Part shown: piece after piece, positions 1 through 64,000 of the stretch
Layout of the letters: every line of letters starts with the position of its first letter
Position numbering within the stretch: position 1 is the stretch's first letter
IMG/VR virus record: IMGVR_UViG_3300021387_001464
Span: 1 to 64,000 of that record
Strand: one strand, 5' to 3'
Length of the DNA stretch: 64,000 bases
DNA from: a virus
Taxonomy: Duplodnaviria > Caudoviricetes
Notes under the pieces: model-generated
Seen by the model: the letters and a program-made list of their open reading frames with translations, nothing else
The model's database searches: none
Told to the model about the DNA's origin: nothing
Program-made: the position numbers and the translations under genes

Positions 1-420
1 GACCGCCGCCACACTGCAGCAGCACCAGCTGCTCCGGTGGGGTGCAGAGTGGTGCGATATGCGGATGGGGTGCAGAGGGGTGCAGGGTGTGAGGGGTGCA
101 GCAGATCCACACACCGCCAAAGAGGATGCACCACCGCCAAAGAGGATGCACCACCGCCAAAGAGGATGCACCACCGCCAAAGAGGGGTGCAGAGGTGTGC
201 GGTTCTTCATCAGATTGCACCACCATACGAAACCACACCACCACACCACCACCGCCAAAGGATCAACACACATCACCACACACAGAACCACCACACACCG
301 CCAAAGAGGGTGCAGGGGTGTGCGGATTGGTGCAGCACATCCAAAGAGAGTGCAGAGGGGTGCAGCACATGAGAACCGCCAAAGAGGGTGCAGAGGTGTG
401 CGGATTCTCTCTCATGTATA
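1..420. repeat. Low-complexity repeat tract: 20-bp tandem AGAGGATGCACCACCGCCAA x3 (121-180) plus dispersed CCGCCAAAG and GGTGCAG motifs
   Basis: Exact 20-bp tandem at 121-180; the motifs recur throughout. The ORFs here are repeat translations. Confidence 0.85.
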
Positions 421-507
421 TATAAATAAGGTGTAAAGGGGTATTTTGTCAATAAATAAGAAAATTTTGCAGTTTTTTGAAGAAAAACGAAAAAAAGTTT
501 GGAAAAA

Positions 508-545
508 GTTTGTATAATTAAAATTATTGTTTTAATTTTGCATCC
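508..545 (+). promoter_or_regulatory. Bacteroidetes sigmaA-type promoter (TTTG ... TAATTTTG) for the early gene cluster
   Basis: TTTG followed by TAATTTTG-CA upstream of the first gene at 611. Confidence 0.6.
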
Positions 546-568
546 GAAAGATAGAAACAATTAAACAA

Positions 569-606
569 TAGAACCGAAACCCCAACGGGATATAATAGGG
601 GTGCAG
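569..606 (+). repeat. Repeat A (TAGAACCGAAACCCCAAYGGGATATAATAGGGGT); further copies at ~1106, 2024, 2645, 3367 and variants at ~6270, 8113
   Basis: Near-identical ~35-38 bp element lying a few nt upstream of start codons. Confidence 0.9.
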
Positions 607-610
607 TATT

Positions 611-1024
611 ATGAAACGTTTTAATTTTGCAGGGTTTGAGGTAGTAGTAAATGCAACCTTTAAAGAGAGTGTTTTTAATGTGTGGGGCGATAACATGACA
701 CATAATAAATTTGTGGTTACTATCCGCACAAATGCAGGAAATGCACGTTTTAACTTTTACGATTCATTCGCTAACTATCAGCAGGGGAAAACAGAACCCA
801 ATGAAGAGGATTTAAAAGGTATGTTAGAATGTTATCTTTCTGATGCATCATGTTATGATTGTAGCAGGGATTTTGTAGATTTCTGTAATGAATTGGGTTA
901 TTCCTCAATGAATGACTATCACAAAGCAAAGAAAGCATTTGAGGGATGCAGGAGACATTATGAGGGTGCAAAGCGTTTGTTCGGTGAAAAATGGTACGAT
1001 GTAGTAAACGCAATCAATGAATAA
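611..1024 (+). CDS. hypothetical phage early protein
   Basis: 137 aa ORF directly downstream of repeat A. Confidence 0.8.
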   Translation: MKRFNFAGFEVVVNATFKESVFNVWGDNMTHNKFVVTIRTNAGNARFNFYDSFANYQQGKTEPNEEDLKGMLECYLSDASCYDCSRDFVDFCNELGYSSMNDYHKAKKAFEGCRRHYEGAKRLFGEKWYDVVNAINE

Positions 1025-1085
1025 TAACAAAGGTTAGGGGTAAATATTGAACTTTGTGCGGATCGTAACCGCATACCCCTGCAAA
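1023..1085 (+). repeat. Repeat B, ~62-bp nested hairpin; second copy at ~1942-2003
   Basis: AGGGGTA...TGCGG-ATCGTAA-CCGCA-TACCCCT is identical in both copies. Confidence 0.9.
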
Positions 1086-1147
1086 GATGATATAACAAAC
1101 AGAATTAGAACCGAAACCCCAACGGGATATAATAGGGGTGCAGAACA

Positions 1148-1453
1148 ATGAAAGCAAATAATATTAAAAGTATTGATGTACTTACAAAGTGTTGGTTTGA
1201 CAAAGTAAACGGCAATACTTATTTTGCCCAAAAGATTACTATTAACAGAGGGAAAAAGAGTGAAGAAACCATCTTCAATCCTTTTCAGTACGGATATAGT
1301 AGCTACAATCACTTTGCCCTGCAATTTGTTAGAGATCATTACAACCTCAAAACCGATATAACAAAGTACGAATTTTATTCTAACATCTCTTTTAATAATG
1401 AGGTGATAAGAGGATGCAAGAAAAGAGATTTAACCCACATTTCAGAATATTAA
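1148..1453 (+). CDS. hypothetical protein
   Basis: ORF after repeat A. Confidence 0.75.
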   Translation: MKANNIKSIDVLTKCWFDKVNGNTYFAQKITINRGKKSEETIFNPFQYGYSSYNHFALQFVRDHYNLKTDITKYEFYSNISFNNEVIRGCKKRDLTHISEY

Positions 1454-2065
1454 ACAGAGTGCAGAGGGGTGCAGGGGGGTGTGCAATCTGATGCAGCACA
1501 CCCCACACCCAAAGAGAGAGAGAGAAGCAGAGTACAAAGAACAAATTAAAAGGTATTGAGTTATGAATAATCAAGAAATAAAACTTTTTGCGGTTAGTAT
1601 GTTAGTATGCGGTATTTTGACATCCTACACCACCACCACACCAATACAAGATGTGTGCGGAATAGTGAAAGAGGGTGCAGAGGTTTCAAATGTTACAATT
1701 AAAAGCATTTAGTGAGTTATGGCAAAATATTGTATAAATATAGGTATCTGTATTGTTGCGGATGTGCAGCAGGGTGCAGGGGTGCAGGATTTAATAAATG
1801 AGTATGTACGGCAATTTTCCAACAATGGCATGAAAACCGAATTAAAAGGGGTGCAGGGTGCAGAGGTTTGTGATTTGGGGTGTGAGTACACCAAAGAGGA
1901 ATAAAACCCACAGAACCCACAAAAACCGCCAAAAATGGCATAATAACAAAGGTTAGGGGTAAATATTGAACTTTGTGCGGATCGTAACCGCATACCCCTG
2001 CAAATTATCAGATATAAACAATTTAGAACCGAAACCCCAACGGGATATAATAGGGGTGCAGATGT

Positions 2066-2308
2066 ATGAGTATTAGAGAACAAATAGCAGATTGGTGCAA
2101 TCGTAAGGGTTTGCGATTTGTGGATAATATAGGGTACACTCTTTCAGTATGTGACAATATAGGCATTGTGCAGGGTATCAAAGTAAGAGAGTGCAGGAAA
2201 TACACCTATATTTATTTGCCAATGCCGACAAACACACCATACAAATACAGATACCAAATGAAGATAGAAAAGGGGTGTGCGTATCTGTTGCGGTATCTGT
2301 TCAAATAA
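2066..2308 (+). CDS. hypothetical protein
   Basis: ORF after repeat A. Confidence 0.65.
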   Translation: MSIREQIADWCNRKGLRFVDNIGYTLSVCDNIGIVQGIKVRECRKYTYIYLPMPTNTPYKYRYQMKIEKGCAYLLRYLFK

Positions 2309-2354
2309 TACCCTACATTATAGACATTATAGAATATCATAATATTTGCAGATT

Positions 2355-2612
2355 ATGAGAACAAAGAGAACTATATTAAATCGTATTGCTCAATTAGGCA
2401 ACATCGCAATGATTGAGTGTGAAATGATGAGAAAACGCAATCAGAGGGGTGTGATGCACCGCACAAACAAAGCAAAGCAAATCCTTTGGCAATATGAAAT
2501 AAATCTTTTCGGTGTGAGGGGTTGCGATCTTGCTTGTGGATTGCCTAAAGAGTGGGAAAATATACCTTTTTCATCTGATGAGTTCAAAGGGGTGCAGAAA
2601 CCTACATTATAG
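2355..2612 (+). CDS. hypothetical protein
   Basis: ORF after ATTATAG motifs; ATG at 2355 preferred. Confidence 0.6.
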   Translation: MRTKRTILNRIAQLGNIAMIECEMMRKRNQRGVMHRTNKAKQILWQYEINLFGVRGCDLACGLPKEWENIPFSSDEFKGVQKPTL

Positions 2613-2686
2613 ACATTATAGAATATCACAGAAATTACAGATTATAGAACCGAAACCCCAATGGGATATAATAGGGGTGCAGCATT

Positions 2687-3025
2687 ATGAAACGTTTTGA
2701 GAACTTTACAAAAGAGGATTTACAGAATTTGCGCAAAGAGATTGTTTTAAACTCTCTGTATGTATCAGATTATAACAATTCATTCGGTATCTCTGCAAAG
2801 AGTGTGTGCGATTTCTTTGATAGCTACATGGAATTTTTGAGTGAATTGGCATTTGAGGATAATTTCAAAATTGGCGATCCCTCAAAAGGTATGCACACTT
2901 ATGATGAGTTTTTCGAAAAATACGATACTATTGACAATTTGGAAAATTGGTACGGATGTTATGAGGATTTCTCATGGGTTGAGTATGAGGATGAGGATGA
3001 AGATAAGATGCAGGATGCAGCATAA
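2687..3025 (+). CDS. hypothetical acidic protein
   Basis: ORF after repeat A. Confidence 0.8.
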   Translation: MKRFENFTKEDLQNLRKEIVLNSLYVSDYNNSFGISAKSVCDFFDSYMEFLSELAFEDNFKIGDPSKGMHTYDEFFEKYDTIDNLENWYGCYEDFSWVEYEDEDEDKMQDAA

Positions 3026-3087
3026 CCGCATATTATAATGAGTGCAGGAAATTACAGATTATAGAACCGACAAAATATCACAGAATT

Positions 3088-3321
3088 ATGGCAAAGAATG
3101 GCATTAAATACACTCTGATGAGTTACAACCGATATACAGAGAAATTTTACAAAGTGAATAGTTTTCGTACCCTCAAAGCTGCAAAGCAATGGATGTGGGA
3201 TGAGGAATTGGATTGGTTGCATTTGGGTTATGTGGTGCAGGATTCAACCGCAACATCTTTGAGGATGCAGGACAATATGGGTAATATTGCAGCATACAGA
3301 ATTGAGAGGGGTGCAGCATAA
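3088..3321 (+). CDS. hypothetical protein
   Basis: ORF with CACAGAATT-ATG start context shared with its neighbours. Confidence 0.7.
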   Translation: MAKNGIKYTLMSYNRYTEKFYKVNSFRTLKAAKQWMWDEELDWLHLGYVVQDSTATSLRMQDNMGNIAAYRIERGAA

Positions 3322-3409
3322 CCGCATATTATAGACATTATAGAATATCACAGAAATTACAGATTATAGAACCGAAACCCCAATGGGATATAATAGGGGT
3401 ATCAGAATT

Positions 3410-5068
3410 ATGTTGTACATGAATAATGCGTTTAGCAATTACACAGAGTTTTCAAATCTGTTTGGTGTGAATGAGCATGGTAATGGTGAGAAATCACGGA
3501 GAAACAAAATCCTGCTATCTCTTTATAAGAGTAAGAACATATTGCACTATATGGCTACTCACTCACAGAAAGAGGAAAGTTACATCAATTACTACGGATG
3601 CAATGATATGACTACTCTTTATAGTAGTGTATTGGAATGGCTACAATCGGAAAGCAAACACAATGACGATGCACGAAACCGCATTATATTGAATGGTATT
3701 GATGTTTATAGTGTGCGATATGAATTAGACGATTTTGATGGTATCTGTGAGGATGGAGATACCCGATCAATCCGCTACATCAATACGGAGAGGGGTAGAG
3801 TGTTCAAAATGAGGGCAGGAAAGTTCTTGCGCAATCTGATTGAGGAAAACCCCAATCTTAATGCCACACTACCCGAACAGATTAAGATATGGGTATGTGA
3901 GGAATTTGCGGAGAGATGGAAAGCGTATGCAGCAGAACATATCACACATGATCAATATACATTATACGTCAATTCCAATTTTGAGGAAATTTACGATAGT
4001 GACAGATGTGCAGGGGATTTCGGCAGTTGTATGGTGGATGATGGTTATTGGACTTTTTACAGAGATAGTGTTTCGGCAAAAGCTGCGTATTTAGAGAATG
4101 AGGATGGCGATATTGTTGCACGTTGTATTATCTATACTGATGTTATAGATGGTGCAGGAAATCACTTGAGATTAGCAGAAAGACAATACGCAAGTGGTGG
4201 TGATGATAGTCTGAAACGTATGTTAGTAATGCGATTGATTGAGGGTAAGCATATTGATGGTTACAAGAAAGTGGGTGCAGATTGCCATTCTCCAAAAGCA
4301 TTTGTAGATATTCACGGAAATACACTACCCAATCTAAATCTCCATATAGACTGCGATTTATATCACTATGATGTAGTTTCGTATCAAGACAGTTTCAAGT
4401 TCTACGATGAGGATGAGCAGATTGCCTACAATAGCGGAGATTATGAGAACTTATCCGTAACCAATGGAGAGAGAGAGGACGATCATGAGCATGATTGTTG
4501 GAGTGAATGGAATGAAGAATATATCTATGAGGACGATGCGTACTATGTAGATACAAGAGATGATTATTTCTATGGCAGTCAAGTTGTAAGCGCAAATGTT
4601 TGGAATGGTAGCAGATATTATGAGGAAACCTGCTATGAGGGTGATTGCATTGAAATTGATGGTGAGTGGTACTATGCAGGAAATAATGCAGAAAGTCCCG
4701 AAGATAATGGTATTGTACAATGTGACAGATGTGGTGAGTATTTAGTTAAGGATAATGGATATTATAGCAATCTCACAGAGGAATGGTATTGCGATGAAAC
4801 TTGTCAAGAATTAGCAGAGGACGATTACAGAGAGGAAAACGATTGTAAGTATGACGATTACGATGGTGAGTGGTACGATTGCGCATACTATACCTTTGTT
4901 AGAGTTCTGTTTTGGGATTACGCTACTCACAGACGTATCAATGGACTTACAAGACGTAGTAATTTGCGTATGAGTAACTTTGTGAACTACAAAGGTAATT
5001 GGTATTGCAATAACATTGATAGAGATAAGAGAATGCCCAATGAAAAGGTATCAAAGGATGCAGAATAA
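3410..5068 (+). CDS. large phage protein with GSCM / ARCIIY motifs and an acidic Cys/Tyr-rich C-terminus
   Basis: Long ORF; start moved to 3410, just after repeat A; adjacent to the peptidase. Confidence 0.8.
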   Translation: MLYMNNAFSNYTEFSNLFGVNEHGNGEKSRRNKILLSLYKSKNILHYMATHSQKEESYINYYGCNDMTTLYSSVLEWLQSESKHNDDARNRIILNGIDVYSVRYELDDFDGICEDGDTRSIRYINTERGRVFKMRAGKFLRNLIEENPNLNATLPEQIKIWVCEEFAERWKAYAAEHITHDQYTLYVNSNFEEIYDSDRCAGDFGSCMVDDGYWTFYRDSVSAKAAYLENEDGDIVARCIIYTDVIDGAGNHLRLAERQYASGGDDSLKRMLVMRLIEGKHIDGYKKVGADCHSPKAFVDIHGNTLPNLNLHIDCDLYHYDVVSYQDSFKFYDEDEQIAYNSGDYENLSVTNGEREDDHEHDCWSEWNEEYIYEDDAYYVDTRDDYFYGSQVVSANVWNGSRYYEETCYEGDCIEIDGEWYYAGNNAESPEDNGIVQCDRCGEYLVKDNGYYSNLTEEWYCDETCQELAEDDYREENDCKYDDYDGEWYDCAYYTFVRVLFWDYATHRRINGLTRRSNLRMSNFVNYKGNWYCNNIDRDKRMPNEKVSKDAE

Positions 5069-5129
5069 TACCCATATCAGAGAGAGATACATTATAGACA
5101 TTATTGACAATTAGAAATATCACAGAATT

Positions 5130-6218
5130 ATGAATAAGACATTATTATATACATTGTACGCTATCCATTCAATGAGTGGTAATGAGAAAAAGATGCGTAA
5201 GTATCTGAAAAAGGTTGCAAAGGATTGCGGTGCAACAGAGATAGTGCAGGATGCAGCAGGAAACCTACTCATAACAAAGGGTAAGAGTGAAACCTATCCG
5301 TGTATGGCTGCGCACATGGATCAAGTGCAACAATTCCACTCAAAGGATTTTCAGATAGTAGAGGTGATGGGTGATGTAATGGGTTACTCACCAAAGAACC
5401 ACAAGCAGCAGGGATTGGGTGCAGACGATAAGAATGGTATCTATATCTGTTTGGAAATGCTGCGTAAGTATGATGCAATCAAAGTTGCTTTCTTTGTAGG
5501 TGAGGAATGCGGTTGTATTGGCAGTAGCAGGGTAGATTTGCAGTTCTTTTCCGATTGCCGATACATTATAGAACCCGATAGAAAAGGTAAGAGTGATTTA
5601 ATCACCTCAATGTATTGCGGTGATGTGTGCAGTAAAGAGTTTATAGATGCAATCGGTTACAAAGAGTTTGGTTATAAGATTGATCATGGCAGTATTACGG
5701 ATGTGGGTACTCTCACAGAGAGGGGTGTAGGTATCTCATGCCTAAATCTTTCCTGCGGTTACTACGATGCGCACACCGATCACGAAATCTGTGTTATAGC
5801 AGAATTGGAAAATTGCATGAATTTCGTATCTCACATTATAGATACCCTCACAGATGTGTACCCCTTTGATGGTGCAGGATATGACGATTACGGATTTGGC
5901 AGTTATGGCAGATATGGCAGATGTGGCAGATTTGGTGGTTTTCGTGATGAGTGGGAAGAATATTACTCTGATGGGTACTACGATGAGGACTACGACATAA
6001 TGAGCAACTATCTCAATCAGAACCCCTCACTCTCTTTTGAGATTATCAAAGATTGTATGAGTGATTTTCATGCTTCATACGTTTTCCGCAAAAAGGATGA
6101 TGCAGAGAGTGAGTTGTCGGAAATGTATCACGATATACAAGATACGTTGAGAAAGTACAATCACGATAAGGATGCAGATGCAGACGATTTGGCAGGGGAA
6201 ATAGTAGCCATTGGATAA
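5130..6218 (+). CDS. M28/M42-like Zn metallopeptidase
   Basis: AHMD, LGADDKNG, GEECG and HT metal-ligand motifs. Confidence 0.85.
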   Translation: MNKTLLYTLYAIHSMSGNEKKMRKYLKKVAKDCGATEIVQDAAGNLLITKGKSETYPCMAAHMDQVQQFHSKDFQIVEVMGDVMGYSPKNHKQQGLGADDKNGIYICLEMLRKYDAIKVAFFVGEECGCIGSSRVDLQFFSDCRYIIEPDRKGKSDLITSMYCGDVCSKEFIDAIGYKEFGYKIDHGSITDVGTLTERGVGISCLNLSCGYYDAHTDHEICVIAELENCMNFVSHIIDTLTDVYPFDGAGYDDYGFGSYGRYGRCGRFGGFRDEWEEYYSDGYYDEDYDIMSNYLNQNPSLSFEIIKDCMSDFHASYVFRKKDDAESELSEMYHDIQDTLRKYNHDKDADADDLAGEIVAIG

Positions 6219-6313
6219 TTATAGGGTAAGTGAGAAATTAAGCGATTACAGACGATTACAGATAGGAATTAGAACCGATCCCACAATGTGTATATAAGAG
6301 TGGGTTTATAAAT

Positions 6314-6586
6314 ATGAAGAAAAACGATATTTACAGAGAGTTTCAGTCTATTGCCAAAGAGGTAGTAGGTGAGAACCGCAAAGCTCAAAAGTATTATGTG
6401 ATGCAGATGTGTGAGATGTTGGGTAAGGTAGATCACAAGAAACCCTTTGTGATGTGGTGCAGCAGGAAAAGATGTTTGGTGTATCAGAGTGGGATGCAGC
6501 AGAAACCGAAACCGCAATCACAAACGAATGGTGCATACTACCTTTTCCGCAATAACTCACAGAGTGCAGAGAGAGTGTGTTTCTGA
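6314..6586 (+). CDS. hypothetical protein
   Basis: ORF after a repeat A variant. Confidence 0.65.
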   Translation: MKKNDIYREFQSIAKEVVGENRKAQKYYVMQMCEMLGKVDHKKPFVMWCSRKRCLVYQSGMQQKPKPQSQTNGAYYLFRNNSQSAERVCF

Positions 6587-6654
6587 TTGAACATTGAACA
6601 TTGAGCATTGAACATTGAACATTATTTATAGAACCAATAAATTATCACAGAATT

Positions 6655-7161
6655 ATGGAAAAGTATTTTGAAACATACAATGGCATTGAGTACCCAATCA
6701 GAGAGGTGGATTTGTCACCGATTCTTGATGGTTATGGTATGGAGAGGATAGCAGATAGCAATCTCTCAAAGGTATTGGCAGAGAGTACAGAGGATTACTC
6801 AATAGAGGATGCGGATGCAACCGCATTGGATAACTCTATCTATTGCTATTTGGATAGTGGGATGATAGAGAGTGATCCTACTGATGCGGAAATCCTTTTG
6901 GCAATTATCCGACAAGAGGGTGAAGAACAAACCGATCAACAATGGTACAATCTGATGCGGATTGCAGGATTGGAGATTGCACAGATGCACGAAAGAGGTG
7001 AGATCAACATGAATTGTGAGGGGTACGAATGTGATGGTAGATATTCGGTGTATGCTTACAATGGCAAATGCAATCACTCTCTGTATGAGGGTAAGAGTGC
7101 AAAGCAGGCTGCAATAACAATGGTGAATGTACTAACCACTATCCGGCTGATGCAGATGTAG
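6655..7161 (+). CDS. hypothetical protein
   Basis: 168 aa ORF, co-oriented. Confidence 0.8.
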   Translation: MEKYFETYNGIEYPIREVDLSPILDGYGMERIADSNLSKVLAESTEDYSIEDADATALDNSIYCYLDSGMIESDPTDAEILLAIIRQEGEEQTDQQWYNLMRIAGLEIAQMHERGEINMNCEGYECDGRYSVYAYNGKCNHSLYEGKSAKQAAITMVNVLTTIRLMQM

Positions 7162-7233
7162 TGTATCATTATAGATATTATAGGATATTAGAGATATTAG
7201 TAACAATTAAAAAGAATAGAAAGGAAACGAATT

Positions 7234-8070
7234 ATGGCAAAACAGATAGGTAAGTACGATGCAGATTTCCAAATCACAATGGCAGGATGGAATGAACCAA
7301 TCTACATTGAGTATGAGGGTGCATTGAGGGCAATGATGTTTGAGAAACTTGAGGTAACTCTGAAGAATGTAGAATCATTCAGAGATAAGGGTATCAACTT
7401 TGTCTATCATGCAAAGATTGCAGGAGTTGGCAGGGTGCAGTTTGATTCAAATGATTGGAAAACCTTTAGAAAGGATTTTTGGCTTACCCCAAACGATTTC
7501 GGTAACAGAGAGGAATGCTGCAAAGCTCACAAGATTTTGGGTGAGTTTCCGTTTATGACATGGTTGGCAGATTGCTTTGGTATGACAGAGGATGAGGTTG
7601 GCAAACGTGCGGTAAAGAGTTTGTACCAATGTGATGTGGTTAGTCTGTATCGGTATGTTTGGGATGGTGTGAAAGCAAATGCGGTTGCTTGTGAGATACC
7701 CAATAAGGTGTACTTTGAGATCAAGAGAGGTTGGTACTTTGCAGAACCCTGCAATTTCCCTACTGATAGTTTCGCAAGCAAAGAGGAATGTGAGAATGCC
7801 AACAGAGTGAGGGTAGTAGAGTTTGCTGATGATGATGCAGCCGGTGATGATGCAGAGGTGGAAAAGGTATTGCGCAAACAGATACGCAATGAGGTGATGC
7901 AGAGTTTCTGTACGCTGATGTGTGCATCCGACATTGAGAGTATGAATATGGCAATGGTGGATGCGGTGGTGCAGGATGTTAAGGAATGCAGCGATTACCC
8001 ACACTACAATGATTCTGATGTGCGTATTGCCATTCAGAGGGTAATTCTTAACAGAGTGATTGGTGAGTAA
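7234..8070 (+). CDS. hypothetical protein
   Basis: 278 aa ORF. Confidence 0.8.
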   Translation: MAKQIGKYDADFQITMAGWNEPIYIEYEGALRAMMFEKLEVTLKNVESFRDKGINFVYHAKIAGVGRVQFDSNDWKTFRKDFWLTPNDFGNREECCKAHKILGEFPFMTWLADCFGMTEDEVGKRAVKSLYQCDVVSLYRYVWDGVKANAVACEIPNKVYFEIKRGWYFAEPCNFPTDSFASKEECENANRVRVVEFADDDAAGDDAEVEKVLRKQIRNEVMQSFCTLMCASDIESMNMAMVDAVVQDVKECSDYPHYNDSDVRIAIQRVILNRVIGE

Positions 8071-8152
8071 CTACATTATAGACATATTATAGAATTAGTA
8101 ATAAATCACAATTAGAACCGATACCACAATGTGATAAGAGTGGATAAGAGAA

Positions 8153-8878
8153 ATGAATAAGAGTGTTGAAAATCAGATTATGGATTTGCGTACAGAGGTG
8201 GTGAATGACATTATCAACGAATTGCGCAATAGTGGTAGAGCAGGATGTGAGTTTGGCGACATGATGATTACCAATAAGTATGATGTTGGCAGATGTTTCC
8301 CCGTTATGTATCTGAAGATGGTACGATTGGTTAAGAGTGGTGAATTGGTAGCAGATGTTGAGTGTGATGGTGGTGACGAAACTACTCTCTCTCAAACAGA
8401 GATTACCCACAATCTGATGACTGATTGTCTGAATGACATCTACAAAGAGGTAAGACGGATTATTGGCACCCGACTAAAGCAATTAGAGGAATTGCGCACA
8501 ATAGTACGCAACAATGGCGGTGTGATCAACTTTGATGGCAACTTTACTTTCTGTGGTTATGATGCGAGTGAGGAAATGTATGAGTGTGAGAACACAAGAC
8601 TGATGGGATTGTCTCTCAATGAGAATGGCGAATTGCTGATTGATGATATTTGGGATGGCGATGAGTACACCAATAGTGAGAGGTTCTTCAGAGATACAGA
8701 GCTTGACCGCATTATAGAGTATGTGAGAAATCAGTCTGTGCGCAAGTTTGAGATCAAGGTGGTTGCAAGCAGAGTGATTGAGGTGCAGGCTGCATCGTAT
8801 GAGGATGCGGTGAAGTTGGCAAAGCAAGAGTTGGCAGACAGTCCCCTCACCGATGCAGACATTGATTGTTGGATGTAA
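8153..8878 (+). CDS. hypothetical protein
   Basis: 241 aa ORF after a repeat A variant. Confidence 0.8.
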   Translation: MNKSVENQIMDLRTEVVNDIINELRNSGRAGCEFGDMMITNKYDVGRCFPVMYLKMVRLVKSGELVADVECDGGDETTLSQTEITHNLMTDCLNDIYKEVRRIIGTRLKQLEELRTIVRNNGGVINFDGNFTFCGYDASEEMYECENTRLMGLSLNENGELLIDDIWDGDEYTNSERFFRDTELDRIIEYVRNQSVRKFEIKVVASRVIEVQAASYEDAVKLAKQELADSPLTDADIDCWM

Positions 8879-8942
8879 GAACCCCTACATTATAGATATT
8901 ATAGGAAATCAGAGTAATAACAATTTAATTCAGAATAAGATT

Positions 8943-9143
8943 ATGGCACAGAACAATATGCAATCAGACGAGTTGGTAATCACTATCCGCATTACATTTG
9001 AGCATGACGGAAGAATGAGTGATCGGGATGAACGTAATGAGTATGTGGCTGCAAAGGTGATTGGCGATGCACTATCGCACACCCACACCATTGAGAACGG
9101 CATACAGATACATGACATCGAGAATTGTGGTGAGAATTGGTAA
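8943..9143 (+). CDS. hypothetical protein
   Basis: ATG at 8943 after an AT-rich leader. Confidence 0.65.
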   Translation: MAQNNMQSDELVITIRITFEHDGRMSDRDERNEYVAAKVIGDALSHTHTIENGIQIHDIENCGENW

Positions 9144-9210
9144 TTCCAGGAATAACCCCATATTATAGACATTATAGAGTATTAACGAAATCAGAGAAAG
9201 GAAACAAGTT

Positions 9211-9984
9211 ATGATTATCAATATTGAGTTTACAACCGCAAGAGGTTACAAATATGAGACGATGCGCACAGAGTTTGACCGCAACTATCGGGATGAGGAG
9301 CAGGCATTGATCTTCATCGAAAGCGAAGAGGACGATTTCAATGGCTACTTTGAGGTGAACATCCGCAAGGACGAGCATGGCAAGGCTATCAGCGAGGGTT
9401 ATGTGTGCGAGTATGCAAGCACAGAGGATAGTGACCCACAAGCAATCTATGAGGATGCGAAGATTGAGGTCAAGCTGCATGACTTTGACGATGTGTTGGA
9501 GTTGGCTAATGCGGAACTGATGCAGGGTGGTTTGCAGATTGTGTTGGAGTACGATGGTGAGTGTTATTGGGCTATCGGTACAGAGATTAAGGCTACAAAG
9601 GAAATCAAGTGGTATGTATCGGCAGACTTTGAGAACGAGGTGCGAGGGCATATCTATGAGTGTTGGGCACACGCAAGGGCATTGGCTGATTCGCTGAAAG
9701 AGGGCAAGGCTGACGAGAAACCAAAGATGTACTGCGTGACTTATGTTGGTTTGTCGGATTCGGAGTACAAGGCTAATGGTTATTCAGAGGTTGCTCTGTA
9801 TGCTACAAAGGATGCAGCGAAAGCGAAACTGAAAGCATGGCGAGACAATGAGATTGCGGAACTGAAAGAGCAGGAACGTGACTATGAGATATTGGAAGAT
9901 GAGGACGATGAGTGCCGTATCAGTTGGTGCGGACATGGTGAGCAGGTGCGCATTGAGGTACACGAAGTGGAGTTGAACAAGTAA
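9211..9984 (+). CDS. hypothetical acidic protein
   Basis: 257 aa ORF. Confidence 0.8.
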   Translation: MIINIEFTTARGYKYETMRTEFDRNYRDEEQALIFIESEEDDFNGYFEVNIRKDEHGKAISEGYVCEYASTEDSDPQAIYEDAKIEVKLHDFDDVLELANAELMQGGLQIVLEYDGECYWAIGTEIKATKEIKWYVSADFENEVRGHIYECWAHARALADSLKEGKADEKPKMYCVTYVGLSDSEYKANGYSEVALYATKDAAKAKLKAWRDNEIAELKEQERDYEILEDEDDECRISWCGHGEQVRIEVHEVELNK

Positions 9985-10049
9985 ACCCCATTGTTATAGC
10001 GAGATTATAGAATTAGTAATAAATCAGAAAAATTATAGGAGATAAGATT

Positions 10050-10532
10050 ATGGATATTAGAGTTTTGGTTTTCAATAGTGGCACATTCAATCGTGCAGAG
10101 TTGAGTAAGATGTCGGAGCAGGAACTTTGGCAGCTTTGGGAGAAAGACGATGATCAAGCGCAAGTACAGATGTACTATCTTGACGAGTTCTCATGTGCTT
10201 TCAACGATGAGGAGGTGAGCGATCAAGATTGGTTGTACTTTGTGGACTATGACAACATCAAGCAGGATGCAGAACCCCAAAAGGTATGGGTGGTTTCTAT
10301 CGTGGAGTATAAGGCTGACGAGAACTATTTGGATTCCTATACAGAGTTGTATGCTGACGAGCAGCAGGCAAAGGCAAGGGTGGATGAATACTCCACTAAG
10401 GCTATTGATGCAGCTCCAGAGCATGACGGACTTGACGATGGCGGTGAGCTTGTGGGTGAGCAGGGTTATGTGACCTACTTTAAGAATGGTGACATTGCAA
10501 AGGTGAAGTATATGGAAAAAGAATTGAAGTAG
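10050..10532 (+). CDS. hypothetical acidic protein
   Basis: 160 aa ORF. Confidence 0.8.
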   Translation: MDIRVLVFNSGTFNRAELSKMSEQELWQLWEKDDDQAQVQMYYLDEFSCAFNDEEVSDQDWLYFVDYDNIKQDAEPQKVWVVSIVEYKADENYLDSYTELYADEQQAKARVDEYSTKAIDAAPEHDGLDDGGELVGEQGYVTYFKNGDIAKVKYMEKELK

Positions 10533-10590
10533 GACTATTGTTATAGTGAGATTATAGAATTAGAAGTCAAACATATTAAACTATAAGATT

Positions 10591-11097
10591 ATGAAGAAGA
10601 TTATTGTAAGCATTTTGAAGAATAAGGCTCTGAATGAGCATGAGGAGTATGATGTGTTGTCGGTTGGCAACGATGTGTTGAACGAGAGCATTATCGGTAA
10701 GGGTACTGACGAGTTGAAAGCTCTGCTGAAAAAAACTATCATCGAGTTTATCAACGATGATAATTGGAATCCCTCTGACGAGGATGTGGACTACTGCATT
10801 GGCGAGTTAGCCAAAGGTCATGCAAGCAATATCGGTGCAGAGGACTTTTGGTGGGAGGAGGTATCGGTATTCACCAAAGAGCAGGAGAACGATGGTGTGA
10901 GTAACGAGGTGGTAGAGAAGATTTCGTGGTACTTGCAGACAAGGCACAATATGTTTCATGCTGACATGATCCAACGTGCTATGTTTGACGATAAGGTGAC
11001 TATGGCGGACTTTATCGGTGGTGTGAGCGACATCGTGGTAAACGAGGGTGAGGACGGCACAGACGAGTACACCCCTGCGGAGTTTGAGAACGTATAA
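10591..11097 (+). CDS. hypothetical acidic protein
   Basis: 168 aa ORF. Confidence 0.8.
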   Translation: MKKIIVSILKNKALNEHEEYDVLSVGNDVLNESIIGKGTDELKALLKKTIIEFINDDNWNPSDEDVDYCIGELAKGHASNIGAEDFWWEEVSVFTKEQENDGVSNEVVEKISWYLQTRHNMFHADMIQRAMFDDKVTMADFIGGVSDIVVNEGEDGTDEYTPAEFENV

Positions 11098-11154
11098 CCC
11101 CATTGTTATAGCGAGTGAGAAATATTAGAAGTTTAACTTAACGATAAAAGGACT

Positions 11155-11712
11155 ATGTATAGAATAAATTGTATCAAGGCAAAGCAGGGTGTGTTTGATG
11201 TGGTGGAGTATCATACCAAAGACTACAAGAACTATTGGATGGAAATCAGAGACGATAACGATAAGTGTGTCGGATTTATCATGCAGCCTTTCAGTGATTT
11301 CCTAAACAAGCGAGAGGACGGATTCTTGACCGCAAAGCTGGGTAAGGCTATCAGCAAGGCTCTTAACCCTAAGTGTTGGTTTGAGCATGCATACTATGAG
11401 TGGCACTTGACTGACAAGCGCAACCGCATTGTGCTGAATTGGGTTGATCCTGCGGACAATTTCTATGTGTCAGAGGATAACGATGAGAATGATGTGTATG
11501 ACGAACTGCGCCCAATGACTTACGATGAGGTGCTGACGGAGTGTGAGGAGTTTATCAATGTGGGCAATATGGCTTTTGATGACGGTGACGAGGACTATCA
11601 TGGTGTGTCGCAAAAGGATTGGGAGCGTATGCCTGCGGATGCAGCAGAGGTAATGGCAAAGCGCATCTTCTTCTACTACTGCTTAGAGCAGGAGGACATC
11701 GTGGAATCATAA
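11155..11712 (+). CDS. hypothetical protein
   Basis: 185 aa ORF. Confidence 0.8.
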   Translation: MYRINCIKAKQGVFDVVEYHTKDYKNYWMEIRDDNDKCVGFIMQPFSDFLNKREDGFLTAKLGKAISKALNPKCWFEHAYYEWHLTDKRNRIVLNWVDPADNFYVSEDNDENDVYDELRPMTYDEVLTECEEFINVGNMAFDDGDEDYHGVSQKDWERMPADAAEVMAKRIFFYYCLEQEDIVES

Positions 11713-11741
11713 CATTATAGAATGTATGGGAGATTAGTGTT

Positions 11742-11933
11742 ATGGCAAAGAAACGTAAGTACCTCAATTTCATATTTGAGTGTGTCGATGAAGTGTTCGA
11801 CACGGGCGAGAATTTCTATGAGAGCCACGAATGGAGGGCTGTGTTTGCATCGTACATGAGACGTGAATCGGCAACGATTTACGGACTACCAAACTATGAT
11901 GGCGCAAACTATGAAGTGATTATGAGTAAGTAA
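11742..11933 (+). CDS. hypothetical protein
   Basis: Short ORF in the cluster. Confidence 0.65.
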   Translation: MAKKRKYLNFIFECVDEVFDTGENFYESHEWRAVFASYMRRESATIYGLPNYDGANYEVIMSK

Positions 11934-11962
11934 CATTATAGAACCTCAAAAATATTAAGATT

Positions 11963-12190
11963 ATGGAAAAGAAATATCATTTAGTGACATGGCAACGTGG
12001 AATTGGTGACGATGACAAGGATGACTGCAACACAATGCAAGAGGTGGAAGCATTGGCACGGCAATATATAGCCGAGAAATATGTAGTCAGAGTGTTCCGC
12101 AAAGGAAAACTGGTTAAGGTCTATGACGATTGTTTCCGCCGTGGTCGTAAACCATCGGCTTGGGAACTGGAGAAGTATCAAAGTAAGTAA
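11963..12190 (+). CDS. hypothetical protein
   Basis: Short ORF in the cluster. Confidence 0.7.
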   Translation: MEKKYHLVTWQRGIGDDDKDDCNTMQEVEALARQYIAEKYVVRVFRKGKLVKVYDDCFRRGRKPSAWELEKYQSK

Positions 12191-12250
12191 CATATTATAG
12201 CGAGTGAGAAATATTAGAAGTTTAACTTAACGATAAAAGGAGAAAGAATT

Positions 12251-12727
12251 ATGAGTACAAGAGCAACGATTAAGATCAAGCAGAGTTTCTATAACACAGA
12301 CGAGGATTGCGACAAGGGCATACTGACACCCTACGAAATCAAGTTGTATCACCATTCAGACGGATATCCCGAAGGCATTGGGGCAGACATCGTGGAGTTC
12401 CTGCGCAACAGAAACGATGGCTACAACACCGACAAACCAATATGGGAGGCTGAACGCATAGCAACGGATATGGTGAGGGGCGAGGTGCTGACGAGCAAGT
12501 CGTGGAGTGAGCCAAAGGATGTGCATCGGGATATGGGCTACGATGTGGCTATCTGTCAGCATGGCGACTGCGAGTATGGCTATTTGATAGACTGCGATGA
12601 GCGCAAGGTGACGTGCTACGATATAGAGCCAGGACAAGAGGATTGGACGGACGACTGCATCGTGGAGATACCGGACACTTGGGCGCAGTTTGGCGGTCTG
12701 CATCTTCCCGAAGAGAGTGAGGAGTAA
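12251..12727 (+). CDS. conserved phage protein (MSTR...YHHSDGYP motif)
   Basis: N-terminal STR and HxDGYP motif, common in small phage proteins. Confidence 0.8.
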   Translation: MSTRATIKIKQSFYNTDEDCDKGILTPYEIKLYHHSDGYPEGIGADIVEFLRNRNDGYNTDKPIWEAERIATDMVRGEVLTSKSWSEPKDVHRDMGYDVAICQHGDCEYGYLIDCDERKVTCYDIEPGQEDWTDDCIVEIPDTWAQFGGLHLPEESEE

Positions 12728-12763
12728 ACGTATATTATAGACAATCGGAAATATTAGAGTATT

Positions 12764-13084
12764 ATGGCAAACATGGTAGCAATCAAGACCAACTATGGTC
12801 GTAAGCTGAACGAAGTGTTCAACCGCATGGTGCAGGGCAGAAAGCGCACGGCTATGCTGAAAGACAAGCATGGTTATCAAGGCATCTATCTGAAGGTGAT
12901 GACAGAGAACTGCAAGAAGTATGGATGGAAACCGCAGGAGTGGTGGGTGACGAAGATAGGCTGCAACGCTTGGGGCATTGAGGTGTGGGTGCAGAACGGA
13001 CAGGAGTGGACTGCCATTGAGCAACTGACACCACAGCAACAACTGCGTATCGCCAACGCTATCGACTGGAGTACATTACAATAA
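12764..13084 (+). CDS. hypothetical protein
   Basis: 106 aa ORF. Confidence 0.75.
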   Translation: MANMVAIKTNYGRKLNEVFNRMVQGRKRTAMLKDKHGYQGIYLKVMTENCKKYGWKPQEWWVTKIGCNAWGIEVWVQNGQEWTAIEQLTPQQQLRIANAIDWSTLQ

Positions 13085-13161
13085 ATCGGCACGGTGGTAC
13101 GTTATTATAGCATACAGATGGAATTGGAAGTTTTATAGACTATAATGTAAATCACGGAAAT

Positions 13162-13956
13162 ATGACACAGAACAGATTTTGGTTCGATGTAAGAAACTAC
13201 ATCGGCATGGTACATGATGAGTTTTTGATGACTGACGAGTGGCAGACGAAAGAGTCGCTATGGAGTGCCTTTTGGGACGGAACGGAGGACAAGCACCCCT
13301 ATCATGGCGAGGGCAACACGGCTTGCGACAAGGCTTACAAGAAAGGTCGCAGGATGATGGGTGCGAAGATGCAGGACAAGGTGCAAGACCTGAGCGTGGC
13401 TTGGGGGCGGTGGAGCAAGCAGCCTACCGCCACACGGCACGGACGAGGGGTGCAGTTGCGGTTCAAGGACGGAACGACCATTGGGGCGCACTACGCGCTG
13501 GTGGAGAGTGGTGCGGTGAGCGCAAGTCATGTGCCTATGCTGCACTATCGGGAGAACGATGGCTATCCATGTGACATGATGTCGGGCAAGACTATGGCTC
13601 GAAAGGATTATGCAGAGGATCGTCGGGCGCAGCAGGAGTGCGGACGCATGGCTCACGGCTACGATGGCAGGGCGGTCGAGGACTGTCCCATTGTGAGCTT
13701 TGAGGGCATTGTGCTGCGTGGCAACCTGCGGGTGATGGCGGGGATGTTGGCTGCACGGTGGCAGTCGGACGAGCAGTATATAGACCACCTGCGAAATCAC
13801 TGCCAGAAGTACGGCTTCACAGAGGACGATGTGGCGGAGTACCGACACCCCAGGTTGGTGGTGGTGGTGAGCCGGCAGAAAGGTCATCAGTATGCACCGG
13901 AGGACTTTGTACGCTATGAGGACGTGGTGGTGGAGCAGAAACGCAGTACGTTATAG
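13162..13956 (+). CDS. DdrB-like ParB-superfamily domain protein
   Basis: YALVE..SH, KDY, PIV..GIVLRGNLR, Y..HL...KYGF..HPRLV pattern typical of ddrB-ParB domains of polyvalent proteins. Confidence 0.7.
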   Translation: MTQNRFWFDVRNYIGMVHDEFLMTDEWQTKESLWSAFWDGTEDKHPYHGEGNTACDKAYKKGRRMMGAKMQDKVQDLSVAWGRWSKQPTATRHGRGVQLRFKDGTTIGAHYALVESGAVSASHVPMLHYRENDGYPCDMMSGKTMARKDYAEDRRAQQECGRMAHGYDGRAVEDCPIVSFEGIVLRGNLRVMAGMLAARWQSDEQYIDHLRNHCQKYGFTEDDVAEYRHPRLVVVVSRQKGHQYAPEDFVRYEDVVVEQKRSTL

Positions 13957-14064
13957 AAATGGTGCGAAATCAGCGAAAATTAAAACGATATGTTTAATAT
14001 CTCAAAAGTTTTTCGTAACTTTGCCGACAAATTAGTGAAACTTTAAAAAGAAAGGCGATAGATT

Positions 14065-14325
14065 ATGGCATTGAACATTAAAGCGTGTTTCGCCCGTCAC
14101 GGGCTGACGGCCAAAGAGGTGGCCAAGAGAATGGGTATGACCAACGTGAACCTGTCGGTACACATGAACCGCAACCCATCAGTAGAGGTTCTGCAGCGCA
14201 TAGCCGATGCGGTAGGCTGCGATATCGTGGAGCTGTTCGATTCACCATACGCTGACCGACAGCCCGACATCATCATCACCGACCCACGGACGGGCGAGGT
14301 GAAGAAGTACATCCAGATAGAGTGA
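14065..14325 (+). CDS. XRE-family HTH regulator
   Basis: HTH with NPSVEVLQRIADAVG; preceded by a TAACTTTG promoter at ~14016. Confidence 0.85.
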   Translation: MALNIKACFARHGLTAKEVAKRMGMTNVNLSVHMNRNPSVEVLQRIADAVGCDIVELFDSPYADRQPDIIITDPRTGEVKKYIQIE

Positions 14326-14372
14326 CGGTCTGCTGTCCGTTATAGATGGTGTGCGAGATTAGTGCTTTATAG

Positions 14373-14399
14373 AGGTTCTGAGAAATCAGAGCCTTTTTT
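14373..14399 (+). terminator. intrinsic terminator
   Basis: AGGTTCTGA-GAAA-TCAGAGCCT followed by a T run. Confidence 0.6.
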
Positions 14400-14455
14400 A
14401 TGTCCGTGTGGTTTTTCAAGATTTTGTACCTTTGTGCTGTCAAGATGAAAAGACA

Positions 14456-14524
14456 GAACATCGAAGGTGTAAAAGGCAAAACATCGAAGGTGTAAAAGGC
14501 AAAACATCGAAGACGTAAAAGGCA
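14456..14524 (+). repeat. 23-bp tandem repeat x3 upstream of the HU-like gene
   Basis: AACATCGAAGGTGTAAAAGGCAA with period 23. Confidence 0.9.
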
Positions 14525-14580
14525 GACGGTTTTTAACCTCTATAATTATTTTATTGTTAAACTTTAAATTTTGAAGTGTT

Positions 14581-15141
14581 ATGGGACACAAAATCAAAAT
14601 TAAGTATTGGGCTCGCGAGAACTCGAAAGTTGGAACCCACTCGTTCTTTGCCCAGACTATGCCTAACGGCACGCTTGGCTTTGACCAGGCTTGTAGAGAG
14701 GCCAGTGAGAACACTACCGTAGAAGAGGACACCATCCGCTCGGCGGTAAAACTCTACATGAAGGTGGTAAAGAAGAACCTACTGAAAGGCTTCAAGGTGG
14801 ACTTGGGCGAGGACTTCCTGACCATCGAACCAATGCTGAAGGCCAGCGTGAAGGACACGAAGGACGAGAAGACGGGCGAGGTGACAGTAGCCACGGCCAA
14901 GATGCTGCGCTCGAACATGGGTAACAGCAGAGTGGGCGTAAGAGTCAACAAGGCATTTGCCTTTGAGTTCGCAAACAGTGTAGAGTGGGAGAAGGTGGAT
15001 CCGAAGACGGGTGCTATCATCGACGAATCCGACGACGTGGTGGAAGACCCCAACGACCCTGCAGACACCGGCAACACTGGCAGCACCGGCAACATTGACC
15101 AAACCGGAGGCAACACCGGCGGCGGCTCGGACGAAGGATAA
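14581..15141 (+). CDS. Bacteroidetes HU-like DNA-binding protein
   Basis: LKGFKVDLGE motif and Gly/Asp-rich tail GGNTGGGSDEG; paralog of 58545. Confidence 0.7.
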   Translation: MGHKIKIKYWARENSKVGTHSFFAQTMPNGTLGFDQACREASENTTVEEDTIRSAVKLYMKVVKKNLLKGFKVDLGEDFLTIEPMLKASVKDTKDEKTGEVTVATAKMLRSNMGNSRVGVRVNKAFAFEFANSVEWEKVDPKTGAIIDESDDVVEDPNDPADTGNTGSTGNIDQTGGNTGGGSDEG

Positions 15142-15333
15142 ATGATGTCTGATGTCTGATGTATGATGTTTGATGTATGATGGATGAGGGCTGAGGGATG
15201 ATGTCTGATGGCTGATGTATGATGTTTGATGTTTGATGTATGAGGGCTGATGGCTGATGTCTGATGTTTCACTCTTACATCTTACCTCTTACATCTTACA
15301 TCTTACCTCTTACATCTTACATCTTACCTCTTA
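15142..15333. repeat. heptamer microrepeats (TGATGTC/A, then CTTACAT/CTTACCT)
   Basis: 7-bp periodicity; similar tracts at 15452-15484, 15940-16066, 16513-16588, 6586-6623, 60499-60525. Confidence 0.9.
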
Positions 15334-15624
15334 ACCAATATATATCCGTGGTGAACTCCACAGAGAAGCTGTTTTTTGCCTTAAGCAACGAAAGTCCGTA
15401 AGTCGAACCGGGGTTACGCCAGTGGCACCGTATGATACTGCGGAGTTTTAAGATGTATGATGTATGATGTAGGATGTATGATGTCGGGGTCGTCGCAGGC
15501 TCCTCGAAATTAAGTTTAAAATTGATTTTTAAAATTAAGTTTAAAATTATTCTAAATAAAATTCTAAATAATAATTCTAAATATAATTTCAAGGGCTGAC
15601 AAGCCCGCCCAAAGAATAAAGACA

Positions 15625-15939
15625 ATGCCGAGACAACAACCAGTAGTAAGTTGGACACAGCTAAGGAACCTATGCGAAAAGTTCTCTTACATCCATGAGA
15701 GCGGAATCCGCATTACTACCTTTAATCCGCCAAAAGACGCAAAGGGAGTCGAGAGGGTTCCGTTCTTCCTAAAAGCCATTAGCGGAAAAGGGGAAATACT
15801 GACGGGAAACGTTGTGACGCTCCGTGTCAATGTCCGTAAACGGCAACGCCTTTGTATGTGGGTAGAGTCGAAGCAGTGCCGGTGGATAAGGGACTATCTT
15901 ATCATGGAGGTGGACGGAGTACGTGTAGTGACGCACTAA
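15625..15939 (+). CDS. conserved Bacteroidales phage protein
   Basis: 104 aa ORF upstream of the endolysin and portal. Confidence 0.7.
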   Translation: MPRQQPVVSWTQLRNLCEKFSYIHESGIRITTFNPPKDAKGVERVPFFLKAISGKGEILTGNVVTLRVNVRKRQRLCMWVESKQCRWIRDYLIMEVDGVRVVTH

Positions 15940-16076
15940 AGATGTCTGAAGGCTGAAGGCTGATGGCTGATGTAAGATGTATGATGTAGGATGTATGATG
16001 TATGATGTCTGAAGGCTGAAGGCTGATGTATAATTTTCAATGTTCAATGTTCAATGTTCAATTTTCAATTAGGACT

Positions 16077-16511
16077 ATGGCAAGGATTAGCAAGAACTTT
16101 ACGCTGGAGGAGCTGACGGCGAGCCAGACAGCGAAGCAGAAGGGCATTAAGAACGTGCCAACAAACGCCGAGGTGTGTGCGCTGTGTGCGCTGGTGCATC
16201 ACGTGCTGCAGCCGCTGCGCGACGCAATGCAGGAGCCTATCAAGATTGGTAGCGGCTACCGATGCCCTGCGCTGAACAAGGCGGTGGGCGGCGTGTGGAA
16301 CTCGCAGCACATGAAAGGCGAGGCGGTGGATTTGTGCATCGACGGCGACAAGAAGAAGGGCCGCAAGTGGATGGAGTGGATCATCGACCACTGCGACTTC
16401 GACCAGTGTATCTGGGAGCATAACGCAAAGGGTACTTACTGGGTGCATGTGTCGTTCCGTGCGGACGGACAGAACCGCAGGCATGTGATTAGTGACCTGC
16501 TGAAGAAGTAG
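16077..16511 (+). CDS. Peptidase M15 family endolysin
   Basis: SGYRC..LNKAVGG..NSQH..GEAVD...WVHVS motifs. Confidence 0.9.
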   Translation: MARISKNFTLEELTASQTAKQKGIKNVPTNAEVCALCALVHHVLQPLRDAMQEPIKIGSGYRCPALNKAVGGVWNSQHMKGEAVDLCIDGDKKKGRKWMEWIIDHCDFDQCIWEHNAKGTYWVHVSFRADGQNRRHVISDLLKK

Positions 16512-16653
16512 GGATGTATGATGTATGATGTAGGATGTATGATGTAGGATGGGTGATGTATGATGTCTGATGTATGATGTAGGATGTAAGTTGTCCGAGT
16601 GTTAACGGCGAGTAGTCGTACCTTTGTCTTGTCAAATCAACATAAAAACGACA

Positions 16654-18477
16654 ATGACAAAGAAAAAGAACTTGCAGCAGCATCGCAACCTCGTTAAGGT
16701 GAAGAGCGCCGACGCGCTCCGCTCTGTCACCGACGGGTTGAAGAGCCAGGGCTACTTTCCTGTGCCGATGCCCAACGACTTCGGACACCGCAGCAACAGC
16801 AGCGGCAGTGAGTTTGGATTGTGGGAAGATTATATCCACGCCAAGCTGACGTGTCAGGAGCCTGGTCAACCGAAGAGCGCCAGTTACCAATATCCTACGC
16901 TGCACCTCAGCAGTGGTGTAGAACAACCGACGCCCGACAACATCGGTACGCCGGGACTAGGCTACATGGAGTGGGGTGCAGGCAACCGCAACCCTAACGT
17001 GGTGTCGCTATTGCGTGAGGCATCGCCCTATACTGCCAGCGCCCACCGCTTCAACACCGACCTGTGTGCCGGCAAGGGTCCCCGATTCGTCTATGCTTAT
17101 GTGCAGTACGTCGGTGGCAACATCACCGAGAAGCGCATCGCCTTCAAGGATGCCGGTGTGCTGATCAAGGGCTGGATAAGGGACTTGAAACGGGAGCTGT
17201 CAACCATTGAACATGAATCATCGAACAATGTTCAATCCTCAATGGATAATGGTCAATGTTCAATGTTCAATGTTCAATCAGGCGAAGAACTGAAGAAGGA
17301 CATTCAAGACCAAATCGCCACCCTCGAAAAGGAATACACCTCGTGGCAGGCCACGAACGACTTCCTGACCAACTTTGCCGCTCGTAACAACCTCGCGCTG
17401 ACCTACCTCTCGCTGACCGAGGATATGCAGGAACAGAACCTATGCTTCCCCGAAATCACACTCAACCAGCGCACGCTCGACGCTGACGGTAAGAACGTGC
17501 CCACGTCGATGTGGATGCCGCAGGTGACGGGCATCCGCTACCGTTCGGCACACATCTGCCGCCTGGAGCGTAAGGACCAGAACGGGCGCATCAACTACGT
17601 CTATGTATCGAACCGCTTCCTCGATTCCCGCGTGTTCCCCGCCTCTGCCAGCAACAAGGCTGAGGACGCTCTCGAGATGATAGCCATCCCCGCCCTCGAC
17701 CCGCAGTCACCGCTGACCGACCTGGAGCGTATCGTGCGTGAGACCCGTAAGGCCAACGGCAGTATTCGCAAGCGCCCCACACGCTTCATCATACCTATTG
17801 CCTATCCCTCGGCAGGACGTCCGTACTACCCCGTACCGGCATGGCAATCTATCTTCAGCGGCGACATCTACGAGTACCTGATGACGATGATTAGCGATCG
17901 CAACAAGCGCCGCAAGAACTCGAACGTCATCGGGCGCATTTTGTATTTGAACAATGAATACATGGAGCGCCTTTACTTTCAGAGCAAGGCCGACACGCCC
18001 GAAGACAAGCTGAAGGTGTTCAACACCCTGCGCGACCAGATTAACTCGTTCCTCGAAGACCGCGACAACACGGGCAAGCCGCTGGTGGCATACACCTTCC
18101 TTGGTACCGACGGCAAGGTGTACGAGTCATGGAAGATCGTGGAGATTGAGGCGAACAACAAGCAGACTGCCGAAGCTAACCAGAAGGAGTTGGCAGAGAT
18201 ATCGAGTATCGTGTTCTTTGCCTTCGGACTGGACAGCCGCTTAGTGGGCAACTCACCTGGCGACGTGGCAAGCAGCGGCGGCACCGACCTCCGCGAGCGC
18301 TTCCTGCTGAAACAGGTGCAGATGTCGCCCATGCAGCAGCTCATGCTCATGCCCCTCTACCTGATGAAGTCCTTCAACAACCTCGACCCGCATCTGGAGT
18401 TCGAGATACCGCGCGAAGTGCTTACTACCCTGGACAACAGCAAGACCGGCATCACCAATGCCGAACAGCCGACATAG
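16654..18477 (+). CDS. putative phage portal protein
   Basis: ~610 aa; WGAGN, YYPVPAW and SSGGTDLRERFLLKQ motifs seen in Bacteroidales phage portals; TACCTTTG promoter at ~16619. Confidence 0.6.
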   Translation: MTKKKNLQQHRNLVKVKSADALRSVTDGLKSQGYFPVPMPNDFGHRSNSSGSEFGLWEDYIHAKLTCQEPGQPKSASYQYPTLHLSSGVEQPTPDNIGTPGLGYMEWGAGNRNPNVVSLLREASPYTASAHRFNTDLCAGKGPRFVYAYVQYVGGNITEKRIAFKDAGVLIKGWIRDLKRELSTIEHESSNNVQSSMDNGQCSMFNVQSGEELKKDIQDQIATLEKEYTSWQATNDFLTNFAARNNLALTYLSLTEDMQEQNLCFPEITLNQRTLDADGKNVPTSMWMPQVTGIRYRSAHICRLERKDQNGRINYVYVSNRFLDSRVFPASASNKAEDALEMIAIPALDPQSPLTDLERIVRETRKANGSIRKRPTRFIIPIAYPSAGRPYYPVPAWQSIFSGDIYEYLMTMISDRNKRRKNSNVIGRILYLNNEYMERLYFQSKADTPEDKLKVFNTLRDQINSFLEDRDNTGKPLVAYTFLGTDGKVYESWKIVEIEANNKQTAEANQKELAEISSIVFFAFGLDSRLVGNSPGDVASSGGTDLRERFLLKQVQMSPMQQLMLMPLYLMKSFNNLDPHLEFEIPREVLTTLDNSKTGITNAEQPT

Positions 18478-18617
18478 AATTTACAATTTGACGATTGACG
18501 ATTTACGATTGATTTACAATTTTATCATTTAGAAATTTACACCAGCCGCCAAATCGCAAAATAGTCAAATAGTACATAAATAGTAAATAGTAAATAGATA
18601 AATAGTAAATAAAAGCT

Positions 18618-19769
18618 ATGCTTATCACAAACATCCAAGAGCTTCGCCTCGCCAGCCCCGCCCACGCCCTCGACAGCATCGACGGACTCGTAGGCTTCAT
18701 AGACAATAGTGAGCATGACTTCCTTGAAGACAAGCTCGGTACCCCTTTGTATAGTAAACTATGCCAGTGGTACGACGAGAACCCCACCAAGCGCAGCAGC
18801 GTCGCCGACTACCAGACAGGCTACTGGAGCCGCCTACTACTGCTCGCCCAGCGCTGCGTAGCCTTCGACGCCCTTGGCCGTGCTATCGGCATGCAGGCCA
18901 TCAGTGTGAATAATGCAGGCATCAACATGAGTATCGCCGACGACTACCCCGCACCAGACAAGAACGGCAAGACCATCGACCTATACCGTGATACCTGCAA
19001 CAAGGAGGCACACGCTGCCCTCAACCAACTGCTCCGACAGCTGGAACAGTGGTGCAATGAGCAAGGCGCAGCCGCCGATGATACATCAGACATCAGCCCT
19101 CAGACATCAGACGTCGAAGACGATACATCAGACATCTTACATCAGACATCAGACATCGAAGACGATACATCAGCCATCAGCCCTCAGACATCAGACATCG
19201 AAGACGAGCGCAGCGAGATCGTCACCCTCTGGAAGGAGAGCCGCTACTACTACCTCGCCGCCGCCCTGCTCATCCCCTCGTGCGAGGTGCTGCAGTCGTA
19301 TCTGAACATCTACGACAGCCGCGAGAAGTTCATCCAACTGCTGCCCGACCTCCGCTTCATCCAGGAAGAGATTATCGCCAACAGCATCGGCGAAGACCTG
19401 TTGAAGGTGGTCATCGACTTCATTCGTGACAGCAAGCTGCCTGGAGGTGACGAACCGATAGGTGGTATTCCTGTTGCCTCGTTCACCGAGCAGATGCTCA
19501 CCCGACTGGCCCACCGCTTGCGCAAGGTCATGGTAGCACTGCTTGTCGGTCGTACCTCGGTCTTGAAGTACGCCAAGGAACAAAAGGTACAAGCCCATGA
19601 CGACGGCGTGCGTATGCTGGCGACAACATCAGAAATGTTAAAAACACTCATCCCGCCAGCACCAGCGACGGCCACGGAGCCCGAATCAGGCTGCTGTTGC
19701 CATCAACCATCAGACATCAGTCCTCAGACATCGGGCTCCGCTGCCTGCTGGACGCCACCGATACTGTAA
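18618..19769 (+). CDS. DUF6712-like phage protein with in-frame heptamer-repeat insert
   Basis: Follows the portal; DDTSDISPQTSD repeats encoded by CATCAGA heptamers. Confidence 0.55.
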   Translation: MLITNIQELRLASPAHALDSIDGLVGFIDNSEHDFLEDKLGTPLYSKLCQWYDENPTKRSSVADYQTGYWSRLLLLAQRCVAFDALGRAIGMQAISVNNAGINMSIADDYPAPDKNGKTIDLYRDTCNKEAHAALNQLLRQLEQWCNEQGAAADDTSDISPQTSDVEDDTSDILHQTSDIEDDTSAISPQTSDIEDERSEIVTLWKESRYYYLAAALLIPSCEVLQSYLNIYDSREKFIQLLPDLRFIQEEIIANSIGEDLLKVVIDFIRDSKLPGGDEPIGGIPVASFTEQMLTRLAHRLRKVMVALLVGRTSVLKYAKEQKVQAHDDGVRMLATTSEMLKTLIPPAPATATEPESGCCCHQPSDISPQTSGSAACWTPPIL

Positions 19770-19809
19770 CTCCCGTTAGTAATTAGTTAGTTTTCTGATT
19801 TTTCTGTTT

Positions 19810-19845
19810 GGTGCAGCTGACTGTGAAGTTCGCTGCACCTTTTTT
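19810..19845 (+). terminator. intrinsic terminator
   Basis: GGTGCAGC...GCTGCACC followed by T6. Confidence 0.75.
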
Positions 19846-20061
19846 ATATATATAATAGCGCATTGATAGCAGTAATATGTTTTCAAATGTTAATAGAAAG
19901 CGTATTGTGGCTTTCAAAGTGTTAAAGTTTGAAAACGTATTGCATTTTTCTTTGGAAAAGTATTGCCGTTTTCAAAAAGATTTCGTAATTTTGCAATGTG
20001 ATTAAGAACGAACACTGATCACACAGATAAAACGGATAAAAAACTTTTAAACTTAAACAAT

Positions 20062-20316
20062 ATGAAAAAGAACAGAAAATTCATGCTTTGCCAATATCCT
20101 GGCAATGGTTTCGGAAAGAAGAACAACCAGTTCTATTTGTTGGACGTATTCGGCAACAGGTATGACATCGTGGACGAGTACGACAAGACGCTGGAAGAGA
20201 TGAACAAGGTGGTGCGTCTGGGCAATGGTGCGAATGACGTGTACTGCGAGAGCACGCTGGACGAGCTAATCAGTGCTATCGAACAGTGCTACGATACTAA
20301 GATTGTACGTTGGTAA
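20062..20316 (+). CDS. hypothetical protein
   Basis: ORF after a TAATTTTG promoter at ~19986. Confidence 0.75.
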   Translation: MKKNRKFMLCQYPGNGFGKKNNQFYLLDVFGNRYDIVDEYDKTLEEMNKVVRLGNGANDVYCESTLDELISAIEQCYDTKIVRW

Positions 20317-20349
20317 TAAATAATCAGTAATTATAGAAAGGGCGATAAT

Positions 20350-20730
20350 ATGAAGTACACATGTGTTGATGCCAGCAACGGCATGGAATACGACTTGAAG
20401 GCGCAGAACGACCAGGAGGCTATCATGGAGGCTTTCAACGATATGACGACTGGTTTTGATACTCGCTCGTGCCACGACTTCGACCACGACGTGAGAGAGG
20501 GTAACACCTGCTGCAACATTGACAAATGGGCAGACGGTGCTGGTGAGGATGATGATCCTGCTGCTTCGGCAAGCATCGAGTGGAACTTTGAGTTTCAGAC
20601 GGACTACCACACAGAAGGCGACTATATCCTGAAAGGAATCAGAGCCGAGCTGTTTGACGACACGGAGGTGACTGCTAATAACAACGAGGACTTCCGTAAT
20701 AAAATAATCAATCATTATACGAACAAATAA
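20350..20730 (+). CDS. hypothetical acidic protein
   Basis: 126 aa ORF. Confidence 0.75.
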   Translation: MKYTCVDASNGMEYDLKAQNDQEAIMEAFNDMTTGFDTRSCHDFDHDVREGNTCCNIDKWADGAGEDDDPAASASIEWNFEFQTDYHTEGDYILKGIRAELFDDTEVTANNNEDFRNKIINHYTNK

Positions 20731-20747
20731 TTATAGGAGGCGATATT

Positions 20748-21202
20748 ATGGCAAAGATTGAAGGAATGGCACTTAATGTAGTGCTGGCATTGGCAAAGAA
20801 GGAGATTATGGACTACTGCATGACTACTCGTGTAGGTGTGGTGAGTGTTGGATTCGACTACGACGCGATAGAGAGCGACGAGGACGGCGAGCGCACGCTG
20901 AACGTGGTGGCCGACGTGGACACGGACGCGAGGATGACGGTATGTCTCCACGCGACCTACTGATAGGCTTTTTCGCTACGTGCATCGACAAGGTGAAGGA
21001 CGGCGAGCAAAAGACCTATCTGAAGGATGTGATTGATTATTACGGCATCGCCGAAAGTCAGACGGAAAAAGCAAAGGATATTCTGGACAACTACCTGAAG
21101 AAGATGAAGGAATATCAAAAGAAACCGACCACTCAGGAGGCTGTTGCCAGACTGCTGGACGTGACCGCCCGTAAGTTGATTCTGCTGAGCGATGCGTGTT
21201 AG
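20748..21202 (+). CDS. hypothetical protein(s): two overlapping ORFs (20748-20963, 20942-21202), possibly one frameshifted gene
   Basis: A 1-nt insertion near 20929 would join them (..EDDGMSPRDLL..). Confidence 0.5.
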
Positions 21203-21237
21203 TTATAGTTTATAGGAATAATCAGAGATTAGGCGAT

Positions 21238-21546
21238 ATGAATGTTATAGAGAATATTGGAAATGACGGGGCATGTGCCATCGGTTATTTGGTGAGGGAC
21301 ATGGTTCTGCAGGAGGAAGTGGCGCATCCTGAATACGGCGAGGTCATCGTGAACGAAAAGAACGGCAATGACATCGACGTGGTAATAGATGGCAATCCGA
21401 TGACTGTCAGAATCAACGGCTACGATGACAAGCGAAAGTATTCGTACATCAGCCTGACGCTTATTAACCAGAAGTCAAAGTGCGAGATTTGTTCTTGCAC
21501 CGTCAAAAGAACATTGGACGTTGCAAAGATGATTAGGGAGATATAA
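21238..21546 (+). CDS. hypothetical protein
   Basis: AGGCGAT-ATG start context. Confidence 0.7.
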   Translation: MNVIENIGNDGACAIGYLVRDMVLQEEVAHPEYGEVIVNEKNGNDIDVVIDGNPMTVRINGYDDKRKYSYISLTLINQKSKCEICSCTVKRTLDVAKMIREI

Positions 21547-21625
21547 CAATCATCGGTAATTATAGAAAGGGCGAGAATATGGATTTTGAGCCCCTTGATA
21601 AGGGCGGCTATAAAGCAGGGATATT

Positions 21626-21814
21626 ATGGAAAAAGAAAATGTAAAAGAAATCAAGAAGAGTGGCCGTGGCGGCAGACGCGAGGGCAGCGGGCGCAAGGCA
21701 TTAGGAAAGAAGGCCGTGACGCTGAAACTGAGCGAGGAAAGCGTGGAGATACTGGCGCGGCAGGAGAATAAATCAGAGTTCGTGGACGAGCTAATCAAGG
21801 CAGCAAAGGAGTGA
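21626..21814 (+). CDS. small ribbon-helix-helix-like DNA-binding protein
   Basis: RGGRREGSGRK followed by VTLKLSEE..NKSEFVDELI. Confidence 0.7.
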   Translation: MEKENVKEIKKSGRGGRREGSGRKALGKKAVTLKLSEESVEILARQENKSEFVDELIKAAKE

Positions 21815-21910
21815 ACTTTGTCCTTATTAAGCAGCACGGTTTTCGTATCTTTGTCGGTGAAACAATAACACAGGTAAAGATATGAAGAAGGATTTAAACA
21901 TCGAAGAGAA

Positions 21911-22459
21911 ATGTCAAAGAGCAATAGTAGTAAAGCCCGTCAACTGGGAACAGCGGATAGGCAAGGAGAAGGCTCGGCGGAACTTCGCAGTGAGCATGGC
22001 ACTGCTCAACGTAAAACTGCGTACTACGAAAAGCACTACGGAGAAGTAGTGCCAAAGCTGACAGTAGAAGCCGAGGTGACTGTCTCGCTGCCATGGGGTG
22101 AGCGGACGGAGCAGGGTATCGGCATCTGGGACACTGGAGCCACACAGTCGTCAATAGCAAAGCACTTTGCCGACAGACTGGGCATCGTGGCACAGCCTCC
22201 GACGGACGACGAGTTGCAACCGATGACCGTCATGCAGACAATATTGCAAGGTTCGACTTTGGCGACAATCCGCATCGGCGACATTGTATTACCACACATA
22301 AGCCTGAAAGTGGTTGACATCGACCCTGACGGCAGTCTGAAGAACTTGGGCTATCGGGTGCCAGACTTCATTATCGGTATGGATGTTATCGCCAGCGGAC
22401 GCTTCACGGTGGACTCCACGGGTGACGAAACGGTACTGACGTTCGAGCCGGACTTCTGA
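21911..22459 (+). CDS. retropepsin-like aspartic protease
   Basis: IWDTGAT and IIGMDVI motifs. Confidence 0.8.
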   Translation: MSKSNSSKARQLGTADRQGEGSAELRSEHGTAQRKTAYYEKHYGEVVPKLTVEAEVTVSLPWGERTEQGIGIWDTGATQSSIAKHFADRLGIVAQPPTDDELQPMTVMQTILQGSTLATIRIGDIVLPHISLKVVDIDPDGSLKNLGYRVPDFIIGMDVIASGRFTVDSTGDETVLTFEPDF

Positions 22460-22489
22460 ACCACGGATAGTTTTTTCAGCAACGGATTA

Positions 22490-22521
22490 AGAGCGGGAGC
22501 CTCGGTGGTTCTCGCTTTTTT
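22490..22521 (+). terminator. intrinsic terminator
   Basis: AGAGCGGGAGC...GTTCTCGCTT followed by a T run. Confidence 0.6.
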
Positions 22522-22578
22522 GTGATAATACTTGCAAGTTCTTGCTAAAGTTGCAAGGATTGGAAAGAATGGATGCAA

Positions 22579-22851
22579 CTACTCGACCTTGATATTCAGA
22601 TTATGGCCGCAGTACGGACACTTCTGCTGGGGCTCGATGTGGCTGGCGGGATTGTCGGCCACCAGTTCGCTGACGGTGATGCCTAATGCCTGAGCAATGC
22701 GCTCCAATGTAGGCCATGACGGTGAGTCAAGCATCTTATTTAGATTGCCACTATTGATGCCAGCCAGTTCGGTTACTTCGCGCTTGGTCTTACCGCTTTC
22801 GGCAATGCGCTTCTCTATAATGGTGCGTATAGTAATGTTCTGTTCTTCCAT
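22579..22851 (-). CDS. XRE-family HTH regulator with CPxC tail
   Basis: PSWPTLERIAQALG and CPYCG; minus-strand TACCTTTG promoter at ~22885-22894. Confidence 0.85.
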   Translation of the reverse strand: MEEQNITIRTIIEKRIAESGKTKREVTELAGINSGNLNKMLDSPSWPTLERIAQALGITVSELVADNPASHIEPQQKCPYCGHNLNIKVE

Positions 22852-23086
22852 ATTTTGATAGTATATATTTACGATTGTTTCGTTTGCAAAGGTACGAAAA
22901 ATATTCTTTATATACTACTTTTTGCCCTAAAATCTTACTTATTTGGTTAATTCTTGTTAAGAAATAGTATTTATTTACTTCTTTTCTTTGTAAGTTACCA
23001 AATATTTACTACCTTTGCCCTTGCAATCAAGAAATCAATAATACAACAAATCAACATTTCAATCAAACAATAAAACAACAAAGTAT

Positions 23087-23368
23087 ATGAACAACATGAA
23101 GAAGACGCTGGAGAACCAGCAAAGAATGAATGAGGCAGTAAATGCTATCGTGGAGAACTTCACAGCGGGCTACCCCTACGAAGAGCATCTGGAACAGATG
23201 GTGGACGCCCAGACGGAGATTGTGGCACTCATGGAACTGGCTAAGCAGCAGGCTGCAATCGGCGGCTCGCGCTGCGAGGTGGACACTGAAACCATCACCG
23301 TGTTCCTGCAGGCCGTCCGTACCTACCTGAAACTGCTGAAGCCGTTTGCTACGGTCAGCAACGAATAA
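23087..23368 (+). CDS. hypothetical protein
   Basis: ORF divergent from the HTH gene, after a TACCTTTG promoter. Confidence 0.75.
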   Translation: MNNMKKTLENQQRMNEAVNAIVENFTAGYPYEEHLEQMVDAQTEIVALMELAKQQAAIGGSRCEVDTETITVFLQAVRTYLKLLKPFATVSNE

Positions 23369-23496
23369 ACAAAATTCTTACCTTCCGTTCCTTACACGAA
23401 CTGCCGACGAGTGGGCAGGACCCCCTGCCCCTCGTTTTTCAAGAAATCAATAAATCAACAAACATTGCAATCAACAAACCAATAAAGCATACAACA

Positions 23497-23730
23497 ATGG
23501 AAGCAACAATTCAATCAACAAACAGAGCAATCAATATTGATGTCAATGTATCAATCAATGTTGATGCGTTGAAAGCAATCATTCAACGTGGATGGAAAGC
23601 AGCATGGAAAGCAATCAATGTTTATGTGTTGCAACCCATCAAGCAAGAGGTGAGCGAGATTACGTTATCAGACGTGATGATTTTCCTGATGCTGCTGGCT
23701 TTCGTCTTCGAGATTTACATGCTGGGGTAG
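23497..23730 (+). CDS. small membrane protein
   Basis: C-terminal hydrophobic helix. Confidence 0.55.
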   Translation: MEATIQSTNRAINIDVNVSINVDALKAIIQRGWKAAWKAINVYVLQPIKQEVSEITLSDVMIFLMLLAFVFEIYMLG

Positions 23731-23824
23731 GACTACGAATTTTACGTAATCGCTTTAGCGCTTTCACAAAGCGACAGCGACTGAAAGAATTATACGAATA
23801 TACATTATAATATATATACAGACT

Positions 23825-24496
23825 ATGACACAGACGTATCAGATGAAGCATAACGCGCAGGGGACGATCTACAGCCTGCTGACGGTGGAGAGTGACGGAC
23901 AGATGACGATGACGTTCCACGGAACGGACCGCGAGATCTGCCACGAGGCGAACATGACGGAGGACGGACGGATAGCCGTAGGCAGCTCGCTGTTCCCCGG
24001 ACTGGAGAGCGGAAGGTGGCAACTGATGGCTGATGTAAGAGGGCTGATGGCTGATGTTATAGAGACCGCAGATTGCGCAGATTCCACAGATAATGAGCCG
24101 GAGGTTATAGCAGAAACTACGAATTACACGAATAATGAGCCTGTAACCGTGCGCTCGGCTCTGCCGCTTTGCTCAGCAAAGAACTCTAAACCATCAGACA
24201 TCAGCCATCATACATCAGCCATCGACCAGCCCCGTCCTCGTCGGCAGCGCAAGCCTCGCAAGCCGCGTGTGGAGCGTCAGCCATCAGACATTAGCCATCA
24301 GACATTATCCATCGACCATCAGCCATCATCCATCGACCATCAGCCATCAGACATCGACCGCCATCAGCCATCTGCCACGATGAAGGCAATCGGCATGGTG
24401 GCAGCGGCTACGGTGGCGTTGTTCGTGATTTACGAGACTGGGCTGCTCATTCCACTGGGACTAATTGGTCTCGCCACGGGCGGGCTCTTGAAATAA
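23825..24496 (+). CDS. hypothetical protein with heptamer-derived repeats and a C-terminal TM segment
   Basis: 223 aa ORF. Confidence 0.7.
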   Translation: MTQTYQMKHNAQGTIYSLLTVESDGQMTMTFHGTDREICHEANMTEDGRIAVGSSLFPGLESGRWQLMADVRGLMADVIETADCADSTDNEPEVIAETTNYTNNEPVTVRSALPLCSAKNSKPSDISHHTSAIDQPRPRRQRKPRKPRVERQPSDISHQTLSIDHQPSSIDHQPSDIDRHQPSATMKAIGMVAAATVALFVIYETGLLIPLGLIGLATGGLLK

Positions 24497-24575
24497 ACAA
24501 TTCTTGAAATCAAGAAATCAACGTTGATTGATTGAGATAAGGCAAACAAATAAGCAAACAAAAATATTTAAAGTT

Positions 24576-24956
24576 ATGAAGAAGAAAACAAGTTTAGAAG
24601 AGGCAATGGAGCGTATAGACAAGATGTCTGACGAGGAGAAGGCGGCTCTCTACGAAGATTTCAAAGAGGCCACCAAGAGTATGGACGAACTGGAACACCT
24701 GATACGCGATGCAGTGGCTTCGTGGGGAAGGAAGCATCAGGACGAAGAACATGTCACGGCAAAAATGATGACTGGTTTGTCGAAAGGCTTGTGTCATATT
24801 CTGGTAGTGCTCGACGAGACTTGTGGCGATAGCGAGCATAAGCCGTCTTCAGCATTCCTTGCGACGCTGCCTATCGGCATGGTGCTGGCCAAGAATGAGT
24901 ATGATTTGAGAGAGCATCTGGAGCATGCGCGAAAGATGCGAGAGGGTGTTAACTAA
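24576..24956 (+). CDS. hypothetical protein
   Basis: ATG at 24576, upstream of parA. Confidence 0.7.
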   Translation: MKKKTSLEEAMERIDKMSDEEKAALYEDFKEATKSMDELEHLIRDAVASWGRKHQDEEHVTAKMMTGLSKGLCHILVVLDETCGDSEHKPSSAFLATLPIGMVLAKNEYDLREHLEHARKMREGVN

Positions 24957-24970
24957 AAGTGAAAAGCGTT

Positions 24971-25777
24971 ATGGAAACAAGACTGAAAGAAGTGTTGGCG
25001 ATAGTCAACAACAAGGGCGGAGTGGGGAAGACCACCACCGTGCAGAGCCTGGCAGTGGCGATGAAGCGCGAGCATAAGGACTGGCGCATACTGGTCATCG
25101 ACCTTGACCCGCAGGGCGACTTGTCGAAGCTGTATGGCTGGAACAAGAGCCGTGATGGTCAGCCGACCATAACCGACGCTATGGCGGTAGAGAACGGCCA
25201 TCTGCCTATCTATAAGAGCGACCGGGGCATCTACTTCGTTCCATCGTCGCCGATGCTCCAAAAGATTGAACCGAAGCTGCAGGAGCAGATGCAGCCGTAC
25301 ATGGTGCTGCGTAAGTTAATTATAGGCTCGGTGGAGGATTGCAGCGGCGAGGGCATCACGAGCATCCCTGAATACTTCGACTACGTGCTGATAGACTGTC
25401 CTCCGGCATTAAGCATGTGTACCTACAACGCTATGGCGGTGGCATCGGGACTATTGATACCCGTGCAGATGGAAGGACTGAGCGTCAGCGGCCTTGCCCC
25501 TGTCATCGTGGAAATGGAACGAGTGAAGCGGGAACTGAACCCGCAACTGGAACTGCGCGGCATACTGCCTGTCATGGTGGACGCACGCCCCAATATCTCG
25601 AAGTCGTTCATCGCCTATCTGGAGCAGGCGTATGGTGACAATATCACTACGACGATTATCCCAAGATCGGTGCGTGTAAATGAGGCGCAGACGAAGAAAC
25701 AGGACATCTATGAGTATAAGCAGTGGAGCCCCGTGGCCAATGCGTATGAGAGCCTGGCAAAAGAACTTTTCGGATAG
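24971..25777 (+). CDS. parA: ParA/Soj partition ATPase
   Basis: KGGVGKTT, IDLDPQG, IDCPP motifs. Confidence 0.95.
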   Translation: METRLKEVLAIVNNKGGVGKTTTVQSLAVAMKREHKDWRILVIDLDPQGDLSKLYGWNKSRDGQPTITDAMAVENGHLPIYKSDRGIYFVPSSPMLQKIEPKLQEQMQPYMVLRKLIIGSVEDCSGEGITSIPEYFDYVLIDCPPALSMCTYNAMAVASGLLIPVQMEGLSVSGLAPVIVEMERVKRELNPQLELRGILPVMVDARPNISKSFIAYLEQAYGDNITTTIIPRSVRVNEAQTKKQDIYEYKQWSPVANAYESLAKELFG

Positions 25778-25820
25778 CTCATTCTTCATTCTTCATTCTT
25801 AATTCTTAATTTATATAGTT

Positions 25821-26177
25821 ATGGTAAAGAAAAGTAACGGTTGGAACCTGCAGGAAATGCAGGAGACCTTAGTAAAGGACACGGAGCAGCGCATCAGCGA
25901 CGGGTTCCAGGAGATAGTAAGCGGACAGGGCGCAGCCAGTGTGCCGAGCGGTTCGCCCGCGAGTGTCGAGTCTGTTGCTGTGCCACAGCAACCAAAAGAA
26001 CCATCGGAGCAGGAGCCCACCAAGGGCGTGCAGACCTACATCCCCATGTCGATGTACCGCCGACTGAACGACATCAAGCTGACGCGCCGTGAGAACATTG
26101 CCGCACTGGTGGCACAGGCCATTGAACTGTGGCTCGACGTGCAGGAGGGGAAGCAGAAAGTGGAAAAAGTTATATAG
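25821..26177 (+). CDS. putative ParA partner (RHH-type centromere-binding protein)
   Basis: Small gene after parA; disordered N-terminus and C-terminal beta-helix-helix pattern. Confidence 0.55.
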   Translation: MVKKSNGWNLQEMQETLVKDTEQRISDGFQEIVSGQGAASVPSGSPASVESVAVPQQPKEPSEQEPTKGVQTYIPMSMYRRLNDIKLTRRENIAALVAQAIELWLDVQEGKQKVEKVI

Positions 26178-26420
26178 TTGGACACCAAGTTTTCGCCATC
26201 CGAGGTGGAAAAAGTTATAAAGTTGGACACCTACATATTACTATACAATATAATACTCTTTATTTATTATAGAAAAATCATAGGTATCGTATCGTATTAT
26301 AGGGACTGTGAGAAATCGCCTGTTCATAGGGCTTTCGAGCGATTGAGGTTGCCAAACATATAACTCTGGGTTGCCAAACATAGAGGTTTAAGTGAACAAA
26401 ATTAGAGGTTTTTGCAATAA
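26161..26420 (+). repeat. iteron-like repeats / putative plasmid origin
   Basis: GGAAAAAGTTATAWAGTTGGACACC x2, an AT-rich tract, and GGTTGCCAAACATA repeats ~21 bp apart, directly upstream of rep. Confidence 0.6.
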
Positions 26421-27637
26421 TGGATGAACTGACGCTGATAAAAACGCCAAACTCGTATATCAAACTGGGTGCTAAGCGCACACTGCTGCAACAGGACTCG
26501 CTGCTGATGGTCAGCGCTCACCTGCAGGAGTATATGAAGACGTTCTTTGAACTGGGACTGCATCACAGTGGGGCCGCCGTGCGTCCGCTCTTCACGAAGT
26601 ATGTGCTGGAGCATGGCATACCGCCGTTCCGCATCTACCTGGCGGATATGGGCATCAAGGCACAGAACTACCAGACGGTGCGCGAGGCTATCGCCGAAAT
26701 GAACGTGGTGGTGGAGCATGCCGAACTGGATAACGAGGGGCGCAAGACGGGCGGCACGATCTTCTCGCCGGTGTTCAAGCAGTTTCGTGTGCCTGAGCAC
26801 TATGGTTATATCGAGGTGGAGATCAATAACAATGTGGCGCAGTATGCGTTCGACATGGCGCAGGGCTATATCAGTCATCCCAAACAGATTGCACGTTATG
26901 CCACGAAACGCTCTACACCGCCGCTGTACTTCAAGTTACTCATGGAGCATCGCAACGTCGTGCGCCTGTCGGTGCCTGAGATTAAGCGGGCTATCGGCAT
27001 GGAGCCGTTCCGTGACGACAAGACGGGCGAGTGGGTGGTGCCTTACCAGAAGTTCGCACATTTCAAGACGAAGGTACTGGATGCTGTGAAGGGCGACCTC
27101 GACAAGATGGCCGCAGACGGCCATGCTGACCTGACGTTTACCTACGAGCCTATCTACCAGGGCGACCGACGACGTGGCGATCCTGACTTCGTGGAGTTCC
27201 TGGTGAAGCGTATCGGCGACAATGCGCAGCAACCCGTCGAGGGTGACCTCTTCGCCAATGCAGTAACCGTACCAGGCAATTCCGTTCCCAATGCTTCAGC
27301 ATTAGCTTCTCAGTCATCTCTTCGTTTCGTTCCCGATGCTTCAGCGTCGGGCAGCGGTTCAGAGGCTGGTATTACGCAGCCCAACCTCACCAAAGAACAG
27401 GCGCAGCAGGCGTGGCAACAGTGCTACGCCGACTTCAAGACGCAGCTGGGACTGTCGGGTGCCGACGTGTGGTTCGTGGATTATCAGGACGGAGAGGTGA
27501 CATTTGCCTACGACCGCAAAGAACCAGGACTGGCAGAGCGGCTGACCAATGGCAAGACAAGTGCTGCTTTTGCGGCTATCGTCAAAAAACACTTCGGTGG
27601 CGATGCGACGTACAGACTGAGACGAAGCGGCGGTTGA
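26420..27637 (+). CDS. Rep_3-family plasmid replication initiator
   Basis: IKTPNSY, LYFKL, Y.KFAHFKTKVLDAV..DL pattern; sits next to parA and iterons. Confidence 0.75.
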   Translation: MDELTLIKTPNSYIKLGAKRTLLQQDSLLMVSAHLQEYMKTFFELGLHHSGAAVRPLFTKYVLEHGIPPFRIYLADMGIKAQNYQTVREAIAEMNVVVEHAELDNEGRKTGGTIFSPVFKQFRVPEHYGYIEVEINNNVAQYAFDMAQGYISHPKQIARYATKRSTPPLYFKLLMEHRNVVRLSVPEIKRAIGMEPFRDDKTGEWVVPYQKFAHFKTKVLDAVKGDLDKMAADGHADLTFTYEPIYQGDRRRGDPDFVEFLVKRIGDNAQQPVEGDLFANAVTVPGNSVPNASALASQSSLRFVPDASASGSGSEAGITQPNLTKEQAQQAWQQCYADFKTQLGLSGADVWFVDYQDGEVTFAYDRKEPGLAERLTNGKTSAAFAAIVKKHFGGDATYRLRRSGG

Positions 27638-27698
27638 TGTCCGTTCGTTTATGAATATTGCCGTACCTTTGCGATAAACTTATTAAAACAATTCTATT

Positions 27699-28436
27699 AT
27701 GTTTGACAATTTTTACAACCCATTCCACATGATGCAGCAACCAGATGATGACATGATGAAGGATATGACCTTCGAGGACCGCATCAGGTTCTGCGTGCTG
27801 CAAGTGATTAGTTTCTTTTGTGTATTAGCCATCGCACTGGTCGCCTGTACCGTTATCTCACTATTCACAGGATGCACCACCACGAAAGCCATTGAGAACC
27901 ATCACCACCACTATGTGCAGGCCGACACGCTGGCTATCCAGGCTCAAATAGACCGCCGACTAAGCAGTTGGCACGCCCAAATGGACTCGTTATGGCGGCA
28001 GCGCATGGAAGAGTACAGTGCCTCGTTGTTCAGCAACGAGGACCAAAAAGAAAAAGTCACCGAGACCATCACCACCTGGACGGACAGCCTTGGCCGAGAA
28101 ATGCGTCAGGAGCAGCGCACCACGGAGCGGTCCATGTCGCGCATGCAGCAACAAACCGAACAGCGCCTAAGCCGTGAATTTAAAATGAGGTTGAGCACGG
28201 CACTTGATTCCGTCAACGACATCTGGCAGCAGCGGTTCGAGCGGTACCAGACGCATTGGGAACAGGCTGACAGCACGGATAGTCATGCGCAAAGCGGTTC
28301 TGCCGCCTTTGGCGAACTTCCGTGGTATAAACGCTGGTGGCAGACACTGAAAGACTACCTGCTCATGGCGGCTATCCTTGCACTGCTCATCATAACATGG
28401 AAATGGTGGAGCCCATTGCTGCGAAAGATGTTTTAG
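27699..28436 (+). CDS. membrane-anchored lipoprotein-like protein (possible spanin)
   Basis: N-terminal TM/lipobox LFTGC, coiled coil, C-terminal TM. Confidence 0.55.
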   Translation: MFDNFYNPFHMMQQPDDDMMKDMTFEDRIRFCVLQVISFFCVLAIALVACTVISLFTGCTTTKAIENHHHHYVQADTLAIQAQIDRRLSSWHAQMDSLWRQRMEEYSASLFSNEDQKEKVTETITTWTDSLGREMRQEQRTTERSMSRMQQQTEQRLSREFKMRLSTALDSVNDIWQQRFERYQTHWEQADSTDSHAQSGSAAFGELPWYKRWWQTLKDYLLMAAILALLIITWKWWSPLLRKMF

Positions 28437-28497
28437 ACCACGGATTACACAGATTATACGGATTAGGTTTTTAACGAACACGAATAGACACGAATTT

Positions 28498-28866
28498 ATG
28501 AAAAGAACAGTTGATACACTACGAGGACGATATAAGATTATCGGTGATGGAGAAACTACAAAGGCCGTAAGCATTATGGATAATGACGATTGCTTCGAGT
28601 TCGACAAATCAGAAGTAACCGATGAAGAGGTACAGGAACGCATCAATGCTACTTGCGAATGGCCGAAAGCAGGCGAATGGTGTTCCGACTTTGATAAGGC
28701 ACCACGAGGAATCCCTGTATTGCTGTATAGCGGAGAGATATACGAACCCGCTGTCGGAAGCATCAGCGAGACCGATGACGAAATTATCAGCAGCCATTCG
28801 GAATACGACCACTGCCCACTGAACCACATCGACCAGTTTATGATTATCCCAGACTTTGAGCCATGA
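28498..28866 (+). CDS. hypothetical protein
   Basis: 122 aa ORF overlapping the next gene (ATGA). Confidence 0.7.
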   Translation: MKRTVDTLRGRYKIIGDGETTKAVSIMDNDDCFEFDKSEVTDEEVQERINATCEWPKAGEWCSDFDKAPRGIPVLLYSGEIYEPAVGSISETDDEIISSHSEYDHCPLNHIDQFMIIPDFEP

Positions 28867-29564
28867 ACGTAAACGAGATATACAATATGGACTGCCTGCA
28901 GGGATTGCGGCAAATTGAGAGTGGCACGGTGTCGCTCATCGTTGCAGACCCGCCATACGAGTTGCAGCAGCACAACGAAAAAGGCGGTAGTGCTTTCGGC
29001 AAGAAAGGCCGAGACTATCATCAAGGCATCGACCACCTGCAAAGCGGTGTGAGCAACGAAGTGTTGGAGGAATGTCTGCGTGTCTGCAAGCATCCTAACA
29101 TGTATATCTTCTGCTCGAAAGACCAGTTGCCGCAGTTGCTGGGCTTTGCACTCAGCCACAAGTTGAAGTACGACCTGCTGACGTGGCACAAGACGAACCC
29201 TGTGCCAACCTGCAACAACAAGTATCTGAGCGATACGGAGTACATCGTATTCATGCGGAATGGCGCCAACCTCTACGGCACGTATGAGACCAAGCGCAAG
29301 TATTTCATCACTCAGACGAATACTGCCGACAAGAAGGCTTTCGGGCATCCTACACCAAAGCCTGTGCCTATCATCAAGACGCTTATAGAGAACTCAACCC
29401 AACTGGGGGGGGTAGTTCTTGACCCTTACATGGGCAGTGGCACAACGGCAATCGCTTGTATGCAGAGCGGACGGAAGTACATCGGCTTCGAGTTGAACAA
29501 GGAATACTACGACAAGGCGGTAAAGCGTATCAAGGGCGAGCAAGCACAACTTACGCTATTCTAA
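28863..29564 (+). CDS. DNA N6A/N4C methyltransferase (beta class) with an in-frame G8 tract
   Basis: DPPY, HPTPKP, VLDPYMGSGTT; G8 at 29405-29412. Confidence 0.92.
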   Translation: MNVNEIYNMDCLQGLRQIESGTVSLIVADPPYELQQHNEKGGSAFGKKGRDYHQGIDHLQSGVSNEVLEECLRVCKHPNMYIFCSKDQLPQLLGFALSHKLKYDLLTWHKTNPVPTCNNKYLSDTEYIVFMRNGANLYGTYETKRKYFITQTNTADKKAFGHPTPKPVPIIKTLIENSTQLGGVVLDPYMGSGTTAIACMQSGRKYIGFELNKEYYDKAVKRIKGEQAQLTLF

Positions 29565-29579
29565 ATTCGTTTCATCCGT

Positions 29580-30770
29580 TCAGTCCGTTTTTGTAATTCC
29601 GAACACGCGGTCCAGCAACTTGAAGTTGTTGTCGTTAATCACCGAAAAATCTTTCTGGATATAGATATCAGCCACGTCGTAACTGCCGACGTGGTTGAGT
29701 GCTTCATCGACATCGCCTTTCGAGAAGTGCATCAGGTTGCGTGACAACGTGGCGAAGGTGTGGCGAGCCTGGTAGAACTGCAGACCGTCGATGCCCACCG
29801 CCTCGCCGACGGTTTTCAGACCTACATTGATGGCGCGGTTGAAGTCCTCCGGCGATCCATAGCGGCGATGGAAGGTGAACACGCGGTCGGCGGCGCGGTA
29901 TTTCTTGATGAGCCGCCCGATGACGGGATGCACCTTAACCTCGATGTAGGCATCGTCACTGCGGCGATCTTTCGTCTTTGTGCGGTTGTACTTCAGTACA
30001 CCGTGTGTCAGCGTCTTCGCTGAGTACATATCCACGGAGTTCATACCCATCAGACAGAACGAGAGGATGAAGCAGTCGCGGGCCAGTTGCGCACGACTGT
30101 ACGGCTCACCCTTGTAGCGGTATATTGCCATCAGCTGCTTCAGCGTCAGTGCCCGCACACCCTTCTTCATCTGCTGCTTTGGTACACGATAGCGCAGGAA
30201 CGGGTCGTTCTGGATGACCGTCTCGTAGTCGGTGTTATATCGGCGCATGGCCTCACGGAACAGGTGGCGCATCAGTCCGAGGTAGAGCGATTGCGCACGG
30301 GGCTTGTCTTTCAGGTGCTGCTCATAGTCCTCCAGCAACTTATAGGTAATCATCTTGAACGGCAGCCGACGCTTACCCAGGTAACTCTCCAGTGAGTTCA
30401 GCATCGTCACGTAGTTCTTAGCCCCCTTTATGTCGTTGCGCCGCAGCCAGTCCTCGGCAAAGGTGAAGAAGTCCGCCACCTCCTCCTTTGTCACGATACG
30501 CTCCGCTATCTCTGTGGCGTCCATCGTCGCCGTGCCCAGTGCATCCAATTGCAGTGCATCGAGCCGTTCCTGCAACTCACGCCGCTTCTGCTCAATCATC
30601 TTTGCCTTCTCCGGCTCACGAATGCGCTTACCGTTGGTCGTCAGTTCCGAGTCGGTAGCGGTGATGCCCGTTGGGATGCGCTTCTTCGTCCGTCCCTCAC
30701 AAATCAGAAACGACACCGGGTGCAGCCGTTTCTTGTTCCTCTTTCCTATCTCAATCGTTATTGTTGCCAT
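29580..30770 (-). CDS. int: tyrosine integrase
   Basis: SAM-like domain, YxRxKT, ARHTFAT, LNH and IY catalytic motifs of Bacteroidales integrases. Confidence 0.92.
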   Translation of the reverse strand: MATITIEIGKRNKKRLHPVSFLICEGRTKKRIPTGITATDSELTTNGKRIREPEKAKMIEQKRRELQERLDALQLDALGTATMDATEIAERIVTKEEVADFFTFAEDWLRRNDIKGAKNYVTMLNSLESYLGKRRLPFKMITYKLLEDYEQHLKDKPRAQSLYLGLMRHLFREAMRRYNTDYETVIQNDPFLRYRVPKQQMKKGVRALTLKQLMAIYRYKGEPYSRAQLARDCFILSFCLMGMNSVDMYSAKTLTHGVLKYNRTKTKDRRSDDAYIEVKVHPVIGRLIKKYRAADRVFTFHRRYGSPEDFNRAINVGLKTVGEAVGIDGLQFYQARHTFATLSRNLMHFSKGDVDEALNHVGSYDVADIYIQKDFSVINDNNFKLLDRVFGITKTD

Positions 30771-30848
30771 ACCTTTATATATATTATAGGTCCTGCGCCC
30801 GCCGTCCGTCGTTTAATCTTACCCCATCTTACCTCGTCTTGCCTACTT

Positions 30849-31108
30849 GACGGAAATCTCGCGGAAATCTGACGGAAATTTATCGGCTCAAAAGCGGAAA
30901 ATCCGTCCAAAAACGGACTATCCGCCTTTTGACGAAAAACCCCTGCAAACGCTTATTTGCAGGGATTTTCGGCTTGGGTGCCCGGACGGACTCGAACCGT
31001 CGGCATTCAGAACCACAATCTCTGCAAGCGAAATACGCAGAACGTGTTTATTTGCTATGTATTCATTTCTTTTCGTTTTCTCGTTTGGCGGAAATATGGC
31101 GGAAGTTC
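30849..31108. mobile_element. attP: tRNA-His 3' half core flanked by arm-type repeats
   Basis: Core at 30975-31022; GRCGGAAAT-like repeats at 30849-30880 (x3) and 31087-31108 (x2); terminator hairpin at 30935-30970. Confidence 0.8.
30975..31022 (-). tRNA. partial tRNA-His(GTG), 3' half only
   Basis: AGATTGTGGTTCTGAATGCC-GACGG-TTCGAGT-CCGTC-CGGGCAC-C; no D-arm or 5' acceptor strand. Confidence 0.85.
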
Positions 31109-31152
31109 TTGTCAGAATTGTTTTCTGTTTTCTGTCAGATTTCCGTTGTTGT

Positions 31153-31776
31153 TTACTTTTCCTTTGATACTCTTTCGCCATTGTCAGCAACTCCAGGAGT
31201 AAATGGATAGTTGCCAAAGGAGTCTTTTTTCTGCTGTTCAGCGAGGGCAGCACGGAGGTCGGCCACCTGCTGCTGGAGGCTTTCGATAAGTACATCCTTG
31301 GAGGCACTTTCACGCTTCTGCGACTCGATGGCTTCGTCCTTGGCGGCGACCTCACGCTTCTGCGACTCGATGGCTTCGTCCTTGGCGGCGACCTCACGCT
31401 TCAGCGACTCGATGGCTTCGTCCTTGGCGGCGATGATGGAGTTGGTCATGCTGGAGTAGGTCGGAACGCCTGACGGTGTGTTGTTTCTGAATGTTTCCGA
31501 ACCTTCGTTGTCTTGTCCTGAAAGCATGATGTCGCTCTCGCCACGGAGCCATTGTAGGTTGAAGATGCGACCGCTGGCGTTCTGCAGGCGGGTGATAATG
31601 TCGTCGGTGACTGCTGTCCTGTATCGCAGGATGTTGGTGATTGTGTCTTTGTTGACACCCATCCGCTTTGCGAGGTCGAGCTGTGTGAGCTTTCCCTCTC
31701 TGCGTCTGATTTCATCGATGGCGGCTGCAAAGATGTTGTTGCGCGTCTTGTCTTTTAGTTCTGTTCGTCTTCCCAT
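31153..31776 (-). CDS. CI-like HTH repressor with coiled-coil tandem repeats
   Basis: HTH LTQLDLAKRMGV, FNLQWLRG; 42-bp repeat x3; divergent promoters at 31847-31980. Confidence 0.8.
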   Translation of the reverse strand: MGRRTELKDKTRNNIFAAAIDEIRRREGKLTQLDLAKRMGVNKDTITNILRYRTAVTDDIITRLQNASGRIFNLQWLRGESDIMLSGQDNEGSETFRNNTPSGVPTYSSMTNSIIAAKDEAIESLKREVAAKDEAIESQKREVAAKDEAIESQKRESASKDVLIESLQQQVADLRAALAEQQKKDSFGNYPFTPGVADNGERVSKEK

Positions 31777-32032
31777 ATCGTTCTAAGTTTATCCGTTAAT
31801 TTATGCTAAAATTCCGAACGTTTCCGAACGCTTATGAACATTTATGTGTATCTTTGCAATCCGTAAGTAAGTAAGTAAACTACGAACGAATCGGGTAAAA
31901 GAATAGCCGTTGACGCGAAAGCCCATTCTATAAAGCATTTGCGCCACTTTGCACCACAAAATATCCATCCGCAAAGATACGGCTTTTCTCCCGATTTTGT
32001 GTCGGTGTAAGTAATCTTTTATAATAATTTAA

Positions 32033-32278
32033 ATGATTGTAGAGAAAGTCGGAAGAGCCGAATGGCAGGAGATGAAAGTGGGCGATGTGCGCATCTATAC
32101 ATTGCCAGACGAGCGGGCTAAGGAGTCGGCGCGAGTAGCTTCGCAGGCTGTGATGAAGTATGACCATTACGACCTGCGGCGGTTGTTTGAACAAGACTTG
32201 CGTCAGCTGCTCGGCGATGATTACGAAACGGTGGTGCCGAATATTGACACAACCATTGCCTTTAAACGTGTCAAGTAG
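32033..32278 (+). CDS. hypothetical protein (Cro position)
   Basis: First gene divergent from the repressor. Confidence 0.65.
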   Translation: MIVEKVGRAEWQEMKVGDVRIYTLPDERAKESARVASQAVMKYDHYDLRRLFEQDLRQLLGDDYETVVPNIDTTIAFKRVK

Positions 32279-32284
32279 GGTAGT

Positions 32285-32596
32285 ATGAACATCGAACTGA
32301 AAGACCTATTGTCGCTGATGACGGATGCGGTGGATGCGGGAGTGCAGAAGTATGTGCGCTCGTGTGATCCAAGTGCGGACTATATCAAACAGGGCGAGGC
32401 GAAGCGCTACTTGCAGAAGTTGGGCTTCAAGGCGGCGATGCTACAGCGGTGGGTGGACGGTGGTCTGCTGACACCAGTGAAGACGAGTGAGGCGCAGAAC
32501 GCATCTGTGCTCTACTCGATGGCAGATATCAAGACGCTGATTAGTTCGATACGCCTAAAAACGATGACTAACAAGTCGGACCATGACTATATATAA
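32285..32596 (+). CDS. excisionase-like winged-helix protein
   Basis: YIKQGEA..LQRWVDGGLLTPVK pattern. Confidence 0.5.
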   Translation: MNIELKDLLSLMTDAVDAGVQKYVRSCDPSADYIKQGEAKRYLQKLGFKAAMLQRWVDGGLLTPVKTSEAQNASVLYSMADIKTLISSIRLKTMTNKSDHDYI

Positions 32597-32798
32597 AGGT
32601 ATATGATAGAGCCCGACACCACCATACGCTTTTCGCCTGACGACGTACCCGACATACCGGAGGTGAAGAAACCGAAGAAACGGAAACGCAAGAGACGGGA
32701 GGTTCCAGAGCCGACGGACTGGCGCCCATTCGGCTATGAGTGGTAAAAGGCTTTAAAAACTTAAAACGAACTTTTAAACTTGAACAAATATAGGCGAT

Positions 32799-34691
32799 AT
32801 GCGAACCATTTTACTACCACACAATAAGACGGCCTACCAGAAGGTGATGCGGGCGTTCGAGACCGCAGACCGCACCTGCGTAGTTCATCCGACTGGCACG
32901 GGCAAGTCGTACCTGATAGCTGCCGTCAGCGAGAGCTTCAAGCGGGTGCTGATACTCGGACCGAACACGTTTGTGCTCGACCAGGTGCATAGCGTGCTGA
33001 AGTGGCGCAAGCGGGGTGTGGAGTATATGACCTATCAGACGCTGAACCTGACAGAGAACCCGCACACGGACTACGACCTGATTTGTCTCGATGAGTTCCA
33101 CCGAGCCGGTGCGCAGGAATGGGGCGCTGCCGTTGACCGTTTGCTGGAGTTGAACACGGCGGCCAAGGTGTTCGGTACTACCGCCACGCATATCCGCTAC
33201 CTCGACAACGAGCGCAATATGGCCGACGAGCTTTTCCACGGCAATATTGCCTCGCATATCACCATTGCCGAGGCATGGAATCAGAACATCCTGCCTATCC
33301 CTCGCTATGTCAGTGGTCTGTTCCGCTGGGACAAGACCGTCAGCGAGGCACAGGAGCGCATTGAGCGCAGCCGCAGTCTGAGCGACAAGGAGAAGCGCGA
33401 GCGCATCTTCCGGCTAAGCAACGCGAAACTGCGCTGGGAGCTGTCGTATGGTATGCCGTCCATCCTGAAAAAGCACCTTGACCGCGACGCCCGACGTGTC
33501 ATCGTGTTCTGCGGCAACATCGAGAGTCTGGGTCAGATGCGCGACGAGGTGATGGGCTGGTTCCGCGAGGCAGGCTTTACGGTGGTCAGCACCTGTATTA
33601 TGCACAGCGACCTGACCGACCGCGAGCAGCGTGAGCAGATGGACCGCTTCGAGGATGATACCGACAGCAAGGGCGTGAAGCTGATGTTCTCGGTGAATAT
33701 GCTCAACGAGGGCATCCACGTGCCCAACGTCAATGCCGTGCTGATGCTGCGCACCACCAGCAGCCGTATCATCTACATGCAGCAGATGGGGCGCTGCCTG
33801 ACCGCCGCCAATACCGAGAAGCCGCTGGTGCTCGACATGGTGGACAACATCACCACCACGACGGCCATCAAGGGTCTGCTCGACGAGTTTGATGCGATAG
33901 AGATACCACAGGCCGAACGCGAGGAACGCGAACCCCGCAAGTTCGAGGTGAAGGATTATACATTGGGGGTAAAAGACTTGATAGAGAAGTTGGTTCCGTC
34001 AGATTACAAAGTAACCCCTTTTGTAGAACGAGTAGAGCAAGCAAAAGCATTCTGCGAAAGTCACATGCGAGTACCAGGAAGAAAAGATGACAAAACAGAA
34101 TACCTTAACTGGGTAGCCCTACTGAAAGACTATAAAGACACGGACGATGTGCAGTCGCTGATCAGTCAATACAGCCGATATTCCGGCTACGAGAAGCGTA
34201 TTAAAATGCTGACGGCTTTTTGCGAAAAGAACGGCAGGGTGCCATGTCTAAAGGACGACAAGGCGGAGCGTCGCAACTGGATTAACATTATGCGATTATA
34301 CAGGGATAAGCCAGAAGTTAAACGACTGACTGCCCAATACGGCAACAAACCATTATCTTATGAAGATTTGTTGGAACCGATTGTCGCATTCTGCAAGGAA
34401 TGCAACAGACTTCCACGTCGTAGCGATAACCGCAATATCTACAACAAATGGGTAATACTTGTCCGCAAATATAATGACCGACAGGAAATGAACGAACTGA
34501 AAGAGTGTTACAGTACAAGGGGCAATTTCAGCAGGCGTATAGGTATAGTGACTGACTTCTGTTTAAAGGAAGGACGCCTCCCGCTCGAACGTGACAATTC
34601 CGAAATATGGAACGCTTGGACTGCGCTAAGAAAGAGATATAAGGAACACCCTGATGTTAAGACATTAAAGCAAAAATATGGAAAGAAATAA
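32799..34691 (+). CDS. SF2 (DEAD/DEAH-like) helicase with helicase-associated repeats
   Basis: PTGTGKS, DEFH, TAT, QQMGR motifs; repeated FC..GRxP...W units. Confidence 0.9.
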   Translation: MRTILLPHNKTAYQKVMRAFETADRTCVVHPTGTGKSYLIAAVSESFKRVLILGPNTFVLDQVHSVLKWRKRGVEYMTYQTLNLTENPHTDYDLICLDEFHRAGAQEWGAAVDRLLELNTAAKVFGTTATHIRYLDNERNMADELFHGNIASHITIAEAWNQNILPIPRYVSGLFRWDKTVSEAQERIERSRSLSDKEKRERIFRLSNAKLRWELSYGMPSILKKHLDRDARRVIVFCGNIESLGQMRDEVMGWFREAGFTVVSTCIMHSDLTDREQREQMDRFEDDTDSKGVKLMFSVNMLNEGIHVPNVNAVLMLRTTSSRIIYMQQMGRCLTAANTEKPLVLDMVDNITTTTAIKGLLDEFDAIEIPQAEREEREPRKFEVKDYTLGVKDLIEKLVPSDYKVTPFVERVEQAKAFCESHMRVPGRKDDKTEYLNWVALLKDYKDTDDVQSLISQYSRYSGYEKRIKMLTAFCEKNGRVPCLKDDKAERRNWINIMRLYRDKPEVKRLTAQYGNKPLSYEDLLEPIVAFCKECNRLPRRSDNRNIYNKWVILVRKYNDRQEMNELKECYSTRGNFSRRIGIVTDFCLKEGRLPLERDNSEIWNAWTALRKRYKEHPDVKTLKQKYGKK

Positions 34692-34772
34692 ATATTATAG
34701 ATTATGAGCAAGGCATTGAAGATACTATCCCGACCTCGCGGGAATGCCGAGGAATTTTAAATTTAAACAAAT

Positions 34773-35042
34773 ATGAAGAGATTTATAGAACTAACGGGCG
34801 AGGAAATAAACGCCCTTGGGAATGAGGGGTATCGACTGGCTGATACGAAGCCATCGACGGATGCTGGTGAGTTGCCGTTTGGTGTAAATACCGTCGTATT
34901 GACATTCAAGGCTGACGGTAAGAATAACCTGGAGTATTCCGCTGGTATGCCTGCTAACTACACGGATGTTATAACGGAGTGTATAGGCAAAGAACCCGTG
35001 GAGGTATTCGTGAAATTTTGGCAATTTAACAAAAAAAGATGA
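34773..35042 (+). CDS. hypothetical protein
   Basis: ORF in operon. Confidence 0.7.
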   Translation: MKRFIELTGEEINALGNEGYRLADTKPSTDAGELPFGVNTVVLTFKADGKNNLEYSAGMPANYTDVITECIGKEPVEVFVKFWQFNKKR

Positions 35043-35386
35043 TGACAAATATGAACGAAGAACGAAAAGTGTTGACGACGCTGAACAAGGCGATGGCAAC
35101 TTGCAATGGTGTGAACGACACGGTGGCGATGCTCTATGGGGCTAACGACTCGTCGGCTGCTGCATCGGCCTTTATAGGCGACGGTGATGTGCTGGCCAGT
35201 ACGCTGCTGTGTGTGCTGAACCATGTGGGCGAGCAGCGTGCCACTCCTGCGGAAATGGCAATAACCAGAGCGGTGTTGATGGCCGTGGCTGCTGCCGACA
35301 TGGAGAACAAGGGTGCCTTGCAGGAAGCTATCAACGGACATCGCGAGGATATTAAGTCGGGAAAGGTGGTGATAAAGAACCGCTGA
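35039..35386 (+). CDS. hypothetical protein
   Basis: ORF in operon. Confidence 0.7.
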   Translation: MMTNMNEERKVLTTLNKAMATCNGVNDTVAMLYGANDSSAAASAFIGDGDVLASTLLCVLNHVGEQRATPAEMAITRAVLMAVAAADMENKGALQEAINGHREDIKSGKVVIKNR

Positions 35387-35415
35387 TTACACGAATTAAA
35401 CAAATCATTGGCGAT

Positions 35416-35880
35416 ATGCAAACAACAATAAATCCTACCCCCTCCAATCAGTATTTCCGAAAGGTCAAGACCGAGGGGACGTTCAAGAAGACGTTCAAAG
35501 TGCTGGGACTGTACTTCACCGTCAGCAACTGCTGCGTGAAGAAGCGTCACGCCTGCGGTTACAGCCTACAGAGATACGACAGAAAACTGATTTGGCAGGA
35601 CAAGCAACGTCTCTACAAAGAGCACGACGGTCGATGCCCACACTGCGGACGGAAGTTCGACTTCGACGTGATGGAACTGCACCACGTGCTGCCCATCGCC
35701 CGCTTTCAGGACTTAATCACCGACGACCGCAATATGATACTGCTCTGCCACAAGTGTCACAAGGAGGTGCATTGCAATCCGTTCCTGAACATCCGGCTGA
35801 TGCAGGCGAAGGCCGACGAACTGGGTATTGACTTACATGACAGATATGACTATGGAGAAAATTCAGAAAGGAGAGATTGA
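35416..35880 (+). CDS. HNH endonuclease
   Basis: CPHCG..ELHH..N..LCHKCH. Confidence 0.85.
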   Translation: MQTTINPTPSNQYFRKVKTEGTFKKTFKVLGLYFTVSNCCVKKRHACGYSLQRYDRKLIWQDKQRLYKEHDGRCPHCGRKFDFDVMELHHVLPIARFQDLITDDRNMILLCHKCHKEVHCNPFLNIRLMQAKADELGIDLHDRYDYGENSERRD

Positions 35881-36049
35881 AGTATGGTAGTAGAATTTCA
35901 CGACCCCTACGTCGGCACCGTCCGCATTGCGGAGCAGCACGTGCCCGACCTCTATCAGATGGCCTGCGACTACACCCGTCAGCGCGGCAATACGTTTCAC
36001 TTCCTGAAGCGGCAGATTGAAGAGCGATACCCCAAACTGAAAGAGTGAT

Positions 36050-36421
36050 ATGGAACTGCATCTGAAGATTAACGACGTGGTTGGCATGGATGACGAGAAA
36101 CGCCACATACTGCGAGTGGACGGCAAACAGCTGATAGCCGCACTCATGGAGCACGAGGGCTGGCTGGCGCAGAACGTGGTCAAGGACTGGCTCTTGAAGC
36201 ACAACACCCGACTGCTGAACGAAATCATCGACGACCCCACGCTGCGCAACAACATCTATATGGCCGAGAAAGCCAGGCGCGACGGCAAGGCCGAACGCAG
36301 GCAACGGCAGACCGAGGCAGAGATAGCCAAGCGCCGCCGACACGACCAGTTCATCGCATCACAGAACTATCGGAAGAGCGTAGATTACATTCACAACGTA
36401 TTAGGATGGAACAATGAATAG
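36050..36421 (+). CDS. hypothetical protein
   Basis: ORF in operon. Confidence 0.75.
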   Translation: MELHLKINDVVGMDDEKRHILRVDGKQLIAALMEHEGWLAQNVVKDWLLKHNTRLLNEIIDDPTLRNNIYMAEKARRDGKAERRQRQTEAEIAKRRRHDQFIASQNYRKSVDYIHNVLGWNNE

Positions 36422-36782
36422 AAATCAAGCAACTCAGTTACAGCGCGACTGGCTGGAAGCCTGCGAACAGGTGGGCATACCCGCCATCACCACCGATACA
36501 TCGGCACGCATCATGGCCATCATGTACGTCCACGGAGGCGGCGAGGAGGAAATGGTGCTCAACCAGAAGTTCGTCAACGACGTGAAGTACATCCAGCGTC
36601 GCTTCCACATACAGGGCGGCGAGGTACCCGACGAGACCTTCGTGCTCACCACGCAACACTACGTCAAGCAGCTGGAGCAGCACATGGCAGAGTGCATGCG
36701 CAACAACGTCACCGACATACAGATTCCCGAATGGGCGCACAAGCTGATGCGCGACCGCTACGGCATGAAGCTGCACGGGTAG
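36414..36782 (+). CDS. hypothetical protein
   Basis: ORF in operon. Confidence 0.75.
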   Translation: MNRNQATQLQRDWLEACEQVGIPAITTDTSARIMAIMYVHGGGEEEMVLNQKFVNDVKYIQRRFHIQGGEVPDETFVLTTQHYVKQLEQHMAECMRNNVTDIQIPEWAHKLMRDRYGMKLHG

Positions 36783-37504
36783 AGAATGTGATGTATAACT
36801 ATATATAAAAGGTATAAATATTTGAGATATGATTACACTGAATTTGGACTGGCGCGAGGTGCTGTGGTGGATGCAGGGCGGCATGGCGGGGAGCCATCTG
36901 CGCTGGAACGTGTATGAGGATATGGTTAACAAGGTGTGGCCGCAGTGCTCAGAGCAGGAGCGAAGAAACCTGTGGCTCATCATGCGTCGCGACCTGGGCA
37001 GCTGGTGGCGACCCGACGGGTGGAGCGGCTTTGACCTCGCCAATGCGCATGGCGAGGGAGATTGGAAACCTCTGAAGGGCTACACCATCGACCGCGAGGA
37101 TGCCGACGGCAAGCCTATGGCGTACATCATCGACGAGACCCCGTGGATGTACTTCCGTCAGGTGCTGGCACGCTTCGACACCGAGAACCAGTATGCCGTG
37201 ACGATGCGTTATCCTGATTGCAACACTCTTGAGCGAATACTACGGACAACTCCGAAGGCGAGCGTCATCAGTACACCGAAACCATCAAAGATGCGCAGAT
37301 ATCCGATGCCGCTGCAGCCATTCATAATCCGCGCCTACAAGTGGCAAGACGAGTATCGTATAGACTGGGACCGCCGCTGCGACGAGAGCCAGATAACGAA
37401 GGTGGAGCGGCTGACCATTCCTGATGACGGAACGATGTGACCGCTACGGCATGAAGCTGCACGGGTAGAGAATGTAATGTATAACTATATATAAAAGGTA
37501 TAAA
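36753..37504 (+). repeat. 66-bp direct repeats (36753-36818 and 37439-37504) flanking one gene
   Basis: One mismatch between the copies. Confidence 0.9.
36829..37440 (+). CDS. hypothetical protein
   Basis: 203 aa ORF between the direct repeats. Confidence 0.8.
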   Translation: MITLNLDWREVLWWMQGGMAGSHLRWNVYEDMVNKVWPQCSEQERRNLWLIMRRDLGSWWRPDGWSGFDLANAHGEGDWKPLKGYTIDREDADGKPMAYIIDETPWMYFRQVLARFDTENQYAVTMRYPDCNTLERILRTTPKASVISTPKPSKMRRYPMPLQPFIIRAYKWQDEYRIDWDRRCDESQITKVERLTIPDDGTM

Positions 37505-37508
37505 GACT

Positions 37509-37714
37509 ATGGCGAATAAATTTCTCGGTAATGGACTGAGCCGCACGGCGATGGTGTTTAAGATTGCGACGCTGGCAGGGCATAAGCTAACGGTGCCAGA
37601 ACTGAACCGCATAAAGGATGTCAACCCCCGCACCCTGGAGCGCGTCTATGACTCCGTATTGGGGGGGTAAGTAAAGGCGATGCGCTGTTTGCGCTCAGAC
37701 TGGTATTGAAGTAA
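37509..37714 (+). pseudogene. small gene truncated at a G7 tract (G8 would extend it)
   Basis: TTG GGG GGG TAA; one extra G gives ..GGVSKGDALFALRLVLK*. Confidence 0.45.
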
Positions 37715-37735
37715 TATGAAATAATCAAAGGCGAT

Positions 37736-38254
37736 ATGATAAAGTTAGTTGCAAAGAAAGACTCCGAGTTGGAGCAGACAATAAAAGAGATGGCCGAGCA
37801 GATGGACAAGAACCTTGCAGACGGTATGCGTATTATAAAGGAGGCTACTGGTGTTGAACCTGAAAGCATCGGCTACAGATGGGCATGGGGTGATATTGCG
37901 ACATTCCTTCCGTCGCTGGTGCGGTTTAAGAAAGAAGACTGGGATAAGGTTGATGAAAAGGTGATGCGACGCGACAAGCGTGACGATAACTTTTTCAAGC
38001 CGCAGAAGCGTTATGTAGCTGGCAAACGTCTGTACGAGCGGTTTATCGAGGAGGTGAGTAATAAGTGTGTTACCGACGCACCGCTGAAGAAGCACGGCAT
38101 CCATACCATGTACGAAAGCCGCTCTGTATGGGTGCAGCCGTTCCATGACAAAGAGAAAGACTGCTACGTGTTGCTGGCAGGCGACTCGCTGCCACACGGC
38201 TTCACAGGTAAGGCTAAGAATGAGAAAGACCGCGAATTTACGATTGAATACTAA
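37736..38254 (+). CDS. hypothetical protein
   Basis: 172 aa ORF. Confidence 0.8.
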   Translation: MIKLVAKKDSELEQTIKEMAEQMDKNLADGMRIIKEATGVEPESIGYRWAWGDIATFLPSLVRFKKEDWDKVDEKVMRRDKRDDNFFKPQKRYVAGKRLYERFIEEVSNKCVTDAPLKKHGIHTMYESRSVWVQPFHDKEKDCYVLLAGDSLPHGFTGKAKNEKDREFTIEY

Positions 38255-38268
38255 GGAGGATTGACGCA

Positions 38269-38508
38269 ATGATAGTTGACCGACAATTCCATAACATCAA
38301 GTGCGACGCTTGCGGGCGGCTGATTGACGACGAGACATGGTGGGACGACAAGGACGCGCTCACGACGCAGATACTCGACGAATGCAACTGGATAGAGTGC
38401 GAGGGACGGCACTACTGCGACGAGTGCTGGGAACACGACGATGACGACAATATCGTGACCCAGGACGGGCGCAAGTGGACGGACTACGACCATAAGGAAA
38501 TCAAATAA
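38269..38508 (+). CDS. small Zn-finger protein (paralog of 45315)
   Basis: CDACG...HYCDECW.HDDDDNIV. Confidence 0.75.
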   Translation: MIVDRQFHNIKCDACGRLIDDETWWDDKDALTTQILDECNWIECEGRHYCDECWEHDDDDNIVTQDGRKWTDYDHKEIK

Positions 38509-38518
38509 TAAGGCGACA

Positions 38519-39049
38519 ATGAAAGAACAAAAGAAAATCACCCTCGACAGATTGCAGCAGTGGATCGAGAACTGGGTACACAACTGCGAAATGAACCACA
38601 AAGACCCGTCGGAGGTCGAGTTTATAATCATGGACTCTACGGAGCGAAAGGAATACCGCCCATTCAGCGGCTTCCTCTCTTGGGGCAGCGGCGGCGCGAA
38701 GGTCGGCATCGAGTTCTTCCGTTCCGACGTCATCACATTCGACCCCAAGGACGAGCGGCCACCTGTCGGCGAGTATTGGAAGAGCCGTGGTGCATCCACC
38801 TTCGACGTGTCGGGCTTTATCGCGTCAAAGGCAGCGGGCTTGCGACTGCTGCGCATGGTGCGCTACATCCTCGACACCGACGAGCCGAAGACGTGGCTCG
38901 ACTATCGCGAGTATGAGCCGAACTGGATTCAGTTCAAGTTCTCGGCTGAAGAATTCGACGTGGAGAAACTCGATGCCTCCAGCCGTGCCAATGGTGGAGT
39001 TATCACCGAGCAGATACTGCGCGACTGCGTAAAAACAAAGGAGGACTGA
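38519..39049 (+). CDS. hypothetical protein
   Basis: 176 aa ORF. Confidence 0.8.
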   Translation: MKEQKKITLDRLQQWIENWVHNCEMNHKDPSEVEFIIMDSTERKEYRPFSGFLSWGSGGAKVGIEFFRSDVITFDPKDERPPVGEYWKSRGASTFDVSGFIASKAAGLRLLRMVRYILDTDEPKTWLDYREYEPNWIQFKFSAEEFDVEKLDASSRANGGVITEQILRDCVKTKED

Positions 39050-39052
39050 ATT

Positions 39053-39562
39053 ATGGATAAACCAATTCTTGATGCCTGCTGTGGCGGAAAAATGTTTTAC
39101 TTCGACAAGAATGATCCGCGTGTATTGTTCCAGGATATTCGTTGCTTCGAGACGAAGTTGAAAGACAGGGGTAAACTCAGACCCTTTGCTATCAGTCCAG
39201 ACGTGCAGGCAGACTTCACGTCGATGCCCTATGCTGACAATACGTTTCGTATGGTAGTGTTTGATCCGCCACACTTAAAATATACGGGGTTAAAGAAAGA
39301 GGCCGAGAACTGGCAGATGGTAAAGTACGGATGGCCACCCGCTCACGGATGGCAGGATATCCTGCGCAAGGGGTTTGCTGAATGCTTTCGTGTGCTGTCG
39401 CCCGGAGGCTTCCTTATCTTCAAGTGGAATGAGACTGACATCAAAGTCTCAGAGGTACTGAAACTAACAGACGAGAAGCCCGTCTTCGGACACATCAGTG
39501 GTAAACGGGCCAATACGCATTGGATATGTTTTATGAAACCGGAAGAAAGTATTAACAAATAA
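39053..39562 (+). CDS. phage SAM-dependent methyltransferase
   Basis: ILDACCG, FDPPH, FRVL..GG.LIFKW. Confidence 0.85.
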   Translation: MDKPILDACCGGKMFYFDKNDPRVLFQDIRCFETKLKDRGKLRPFAISPDVQADFTSMPYADNTFRMVVFDPPHLKYTGLKKEAENWQMVKYGWPPAHGWQDILRKGFAECFRVLSPGGFLIFKWNETDIKVSEVLKLTDEKPVFGHISGKRANTHWICFMKPEESINK

Positions 39563-39572
39563 AAGTACGATT

Positions 39573-40190
39573 ATGAGAAGTAAATCAGCACAATGGTTTG
39601 AGTGCAAAATCAAGTATGAGAAGGTGATGGAGGACGGGCTGCAGAAGCAGGTCGTGGAACAGTATGTAGTCGATGCCCTGTCGTTTGCAGAGGCAGAGCA
39701 GCGCATCATCGAGGAGATGTCGCAGTACATCAGCGGCGAGTTTGAAGTGACGGACGTGAAGAAGGCGGCCTACAAGGAGGTGTTCTTCGACGATGACAAT
39801 GCGGCGAGCGACCGCTGGTACAAGGCGAAGCTCCAGTTTATCACCTTCGACGAGAAGACGGAGAAGGAGAAGCGTACCAACGTGACGTACCTGGTGCAGG
39901 CTTGCTCGCTGCACAATGCGCTCGACAACATTGACACGGTGATGAAGGGTACGATGATTGACTATGTGCAGGCCAACGTCGGCGAGACGCAGCTGGTGGA
40001 CGTGTTTGAGTATACCGCCGAGGACAAGGCGGCTGAACTGATGGCTCGCATGGCGGAGGACGTGAAGGACGCATCGCTGAAGGTGGAGGACATTGTTGAC
40101 CGCTACGTGAAGACCGCCACACCAGAATTGCGCCAGCAGCTCATCGACAAGCTAACCGAGATACGCAAGGAGAAGTTTGGGATAGAGTAA
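39573..40190 (+). CDS. DUF4494-like protein, copy 1
   Basis: WFECKIKYEK..EQYVVDALSFAEAE..WYKAKL motifs. Confidence 0.8.
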   Translation: MRSKSAQWFECKIKYEKVMEDGLQKQVVEQYVVDALSFAEAEQRIIEEMSQYISGEFEVTDVKKAAYKEVFFDDDNAASDRWYKAKLQFITFDEKTEKEKRTNVTYLVQACSLHNALDNIDTVMKGTMIDYVQANVGETQLVDVFEYTAEDKAAELMARMAEDVKDASLKVEDIVDRYVKTATPELRQQLIDKLTEIRKEKFGIE

Positions 40191-40227
40191 CGAACACGGA
40201 TTATACGGATTAAACGGATTAGGAACT

Positions 40228-40794
40228 ATGAAAGAAGAAATTTATCACATACTGATAAAACGAGAATGTGCGCACAAATGCCCATTATGTTGCAATCGTC
40301 TGTTTGATCTCGACAATTTGCCAACAATCACGGGCGACCAGCTGAAGACAGCACACACTGTATGTCTTACAGGTGGCGAGCCGTTTATGATGGATTCTTG
40401 GGACTTGATACACCTATGCCGAGGCATTCGCACGCAGTACCCGAACATTCAGAAACTATACATCTACAGCAGTGGCTATGGGTTTTGGAGTTTCAGCCTT
40501 GACCATTGGCTAAAACTCATTAACAGTATAGACGGACTGAACGTATCGCCAAAGAACGAATACGAGTGGCACACGCTGCAAGCGCTCCATAAGCAACGCT
40601 ATTGGGCTGAATACATGAGCAACCCAAAACTATCCAATCGTCTCTATGTATTTGATGACCAATGGCAGGAATGGGAAAAGATACGTGGCGAAGTACATCT
40701 GTCAGATAATTGGCAGGTCATCGGTCGGAAATGGGATGCTGAGTTCAAGACACCAGAAAACGAACATTTTGCCAGATTACCTATTCTCTTCTGA
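40228..40794 (+). CDS. radical SAM protein
   Basis: CxxxCxxC (CAHKCPLC) and LTGGEP. Confidence 0.85.
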   Translation: MKEEIYHILIKRECAHKCPLCCNRLFDLDNLPTITGDQLKTAHTVCLTGGEPFMMDSWDLIHLCRGIRTQYPNIQKLYIYSSGYGFWSFSLDHWLKLINSIDGLNVSPKNEYEWHTLQALHKQRYWAEYMSNPKLSNRLYVFDDQWQEWEKIRGEVHLSDNWQVIGRKWDAEFKTPENEHFARLPILF

Positions 40795-40840
40795 ACCACG
40801 AATTGAACGGATTGAACGAATTAAACGAATTAAGAGCAAT

Positions 40841-41560
40841 ATGACAACAGAAGAATTGATTCAGGCTTTTCCTGAGTGCGAGAAAATCAAGCGCGAGGAT
40901 ATCGCGGAGTGTATCACCAAGGCCATGACGGAGGAACGGTTCTATGCCGAAGCCAGCGACAAAATTTACCACAAGGCGCATGAACTGTGGCCGTATCAGC
41001 GCGGGCTGAAGGACGATGACCCAGAGCGCGTGGCCTACGAAGCATATTTCTGGGGCAACACCTGGAAGGGCGTGGACGCACCTTTCAAGAAGTGGCAGGA
41101 AACCTTCGAGACGGAGTTCATCGCCCAGCACGGACAGGTGCGAACCTTCGACGAAGCCTGTCAGACGGCAGCCGACGAGTGGGCGAGGATGATTTTCGGC
41201 AACCACGTTCAGAACAACGGCGACCAGTCGGACGCAGGCGGACTGGCAATGGTACTCGGCACGCTGGCCAAGGACAAGGCAAGCAGCGGCTACGGCAAGG
41301 ATGTGACAGACATGTTCCGCTCGCTGATGGCTGACCATTACCGTGGCGGATGCCGTTGGAGGGATGAGAGCGGAACGGAATACCGTGATGAACCTGACGT
41401 TGACTACCACCCGTCGCCGTCACTTTTCGGATTGCTTATCAAGGCTGGGTGCAAAGAGGACGATGCGAACAATATGTGTCCCTGGAAGACGGGCATCACC
41501 ATCAACCAGCGCGACAACTCCGTCTGCGTCCGTGGCTATCAGACGGCAAGGTATATTTGA
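40841..41560 (+). CDS. hypothetical protein
   Basis: Start moved to 40841, after the nonamer repeats. Confidence 0.8.
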   Translation: MTTEELIQAFPECEKIKREDIAECITKAMTEERFYAEASDKIYHKAHELWPYQRGLKDDDPERVAYEAYFWGNTWKGVDAPFKKWQETFETEFIAQHGQVRTFDEACQTAADEWARMIFGNHVQNNGDQSDAGGLAMVLGTLAKDKASSGYGKDVTDMFRSLMADHYRGGCRWRDESGTEYRDEPDVDYHPSPSLFGLLIKAGCKEDDANNMCPWKTGITINQRDNSVCVRGYQTARYI

Positions 41561-41579
41561 CACTTAGAAACAGGCGATT

Positions 41580-41879
41580 ATGAATGAGAAAGAAATCAAG
41601 CAAGTGTTCGACGACGTTCAGTAGCGGCTCGACACCCTGCAGGGCAGCGGTGCCTCGTTTATGTTCATCGGCAATCAGGGCAACCATTTTGTCATCAGCG
41701 GCAAGACCAACGAGATTTCGGCGCGGATTCTCTTTGCAGTGATGCGCTATCCCGTCATCCGGGAGATTATCAAGGAATGTGCCGAGAAGTACGACGGTAT
41801 GGAAGCGCAGTACGGCAACAGCGTCCGTGATGTGAAAATGGATCACCTGATAGAACAGAACTCTGGAAACGCGAACTAA
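41580..41879 (+). pseudogene. small gene with an in-frame TAG at 41622
   Basis: AGGCGATT-ATG start in frame with ORF 41661-41879; a single TAG lies between them. Confidence 0.5.
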
Positions 41880-41933
41880 GGACTAACAAACCGCCGCAAG
41901 GCATAGTATAAATAACTTAAAAGGAATACGATT

Positions 41934-42428
41934 ATGAAATGGAAGCAGAAAAGCTGTAAGCAAGCCAACAAGGAAATGGGAAAGTTCGACTACACGCTGT
42001 GGTACGGACCAAGTGAAAGAGATTGCTACCAGGTGCAGGGGCTTATCCGCAACCGCCGCGTGGAGCGCAGGTCGCAGGCAAACTGCCAAGACCGCAACGG
42101 AAATTTTGTGAGCAACGAGCAACTGTGTTTCGGCAGTATTAAGGCTGCTCGGCGATTTGTTGCAAAGCATGCATATTGGCTGATAGAGGACTATCGCTGC
42201 CGCAATGCAGGTCGAACGCCACGGGTGGTGATTGTAATGTCGTGGCGTAGGACAAGAAAGCACAAAATGGTGATTACTCTTCCCGAATATCAGTCAAAGG
42301 ATTTTGTTTGCCGAAAGACTGGCAGGTATGTCACCAAATCGTGTCATGTCATGGCTGGCAGGAAGGAGTCTTGCAAAGAATTGATAGCGGTAGATAAATC
42401 AAGAGACTTAACGATACTTGGCTTATGA
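41934..42428 (+). CDS. hypothetical basic protein
   Basis: ORF in operon. Confidence 0.65.
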   Translation: MKWKQKSCKQANKEMGKFDYTLWYGPSERDCYQVQGLIRNRRVERRSQANCQDRNGNFVSNEQLCFGSIKAARRFVAKHAYWLIEDYRCRNAGRTPRVVIVMSWRRTRKHKMVITLPEYQSKDFVCRKTGRYVTKSCHVMAGRKESCKELIAVDKSRDLTILGL

Positions 42429-42775
42429 ACCACGACGAAATTTCACGCCTCTTCAGCGAGGAAGACGTAAAGAATGCTCTCCAACTACCCGACTGGCCTG
42501 CGGGAACGGAGGTGGTGTTCTACTGCCGCTCTACCGACAGTCTCGATGCTATTGAGCAGTTAGCCCGGCAGAGGCTGTGGAAGATTGTGGAATACGTCCA
42601 CATCGACGAACTGCCGATAGCCAATCTCTACAAGCCAGGGCAGGTGGTGCTTGCCAAACGCAATGCGGTGGAGTGGAAGAGAGATTCAACGATGACGAGC
42701 TACAAAGAGTGGCGCAATCAGATGCTTGGCGGCCTGCGTCTGTCGGACTGGGATAAATTCAAAACGAATTATTAA
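42425..42775 (+). CDS. hypothetical protein
   Basis: ORF in operon. Confidence 0.75.
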   Translation: MNHDEISRLFSEEDVKNALQLPDWPAGTEVVFYCRSTDSLDAIEQLARQRLWKIVEYVHIDELPIANLYKPGQVVLAKRNAVEWKRDSTMTSYKEWRNQMLGGLRLSDWDKFKTNY

Positions 42776-42787
42776 AATTAAGCAACT

Positions 42788-43207
42788 ATGTACACAATTC
42801 AAGACAAATTAAGTGCTGACGTCAAAGACTATGCACGTTACAAGAAGATGATGGCTGAGATGGGCGAGAGGATCGACCGCGAGGCACGGGAACTGCTCAG
42901 TGAACTTCGGATGGTGAAGGGCTGGGAGTGCATGATTAAGAAATGTGAAGAACATTACGCCAAATATCCTGATAGGTTCTTCGACTGGTGCAGCGTGACC
43001 CATACCGACGATGCCGTGCAGTTCGTAAAAGGGTATTCCGACGGTGAAGAGTATGAGGTGCTTGAAATCAGTTTCCGTAAGTCGCTGAAAGACCAAGTGC
43101 GCGACCGGATGGATTATCTTGCCGAGCAACGCGAGAAGCAGGAGGCTGAAGAGCGAGAAAAGGACTTGATACAAATGGAACGCATCAGAAAAAAGTACGG
43201 ATTGTAA
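42788..43207 (+). CDS. hypothetical protein
   Basis: ORF in operon. Confidence 0.75.
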   Translation: MYTIQDKLSADVKDYARYKKMMAEMGERIDREARELLSELRMVKGWECMIKKCEEHYAKYPDRFFDWCSVTHTDDAVQFVKGYSDGEEYEVLEISFRKSLKDQVRDRMDYLAEQREKQEAEEREKDLIQMERIRKKYGL

Positions 43208-43400
43208 GTACGCCAAAATTGCTCGCTCGACAATATGCAACTCATCAGCGGTGCTGACGGCAACCGCTCTGCCCGCGAGATAAGGCAACGTATGGATGCC
43301 GACAAGCCGAAACTCATAGAGGGACTGCAGCGCATACAGCGGACCTTAGAGATAGCGAGAAATCATCGAAAGAAGTAAAATAATTAAAAGGAATACGACA

Positions 43401-43649
43401 ATGAAATCAGAACTGACATGTAAGATACTGGAGCGTAACGGATTTGTGTATAGTCTGGAGACGGAATCGCTGACGATTACGCACAAGCTGGACTATCAGC
43501 AGGGGACAGTGCGCATCCGTGCCTGCTTCGACTACTTCAATGATAAGTGGATGATTTTCGCGCCGTCGCTCTTGGGCTATGCCTGCACTGTAGAGGAGAT
43601 GAATAAACTACTGAAACGAAACAATATCGACAAGGAGATAAAGGTATGA
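43401..43649 (+). CDS. hypothetical protein
   Basis: AAAGGAATACGAC-A-ATG start context. Confidence 0.7.
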   Translation: MKSELTCKILERNGFVYSLETESLTITHKLDYQQGTVRIRACFDYFNDKWMIFAPSLLGYACTVEEMNKLLKRNNIDKEIKV

Positions 43650-43746
43650 CAGGAGAAGGCTATGTGCTTGACAACTATAAGGGCATCACATACGACAAGT
43701 GCCTGCAGATTCTTAAAGTGTTGAATGTAAAAAGGAAATAACGATT

Positions 43747-44109
43747 ATGGAACAAATGACAAGACGAGAGGCTATCGAGGCCATCAAGGGAATGTTTGAG
43801 ACGAATACGGGTCAGAAAGATAACATATCACAGCTCGTTGAGAACGATAACGACACTGCGACTTTTATGCTCGACAAGCGCAAGTATGAGCGTGACGAGA
43901 TTATCGGAAAACTAAGCGAATATTTCAAGGACGTGAACATCGTGGACGGACTTTGCCACATTAGTGGCATTACGTTCGTGTTTACGACGGTGACGATTGA
44001 AGAGAGGCCAAAGGTGGACGAGTGTGAGGCTGATAGGAGAAAGCTGATGCAGGCCATTAACGGTGAACTTGCAAAAGACGGACTGCATATACCAACTAAG
44101 GAGGACTGA
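43747..44109 (+). CDS. hypothetical protein
   Basis: ORF in operon. Confidence 0.75.
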   Translation: MEQMTRREAIEAIKGMFETNTGQKDNISQLVENDNDTATFMLDKRKYERDEIIGKLSEYFKDVNIVDGLCHISGITFVFTTVTIEERPKVDECEADRRKLMQAINGELAKDGLHIPTKED

Positions 44110-44113
44110 CACA

Positions 44114-44617
44114 ATGAAACAATGCGAACCACTGAAAGAACCACTGTACGCACCGAAAGAGTGTGCTCCATGCCCACCAGGACTTAGAAATCGCAGACGT
44201 ATACCGATGGGACACGTCGGCATACGTTGTCGGCGAGCCTTCGCAGGTGCGTCCGACCTCATTGCCGTTGACGTAAGGACGCAGGAACTGCCCAAGGTGT
44301 TCATACTTCGTGAGCAGTACGACAAACTTGACCCCGCCGTCATCCGTGAGAAGCAGGAGGAGGCGCACTGCATCCTCGTCCCGGTAGAGCGTGACGAAAT
44401 GGACAGGATTCTGCAGGAGGCAGTCGTATATACACCGATGCCCGAAATGCCGAAGCTGCCCGAAACCATTTGGCAGGAGCCTTCACCCTATTACGGAGGC
44501 GCAAACATCGGCAAAGGTCATAAGCACATTGGAGGTCGTCAAGACCCCAAGGACTATGCCAAGAAGAAGAAAGCCAAGCGCCGCCAGCAGAAGCAGGCAA
44601 GGCACAGGAATAAATAA
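44114..44617 (+). CDS. hypothetical protein
   Basis: ORF in operon with a basic tail. Confidence 0.65.
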   Translation: MKQCEPLKEPLYAPKECAPCPPGLRNRRRIPMGHVGIRCRRAFAGASDLIAVDVRTQELPKVFILREQYDKLDPAVIREKQEEAHCILVPVERDEMDRILQEAVVYTPMPEMPKLPETIWQEPSPYYGGANIGKGHKHIGGRQDPKDYAKKKKAKRRQQKQARHRNK

Positions 44618-44635
44618 CTTTAAAGGAATACGATT

Positions 44636-45298
44636 ATGACAGAACAAAACAAAGACAACCAGCGTCCTGATGCGGTACCTGCATCTTTATCGGTGGGCGC
44701 AGTAGAGCCAAAGTTTAAGAAGGGCGACCATGTGTGGGCCAAGCAGCCGAAAGAGCTGGCAGGGCGCAAGGGCTATGTGATGAACATTGACCCCTTCGGT
44801 ATGAACTACGAAATAAGGTTTGGTACTGAGATATGGATTGTGCAGGAGAGCAACCTCGAACTGGTTGACTCAGCGACGGAGGAAGCCCGTCAGACCATCC
44901 TTGAACGCGAGGACGATGCCGACCAGCCACTCACCGAGCAGGCGGCCTACGATGAGTATCAGGAACGCAGCAAGACGTCGGGCGACCGTGCCGAGCAGCT
45001 GGCATGGGCGATGATTGCACTGCTGGCGGGTCAGCTCATTGGCGGCTCGAAGTATGCGGAGTTCTATGTGCTGGGCGGTACGGCATTGCTCTACCTGCTG
45101 CTGTCGTCCATGCAGTCAGTATGGCAGTCGGTGACTATCTGGCTCGTCAAGTGCAACATCAAGCGCACAGGCATCAAGCTCAACGACTATCCCGACTGGG
45201 TAGGCTTCGGTGCATGGGTGTTCTACTGGCTGAAGATGATCATCATCACCATCGGAGCCATCTACGGCGCAAGCCACTTCATCTCGTTTGCAATGTAA
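44636..45298 (+). CDS. membrane protein with N-terminal SH3/KOW-like domain
   Basis: FKKGDHV motif plus 3 hydrophobic helices. Confidence 0.7.
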   Translation: MTEQNKDNQRPDAVPASLSVGAVEPKFKKGDHVWAKQPKELAGRKGYVMNIDPFGMNYEIRFGTEIWIVQESNLELVDSATEEARQTILEREDDADQPLTEQAAYDEYQERSKTSGDRAEQLAWAMIALLAGQLIGGSKYAEFYVLGGTALLYLLLSSMQSVWQSVTIWLVKCNIKRTGIKLNDYPDWVGFGAWVFYWLKMIIITIGAIYGASHFISFAM

Positions 45299-45314
45299 TA
45301 AAAGGAATACGACA

Positions 45315-45599
45315 ATGAAGAAGAAAGTAGAAACCATTATCATCGTATGCGATAGCTGCGGTGAGCATTTCGTCAATGGCGACGGATTCACGTGTTACAC
45401 GGACGATCCCGACGGCGGCATTATGCTGTCGGAGGCTACATCGAGCGAATGGCTTGATATTGACGGGCGGCAATACTGTCCCGACTGCTGGCATTATGAC
45501 GATGACGACAACATCGTGTGCGGGGATGGCCGCAAGTACGACGGCGACACTCACGAACCAGTCATTGAGGGTAACAAACAAAACGACAACGAGCTATGA
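45315..45599 (+). CDS. small Zn-finger protein (paralog of 38269)
   Basis: CDSCG...YCPDCWHYDDDDNIV. Confidence 0.75.
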   Translation: MKKKVETIIIVCDSCGEHFVNGDGFTCYTDDPDGGIMLSEATSSEWLDIDGRQYCPDCWHYDDDDNIVCGDGRKYDGDTHEPVIEGNKQNDNEL

Positions 45600-45734
45600 G
45601 CTATTGCAAGAAGAAAGGCATCGAACCGACGGTATGTTACTGTCTGGCTTGTGAGTATTGCCTGCCACCAGCCGACCGCATCGGTGGACGAATGTGTGAG
45701 AACGAAATAATGGATAAGCAGGAGGACTGACAGT

Positions 45735-46505
45735 ATGATCACAAAGGTGGTAATCAACAACAACGAAGATACACCCATCGAGTATCTGAGCGGACTCGGG
45801 GCGTTCAAGAACGGCAAGACGTATGAGTTCAAGCCTGGCGTGAACATCATCGTCGGCAAGAACGGCTGCGGCAAGACCACGCTGATGAACCTGATAAGGA
45901 AATATCTGCTGGTGGACCTGTCGGAGTGCTCGGCGGGTATGTTCAACAGCAACATCAACGCCGTCTGCTTCGGCCTTGGCGACGACAAGCACATGTATGC
46001 CGGTGCCGACGTGTATGCCGACTATAGGCGCAACACGTTCCGCCTGTGCCATGCGGGGGAGAGGCAGCACAACGACGAGATATTCGAGAACGACCACTCC
46101 ATCAGCGAGTTCCTCGGGCAGCGGGAGTCGTCAACGGGCGAGGGTGTCATCGTGGCACTGAACGCGCTCTTCGCCAGGATGTTCAGCAAGGGCGCACGGC
46201 TGACGTTCGACTACACGCGGTTCAAGGACAACTACAAGCCATATACGGATTACGTTGCCGACCACATCGTCGAGGGCGACGAGTGGACTATCCTGATGGA
46301 CGAGCCCGACAGGAACCTCGACATCGAGAACATCGGGCATATCAAGGCCGTGCTCGACTTCCACAAGCCGCACACGCAGATCATTGCCGTGGTGCATAAC
46401 CCGCTGCTCATCTGCGCCCTCTCGAAGAACCCGGAGGTCAACTTCATCGAAATGACGCGGGGGTATGTGAAGAATATCAGGAAAATGGTAAAGGAGCTGG
46501 TGTGA
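45735..46505 (+). CDS. ABC/AAA-type ATPase
   Basis: GKNGCGKT, STGE, LMDEPD, H-loop. Confidence 0.85.
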   Translation: MITKVVINNNEDTPIEYLSGLGAFKNGKTYEFKPGVNIIVGKNGCGKTTLMNLIRKYLLVDLSECSAGMFNSNINAVCFGLGDDKHMYAGADVYADYRRNTFRLCHAGERQHNDEIFENDHSISEFLGQRESSTGEGVIVALNALFARMFSKGARLTFDYTRFKDNYKPYTDYVADHIVEGDEWTILMDEPDRNLDIENIGHIKAVLDFHKPHTQIIAVVHNPLLICALSKNPEVNFIEMTRGYVKNIRKMVKELV

Positions 46506-46546
46506 AAATCTGTACTTACGAACCAATAATAGAAGAATAAGGAATT

Positions 46547-46834
46547 ATGAACATCGGACAAGCAATCGTCACTATCCGCAAGGCGCGGAAAATGACACAG
46601 AAGGAACTGGCTGAGCGCTGCGGCATGTCACAGAATGCCCTCGTGGCCATAGAGAAAGACCGCTCGCAGCCGCCAACGGGGACCATGAAGCGGTTACAGG
46701 AGGCACTCGGCGTGCCGCAGTCATACATCCTGCTTTACAGCATCGAGGACTGCGACATCCCCGAAGACAAGTTGAAAACGGCAAAGCATCTGCTGACGCC
46801 ATTGAAGGATTATTTATTAAGAGAGGATTTTTAA
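46547..46834 (+). CDS. XRE-family HTH regulator
   Basis: MTQKELAERCGMSQNALVAIEK. Confidence 0.9.
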   Translation: MNIGQAIVTIRKARKMTQKELAERCGMSQNALVAIEKDRSQPPTGTMKRLQEALGVPQSYILLYSIEDCDIPEDKLKTAKHLLTPLKDYLLREDF

Positions 46835-46835
46835 T

Positions 46836-47294
46836 ATGGAACATGTAAATCACCCAAAGCATTATAACAGTCATCCCAATGGGATTGAGTGCATCGACAT
46901 CATCCGTCACTATGTCTGCGACATCGCCAATGCTATCAAATATCTGTGGCGGGCTGGCAAGAAGCAGGAAATGGGCATGGAAGATGCCGAGAAAGAGATT
47001 GAGGACCTAAAGAAGGCCATCTTCTACATCGAGGACTATACGACGAATTGTAGCGGCGAGACGTGTACCGATGTTGCACGGCCTTATACGATGTCGTCGG
47101 TGCGCATGATTACGGGGCATTCTGTAAAGGAAATCTGCGAGGGGTATCACAGCGATATCGCCAAGGCAATAGAACTATTGACAATGGTTGGTCTGATAAA
47201 GGACAACAGAATCGTTCGTGTGTACCACTGGGAACAATACCTTTCGTCAGCAGCGAAGTGCATACAAAAGCGCATCGCAGACCTCGAACACTAA
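46836..47294 (+). CDS. DUF3310-like protein
   Basis: VNHPKHY..IECIDII..NAIKYLWRAGKK..EDLKKA. Confidence 0.85.
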   Translation: MEHVNHPKHYNSHPNGIECIDIIRHYVCDIANAIKYLWRAGKKQEMGMEDAEKEIEDLKKAIFYIEDYTTNCSGETCTDVARPYTMSSVRMITGHSVKEICEGYHSDIAKAIELLTMVGLIKDNRIVRVYHWEQYLSSAAKCIQKRIADLEH

Positions 47295-47326
47295 ACCCTA
47301 TATATAATAAAAAGGTATAAGACACT

Positions 47327-48103
47327 ATGGCAGCAAATCCATTATACTATGTGCGCCGGCATAGCAATCAGATACTGGCTGAAAACCCGCACATGACACA
47401 GGAACTCTATATGAAGGGCTTTGACCGTGCGAACTCGCTGGTGAATACGATGATCGGCGTTGCCAACGAAGTGGCGCGACTGGCTATCAGTGACGGCATC
47501 GACGCTATCAAGCATGCAGGACTTTACAAACAGAAGACCAAGCAGCTCTGCAACGAGACGTTCCGTCGGCAGGAGCACTACGAGTCTATCCACAACTCTA
47601 ACTTCGGCGACCGCCTGAAGTTGTGGCTCGACTACCTGGACGGCACTGAGGATGAATATCGCAAGCACATCTTTAATATCTATATGGCAGTGAAGATGGC
47701 GCTCGACAAACACAAGCAGACGAACACCGAGTTGAAGGCCAAACTGGAGTGCGGACGTATCTGTGGCGAGTTGGCCGTTGGTCAGTTCGATGCGCTGATG
47801 GACGATATGAAACGAAAGTTTGGCGTTGACTACACGCCGCTGTTCGTAGCAGGCCGCTACACCGACCCATTATATTCGTGGGAGCAGGTATGCGACCTGT
47901 ATGTCAAAACCGACGACCCTGCAGACTATATCGACTTGAACAGCGATGACAACCTGCGACTGGCGGCTGACGTGCTGGCCCGCAAGTTGAACGACTGCGA
48001 ACTACTGAACCGTATTGGCAAACACGCTATCGAAATGAACCTGGAAACGGCAAAGAAGTATGCCTCCGAGGAAGATTTGGAGGAGTTAGGTGTCAAGGAG
48101 TAA
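47327..48103 (+). CDS. hypothetical protein
   Basis: 258 aa ORF. Confidence 0.8.
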   Translation: MAANPLYYVRRHSNQILAENPHMTQELYMKGFDRANSLVNTMIGVANEVARLAISDGIDAIKHAGLYKQKTKQLCNETFRRQEHYESIHNSNFGDRLKLWLDYLDGTEDEYRKHIFNIYMAVKMALDKHKQTNTELKAKLECGRICGELAVGQFDALMDDMKRKFGVDYTPLFVAGRYTDPLYSWEQVCDLYVKTDDPADYIDLNSDDNLRLAADVLARKLNDCELLNRIGKHAIEMNLETAKKYASEEDLEELGVKE

Positions 48104-48110
48104 TAGAGCG

Positions 48111-48524
48111 ATGAAACACGCAGGATCACGATACAAGGACTTTCCCAGTCTGAAGAAGCGCGGGCTGCGCATACCTGTGCGGCAGGTGGCGGTCATTCAG
48201 ACGTGGCGCACGGACTATGGACCGAAGGGCGAGGAGACACCGTTGCTCACCATCGAACTGCACGGCGCAGCACGGGTGATGGTCGGCAGGGTGGTGGACA
48301 GTTGGTGCGGAATACTCTGCAAGGGCTACACCCTGACGTGGGAGCCGATAGCCTCGCGCCTGAACGGGCGCTGCAGCAGTTCGCTGGTGCTCACCATCGA
48401 CCGCCCCGACCTCCATATTCTCGGTGCCGACGAGTGGGCGCCGCTGCTCAAAGACCGCATGGAGCGCCTGTTTCATTGCCGCGTCACGGTGTTCACCGAC
48501 TACAACCGCTGGCTCAACGCCTGA
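48111..48524 (+). CDS. hypothetical protein
   Basis: ORF in operon. Confidence 0.65.
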   Translation: MKHAGSRYKDFPSLKKRGLRIPVRQVAVIQTWRTDYGPKGEETPLLTIELHGAARVMVGRVVDSWCGILCKGYTLTWEPIASRLNGRCSSSLVLTIDRPDLHILGADEWAPLLKDRMERLFHCRVTVFTDYNRWLNA

Positions 48525-48874
48525 CGATTTTTGTCCGCTTACTAAAAACAACTTTTCCTACCTTTGCTCACAACAAATAGGCGATATGACAATGATTTAT
48601 ACTCTCAACGAAAAACTACGCTTTGTGCCCTCATGTGGGGTGCAATCGGTGGGTTATCCCCAATCCTGCACGCAGAAATGCACGACTTTTGTGCTGAAAA
48701 GCGTGCGTAGTATTGCACGTAGAAATACACAAACTATGCACGAAACTACGCATCAAACTATGTGCAAACCTATCCACAAACCTAAACGCAAATCTATCGC
48801 CGATTTTGCACGGCATTCTGCACGGAATCTTGCACAGAATAATCATCAATAATAGTATCAAAATATAATGTAAT

Positions 48875-50008
48875 ATGGGACGAAAACGTAACCCTTATAT
48901 CCAGCTGTTCACCCGCGACATATTATCGTCGCCACGATGCCGTGCCTTGTCGGAATCGGCGGCTGGAGTGTACCTCTTTTTACTCTGCCGACTGAACGAG
49001 CCGCCCACCCCTGGTGCCTACCGTATCAGCGACTGGGAACTGCACCCCACATGGAAGCGCTCTAAGACGCAGCAATGCCTTGCAACCCACGATAAATACG
49101 AGCGTTTGCAGTATTTTGCCGCCATGCTGTCGAAGAACGATTTGCCGTGGAAACAGGCCGCTATCCTGGCTGGTCTGCAGGAGCTTTATAAGTATGGTAT
49201 CGTGACCGTCGAGGGTGACATGCTGATACAACCGCGTATGTTTAAGGACAACGGTTTTGAACTGCCTGATTTGGACAATGACGGCGACCCTATTGGCACC
49301 ATTCTCGACGACCCGACGAGCGGGTCTATGGCGCTTAAAGGTGACGATGATTTTACACAAAATAACGGTGCAAATAATGGTGCAGAAAAACGTACCGATT
49401 CAGGTACAAAAAAAGTGCAGGAAAAAGTACACGTTTCTCACGCGCCCGCTACGCGCGCTTTGAGCGTTGAGAATATGAGTAATAATAGTAATAGTAAAGG
49501 TAATAAGGGGGTGCAGGGGGACGCGACCGCCGACGACAATTCGTGCAGAATGCCGTGCAAAAATCCAAAAACGGATAAAGATAACCCTAAACACCAAAAC
49601 GAGGGCGCTAACGGCGTTTTTGATTCCGAGGCGGTAAATTCTACATCTGCGCCACAAAAACCCGTCAGCGAGCCCCAAAATGCCCGCAAACGACCTTCTG
49701 TGGTGGCTGACAATCCCCCGACATTGGAGGATATTCAGGCTTATATGGACGAGCGGGCACAGCAGGGCAAGCCTTTCGTGTATGTCACGGCAGAGAGCTT
49801 CCTCGATGCCTGCGAGCAGAGCGGGTGGCGACTGAAGGACGGTAAGCCGATGATGGACTGGCGGGCTCGTATGCGTACTTTCGAGAACTACCGCAAGGAG
49901 CATGGCGACCGTCCTGTGGCGCAGGGTAGGGTACAGGCGCAGCCCAAGCCTGGCGACCCCGTAGGTGCCACCCCCACGGCGAAGGGTAAGTATAAGAATA
50001 AATGGTAA
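48875..50008 (+). CDS. putative phage replication initiator (replisome organizer)
   Basis: PYIQLF..D...LSESAAGVYLFLLC N-terminus, PPTLED..Y...GW...MxDWRA C-terminus; upstream of the DnaC-like gene. Confidence 0.7.
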   Translation: MGRKRNPYIQLFTRDILSSPRCRALSESAAGVYLFLLCRLNEPPTPGAYRISDWELHPTWKRSKTQQCLATHDKYERLQYFAAMLSKNDLPWKQAAILAGLQELYKYGIVTVEGDMLIQPRMFKDNGFELPDLDNDGDPIGTILDDPTSGSMALKGDDDFTQNNGANNGAEKRTDSGTKKVQEKVHVSHAPATRALSVENMSNNSNSKGNKGVQGDATADDNSCRMPCKNPKTDKDNPKHQNEGANGVFDSEAVNSTSAPQKPVSEPQNARKRPSVVADNPPTLEDIQAYMDERAQQGKPFVYVTAESFLDACEQSGWRLKDGKPMMDWRARMRTFENYRKEHGDRPVAQGRVQAQPKPGDPVGATPTAKGKYKNKW

Positions 50009-50035
50009 TACGAATATACGCATATAAAGAGGACT

Positions 50036-50788
50036 ATGGCAAACTTACAGAACCATATTGACGACGAAACCCGCAAGGCATTGCAGCAGATAGCCGCCGC
50101 ACAGCACGCTGCCACCGATGCCGCCAAGGCGAAGCGTGACCGCACGGCGATGATGGCCGACGTGATCCGTCAGCAGCGCAAGGGTGGCGGTTTCAAGGGT
50201 GATGCTAAGGTGCGCTGGACGCTGCAGGATGCCGACGTGCTGCTGATGCGTGGACTGGCCTATGCCATCGGTCCTACGGCGCAGTGGTTGCCGGAGTACG
50301 ACCAGGTGGCCGACTGGCTCAGCGACAACCAGGGCAAGGGACTGATGTGTATCGGCGACTGCGGACGTGGAAAAACCATCATCACTCGCGACATCCTGCC
50401 ACTGGTGTTCAAGAACTACATCCAGATACACGATGCCCAGGCCGACTACTGGTTCCACCCCGTATATAGCTACTTTCAGGCGAAGGAGTTGAAGAGCCGC
50501 TGGGACGAGATAGTACGTGGCAAGATTATCTGCATCGACGACGTGGGTACCGAGCCGATTGCGAAGGTGTATGGTGAGACGCACAACTACTTCTCTGAGC
50601 TTGTTGACCTCTGCAACGACCGCGACAAGCTCTTGATATGCTCCACCAACCTGACCCATGCGCAGCTCTTCGGTGGTGAGGAGGACGGCATCGTCTATCC
50701 TGCCCGTTGCGACCAGCGCACCTTCTCGCGGCTGGTGGGCAACACCGTGCGCGTGTATTTTGAAGGAGACGATTTACGAATTAAATAA
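50036..50788 (+). CDS. DnaC/IstB-like helicase-loader ATPase
   Basis: GDCGRGKT, IDDVGTE, STNL, SRL. Confidence 0.8.
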   Translation: MANLQNHIDDETRKALQQIAAAQHAATDAAKAKRDRTAMMADVIRQQRKGGGFKGDAKVRWTLQDADVLLMRGLAYAIGPTAQWLPEYDQVADWLSDNQGKGLMCIGDCGRGKTIITRDILPLVFKNYIQIHDAQADYWFHPVYSYFQAKELKSRWDEIVRGKIICIDDVGTEPIAKVYGETHNYFSELVDLCNDRDKLLICSTNLTHAQLFGGEEDGIVYPARCDQRTFSRLVGNTVRVYFEGDDLRIK

Positions 50789-50802
50789 AAAACATTAAGA
50801 CT

Positions 50803-51024
50803 ATGATTCATTTCGGAAAAGACCCTCACGAGGACAAGGTGATTATCGAGGTCGGCAATGAAGACCTGCTGCACCTGAAGAATGTGCTGATGGCCATGCC
50901 GCTGCCCGAGCGGCGCGTGTTCCACGGCGTCAAGGAACTGCTGGAGACCGACAAGGCGCTCCGCAAGTACATCGACCCACAAATGACAAGGAAAGGAGAC
51001 AATGACAATGGTAAAGGCGAATAA
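50803..51024 (+). CDS. hypothetical protein
   Basis: ORF in operon. Confidence 0.7.
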   Translation: MIHFGKDPHEDKVIIEVGNEDLLHLKNVLMAMPLPERRVFHGVKELLETDKALRKYIDPQMTRKGDNDNGKGE

Positions 51025-51249
51025 ATTGTGTCGGGGCGAGCACTGCCCCAGCCGTGTCCAGTGCATCCACTATCTGCAGTATATCACCAGCACCGAGGCA
51101 GCGCCCTCGATAGCCCACTGCACCGACGGCAAACTGTTCGAGCGTGACCCGAAGAACGTGCATCCGCAACATCGCCGTTAAGGACTACGAATTTCACGAA
51201 TTGAACGAATTGGTTTTTACGACAACAGATTACACGGATTACACGGATT

Positions 51250-52188
51250 ATGACAATAGGACTGATAGACGTTGACGGGCATAACTTCCCGAACCTCGCA
51301 CTGATGAAGCTGTCGGCTTACCACAAGTCGATGGGCGACACGGTGGAGTGGTACGGCATCTTTGGCGAGTACGACCGGGTGTATATGGCAAAGGTATTCA
51401 CACATACTCCCGACTACAACACGGTCATACCGAACGCAAAGGAGATTGTGCGGGGCGGTACTGGCTACGACATCAAGAGCCGACTGCCAGAACAGGCAGA
51501 GAAGATAGTGCCAGACTACTCGCTCTATCCGTACATCGACAGCAAGACCGCTTACGGGTTCCTTACAAGGGGTTGCATCCGCAAGTGCCCTTGGTGTATC
51601 GTGCCGAAGAAAGAGGGCAGCGTCTATCCCTATCAAGACGTAGAGGATATTGCCGTTGACGGACGTTCACGGCTCATACTGATGGACAACAATATCCTTG
51701 CCCTGCGCGACTATGCCGAAGAGCAGTTTGTAAAAATCATCAAGAACGGCTACCGCGTAGATTTCAACCAAGGTCTTGATGCAAGGCTGGTGGACGATGA
51801 TATGGCGAAGATGCTGGCATCTATGAAATGGATAAAGGCCATCCGCTTCGGCTGCGACACTCCCAAGCAGGTCGAGGAATGTGACGTCGTGATAGATAAG
51901 TTGCGCACCTACGGCTTCAATGACGAGGTGTTGCTCTACACGATGATATACGGCGATATCAACGAATGCTTTGAGCGCATCAACCATTGGCGCGACCCCA
52001 AGTATCGGACGCTGGTAGTCTGTCAGGCCCAACCTCAGTTAGACTTTACAACCACTAAGCAGAACATTCCACAGTGGCAAAAGGATATGGCGCATTGGGC
52101 AAACAAGCGTTGGCTGTACTTCGCCGACGATTTCCATAATTTCAGTCCCCGCAAGGGCTTCCGATGCAGGGAATACTTTAATTCGTGA
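51250..52188 (+). CDS. radical SAM protein
   Basis: FPNLALMKLS, TRGCIRKCPWC, DFNQGLDAR. Confidence 0.9.
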   Translation: MTIGLIDVDGHNFPNLALMKLSAYHKSMGDTVEWYGIFGEYDRVYMAKVFTHTPDYNTVIPNAKEIVRGGTGYDIKSRLPEQAEKIVPDYSLYPYIDSKTAYGFLTRGCIRKCPWCIVPKKEGSVYPYQDVEDIAVDGRSRLILMDNNILALRDYAEEQFVKIIKNGYRVDFNQGLDARLVDDDMAKMLASMKWIKAIRFGCDTPKQVEECDVVIDKLRTYGFNDEVLLYTMIYGDINECFERINHWRDPKYRTLVVCQAQPQLDFTTTKQNIPQWQKDMAHWANKRWLYFADDFHNFSPRKGFRCREYFNS

Positions 52189-52298
52189 AATTCGTGTAAT
52201 TCGTGGTCGAAAAAGAACAATCCGTTCCATCCGTGCCATCCGTGTTCAAAAATAAATAAAACAACCCAAATATTCACTTATTAAACATTTTCAAAACA

Positions 52299-53534
52299 AT
52301 GAGAACAAACGAGATTTCTATCGACGTGCAGGGCTTCAAGAAAGTCCTCGACATGGTGAAGGGCTGCGTGCCCTCGAAACCCACAATGCCTATCCTCGCC
52401 AACGTGAAGCTGGACTGGGACAAGGCTACTGGCAAGTTCTACCTCTCTGCCTCCAATGGCGATCAGTATCTGACCGTGGAGTGTGCCGAGCGCCGCAAGG
52501 TGGACGACGGCATTCAGATCGAGGCTTGTGTTCACATGCTGAAGGAAGACCCCAAGGAGCACTGGCAGCCCGTCTGTCTGCCCTTTGCCGCCCTGCGTGA
52601 GATGTTCGCCCTGCTGCCCGCCGCCCGCCGCTGTCTGGTGCAGTTGGAGGAGAAGGACGATGTGCGCAAGATGAAGATTGACTATCAGGAAGGCAAGACG
52701 TCGCTGCCTTACGATGCCGCCGACGAGTTCCCCGTGCCTCCCGCAGTGGAAGCCGAGAAGTGTCGCTTCCAGACCGATGCCGCCCCACTGCTCACCGCCG
52801 TGCGCAGTGCCAAGACCTGTTCTGCTGACGACGAGTTGCGTCCCGTGATGAACTCGGTGTGTCTCGACTGCTTCATTGACAGCATCGTAGTCGTAGCCTC
52901 CGACGGTCATACTATGTATAAGCAGGTGCTCGAAACGCCAGGCTACATGCAGCAGGTAGGCTTCCCCGCCGATGGCAGCACCCGTCTGCTGTTGCCCAAG
53001 CAGGCTATGTCGAGCGTTGTCAGTGCCCTCGACAAGAGCGAGCGCATCACTGTCACTGCCGACTCGCAGCGCATGCAGTTCTCTACCGACGGCGTGACAC
53101 TCATCACCCGCTGCATCGAGGGCAACTACCCCAACTACGAGGCCGTCATCCCCAAGGACAATCCTTATAAGGTATCTATGAGTCGTGACACCCTGCGCAT
53201 GGCTCTGCGCCGTGTCGGTCTGTCGGCCAACACATCGAGCAACATGGCTACCCTCTCTTTCGCGACCGACGCCTTCGTGGTGGCTGCCGATGACTACGAG
53301 TTCTCCCGCGAGGGCTCTGAGCGTGTGCCCATCCAGCAGAACGACGCCTTCCTGCCTGCCGATTTCAAGATAGGCATCAAGATCAGCAGCACCCTCGACC
53401 TGCTCGACCTGCTCGACGAAGACAGCATCCAGTTGTTCCTCTCCGACCCCAGCCGTGCCATCCTGCTGAAGAACGAGTCGCCCACGCTGCAAGGCAAGAC
53501 GCTCCTGCAGATGCCGATGTTGGTAAATCAGTAA
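52299..53534 (+). CDS. dnaN: DNA polymerase III beta sliding clamp
   Basis: PILANV, DELRPVMN, VASDGH, IEGNYPNYEAVIP, LQMPM. Confidence 0.92.
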   Translation: MRTNEISIDVQGFKKVLDMVKGCVPSKPTMPILANVKLDWDKATGKFYLSASNGDQYLTVECAERRKVDDGIQIEACVHMLKEDPKEHWQPVCLPFAALREMFALLPAARRCLVQLEEKDDVRKMKIDYQEGKTSLPYDAADEFPVPPAVEAEKCRFQTDAAPLLTAVRSAKTCSADDELRPVMNSVCLDCFIDSIVVVASDGHTMYKQVLETPGYMQQVGFPADGSTRLLLPKQAMSSVVSALDKSERITVTADSQRMQFSTDGVTLITRCIEGNYPNYEAVIPKDNPYKVSMSRDTLRMALRRVGLSANTSSNMATLSFATDAFVVAADDYEFSREGSERVPIQQNDAFLPADFKIGIKISSTLDLLDLLDEDSIQLFLSDPSRAILLKNESPTLQGKTLLQMPMLVNQ

Positions 53535-53764
53535 GTTTTTAACGACCACGGATTACGCGGATTGACACGGATTATAGCCCGCCCAAAGAAGAACAAAGGT
53601 CGTCGCTTGTTGCTCCTCAAAATCCAAACAAAATCTATTTTGAAAATCGCAATGTACCTTGAAGGATTTTGAACAAAGATTTTTGGAAGATTTTAAGCCC
53701 ACAAGGGCGCCCAAAAGAATCCGTGAAATCCGTGCCATCCGTGTTCAAAAAAGAAAAAGCAATT

Positions 53765-54163
53765 ATGAAATGTGATAAGATTTATATTTCAGGCCCTATC
53801 AGCAGCCGACCGCTGGGCGTGGCTATCAACCACTTCATGCTGGCGGAAGCCAAGTTGCAGGCGCAAGGCTACCGCACTTGCAATCCGCTGAAGATGCGCC
53901 TTTGCGTGTGGCTGGCTCAGCACGGCCACTACCGCCTCTGTCTCTGGATTCAGCTGTTGTGGATGTCGGCCACGTGTCAGTGCATCTATTTGCTGGACGG
54001 GTGGCACACGTCCGACGGCGCAAGGGCAGAGCGTGCCGTGGCGCGAGTGATGGGCATGACCGCCCTCTACGAGAAGCAGCGTAGAGCTCCCAGTAATATA
54101 CCAGCACCGACCCACGTGCTGACACCTGAGAAGAAAACGAGTAAGAAACATAAAAAGAACTAA
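53765..54163 (+). CDS. DUF4406-like protein
   Basis: KIYISGPI..NPL..CIYLLDGW..SDGARAE. Confidence 0.8.
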   Translation: MKCDKIYISGPISSRPLGVAINHFMLAEAKLQAQGYRTCNPLKMRLCVWLAQHGHYRLCLWIQLLWMSATCQCIYLLDGWHTSDGARAERAVARVMGMTALYEKQRRAPSNIPAPTHVLTPEKKTSKKHKKN

Positions 54164-54169
54164 GGCGAT

Positions 54170-54652
54170 ATGGGAATGATTGACCAAATGAAGTATGCCA
54201 AGATACTGTATCTGGCAGACGTGTTGGAGGATATTCAGAACGACATGAGCAGGGACTACCGCTGCCACAACTACGCCGAAAGCATCAGCGACATTGTGAA
54301 AAGGCTACGAGAGACGATAGCCGTTACCGATGCGCAGGGCGAAATGAAGTGCGAGGACTTTGAAATCAGGCGCATGGAGTACCGCAGGAAGATTTGCGTG
54401 TTGGATGTACCAATCGAGGGAATAGACGATATGGAGAAATACATCCGTCGTGACGTAGAAAATAGCCTACTGCACGAAATCGCAGAAAAGAAACTGATAG
54501 ATGTCCGCAGGCATGAGGATCGTGACAACAACATGTTGATATTTACGGCATCGTTGATAGTCGGGGTAAGCAAACAGCCATACGTCCCGCAAGAGACACC
54601 GCCGACATTCGTTGACAATTTGGCAAAGTATTTAGAAGAGACCAGACAATAG
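54170..54652 (+). CDS. hypothetical protein
   Basis: 160 aa ORF. Confidence 0.75.
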   Translation: MGMIDQMKYAKILYLADVLEDIQNDMSRDYRCHNYAESISDIVKRLRETIAVTDAQGEMKCEDFEIRRMEYRRKICVLDVPIEGIDDMEKYIRRDVENSLLHEIAEKKLIDVRRHEDRDNNMLIFTASLIVGVSKQPYVPQETPPTFVDNLAKYLEETRQ

Positions 54653-54753
54653 TAATAACCAATTAAAAACATTTGCGATTATGAGATTTAGAGCCCCTTG
54701 ATAAGGGGCGGCTATAATGCAGGGATTTATATCAACATTAAAAAGTAATTATT

Positions 54754-55326
54754 ATGAGATCAAGAACAGCACAATGGTTTGAGTGCAAAATCAAGTATGA
54801 GAAGGTGATGGAGGACGGGCTGCAGAAGCAGGTCGTGGAGCAGTACGTGGTTGACGCCCTGTCGTTTGCAGAGGCGGAGCAGCGCATCATCGAAGAGATG
54901 TCGCAGTACATCAGCGGCGAGTTTGAGGTGACGGACGTGAAGAAGGCGGCCTACAAGGAAGTGTTCTTCATGCAGGACGGCGAGAAGATCCTGTCGCACG
55001 AGACGGAGAAGCTGAGCCGTGCCATGAACAAGGGCAGGGAGGCCGCTATGGAGCAGTACAACAAGCCGATGGACTGGAATCCGAACAATGCTGACACCCG
55101 CTGGTACAAGGCGAAGCTACAGTTTATCACCATCGACGAGCGGACGGAGAAAAAGAAGCGTACCAACGTGACGTATCTGGTGCAGGCTTGCTCGCTGCAC
55201 AATGCGCTCGACAACATCGACACGGTGATGAAGGGCACAATGATTGACTATGTGCAAGCCAACGTCGGCGAGACACAGCTGGTGGACGTGTTCGAGTACA
55301 GCAAAGGCAATGAAGTCGAGGAGTAA
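54754..55326 (+). CDS. DUF4494-like protein, copy 2
   Basis: Near-identical to 39573, with an internal insertion. Confidence 0.85.
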   Translation: MRSRTAQWFECKIKYEKVMEDGLQKQVVEQYVVDALSFAEAEQRIIEEMSQYISGEFEVTDVKKAAYKEVFFMQDGEKILSHETEKLSRAMNKGREAAMEQYNKPMDWNPNNADTRWYKAKLQFITIDERTEKKKRTNVTYLVQACSLHNALDNIDTVMKGTMIDYVQANVGETQLVDVFEYSKGNEVEE

Positions 55327-55363
55327 GTTTTAACGACCACGGATTACACGGATTTCACGGATT

Positions 55364-55555
55364 ATGGATTGCTACATGGGTATTCACGTCGCACTTGGTA
55401 AGAGCGACATTATTACAGACTGCAAATATTGCCGCAAGACCGACCGCAAAGGGTTTGGTCTTGACTATGCCTACGGCTATGAGTGTCGCATCAAGTCAGA
55501 GAAGCGCAACTGTAACCGATGCCGTTATTGCTACTTTGGCCGCAGACGGTGGTAA
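55364..55555 (+). CDS. small Cys-rich protein
   Basis: Flanked by inverted nonamer repeats. Confidence 0.55.
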   Translation: MDCYMGIHVALGKSDIITDCKYCRKTDRKGFGLDYAYGYECRIKSEKRNCNRCRYCYFGRRRW

Positions 55556-55618
55556 TCCGTTAAATCCGTGTAATCTGTGTTCAAAAAAAATAATTAGTGG
55601 TTAAAAAGGAATACGACA

Positions 55619-55948
55619 ATGAGACAACTATCAGAAATTAAAAAGGACATTGAGGTGATCGACGGAAAGATTGCCGCATTGAAGGAGCAGCGCAGAGTGC
55701 TGGCCAACGAGGGCATGGAGCGCATGTTTGCCGACTTCTGCGAGAAGTACGGCGTGAAGAAGGGCGATGTGGTGCATACCGACCGCTACGGCGACATGAT
55801 GGTGTGCGGCATCGACGCCCGATGGGGCGACTGGATTCAGATTCGCAAAATCAAGAAGGACGGCCAGCCGTACTGTGTCACCAACGTGCAGTCGCAGAGT
55901 GTGTTTGAAGGCTGCAAGGTTATCGGACATATTGATATGGAGGACTGA
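55619..55948 (+). CDS. hypothetical protein
   Basis: ORF in operon. Confidence 0.75.
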   Translation: MRQLSEIKKDIEVIDGKIAALKEQRRVLANEGMERMFADFCEKYGVKKGDVVHTDRYGDMMVCGIDARWGDWIQIRKIKKDGQPYCVTNVQSQSVFEGCKVIGHIDMED

Positions 55949-55950
55949 CA

Positions 55951-56352
55951 ATGCAAGCATTTACTATCAAGACAAACAAGAGCGACTATCCATTCCTGGT
56001 GATAGCCGACGGTTTCAAGAGCGCAGTCGAGGTGTTGTATCAGAAAGGCATCTACGACACCGACATCGTTTCCGTGCAGCAGATGGAGTCTGTCAAAAGC
56101 GACCATATCCTCATTGAAGAGCGGCTGACCGACAAGGAAGTTCTCAGGGAGGAAGTGCGCCGTGAGTTGCAAGAGACTATGCCGAAATGGATGCCAGAGC
56201 CTGCTGGAGCGGCAGGCGGTGCCGACCGCGACATCTACCTGATAAGAACGTCAAAGGGGCATTACTTCACGTCATCGTGCATCGGTGGCAATAACCACTA
56301 CCTTGTGCTTGACGCATTGGAGCAACTGCCAGGATTGCCAAAGCAAGACTAA
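55951..56352 (+). CDS. hypothetical protein
   Basis: ORF in operon. Confidence 0.75.
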   Translation: MQAFTIKTNKSDYPFLVIADGFKSAVEVLYQKGIYDTDIVSVQQMESVKSDHILIEERLTDKEVLREEVRRELQETMPKWMPEPAGAAGGADRDIYLIRTSKGHYFTSSCIGGNNHYLVLDALEQLPGLPKQD

Positions 56353-56397
56353 TTCACGCCGCAAGGCATAGTATTAACAATCAAAATTCAAACGACA

Positions 56398-56871
56398 ATG
56401 CAAAACTTTGATGAATTGGCTGAGAGGTATCTCGGCCTGGTGGAGAAACAAAAAGAGAGTGAGGGCAAGGCTGTGGACAGCTTTACCCATGGTGACATGG
56501 AGACGTGCTTTGTGTCAGGGGCACAGTCGATGGAGCAGTTGCAGGAGGGCTGCGAGGGCACCTTTGGGCAGGCCATCGGCTCGCTGAAGCACGGCTTTCT
56601 GGTGCGTCGCAAGGGCTGGAACGGCAAGGGCATGTTCCTCTTCATGCGTCCGTGGGACTCGCTGAAGGACGGGTTTATCATCGACACGGTGAAGTCGCTG
56701 CCCTACAACTTCAAGGAGTGGGTCAAGGCACACCCCAACGCCGAGGGTGAGCGGTTCTTCGACCAGTACATCTGCATGAAGGCCGCCGACGGCACGATAG
56801 TGAACGGCTGGAATGCCACACAGGTGGACATGCTCTCCGAGGACTGGGTGCTGGTGGACCCCAACGAGTAA
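56398..56871 (+). CDS. DUF2829 / Tad2-like nucleotide-signal sponge
   Basis: FGQAI..LK.G..VRRKGWNGKGMF...GW..TQ.DMLSEDW. Confidence 0.75.
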   Translation: MQNFDELAERYLGLVEKQKESEGKAVDSFTHGDMETCFVSGAQSMEQLQEGCEGTFGQAIGSLKHGFLVRRKGWNGKGMFLFMRPWDSLKDGFIIDTVKSLPYNFKEWVKAHPNAEGERFFDQYICMKAADGTIVNGWNATQVDMLSEDWVLVDPNE

Positions 56872-57291
56872 GCCCACACAGCCACCGACCCCGCAGGGCG
56901 ACCGCCCCTGCGGGGGATTGGAAAACGAACCACTAATTTCACGAATTAAACGAATAAAATTATCAAAAGGAATTATGAAAATTGTAAGATTTGACGAAAA
57001 AGGAAATTGTCAGTTTGTATATTTCAACTGGCGCAAGTTTAAGTTTGAAACATCGTGCTGGGCAAACAATATCAGCGGATTGTTTGGTAAGAACAACAAC
57101 AAGAAGCATTTGATTATAGGACTTCACAATATGTAGGAGACGAAACTATGGCAGAAGGTTATAGCATTGATTTTGGTAGGTTCGTATTGGGTTGTTGCAA
57201 GACATACACAACCTACGGCAAGTGCAAGACTAAGGAAGGAACGATTTATCAGTTCTGGAAGTTATACATTTGGATAAAGGAGGACTGATAT

Positions 57292-57510
57292 ATGAAGATA
57301 GAGATTGACATTGTGCCCGAGAAGTTGGTGACAAAGCAGGGCGAAGTAAAGTTTGACCCTTCCAACGTCACCTGTGCAGTATGTGGTAAGAAGATGCGAT
57401 TGAACGGGATGAACAACGACGGACAGGACTACGATTTTCACTATGTCTGTCCTGACTGCGACACCGACACCCGCATTTGGGCGAGACAACTGCACGGCTT
57501 TATAGACTGA
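57292..57510 (+). CDS. small Zn-ribbon protein
   Basis: CAVCG...CPDC. Confidence 0.7.
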   Translation: MKIEIDIVPEKLVTKQGEVKFDPSNVTCAVCGKKMRLNGMNNDGQDYDFHYVCPDCDTDTRIWARQLHGFID

Positions 57511-57701
57511 ACGAAACGGCTATGGAACACCTAACCCTACCACCCGATGTATTGGCAACAGTGCCAATAACCGACATTCGGCATACGCTCAGCGAGATAG
57601 ACAAGCACCGCCATGTTCATGCTATCATGAGAATGTCAGACAAGCAGCGGAGCCAATACTCTAACGAGTACAACCGAACCCATAAAAAGTAAAACAAGGA
57701 T

Positions 57702-57842
57702 GCCTCTGAAAGCGTCGCAGAATAGAGCAACGGCGCATGGATTGTTAGTCAGGCCAAAAAGAAAGCCCCACGGGAACCAGCAACGGCCTACGGTTTGAAA
57801 ATCTTCGCAAGAGCGGTGGTGCGATACCACCCAGAGGCTCCA
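57702..57842 (+). ncRNA. candidate 141-nt tRNA-like RNA
   Basis: 7-bp acceptor GCCTCTG/CAGAGGC, T-arm GGTGG-TGCGATA-CCACC, T-CCA 3' end; intergenic. Confidence 0.6.
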
Positions 57843-57856
57843 CAAAACGAAACAAT

Positions 57857-58258
57857 ATGCCACAGCAACTTGAATTATTCAGAACACCACCAAAGCCAAC
57901 AAAGCAAGTGGTGAACACAGAGAGAGCGAAATCCATGCCACCGTATGACCCTAACGCTTTTCACCACATCTACGAAATCAAGGAGAACGGCGAAAGGGAA
58001 TGGGTGGACAGTTACACGTCGAAGTTCAGCGTGAAATATGCGATGGAGATATTCTATTGCAATCAGAAGCACAGGAGTTCATTCGACTTGAGCAACATAA
58101 GGGAAGCTCAGCGGGCTATCAAGGTGAGCGAATCAATGCGCTCGGTGACATTGGAACTTAACGGGCATCTGTATATCTGTACGAGCAAGCCCGGCAAATC
58201 AGTCGTTGAAGGGAAAAACGGCAGCAAGTTCGATTATGAGCCTTGGCGACCTGAGTAA
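57857..58258 (+). CDS. hypothetical protein
   Basis: 133 aa ORF. Confidence 0.75.
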   Translation: MPQQLELFRTPPKPTKQVVNTERAKSMPPYDPNAFHHIYEIKENGEREWVDSYTSKFSVKYAMEIFYCNQKHRSSFDLSNIREAQRAIKVSESMRSVTLELNGHLYICTSKPGKSVVEGKNGSKFDYEPWRPE

Positions 58259-58428
58259 ATCCGTAAAATCCGTGAAATCCGTGGTCAGCCCTCACTCCTC
58301 AGACATCAGCCATCTGAAAAAGTCTGTCCCACTTTCGCCAGCGCGATGTATTACCTTCGTACCGGCAAACAATGTCCGCAAGGACTGATGCAAAATTCGT
58401 AAATTTGCCTACGAAATGAAAAAACAAG

Positions 58429-58484
58429 AGTGCTTGCACTTTTTCCAAAAAGTGCTTGCACAATCTGGAAAGAGTGCTTGCACT
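58429..58484. repeat. AGTGCTTGCAC x3 at 22-bp spacing upstream of the HU-like gene
   Basis: Copies at 58429, 58451, 58473; imperfect palindrome. Confidence 0.85.
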
Positions 58485-58544
58485 CCCTGAAAATGGCCAT
58501 AAGGCAAAATGTAACATATTTTTAATTTTTAAAACCAAAAGAAA

Positions 58545-59039
58545 ATGGCACAAATGACCATGAAAGTGCGTAAGGTGAACGCACAGAACCCCAAGACGCA
58601 GGCCAAAGGCTTTGCCGCCCGCGCCATCACCAATGGTAAGCAGTCGTTTGCAGACATCTGCGAACTGGCAGGACTGAACACCACGATGAACGTGGCTGAG
58701 CTGGAGGCTGCCGGCAAGCTGATTCTGCAGGCCGCTGCCCGTGAGTTGAAGAACGGCAAGATTGTGGACCTGGGTCCCATCGGCGCTATCTACCCTGCCG
58801 TGAGCGGCAAGTGGGCTGAGAAGGCGGAGGACTTGCAGAAGAGCGACCTGACGCTGAAGGTGAACTACCGTCCGAGCGACGAGATTGACGCTGCCATCAA
58901 GGGTGCCAAGCTGGCATGGGCAAGCGCCGAGGACGAGAAGAAGGAACAGGAGAACGGTGGCGAGAACACCACGACTGATCTTGACGAGGGCGGCAACACC
59001 GGCGGCGGCAACACCGGCGGAGGCTCGGACGAAGGCTAA
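58545..59039 (+). CDS. Bacteroidetes HU-like DNA-binding protein
   Basis: ELKNGKIVDLGPIG, VNYRPS, GGNTGG tail. Confidence 0.8.
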   Translation: MAQMTMKVRKVNAQNPKTQAKGFAARAITNGKQSFADICELAGLNTTMNVAELEAAGKLILQAAARELKNGKIVDLGPIGAIYPAVSGKWAEKAEDLQKSDLTLKVNYRPSDEIDAAIKGAKLAWASAEDEKKEQENGGENTTTDLDEGGNTGGGNTGGGSDEG

Positions 59040-59094
59040 TGTCTGATGTCTGATGGCTGATGTCTGATGTAAGACGTCACCACCAAGGGACAAG

Positions 59095-59226
59095 CGGGGC
59101 TGCGCGGTATGTCCGCAGCGGACCAACATTCCCCACCTTACCATCGTCAGCGACAACGCTACGGCTGACACCCCGAGGGAATGCCGCGAGATGGGTAGCG
59201 CCATCCGCACCCCGCTCTTTTTTTTA
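59095..59226 (+). ncRNA. candidate multi-stem structured RNA ending in a U-tract
   Basis: Five nested complementary stems, then CT9. Confidence 0.45.
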
Positions 59227-59256
59227 GAACGACAACAAGATTTTTTAATAGGCGAT

Positions 59257-59499
59257 ATGAACACAATACTTATAGTTATACTGACGATAATGGCTATCAT
59301 CGTGCTGATTGCCATCTATGTTTCGGCATGGAAATGCGGCTGTCAGGCAGGCATCGAGTATGCAATGAAGTACAGCGTCAGCCGAACTGTTGACGAAATA
59401 CGCAAGGGTTTCGAGCAGATGGGCTACGGCAAAATATTCGACAAGGTAGTAGAGAACACGCTCAACATCGAGAAATTGGAACAATACAAGGAGGGCTGA
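59257..59499 (+). CDS. small membrane protein
   Basis: N-terminal TM helix. Confidence 0.7.
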   Translation: MNTILIVILTIMAIIVLIAIYVSAWKCGCQAGIEYAMKYSVSRTVDEIRKGFEQMGYGKIFDKVVENTLNIEKLEQYKEG

Positions 59500-59502
59500 C
59501 GC

Positions 59503-60017
59503 ATGGGAGAAGAACTGATACCTGCCGGACTTGGCAAGCTATACATTGCGCCTGCTGGCGACATGAACCCCGAGCACTTGCATCCCATTGAACTGTACAG
59601 CGTGGCAATCGACTTAGGCGACGGAGAAAGCTATGCCAGCGAAAGCACATGGGGCAACAACGGCGGCAAGGGGTACTGCATCACGGGTACGCTGAAGCTG
59701 GAAAATAACAAGGAAACACGGAAAGCCTGCAAAAGTTGATGCGCGGACAAGGCCGACTTCCCCGCAAGGAAAAGAAGCGTATGCGTAACAGCATCATGCG
59801 GAACAAGCGGGCACTCATCTTCGTGCTCATCGCCACGATGATGGACTACGGCACTGCATTCAACGATGCCGCCGCTTTCATATTCGCAGGCAGACCGAGG
59901 ACAACCGACTGCGAAGATCACTCCATCATGCAGATTAACAATGCAGAGTGGCACGCGGTCGATACCCTCGTCCGCCATCTCTATAAGCATCGCGGCACAA
60001 TGCTGAAAAGGCTGTGA
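59503..60017 (+). CDS. hypothetical protein(s): 59503-59739 and 59736-60017, possibly one gene split by a 1-nt loss in an A run
   Basis: One extra A at ~59731 gives ..ACKKLMRGQG.. Confidence 0.55.
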
Positions 60018-60116
60018 CAACGCAATCGCAATTTGTTCCCAGAGGTGTAAATCCGTTCAATCCGTGTAATCCGTGGTCAAAAATTCTCAAAAAACATCAA
60101 AAAAACAATAGGCGAT

Positions 60117-60503
60117 ATGAACAAATTCCAAAAGGGCGATATGGAAGAAATACAGGATGCTTGCAGCGAGGGCAAGGAATTTTACTTAGACAGCCCTGAT
60201 AGTGACCGTAGGGCGTTCTTCAAGTTTGGAGGAACGACTTATTTCATTACGCGGGATGGCAAGGTGCTCTCATCGCGAGGCGACGGGTATCGCGAGCACG
60301 AGATTGCGCAGTATAATGGCAAGGGTTATCGTCGTGTACGGCTACGTGGCAAGACATTCAAGGTTCACCGCCTGGTGGCCGAGGCATTCGTGCCCAACCC
60401 TGACAACTTGCCCTATGTGCTGCACATTGACGGGGACCGCGAGAATAACATCTGTAGAAACCTGGAGTGGTCCGCAAAGCAGAGCAACCACCATGGGAAG
60501 TGA
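60117..60503 (+). CDS. HNH (HNH_3/NUMOD4-type) endonuclease
   Basis: VHRLVAEAFVPNP..V.HIDGDRENN...NLEW. Confidence 0.9.
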   Translation: MNKFQKGDMEEIQDACSEGKEFYLDSPDSDRRAFFKFGGTTYFITRDGKVLSSRGDGYREHEIAQYNGKGYRRVRLRGKTFKVHRLVAEAFVPNPDNLPYVLHIDGDRENNICRNLEWSAKQSNHHGK

Positions 60504-60575
60504 AAAGTGAAAAGTGAAAAGTGAAAAATTTCTTGCTTAGGCAAGCGTACTAAAGAAACGATTAGCTACCGCCGT

Positions 60576-60730
60576 ATGAGTTATGTCGATAAACCCATCA
60601 TCCTTGGCAGGTACAGCCCGAGTCAGAATGGCATAGTGGTAAGCCCACGCGGACCCGCACTCTGCCTTGCAGGGGGGGTAACGGACACGATACGGACAAG
60701 CCGAAAATACTGATAGAACATGAATTGTAA
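60576..60730 (+). CDS. TRD-like mini-gene 1, frameshifted (G7; G8 restores)
   Basis: MSYVDKPIILGRYSPSQNGIVVSPRGPALCLAGG|GNGHDTDKPKILIEHEL*. Confidence 0.7.
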
Positions 60731-60863
60731 AACAATGCTATTGAATCCACAGGGGGGGGTATGCCGCACCATCAAGTCACAGTATTACAAAAGCAGCGTG
60801 GCGAATTTCCTGCTGCAGACCACCAGAGGAGCAACGGCAGTATTGATAGAATATGAACTATAA
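60720..60863 (+). CDS. TRD-like mini-gene 2, in frame (G8)
   Basis: MNCKTMLLNPQGGVCRTIKSQYYKSSVANFLLQTTRGATAVLIEYEL*. Confidence 0.75.
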   Translation: MNCKTMLLNPQGGVCRTIKSQYYKSSVANFLLQTTRGATAVLIEYEL

Positions 60864-61078
60864 GCGCATACCGAAGCCAGCGAACCTGCGAGACCATACA
60901 CCGAGTATGGCCGAAGCATTGCCCTATATGATAGAGGCGTGCGGTTTGAGGGGGGGGGTGTTTGTTCGACTATCGCCACTTTGTGTACGACACCATCGAC
61001 GGATGCTACCCGTTCCCAGTGACCACAAGGATTCATGCCAGTAATCAGATTTGGCTATGCAAAGAAATAGAACTTTAA
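60853..61078 (+). CDS. TRD-like mini-gene 3, frameshifted (G9; G8 restores)
   Basis: ..ACGLRGG|CLFDYRHFVYDTIDGCYPFPVTTRIHASNQIWLCKEIEL*. Confidence 0.6.
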
Positions 61079-61092
61079 AACAAGATAAAAGA

Positions 61093-62598
61093 ATGATTGC
61101 AAAAGTTTATCCAGATGGGCATCCTGACTTGCAAGGCAAGAAGGACCCGACGCACCCAGTGCGCTATTTCGACATCCGTAAACTCACTCCACGCAAGTGC
61201 TATTCACTGATGGGCGTGCCGCCGCAGCAGATCGACACGCTGATGAAAACCGAAAAGAAACCATATATGGCATGGGTGGGCGTAGATGCCGAACTGGCTG
61301 TGTTCGGACTGGAGCCGAGTGCCACGCGCCGCGAGGTCGATGAAGCATATCGCGAGGCTATCGAGAGTCTAAGAAGACCCACCCCCGACCCCTCCCTGGG
61401 CGAGGGAGGGGAGTGTGAAGACCCCGACAGACCCACCCCCATGCACCTCCCTGCTGAGGGAGGGGAGTGTGAAGAGCCTGAAATGAGCGAAGAGGAGGTG
61501 GCCCTGATGCGTGAGAACTACGATATGAACTACCAGCGCATCATCGCTGCCAGCCAGGAGCAGCGTTACGGTGACGTGCAGATTATTGCCAACTCGTCGC
61601 ATTACAAGCTGGCGGGTAACTCCATCGTCTGCGACGTGCTGATGTATATCTACGAGGAACTGATGTACCCGACGGGCCGCCGACTGCCGCAGGAGCAGAC
61701 CGACCTGTTCGCCCAGCCGCAGTTCCGGCTGACCCGAAACTGGAAGAAAGAGCCGCTGAAGTTGGTAACACTTTGCAGCGGCTACGACTCGCAGGCAATC
61801 GCTATGGATATGCTGCAACAGCGCTATCCGGACTTCCGATGGGAACTGAAGGCATGGAGCGAGTTCGACCCCGAGAGCAGCCGGCCACTGGAAGAGCAGC
61901 CCGCCGTGGTGGCCCATAATCTGCTGTTCCCACAATACAAGGATTTGAACCGTGGCGACATGACCAAGGCCGACTGGAGCGACCTCGCCGATGCAGGTAT
62001 CGACCTGCTGACATATAGTACTCCGTGTCAGTCCATCTCACAGGCTGGCAAGCGAGAGGGTATCAAGAAAGGTAGTGGCACTCGCAGCGCCGTGCTGTGG
62101 AGCACCGAGATGGCGGTAGAGCATCTGCGACCGAAGGTGCTATTGCAGGAGAATGTGCGGGCGCTTATCAACAGCGTGAACATGCCCGACTTCCGCGAGT
62201 GGTGCAGCCTGCTGGAGAGCTACGGCTACGTGAACTTCCTCGCGCCATCGTTCCCGACGGTCTGGGGCACCGACAAGCGCGACAAGAAGACCGTGCCGGG
62301 CATCCTGAACGCCAAGCATTATGGTGTGCCACAGAACCGCGAGCGGGTGTATATGGTCTCCATTCGTGCCGACCTGCTCGGTGGCACGCAGTATGAGTTT
62401 CCCCGTCCTTTCCCGCTCGACAAGTGCATTGCCGATGTGCTGGAGGATAATGTCGATGAGCGTTTCTTCCTGAAGCCCGACTCGGTAATCAAGTTCCTCA
62501 CAGTGAATGAATCGACTGACAGTAACGATATACACTATACGGTAACGGACCACAAACTCTCCGATGAAGAAATCGCCAAGATTCGTAGTGGAAAGTAG
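61093..62598 (+). CDS. circularly permuted DNA (cytosine-5) methyltransferase lacking an internal TRD
   Basis: Motif order IX (IRKLTPR..LMG), X (YKLAGNSI), I (LCSGYD), IV (TPCQ), VI (QENV), VIII (PQNRERVY), then a short tail. Confidence 0.9.
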   Translation: MIAKVYPDGHPDLQGKKDPTHPVRYFDIRKLTPRKCYSLMGVPPQQIDTLMKTEKKPYMAWVGVDAELAVFGLEPSATRREVDEAYREAIESLRRPTPDPSLGEGGECEDPDRPTPMHLPAEGGECEEPEMSEEEVALMRENYDMNYQRIIAASQEQRYGDVQIIANSSHYKLAGNSIVCDVLMYIYEELMYPTGRRLPQEQTDLFAQPQFRLTRNWKKEPLKLVTLCSGYDSQAIAMDMLQQRYPDFRWELKAWSEFDPESSRPLEEQPAVVAHNLLFPQYKDLNRGDMTKADWSDLADAGIDLLTYSTPCQSISQAGKREGIKKGSGTRSAVLWSTEMAVEHLRPKVLLQENVRALINSVNMPDFREWCSLLESYGYVNFLAPSFPTVWGTDKRDKKTVPGILNAKHYGVPQNRERVYMVSIRADLLGGTQYEFPRPFPLDKCIADVLEDNVDERFFLKPDSVIKFLTVNESTDSNDIHYTVTDHKLSDEEIAKIRSGK

Positions 62599-62784
62599 TG
62601 CTGTGCTGCGGGGCGTGCGGACAGAGCACGCCCGTGCAGTACGCCGTATCTACGGTGACAGGGGGGGTACTGCCACTTCTCGGACCGCAACTACCTGCCT
62701 GCTACCGATGGCTGCAGCAACACCATCACTGGCGTACAGAAGGACAACCTATTGATAGTTGAATATGAATATAAAGAGTGTTAA
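62564..62784 (+). CDS. TRD-like mini-gene 4, frameshifted (G7; G8 restores)
   Basis: ..VRTEHARAVRRIYGDRGG|YCHFSDRNYLPATDGCSNTITGVQKDNLLIVEYEYKEC*. Confidence 0.75.
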
Positions 62785-62908
62785 GCCCTACGACGATTAC
62801 AATTCTACCCCCCCCCGACGCGATGGTGTCATTGGCACCGTTACAAGGCAAATTGGAACATCAGCACCAAGGAACGGCTGGAAAATATTGATAGAGTATG
62901 AAATATAA
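62765..62908 (+). CDS. TRD-like mini-gene 5, in frame (C9)
   Basis: MNIKSVKPYDDYNSTPPRRDGVIGTVTRQIGTSAPRNGWKILIEYEI*. Confidence 0.75.
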   Translation: MNIKSVKPYDDYNSTPPRRDGVIGTVTRQIGTSAPRNGWKILIEYEI

Positions 62909-63062
62909 CAGGATATTGCAAATAGGCAACCTTACTGAAGGTGCAGGCAGAAACAACCCGCAGCGCAGAAGGCTCTACTCGCCCTATGGCATTGCACCAA
63001 CGGTGTACGGCTATCAAGGCGGTGGCAATTTGCAACCCTTGGTATTGATAGAGTATGAGTAG
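62898..63062 (+). CDS. TRD-like mini-gene 6, no homopolymer
   Basis: MKYNRILQIGNLTEGAGRNNPQRRRLYSPYGIAPTVYGYQGGGNLQPLVLIEYE*. Confidence 0.8.
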   Translation: MKYNRILQIGNLTEGAGRNNPQRRRLYSPYGIAPTVYGYQGGGNLQPLVLIEYE

Positions 63063-63255
63063 CGTTACCCCCATATTGCGGCAAGTCCCTGTTCGGCGAG
63101 TGCGGACGGAATGGGCAAAGGCCATCCGACGAGAGACGGGCACCAACCCGTTTCAAGCCAAACAACTGGAGGAGTTTGTGTCGGACTACATGCCTACCAT
63201 CACCGCCAGTGCAAACATCGAGAACTACATAAAGGTAGAGTATGATATTGATTAA
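63055..63255 (+). CDS. TRD-like mini-gene 7, no long homopolymer
   Basis: ..VRTEWAKAIRRETG..MPTITASANIENYIKVEYDID*. Confidence 0.75.
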   Translation: MSSVTPILRQVPVRRVRTEWAKAIRRETGTNPFQAKQLEEFVSDYMPTITASANIENYIKVEYDID

Positions 63256-63424
63256 AGAAACGATGCCCAACGAAGACCGCTTCCCTGTCCGTATCTCAGC
63301 AAGTCGTGGCAGGGGGGGGCAAAGACCGTTCCATCAGGTCATTGAACTCGGATCGTCGCAAGCCACAAACACCATCACATCAGTACAAAAAGATAATCTG
63401 GTATGGATAGAGCGAGATATTTAG
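63242..63424 (+). CDS. TRD-like mini-gene 8, in frame (G8)
   Basis: ..SASRGRGGQRPFHQVIELGSSQATNTITSVQKDNLVWIERDI*. Confidence 0.8.
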   Translation: MILIKETMPNEDRFPVRISASRGRGGQRPFHQVIELGSSQATNTITSVQKDNLVWIERDI

Positions 63425-63556
63425 TTGGCGTACATCCGTTCTCTCACGCTTTGGAGTGTGAGGGCAAAATATGGGGGGGGGCAAATCAGTCCTGCCCTGC
63501 GGAGTACGGATTATAAATGTCCTCATTGTGTATTGATTGAGTATGAAGGAGTTTAA
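63403..63556 (+). CDS. TRD-like mini-gene 9, frameshifted (G9; G8 restores)
   Basis: MDRARYLVGVHPFSHALECEGKIWGG|QISPALRSTDYKCPHCVLIEYEGV*. Confidence 0.75.
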
Positions 63557-63723
63557 GTTTATTGGATGGACACGGCTCGGCAGTGGAAAAGGTGACGTAT
63601 CAAAGTATCATCTGCGCCACTACTGTAACGCCATAACCTCGTTTGCAGGGGGGGGGTATTGGCAAGGATTCGCAGACTGGAATGTATAACACCACACCGT
63701 ATGTATTGATAGAATATGAGTAA
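63543..63723 (+). CDS. TRD-like mini-gene 10, frameshifted (G9; G8 restores)
   Basis: MKEFKFIGWTR..YCNAITSFAGG|GIGKDSQTGMYNTTPYVLIEYE*. Confidence 0.75.
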
Positions 63724-63911
63724 AGAAAAGAAAGTTCGCCGATGCGACAACATTGCAGGGAAGTGGATGCCCGATGGCTCTATCCGCTTCTACCAAATGA
63801 ACGAGCGGAAAGGCGGTGTGCCCGAACTTGTCAACGGCTACGCTGGGGGGGGTCATGCCCTGTATCATAGCAGGCCATGAGCATTATGTTATTGTAGATT
63901 ATGACCTATGA
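63716..63911 (+). CDS. TRD-like mini-gene 11, frameshifted (G8; G7 or G10 restores)
   Basis: MSKEKKVRR..PDGSIRFYQ..GYAGG|VMPCIIAGHEHYVIVDYDL*. Confidence 0.65.
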
Positions 63912-64000
63912 GTAACGTCAAGCATTATCCAACCGACGGGCGACCGTTTCTCTCCACCGCTTTGAGGGGGGGGCAGTTCGTGCTGCAAGTTCGACAAGCC
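63908..64000 (+). CDS. TRD-like mini-gene 12, open through G8, truncated by the window end
   Basis: MSNVKHYPTDGRPFLSTALRGGQFVLQVRQA... Confidence 0.6.
   Translation, partial: MSNVKHYPTDGRPFLSTALRGGQFVLQVRQA

Follow-up and report, generated by a model that had tools for sequence, protein, structure and literature searches.

A phage-encoded, circularly permuted C5 DNA methyltransferase core in which no TRD was detected, and an adjoining array of mini-genes that may supply TRDs in trans

The stretch of DNA that was analysed (the window) comprises the first 64 kb of a 111,678-bp IMG/VR virus record rated complete by CheckV. Towards its end lies the core ORF of a C5 DNA methyltransferase (C5-MTase), 501 aa long and encoded at 61093-62598 on the + strand. 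It is embedded in an array of mini-genes, or cassettes, of about 45-100 aa each, of which there are 15 in total, three upstream and twelve downstream of the core, all in direct orientation. The array runs past the window to genome position 64682, and an SSB-like gene is next. The start of the core was placed at ATG 61093 and not at TTG 61051 because the N-terminus MIAK[IV]YPDG is common to its relatives; in an alignment of 60 homologues M1 and I2 are nearly invariant. When the complete virus genome was scanned for PF00145, one gene was found, the core itself (114 bits). A search of a phage GenBank collection returned no protein match spanning at least 80% of the core, and no DNA relative of window positions 36000-60000 was found there. 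The features recognized in the core gene, with the means by which they were assigned, are as follows.

61093-61173, + strand: N-terminal lead, 27 aa, two short strands, ahead of motif IX (AlphaFold2 model)
61174-61224, + strand: motif IX, IRKLTPRKCYSLMGVPP (phmmer, conservation)
61240-61587, + strand: IX-X insert, 110 aa, lineage-specific (AlphaFold2 model, spacing comparison)
61603-61653, + strand: motif X, YKLAGNSIVCDVLMYIY (phmmer, conservation)
61768-61794, + strand: motif I variant TLCSGYDSQ, subfamily-wide (conservation)
62017-62031, + strand: motif IV, STPCQ, with the catalytic Cys (P311 and C312 invariant; phmmer, conservation)
62149-62157, + strand: motif VI, ENV, invariant (conservation)
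62332-62346, + strand: motif VIII, QNRER (phmmer, conservation)
62398-62472, + strand: post-VIII segment, FPRPF...VDERFFL
62473-62595, + strand: C-terminal tail, 41 aa after VDERFFL, comprising a helix, the strand IHYT and a helix (AlphaFold2 model)

The Pfam family PF00145 matched the core with 125.6 bits against a cut-off of 22, over profile positions 42-220 only, which represent motifs II-VIII. Comparison with PDB sequences by phmmer aligned core residues 284-359 with M.HhaI 55-125, and residues 403-459 with M.HhaI 150-206. The same comparison placed residues 28-44 (IRKLTPRKCYSLMGVPP) on M.HhaI 271-287, which is motif IX, and residues 167-187 on M.HhaI 295-315, which is motif X, although neither of these two short matches is significant alone. 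Their assignment is supported by conservation and by the order of the segments: G175-N176-S177 of motif X is invariant and R29-K30-L31 of motif IX nearly invariant among the 60 homologues, and, in a blastp comparison with the best 150 representatives of 50% clusters, 17 proteins (permuted) have the IX and X segments ahead of the core and 78 (canonical) have them behind it. The catalytic motifs P311-C312 (IV), E353-N354-V355 (VI) and Q414/R416/R418 (VIII) are invariant in the same 60 homologues and align to M.HhaI. An AlphaFold2 model of the core, made with the 60-sequence alignment, had a pLDDT of 85.6 and a pTM of 0.81; its residues 215-459 superposed on M.HhaI 1-206 with a VIA-align Z of 17-18 and an rmsd of ~2 A over ~200 aligned residues, and the large-domain fold is present. 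The M.HhaI alignment and the model together bear out the order IX, X, I, IV, VI, VIII that a first-pass annotation had read from the letters of the DNA, and the core is confirmed by sequence and fold as a real C5 DNA methyltransferase with that motif order.

Motif I had in addition been described as atypical, and this description needed to be narrowed. The sequence CSGYDSQ does deviate from the AdoMet-binding FxGxG, of which it keeps only the first Gly, but it is not peculiar to this protein. Among the 150 nearest representatives of 50% clusters, whether canonical or permuted, motif I most often has the form [FC]SGYD[SA]Q, which is the norm for the subfamily.

The ends of the chain proved to be as short as had been supposed, with 27 residues ahead of motif IX and 41 beyond the post-VIII segment, and no TRD in cis was found between VIII and IX. 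In non-permuted relatives motif IX is preceded by a linker, PELQGKK/AELKGKK, and the PDLQGKK of the N-terminal lead matches it; the lead is regarded as a linker stub and not as a TRD. In the C-terminal tail Y482, H487 and E493 are conserved among the 60 homologues; by blastp the tail segment was matched in permuted representatives only, and the TRD-less split core of locus L020 ends similarly. From its sequence the tail is a candidate docking stub for a TRD.

A TRD fold might also have been concealed in the IX-X insert, and it was looked for there. The insert is modeled as a beta-hairpin stalk, three helices and a disordered acidic/proline-rich loop of variable length, the structured parts having pLDDT >90 when folded alone. 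The spacing from IX to X is 142 aa in the core and 110-156 aa in its closest relatives. It is the canonical 32 aa in L008-L011, L014 and L021, 34 aa in L012 and 52-54 aa in L023/L024, and all of these have cassette arrays. Foldseek gave no match to the insert at E <=0.001, the weak rows being J-domains, and VIA-align against 48,161 chains gave a best Z of 6.4 (HscB and other J-domains), with none at or above 8 and no MTase TRD. The best score in the ESM Atlas, 0.78, was uninformative, and Pfam recognized no family at E up to 10 in the insert, the tail or the N-terminal lead. The insert as a hidden TRD was rejected, being absent from many cassette-bearing relatives and yielding no TRD in the fold comparison. 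The start of the insert is J-domain-like (AVFGLEPSATRREVDEAYREAIESL) but without HPD, and the J-domain structural matches are weak (Z 5.5-6.4); as modeled, the insert might be called weakly J-domain-like. It is concluded that no TRD is detected in the core chain and that both ends are stubs of the kind that flank the variable region in ordinary enzymes, in keeping with the earlier proposal that the permutation opens the chain at the variable region and leaves the TRD out.

The cassettes on either side of the core, labeled U1 to U3 upstream and D1 to D12 downstream, are arranged as follows.

60576-60730, + strand: U1, ILGRYSPSQNG...KILIEHEL, frame broken at the G7 tract 60672-60678
60720-60863, + strand: U2, 47 aa, intact, G8 tract in frame
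60853-61078, + strand: U3, frame broken at the G9 tract 60950-60958
62564-62784, + strand: D1, RTEHARAVRRIYGDRGG / YCHFSDR...NTITGVQKDNLLIVEYE, frame broken at the G7 tract 62661-62667
62759-62908, + strand: D2, intact
62898-63062, + strand: D3, intact
63055-63255, + strand: D4, intact
63242-63424, + strand: D5, intact
63403-63556, + strand: D6, frame broken at a poly-G tract
63537-63723, + strand: D7, frame broken at a poly-G tract
63716-63911, + strand: D8, frame broken at a poly-G tract
63908-64000, + strand: start of D9, 84 aa, which continues to genome position 64162
outside the window, up to genome position 64682: D10-D12

Each mini-ORF has its own start and stop and a hydrophobic-hydrophobic-E-Y-E/D tail, the TATGA of which holds the next start codon, and the starts of the cassettes overlap the preceding stops in a stereotyped way. 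In D2-D5 each ATG is embedded in the TATGA of the preceding tail; D1 starts within the 3' end of the MTase gene, the stop of U3 is 12 nt upstream of the core ATG, and D12 is without an ATG. The conservation of Y-E/D in the tails (codons TAT GAn) may partly reflect the embedded start codon of the next gene, and not docking. U1, whose frame is broken here, has intact orthologues in L005, L007, L008, L010 and L014. Just upstream of the operon, between an HNH-endonuclease-like gene (60117-60503) and the first cassette, four tandem GTGAAAA heptamers were observed (60500-60530).

Pfam matched no family in the nine mini-ORFs scanned, and a word-indexed search with D4 against longer proteins found nothing. 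The D4 result is attributed to the limited sensitivity of that search, as cis TRDs for other cassettes did turn up in local blastp against HMMER-derived representatives. In this comparison cassettes of the window matched representatives with E of 1e-7 to 2e-17, and 61 of 64 cassette matches were located in the stretch from motif VIII to motif X of proteins with canonical order. The nearest canonical relatives (P0130, P0131, P0140, P0141, P0150 and P0151), the core of which is ~50% identical, have variable regions of 200-325 aa made up of tandem modules of the cassette types, each ending in hydrophobic-hydrophobic-E-P ('IIEP'-like), and from this composition they look like cis multispecific MTases. 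Cassette families were found fused to permuted cores as well, in L010 (E 3e-9) and L025 (E 5e-7). By these alignments, the mini-proteins correspond by homology to individual TRD modules of the cis multi-TRD relatives. The pooled pN/pS of the cassettes is 0.35 over 73 orthologous pairs, which indicates purifying selection, and the D9 type alone is represented by 67 clusters of stand-alone proteins of 60-88 aa; together with the stereotyped overlap of starts and stops, this argues that the cassettes are real genes.

The junctions between cassettes share a motif, TTGATAGARTATGA, that occurs six times in the window where 0.96 occurrences are expected. Such a repeat would be of use to a storage library, in which only an N-terminal, cis-fused TRD is active and cassettes reach that position by recombination or deletion at TTGATAGARTATGA, or by change of tract length. 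An adjacent cassette is indeed fused in frame to the core in L010-type relatives and also in L005, where the fusion depends on a G8 tract, and the known permuted C5-MTases hold their TRD at the N-terminus (PMC5944983). However, each cassette begins at an ATG of its own that overlaps the stop before it, purifying selection acts also on cassettes distant from the core, whose stand-alone length is constant, and in the window U3 stops 12 nt before the core ATG. With all cassettes in direct orientation, moreover, recombination could only delete, and 12 of the 15 lie downstream of the core, from where N-terminal fusion needs rearrangement. A library of this kind is an unlikely explanation of the array.

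Runs of G or C of at least 7 are concentrated in the array to a marked degree. Of 14 such runs in the 111.7-kb genome, 11 lie within the 3.7-kb TRD array, one per cassette (window 60672-63973, plus genome positions 64331-64340), where they encode Gly-Gly(-Gly) or Pro-Pro-Pro. Among the 11 cassettes with a tract, seven (U1, U3, D1, D6, D7, D8 and D11) lose their frame exactly there in this assembly, and in the other four (U2, D2, D5 and D9) the tract is in frame. As a pattern in the assembled sequence, these breaks would fit either phase variation of individual cassettes or assembly error. Similar tracts occur in L003-L006, and L007-L014 are mostly without them. The core gene of the window has no simple-sequence tract. 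In the core MTase genes of some relatives a poly-C tract was noted where GVPPP is encoded, directly behind motif IX (C10 at L003:5127-5136, where the frame is broken; C8 at L002:193-200 and L004:5095-5102, in frame), and this could possibly serve as a master switch. At L005:4805-6473 the counterpart of U3 runs in frame into the MTase to give a 531-aa ORF, with its N-terminal half in another frame across a G8 tract, an arrangement that would amount to a tract-dependent cis fusion of TRD and core.

Homopolymers are known slippage sites, and it might be supposed that poly-G slippage, or +1 shifts at the TATGA junctions, joins the cassettes into TRD polyproteins or core-TRD fusions that are effectively a cis multispecific MTase. 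Each next ORF is in the +1 frame and starts inside the TAT GAn codons of the previous tail, and a shifted reading would recreate '...LIE-M...' boundaries resembling the 'IIEP' of the cis enzymes. But a dozen efficient shifts in series would be required, the ATGA overlap of stop and start is an ordinary signature of translational coupling, stops follow the tails in all frames used, and in L007-L014 the organization is unchanged without poly-G tracts. Recoding of the array is, on this evidence, quite improbable.

The frame breaks of several cassettes in this assembly, taken with the departure of motif I from FxGxG, could alternatively be read as signs of decay, the core being inactive or non-specific and the mini-ORFs the debris of a multispecific MTase. 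The breaks are found at homopolymer tracts, however, and not at random positions, and the motif I variant is common to canonical members of the family. All catalytic motifs are invariant in the 60 homologues, and the cassettes, besides being under purifying selection, are conserved on many independent contigs of 50-130 kb, so that decay is very improbable indeed.

Metagenomes contain many close homologues of the core (54-91% identity), carried on contigs of 50-130 kb, and the genome-resolved matches point to Bacteroidales hosts, for example Prevotella and Muribaculaceae. All TRD-less permuted homologues sampled, to as little as 43% identity, have mini-gene arrays on their flanks; the permuted loci with arrays are L002-L012, L014 and L021-L024. 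The cores of L008-L011 and L014 carry a single family-B TRD as an in-frame N-terminal fusion, from which it follows that a cis route exists. L025:3398-4954, from a Prevotella MAG, encodes a permuted MTase of 518 aa with about three TRDs N-terminal and one C-terminal, and has no free cassettes; because it carries them fused, the same TRD families can be cis or trans. It had been asked whether permuted homologues always co-occur with arrays. For all TRD-less permuted ones sampled they do, but L025 is permuted and without free cassettes.

The permutation of the core, the homology of the cassettes to TRDs, the selection acting upon them and their co-occurrence with TRD-less cores suggest that the TRDs act in trans. 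The gene is probably the permuted catalytic core of a multispecific phage C5-MTase, with which separately encoded mini-TRDs would dock in turn, and the storage library, recoding and decay are each less likely than this. Motifs IX-X are joined ahead of I-VIII in one chain, and the TRDs are encoded apart, in an operon whose genes are translationally coupled. A single mini-TRD at a time would dock non-covalently with the core, held by the C-terminal tail on one side and the N-terminal lead on the other, and its docking would complete the small DNA-binding domain; the hydrophobic-hydrophobic-acidic terminal strand of the mini-TRD (LIE of LIEYE) is presumed to be the equivalent of the 'IIEP' strand that closes cis TRDs. 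Each core-TRD complex would then methylate a different short sequence, the multiple specificities would protect the phage genome from many host restriction systems, and the poly-G tracts in most cassettes could switch single specificities on and off. The fuller proposal, of a two-component C5-MTase whose permuted core is completed by any of ~15 TRD subunits of 45-85 aa, each homopolymer-switchable, to give a combinatorial and rapidly evolvable anti-restriction methylome, is given a little better than an even chance.

In the textbook view a C5-MTase is one chain with the TRD inserted in it, and the engineering of specificity has been done inside that chain. The Bacillus phages SPR, phi3T, rho11s and H2, studied by the Trautner group, encode multispecific C5-MTases with several short TRDs on one core. 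Those enzymes, like the present core, are phage-encoded, and they have several short TRD modules per core, each for a different target; here fifteen TRD-homologous modules adjoin a single core gene and may serve it. The TRDs of the Bacillus phage enzymes are contiguous in one polypeptide, however, whereas here they form separate, translationally coupled genes and the core is permuted. Type I R-M HsdS and the phase-variable Mod/HsdS 'phasevarions' belong to N6-adenine MTases, with large S subunits and switching of one gene by inversion or SSR. They have no homology to the C5 array and share only the logic of a separate, exchangeable and switchable specificity component.

Natural circularly permuted C5-MTases of 'type H' comprise M.BssHII, M.Alw26I, M2.Eco31I, M.Esp3I and M2.BsaI (PMC5944983). 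They share with the core the placing of IX and X ahead of I-VIII and of the new termini in the variable region. The N-terminus of type H lies between VIII and the TRD, which is thereby kept N-terminally, whereas the core starts after the TRD position, 27 aa before IX; the relatives L010 and L025, with a TRD before IX, are of the type H kind, and the window core has no TRD. Split C5-MTases are also known, M.AquI (alpha/beta) being natural and M.SssI, M.MpeI, M.HhaI and GGCC MTases having been engineered for fragment complementation (PMC5944983). Pieces split at the variable region thus assemble non-covalently into active enzyme (PMC5944983), a precedent that does not extend to a lone TRD. The M.AquI type consists of two polypeptides, I-VIII and TRD+IX-X, whereas in the core IX-X are covalently joined to I-VIII and the TRDs stand alone, so that the TRD by itself would be the free subunit, with many alternatives competing for one core. 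No description of free-standing C5 TRD genes was found in the open-access literature or in bioRxiv, and, while type H, multispecific and split MTases are known, the combination of a TRD-less core with free-standing TRD genes would appear to be new.

If TRDs do dock in trans as proposed, the logic of subunit exchange would be new for C5-MTases, and a small domain could be built from a detachable subunit of 5-10 kDa. Docking of this kind would also account for a possible coverage of many host restriction systems by Bacteroidales gut phages with one enzyme, and one core with plug-in readers would be a toolkit for programmable cytosine methylation.

The first-pass annotation had gone further in proposing the permutation as the structural adaptation that allows TRDs to be supplied in trans. 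The permutation does correlate with the trans arrangement, but free arrays are found at the non-permuted loci L020, L101 and L102, and cis TRDs in permuted L008-L011, L014 and L025. Permutation is therefore not necessary for free TRDs, since the cores of L020, L101 and L102 are non-permuted, and not sufficient, since permuted L010 and L025 have TRDs in cis. Plausibly, what it does is to reduce a three-piece assembly to two, one catalytic chain and one TRD. At L020:3983-5688 (Candidatus Enterocola MAG) the gene order is canonical and the enzyme is non-permuted and fully atomised, into a 265-aa core with I-VIII, five TRD mini-ORFs (with tails such as LIRYE/LIKYD) and an 83-aa ORF with IX-X only that starts with MIAQ. 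Tails of the arrays read EIY in L021 and [KR]Y[ED] in L020. Tails with E pair with MIAK/MITK cores, and the K/R tails of L020 with an IX-X protein that begins MIAQ; a charge swap between tail and core might be read from these sequences, though, as a single contrast (L020), no more than as a lead.

Two-piece, M.AquI-like split multi-TRD MTases or frameshifted genes were found at L029, L031, L040, L041 and L047, in Bacteroidales and other gut genomes; L040 is Paramuribaculum intestinale DSM 100749, a cultured strain. The architectures can be set out as a series (cis multi-TRD, two-piece split, atomised, permuted with free TRDs, permuted with re-fused TRDs) that illustrates the routes open to permutation and splitting. 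In L101 and L102 the non-permuted core is followed by at least 10 mini-ORFs and then by a TRD+IX-X ORF. The cores of these two loci (L101:2714-4552 and L102:2720-4558), each of 613 aa, contain an apparent intein of ~330 aa with a homing-endonuclease-like middle, positioned exactly at the catalytic Cys of motif IV (STPC|FVAG...VKN|CQSIS).
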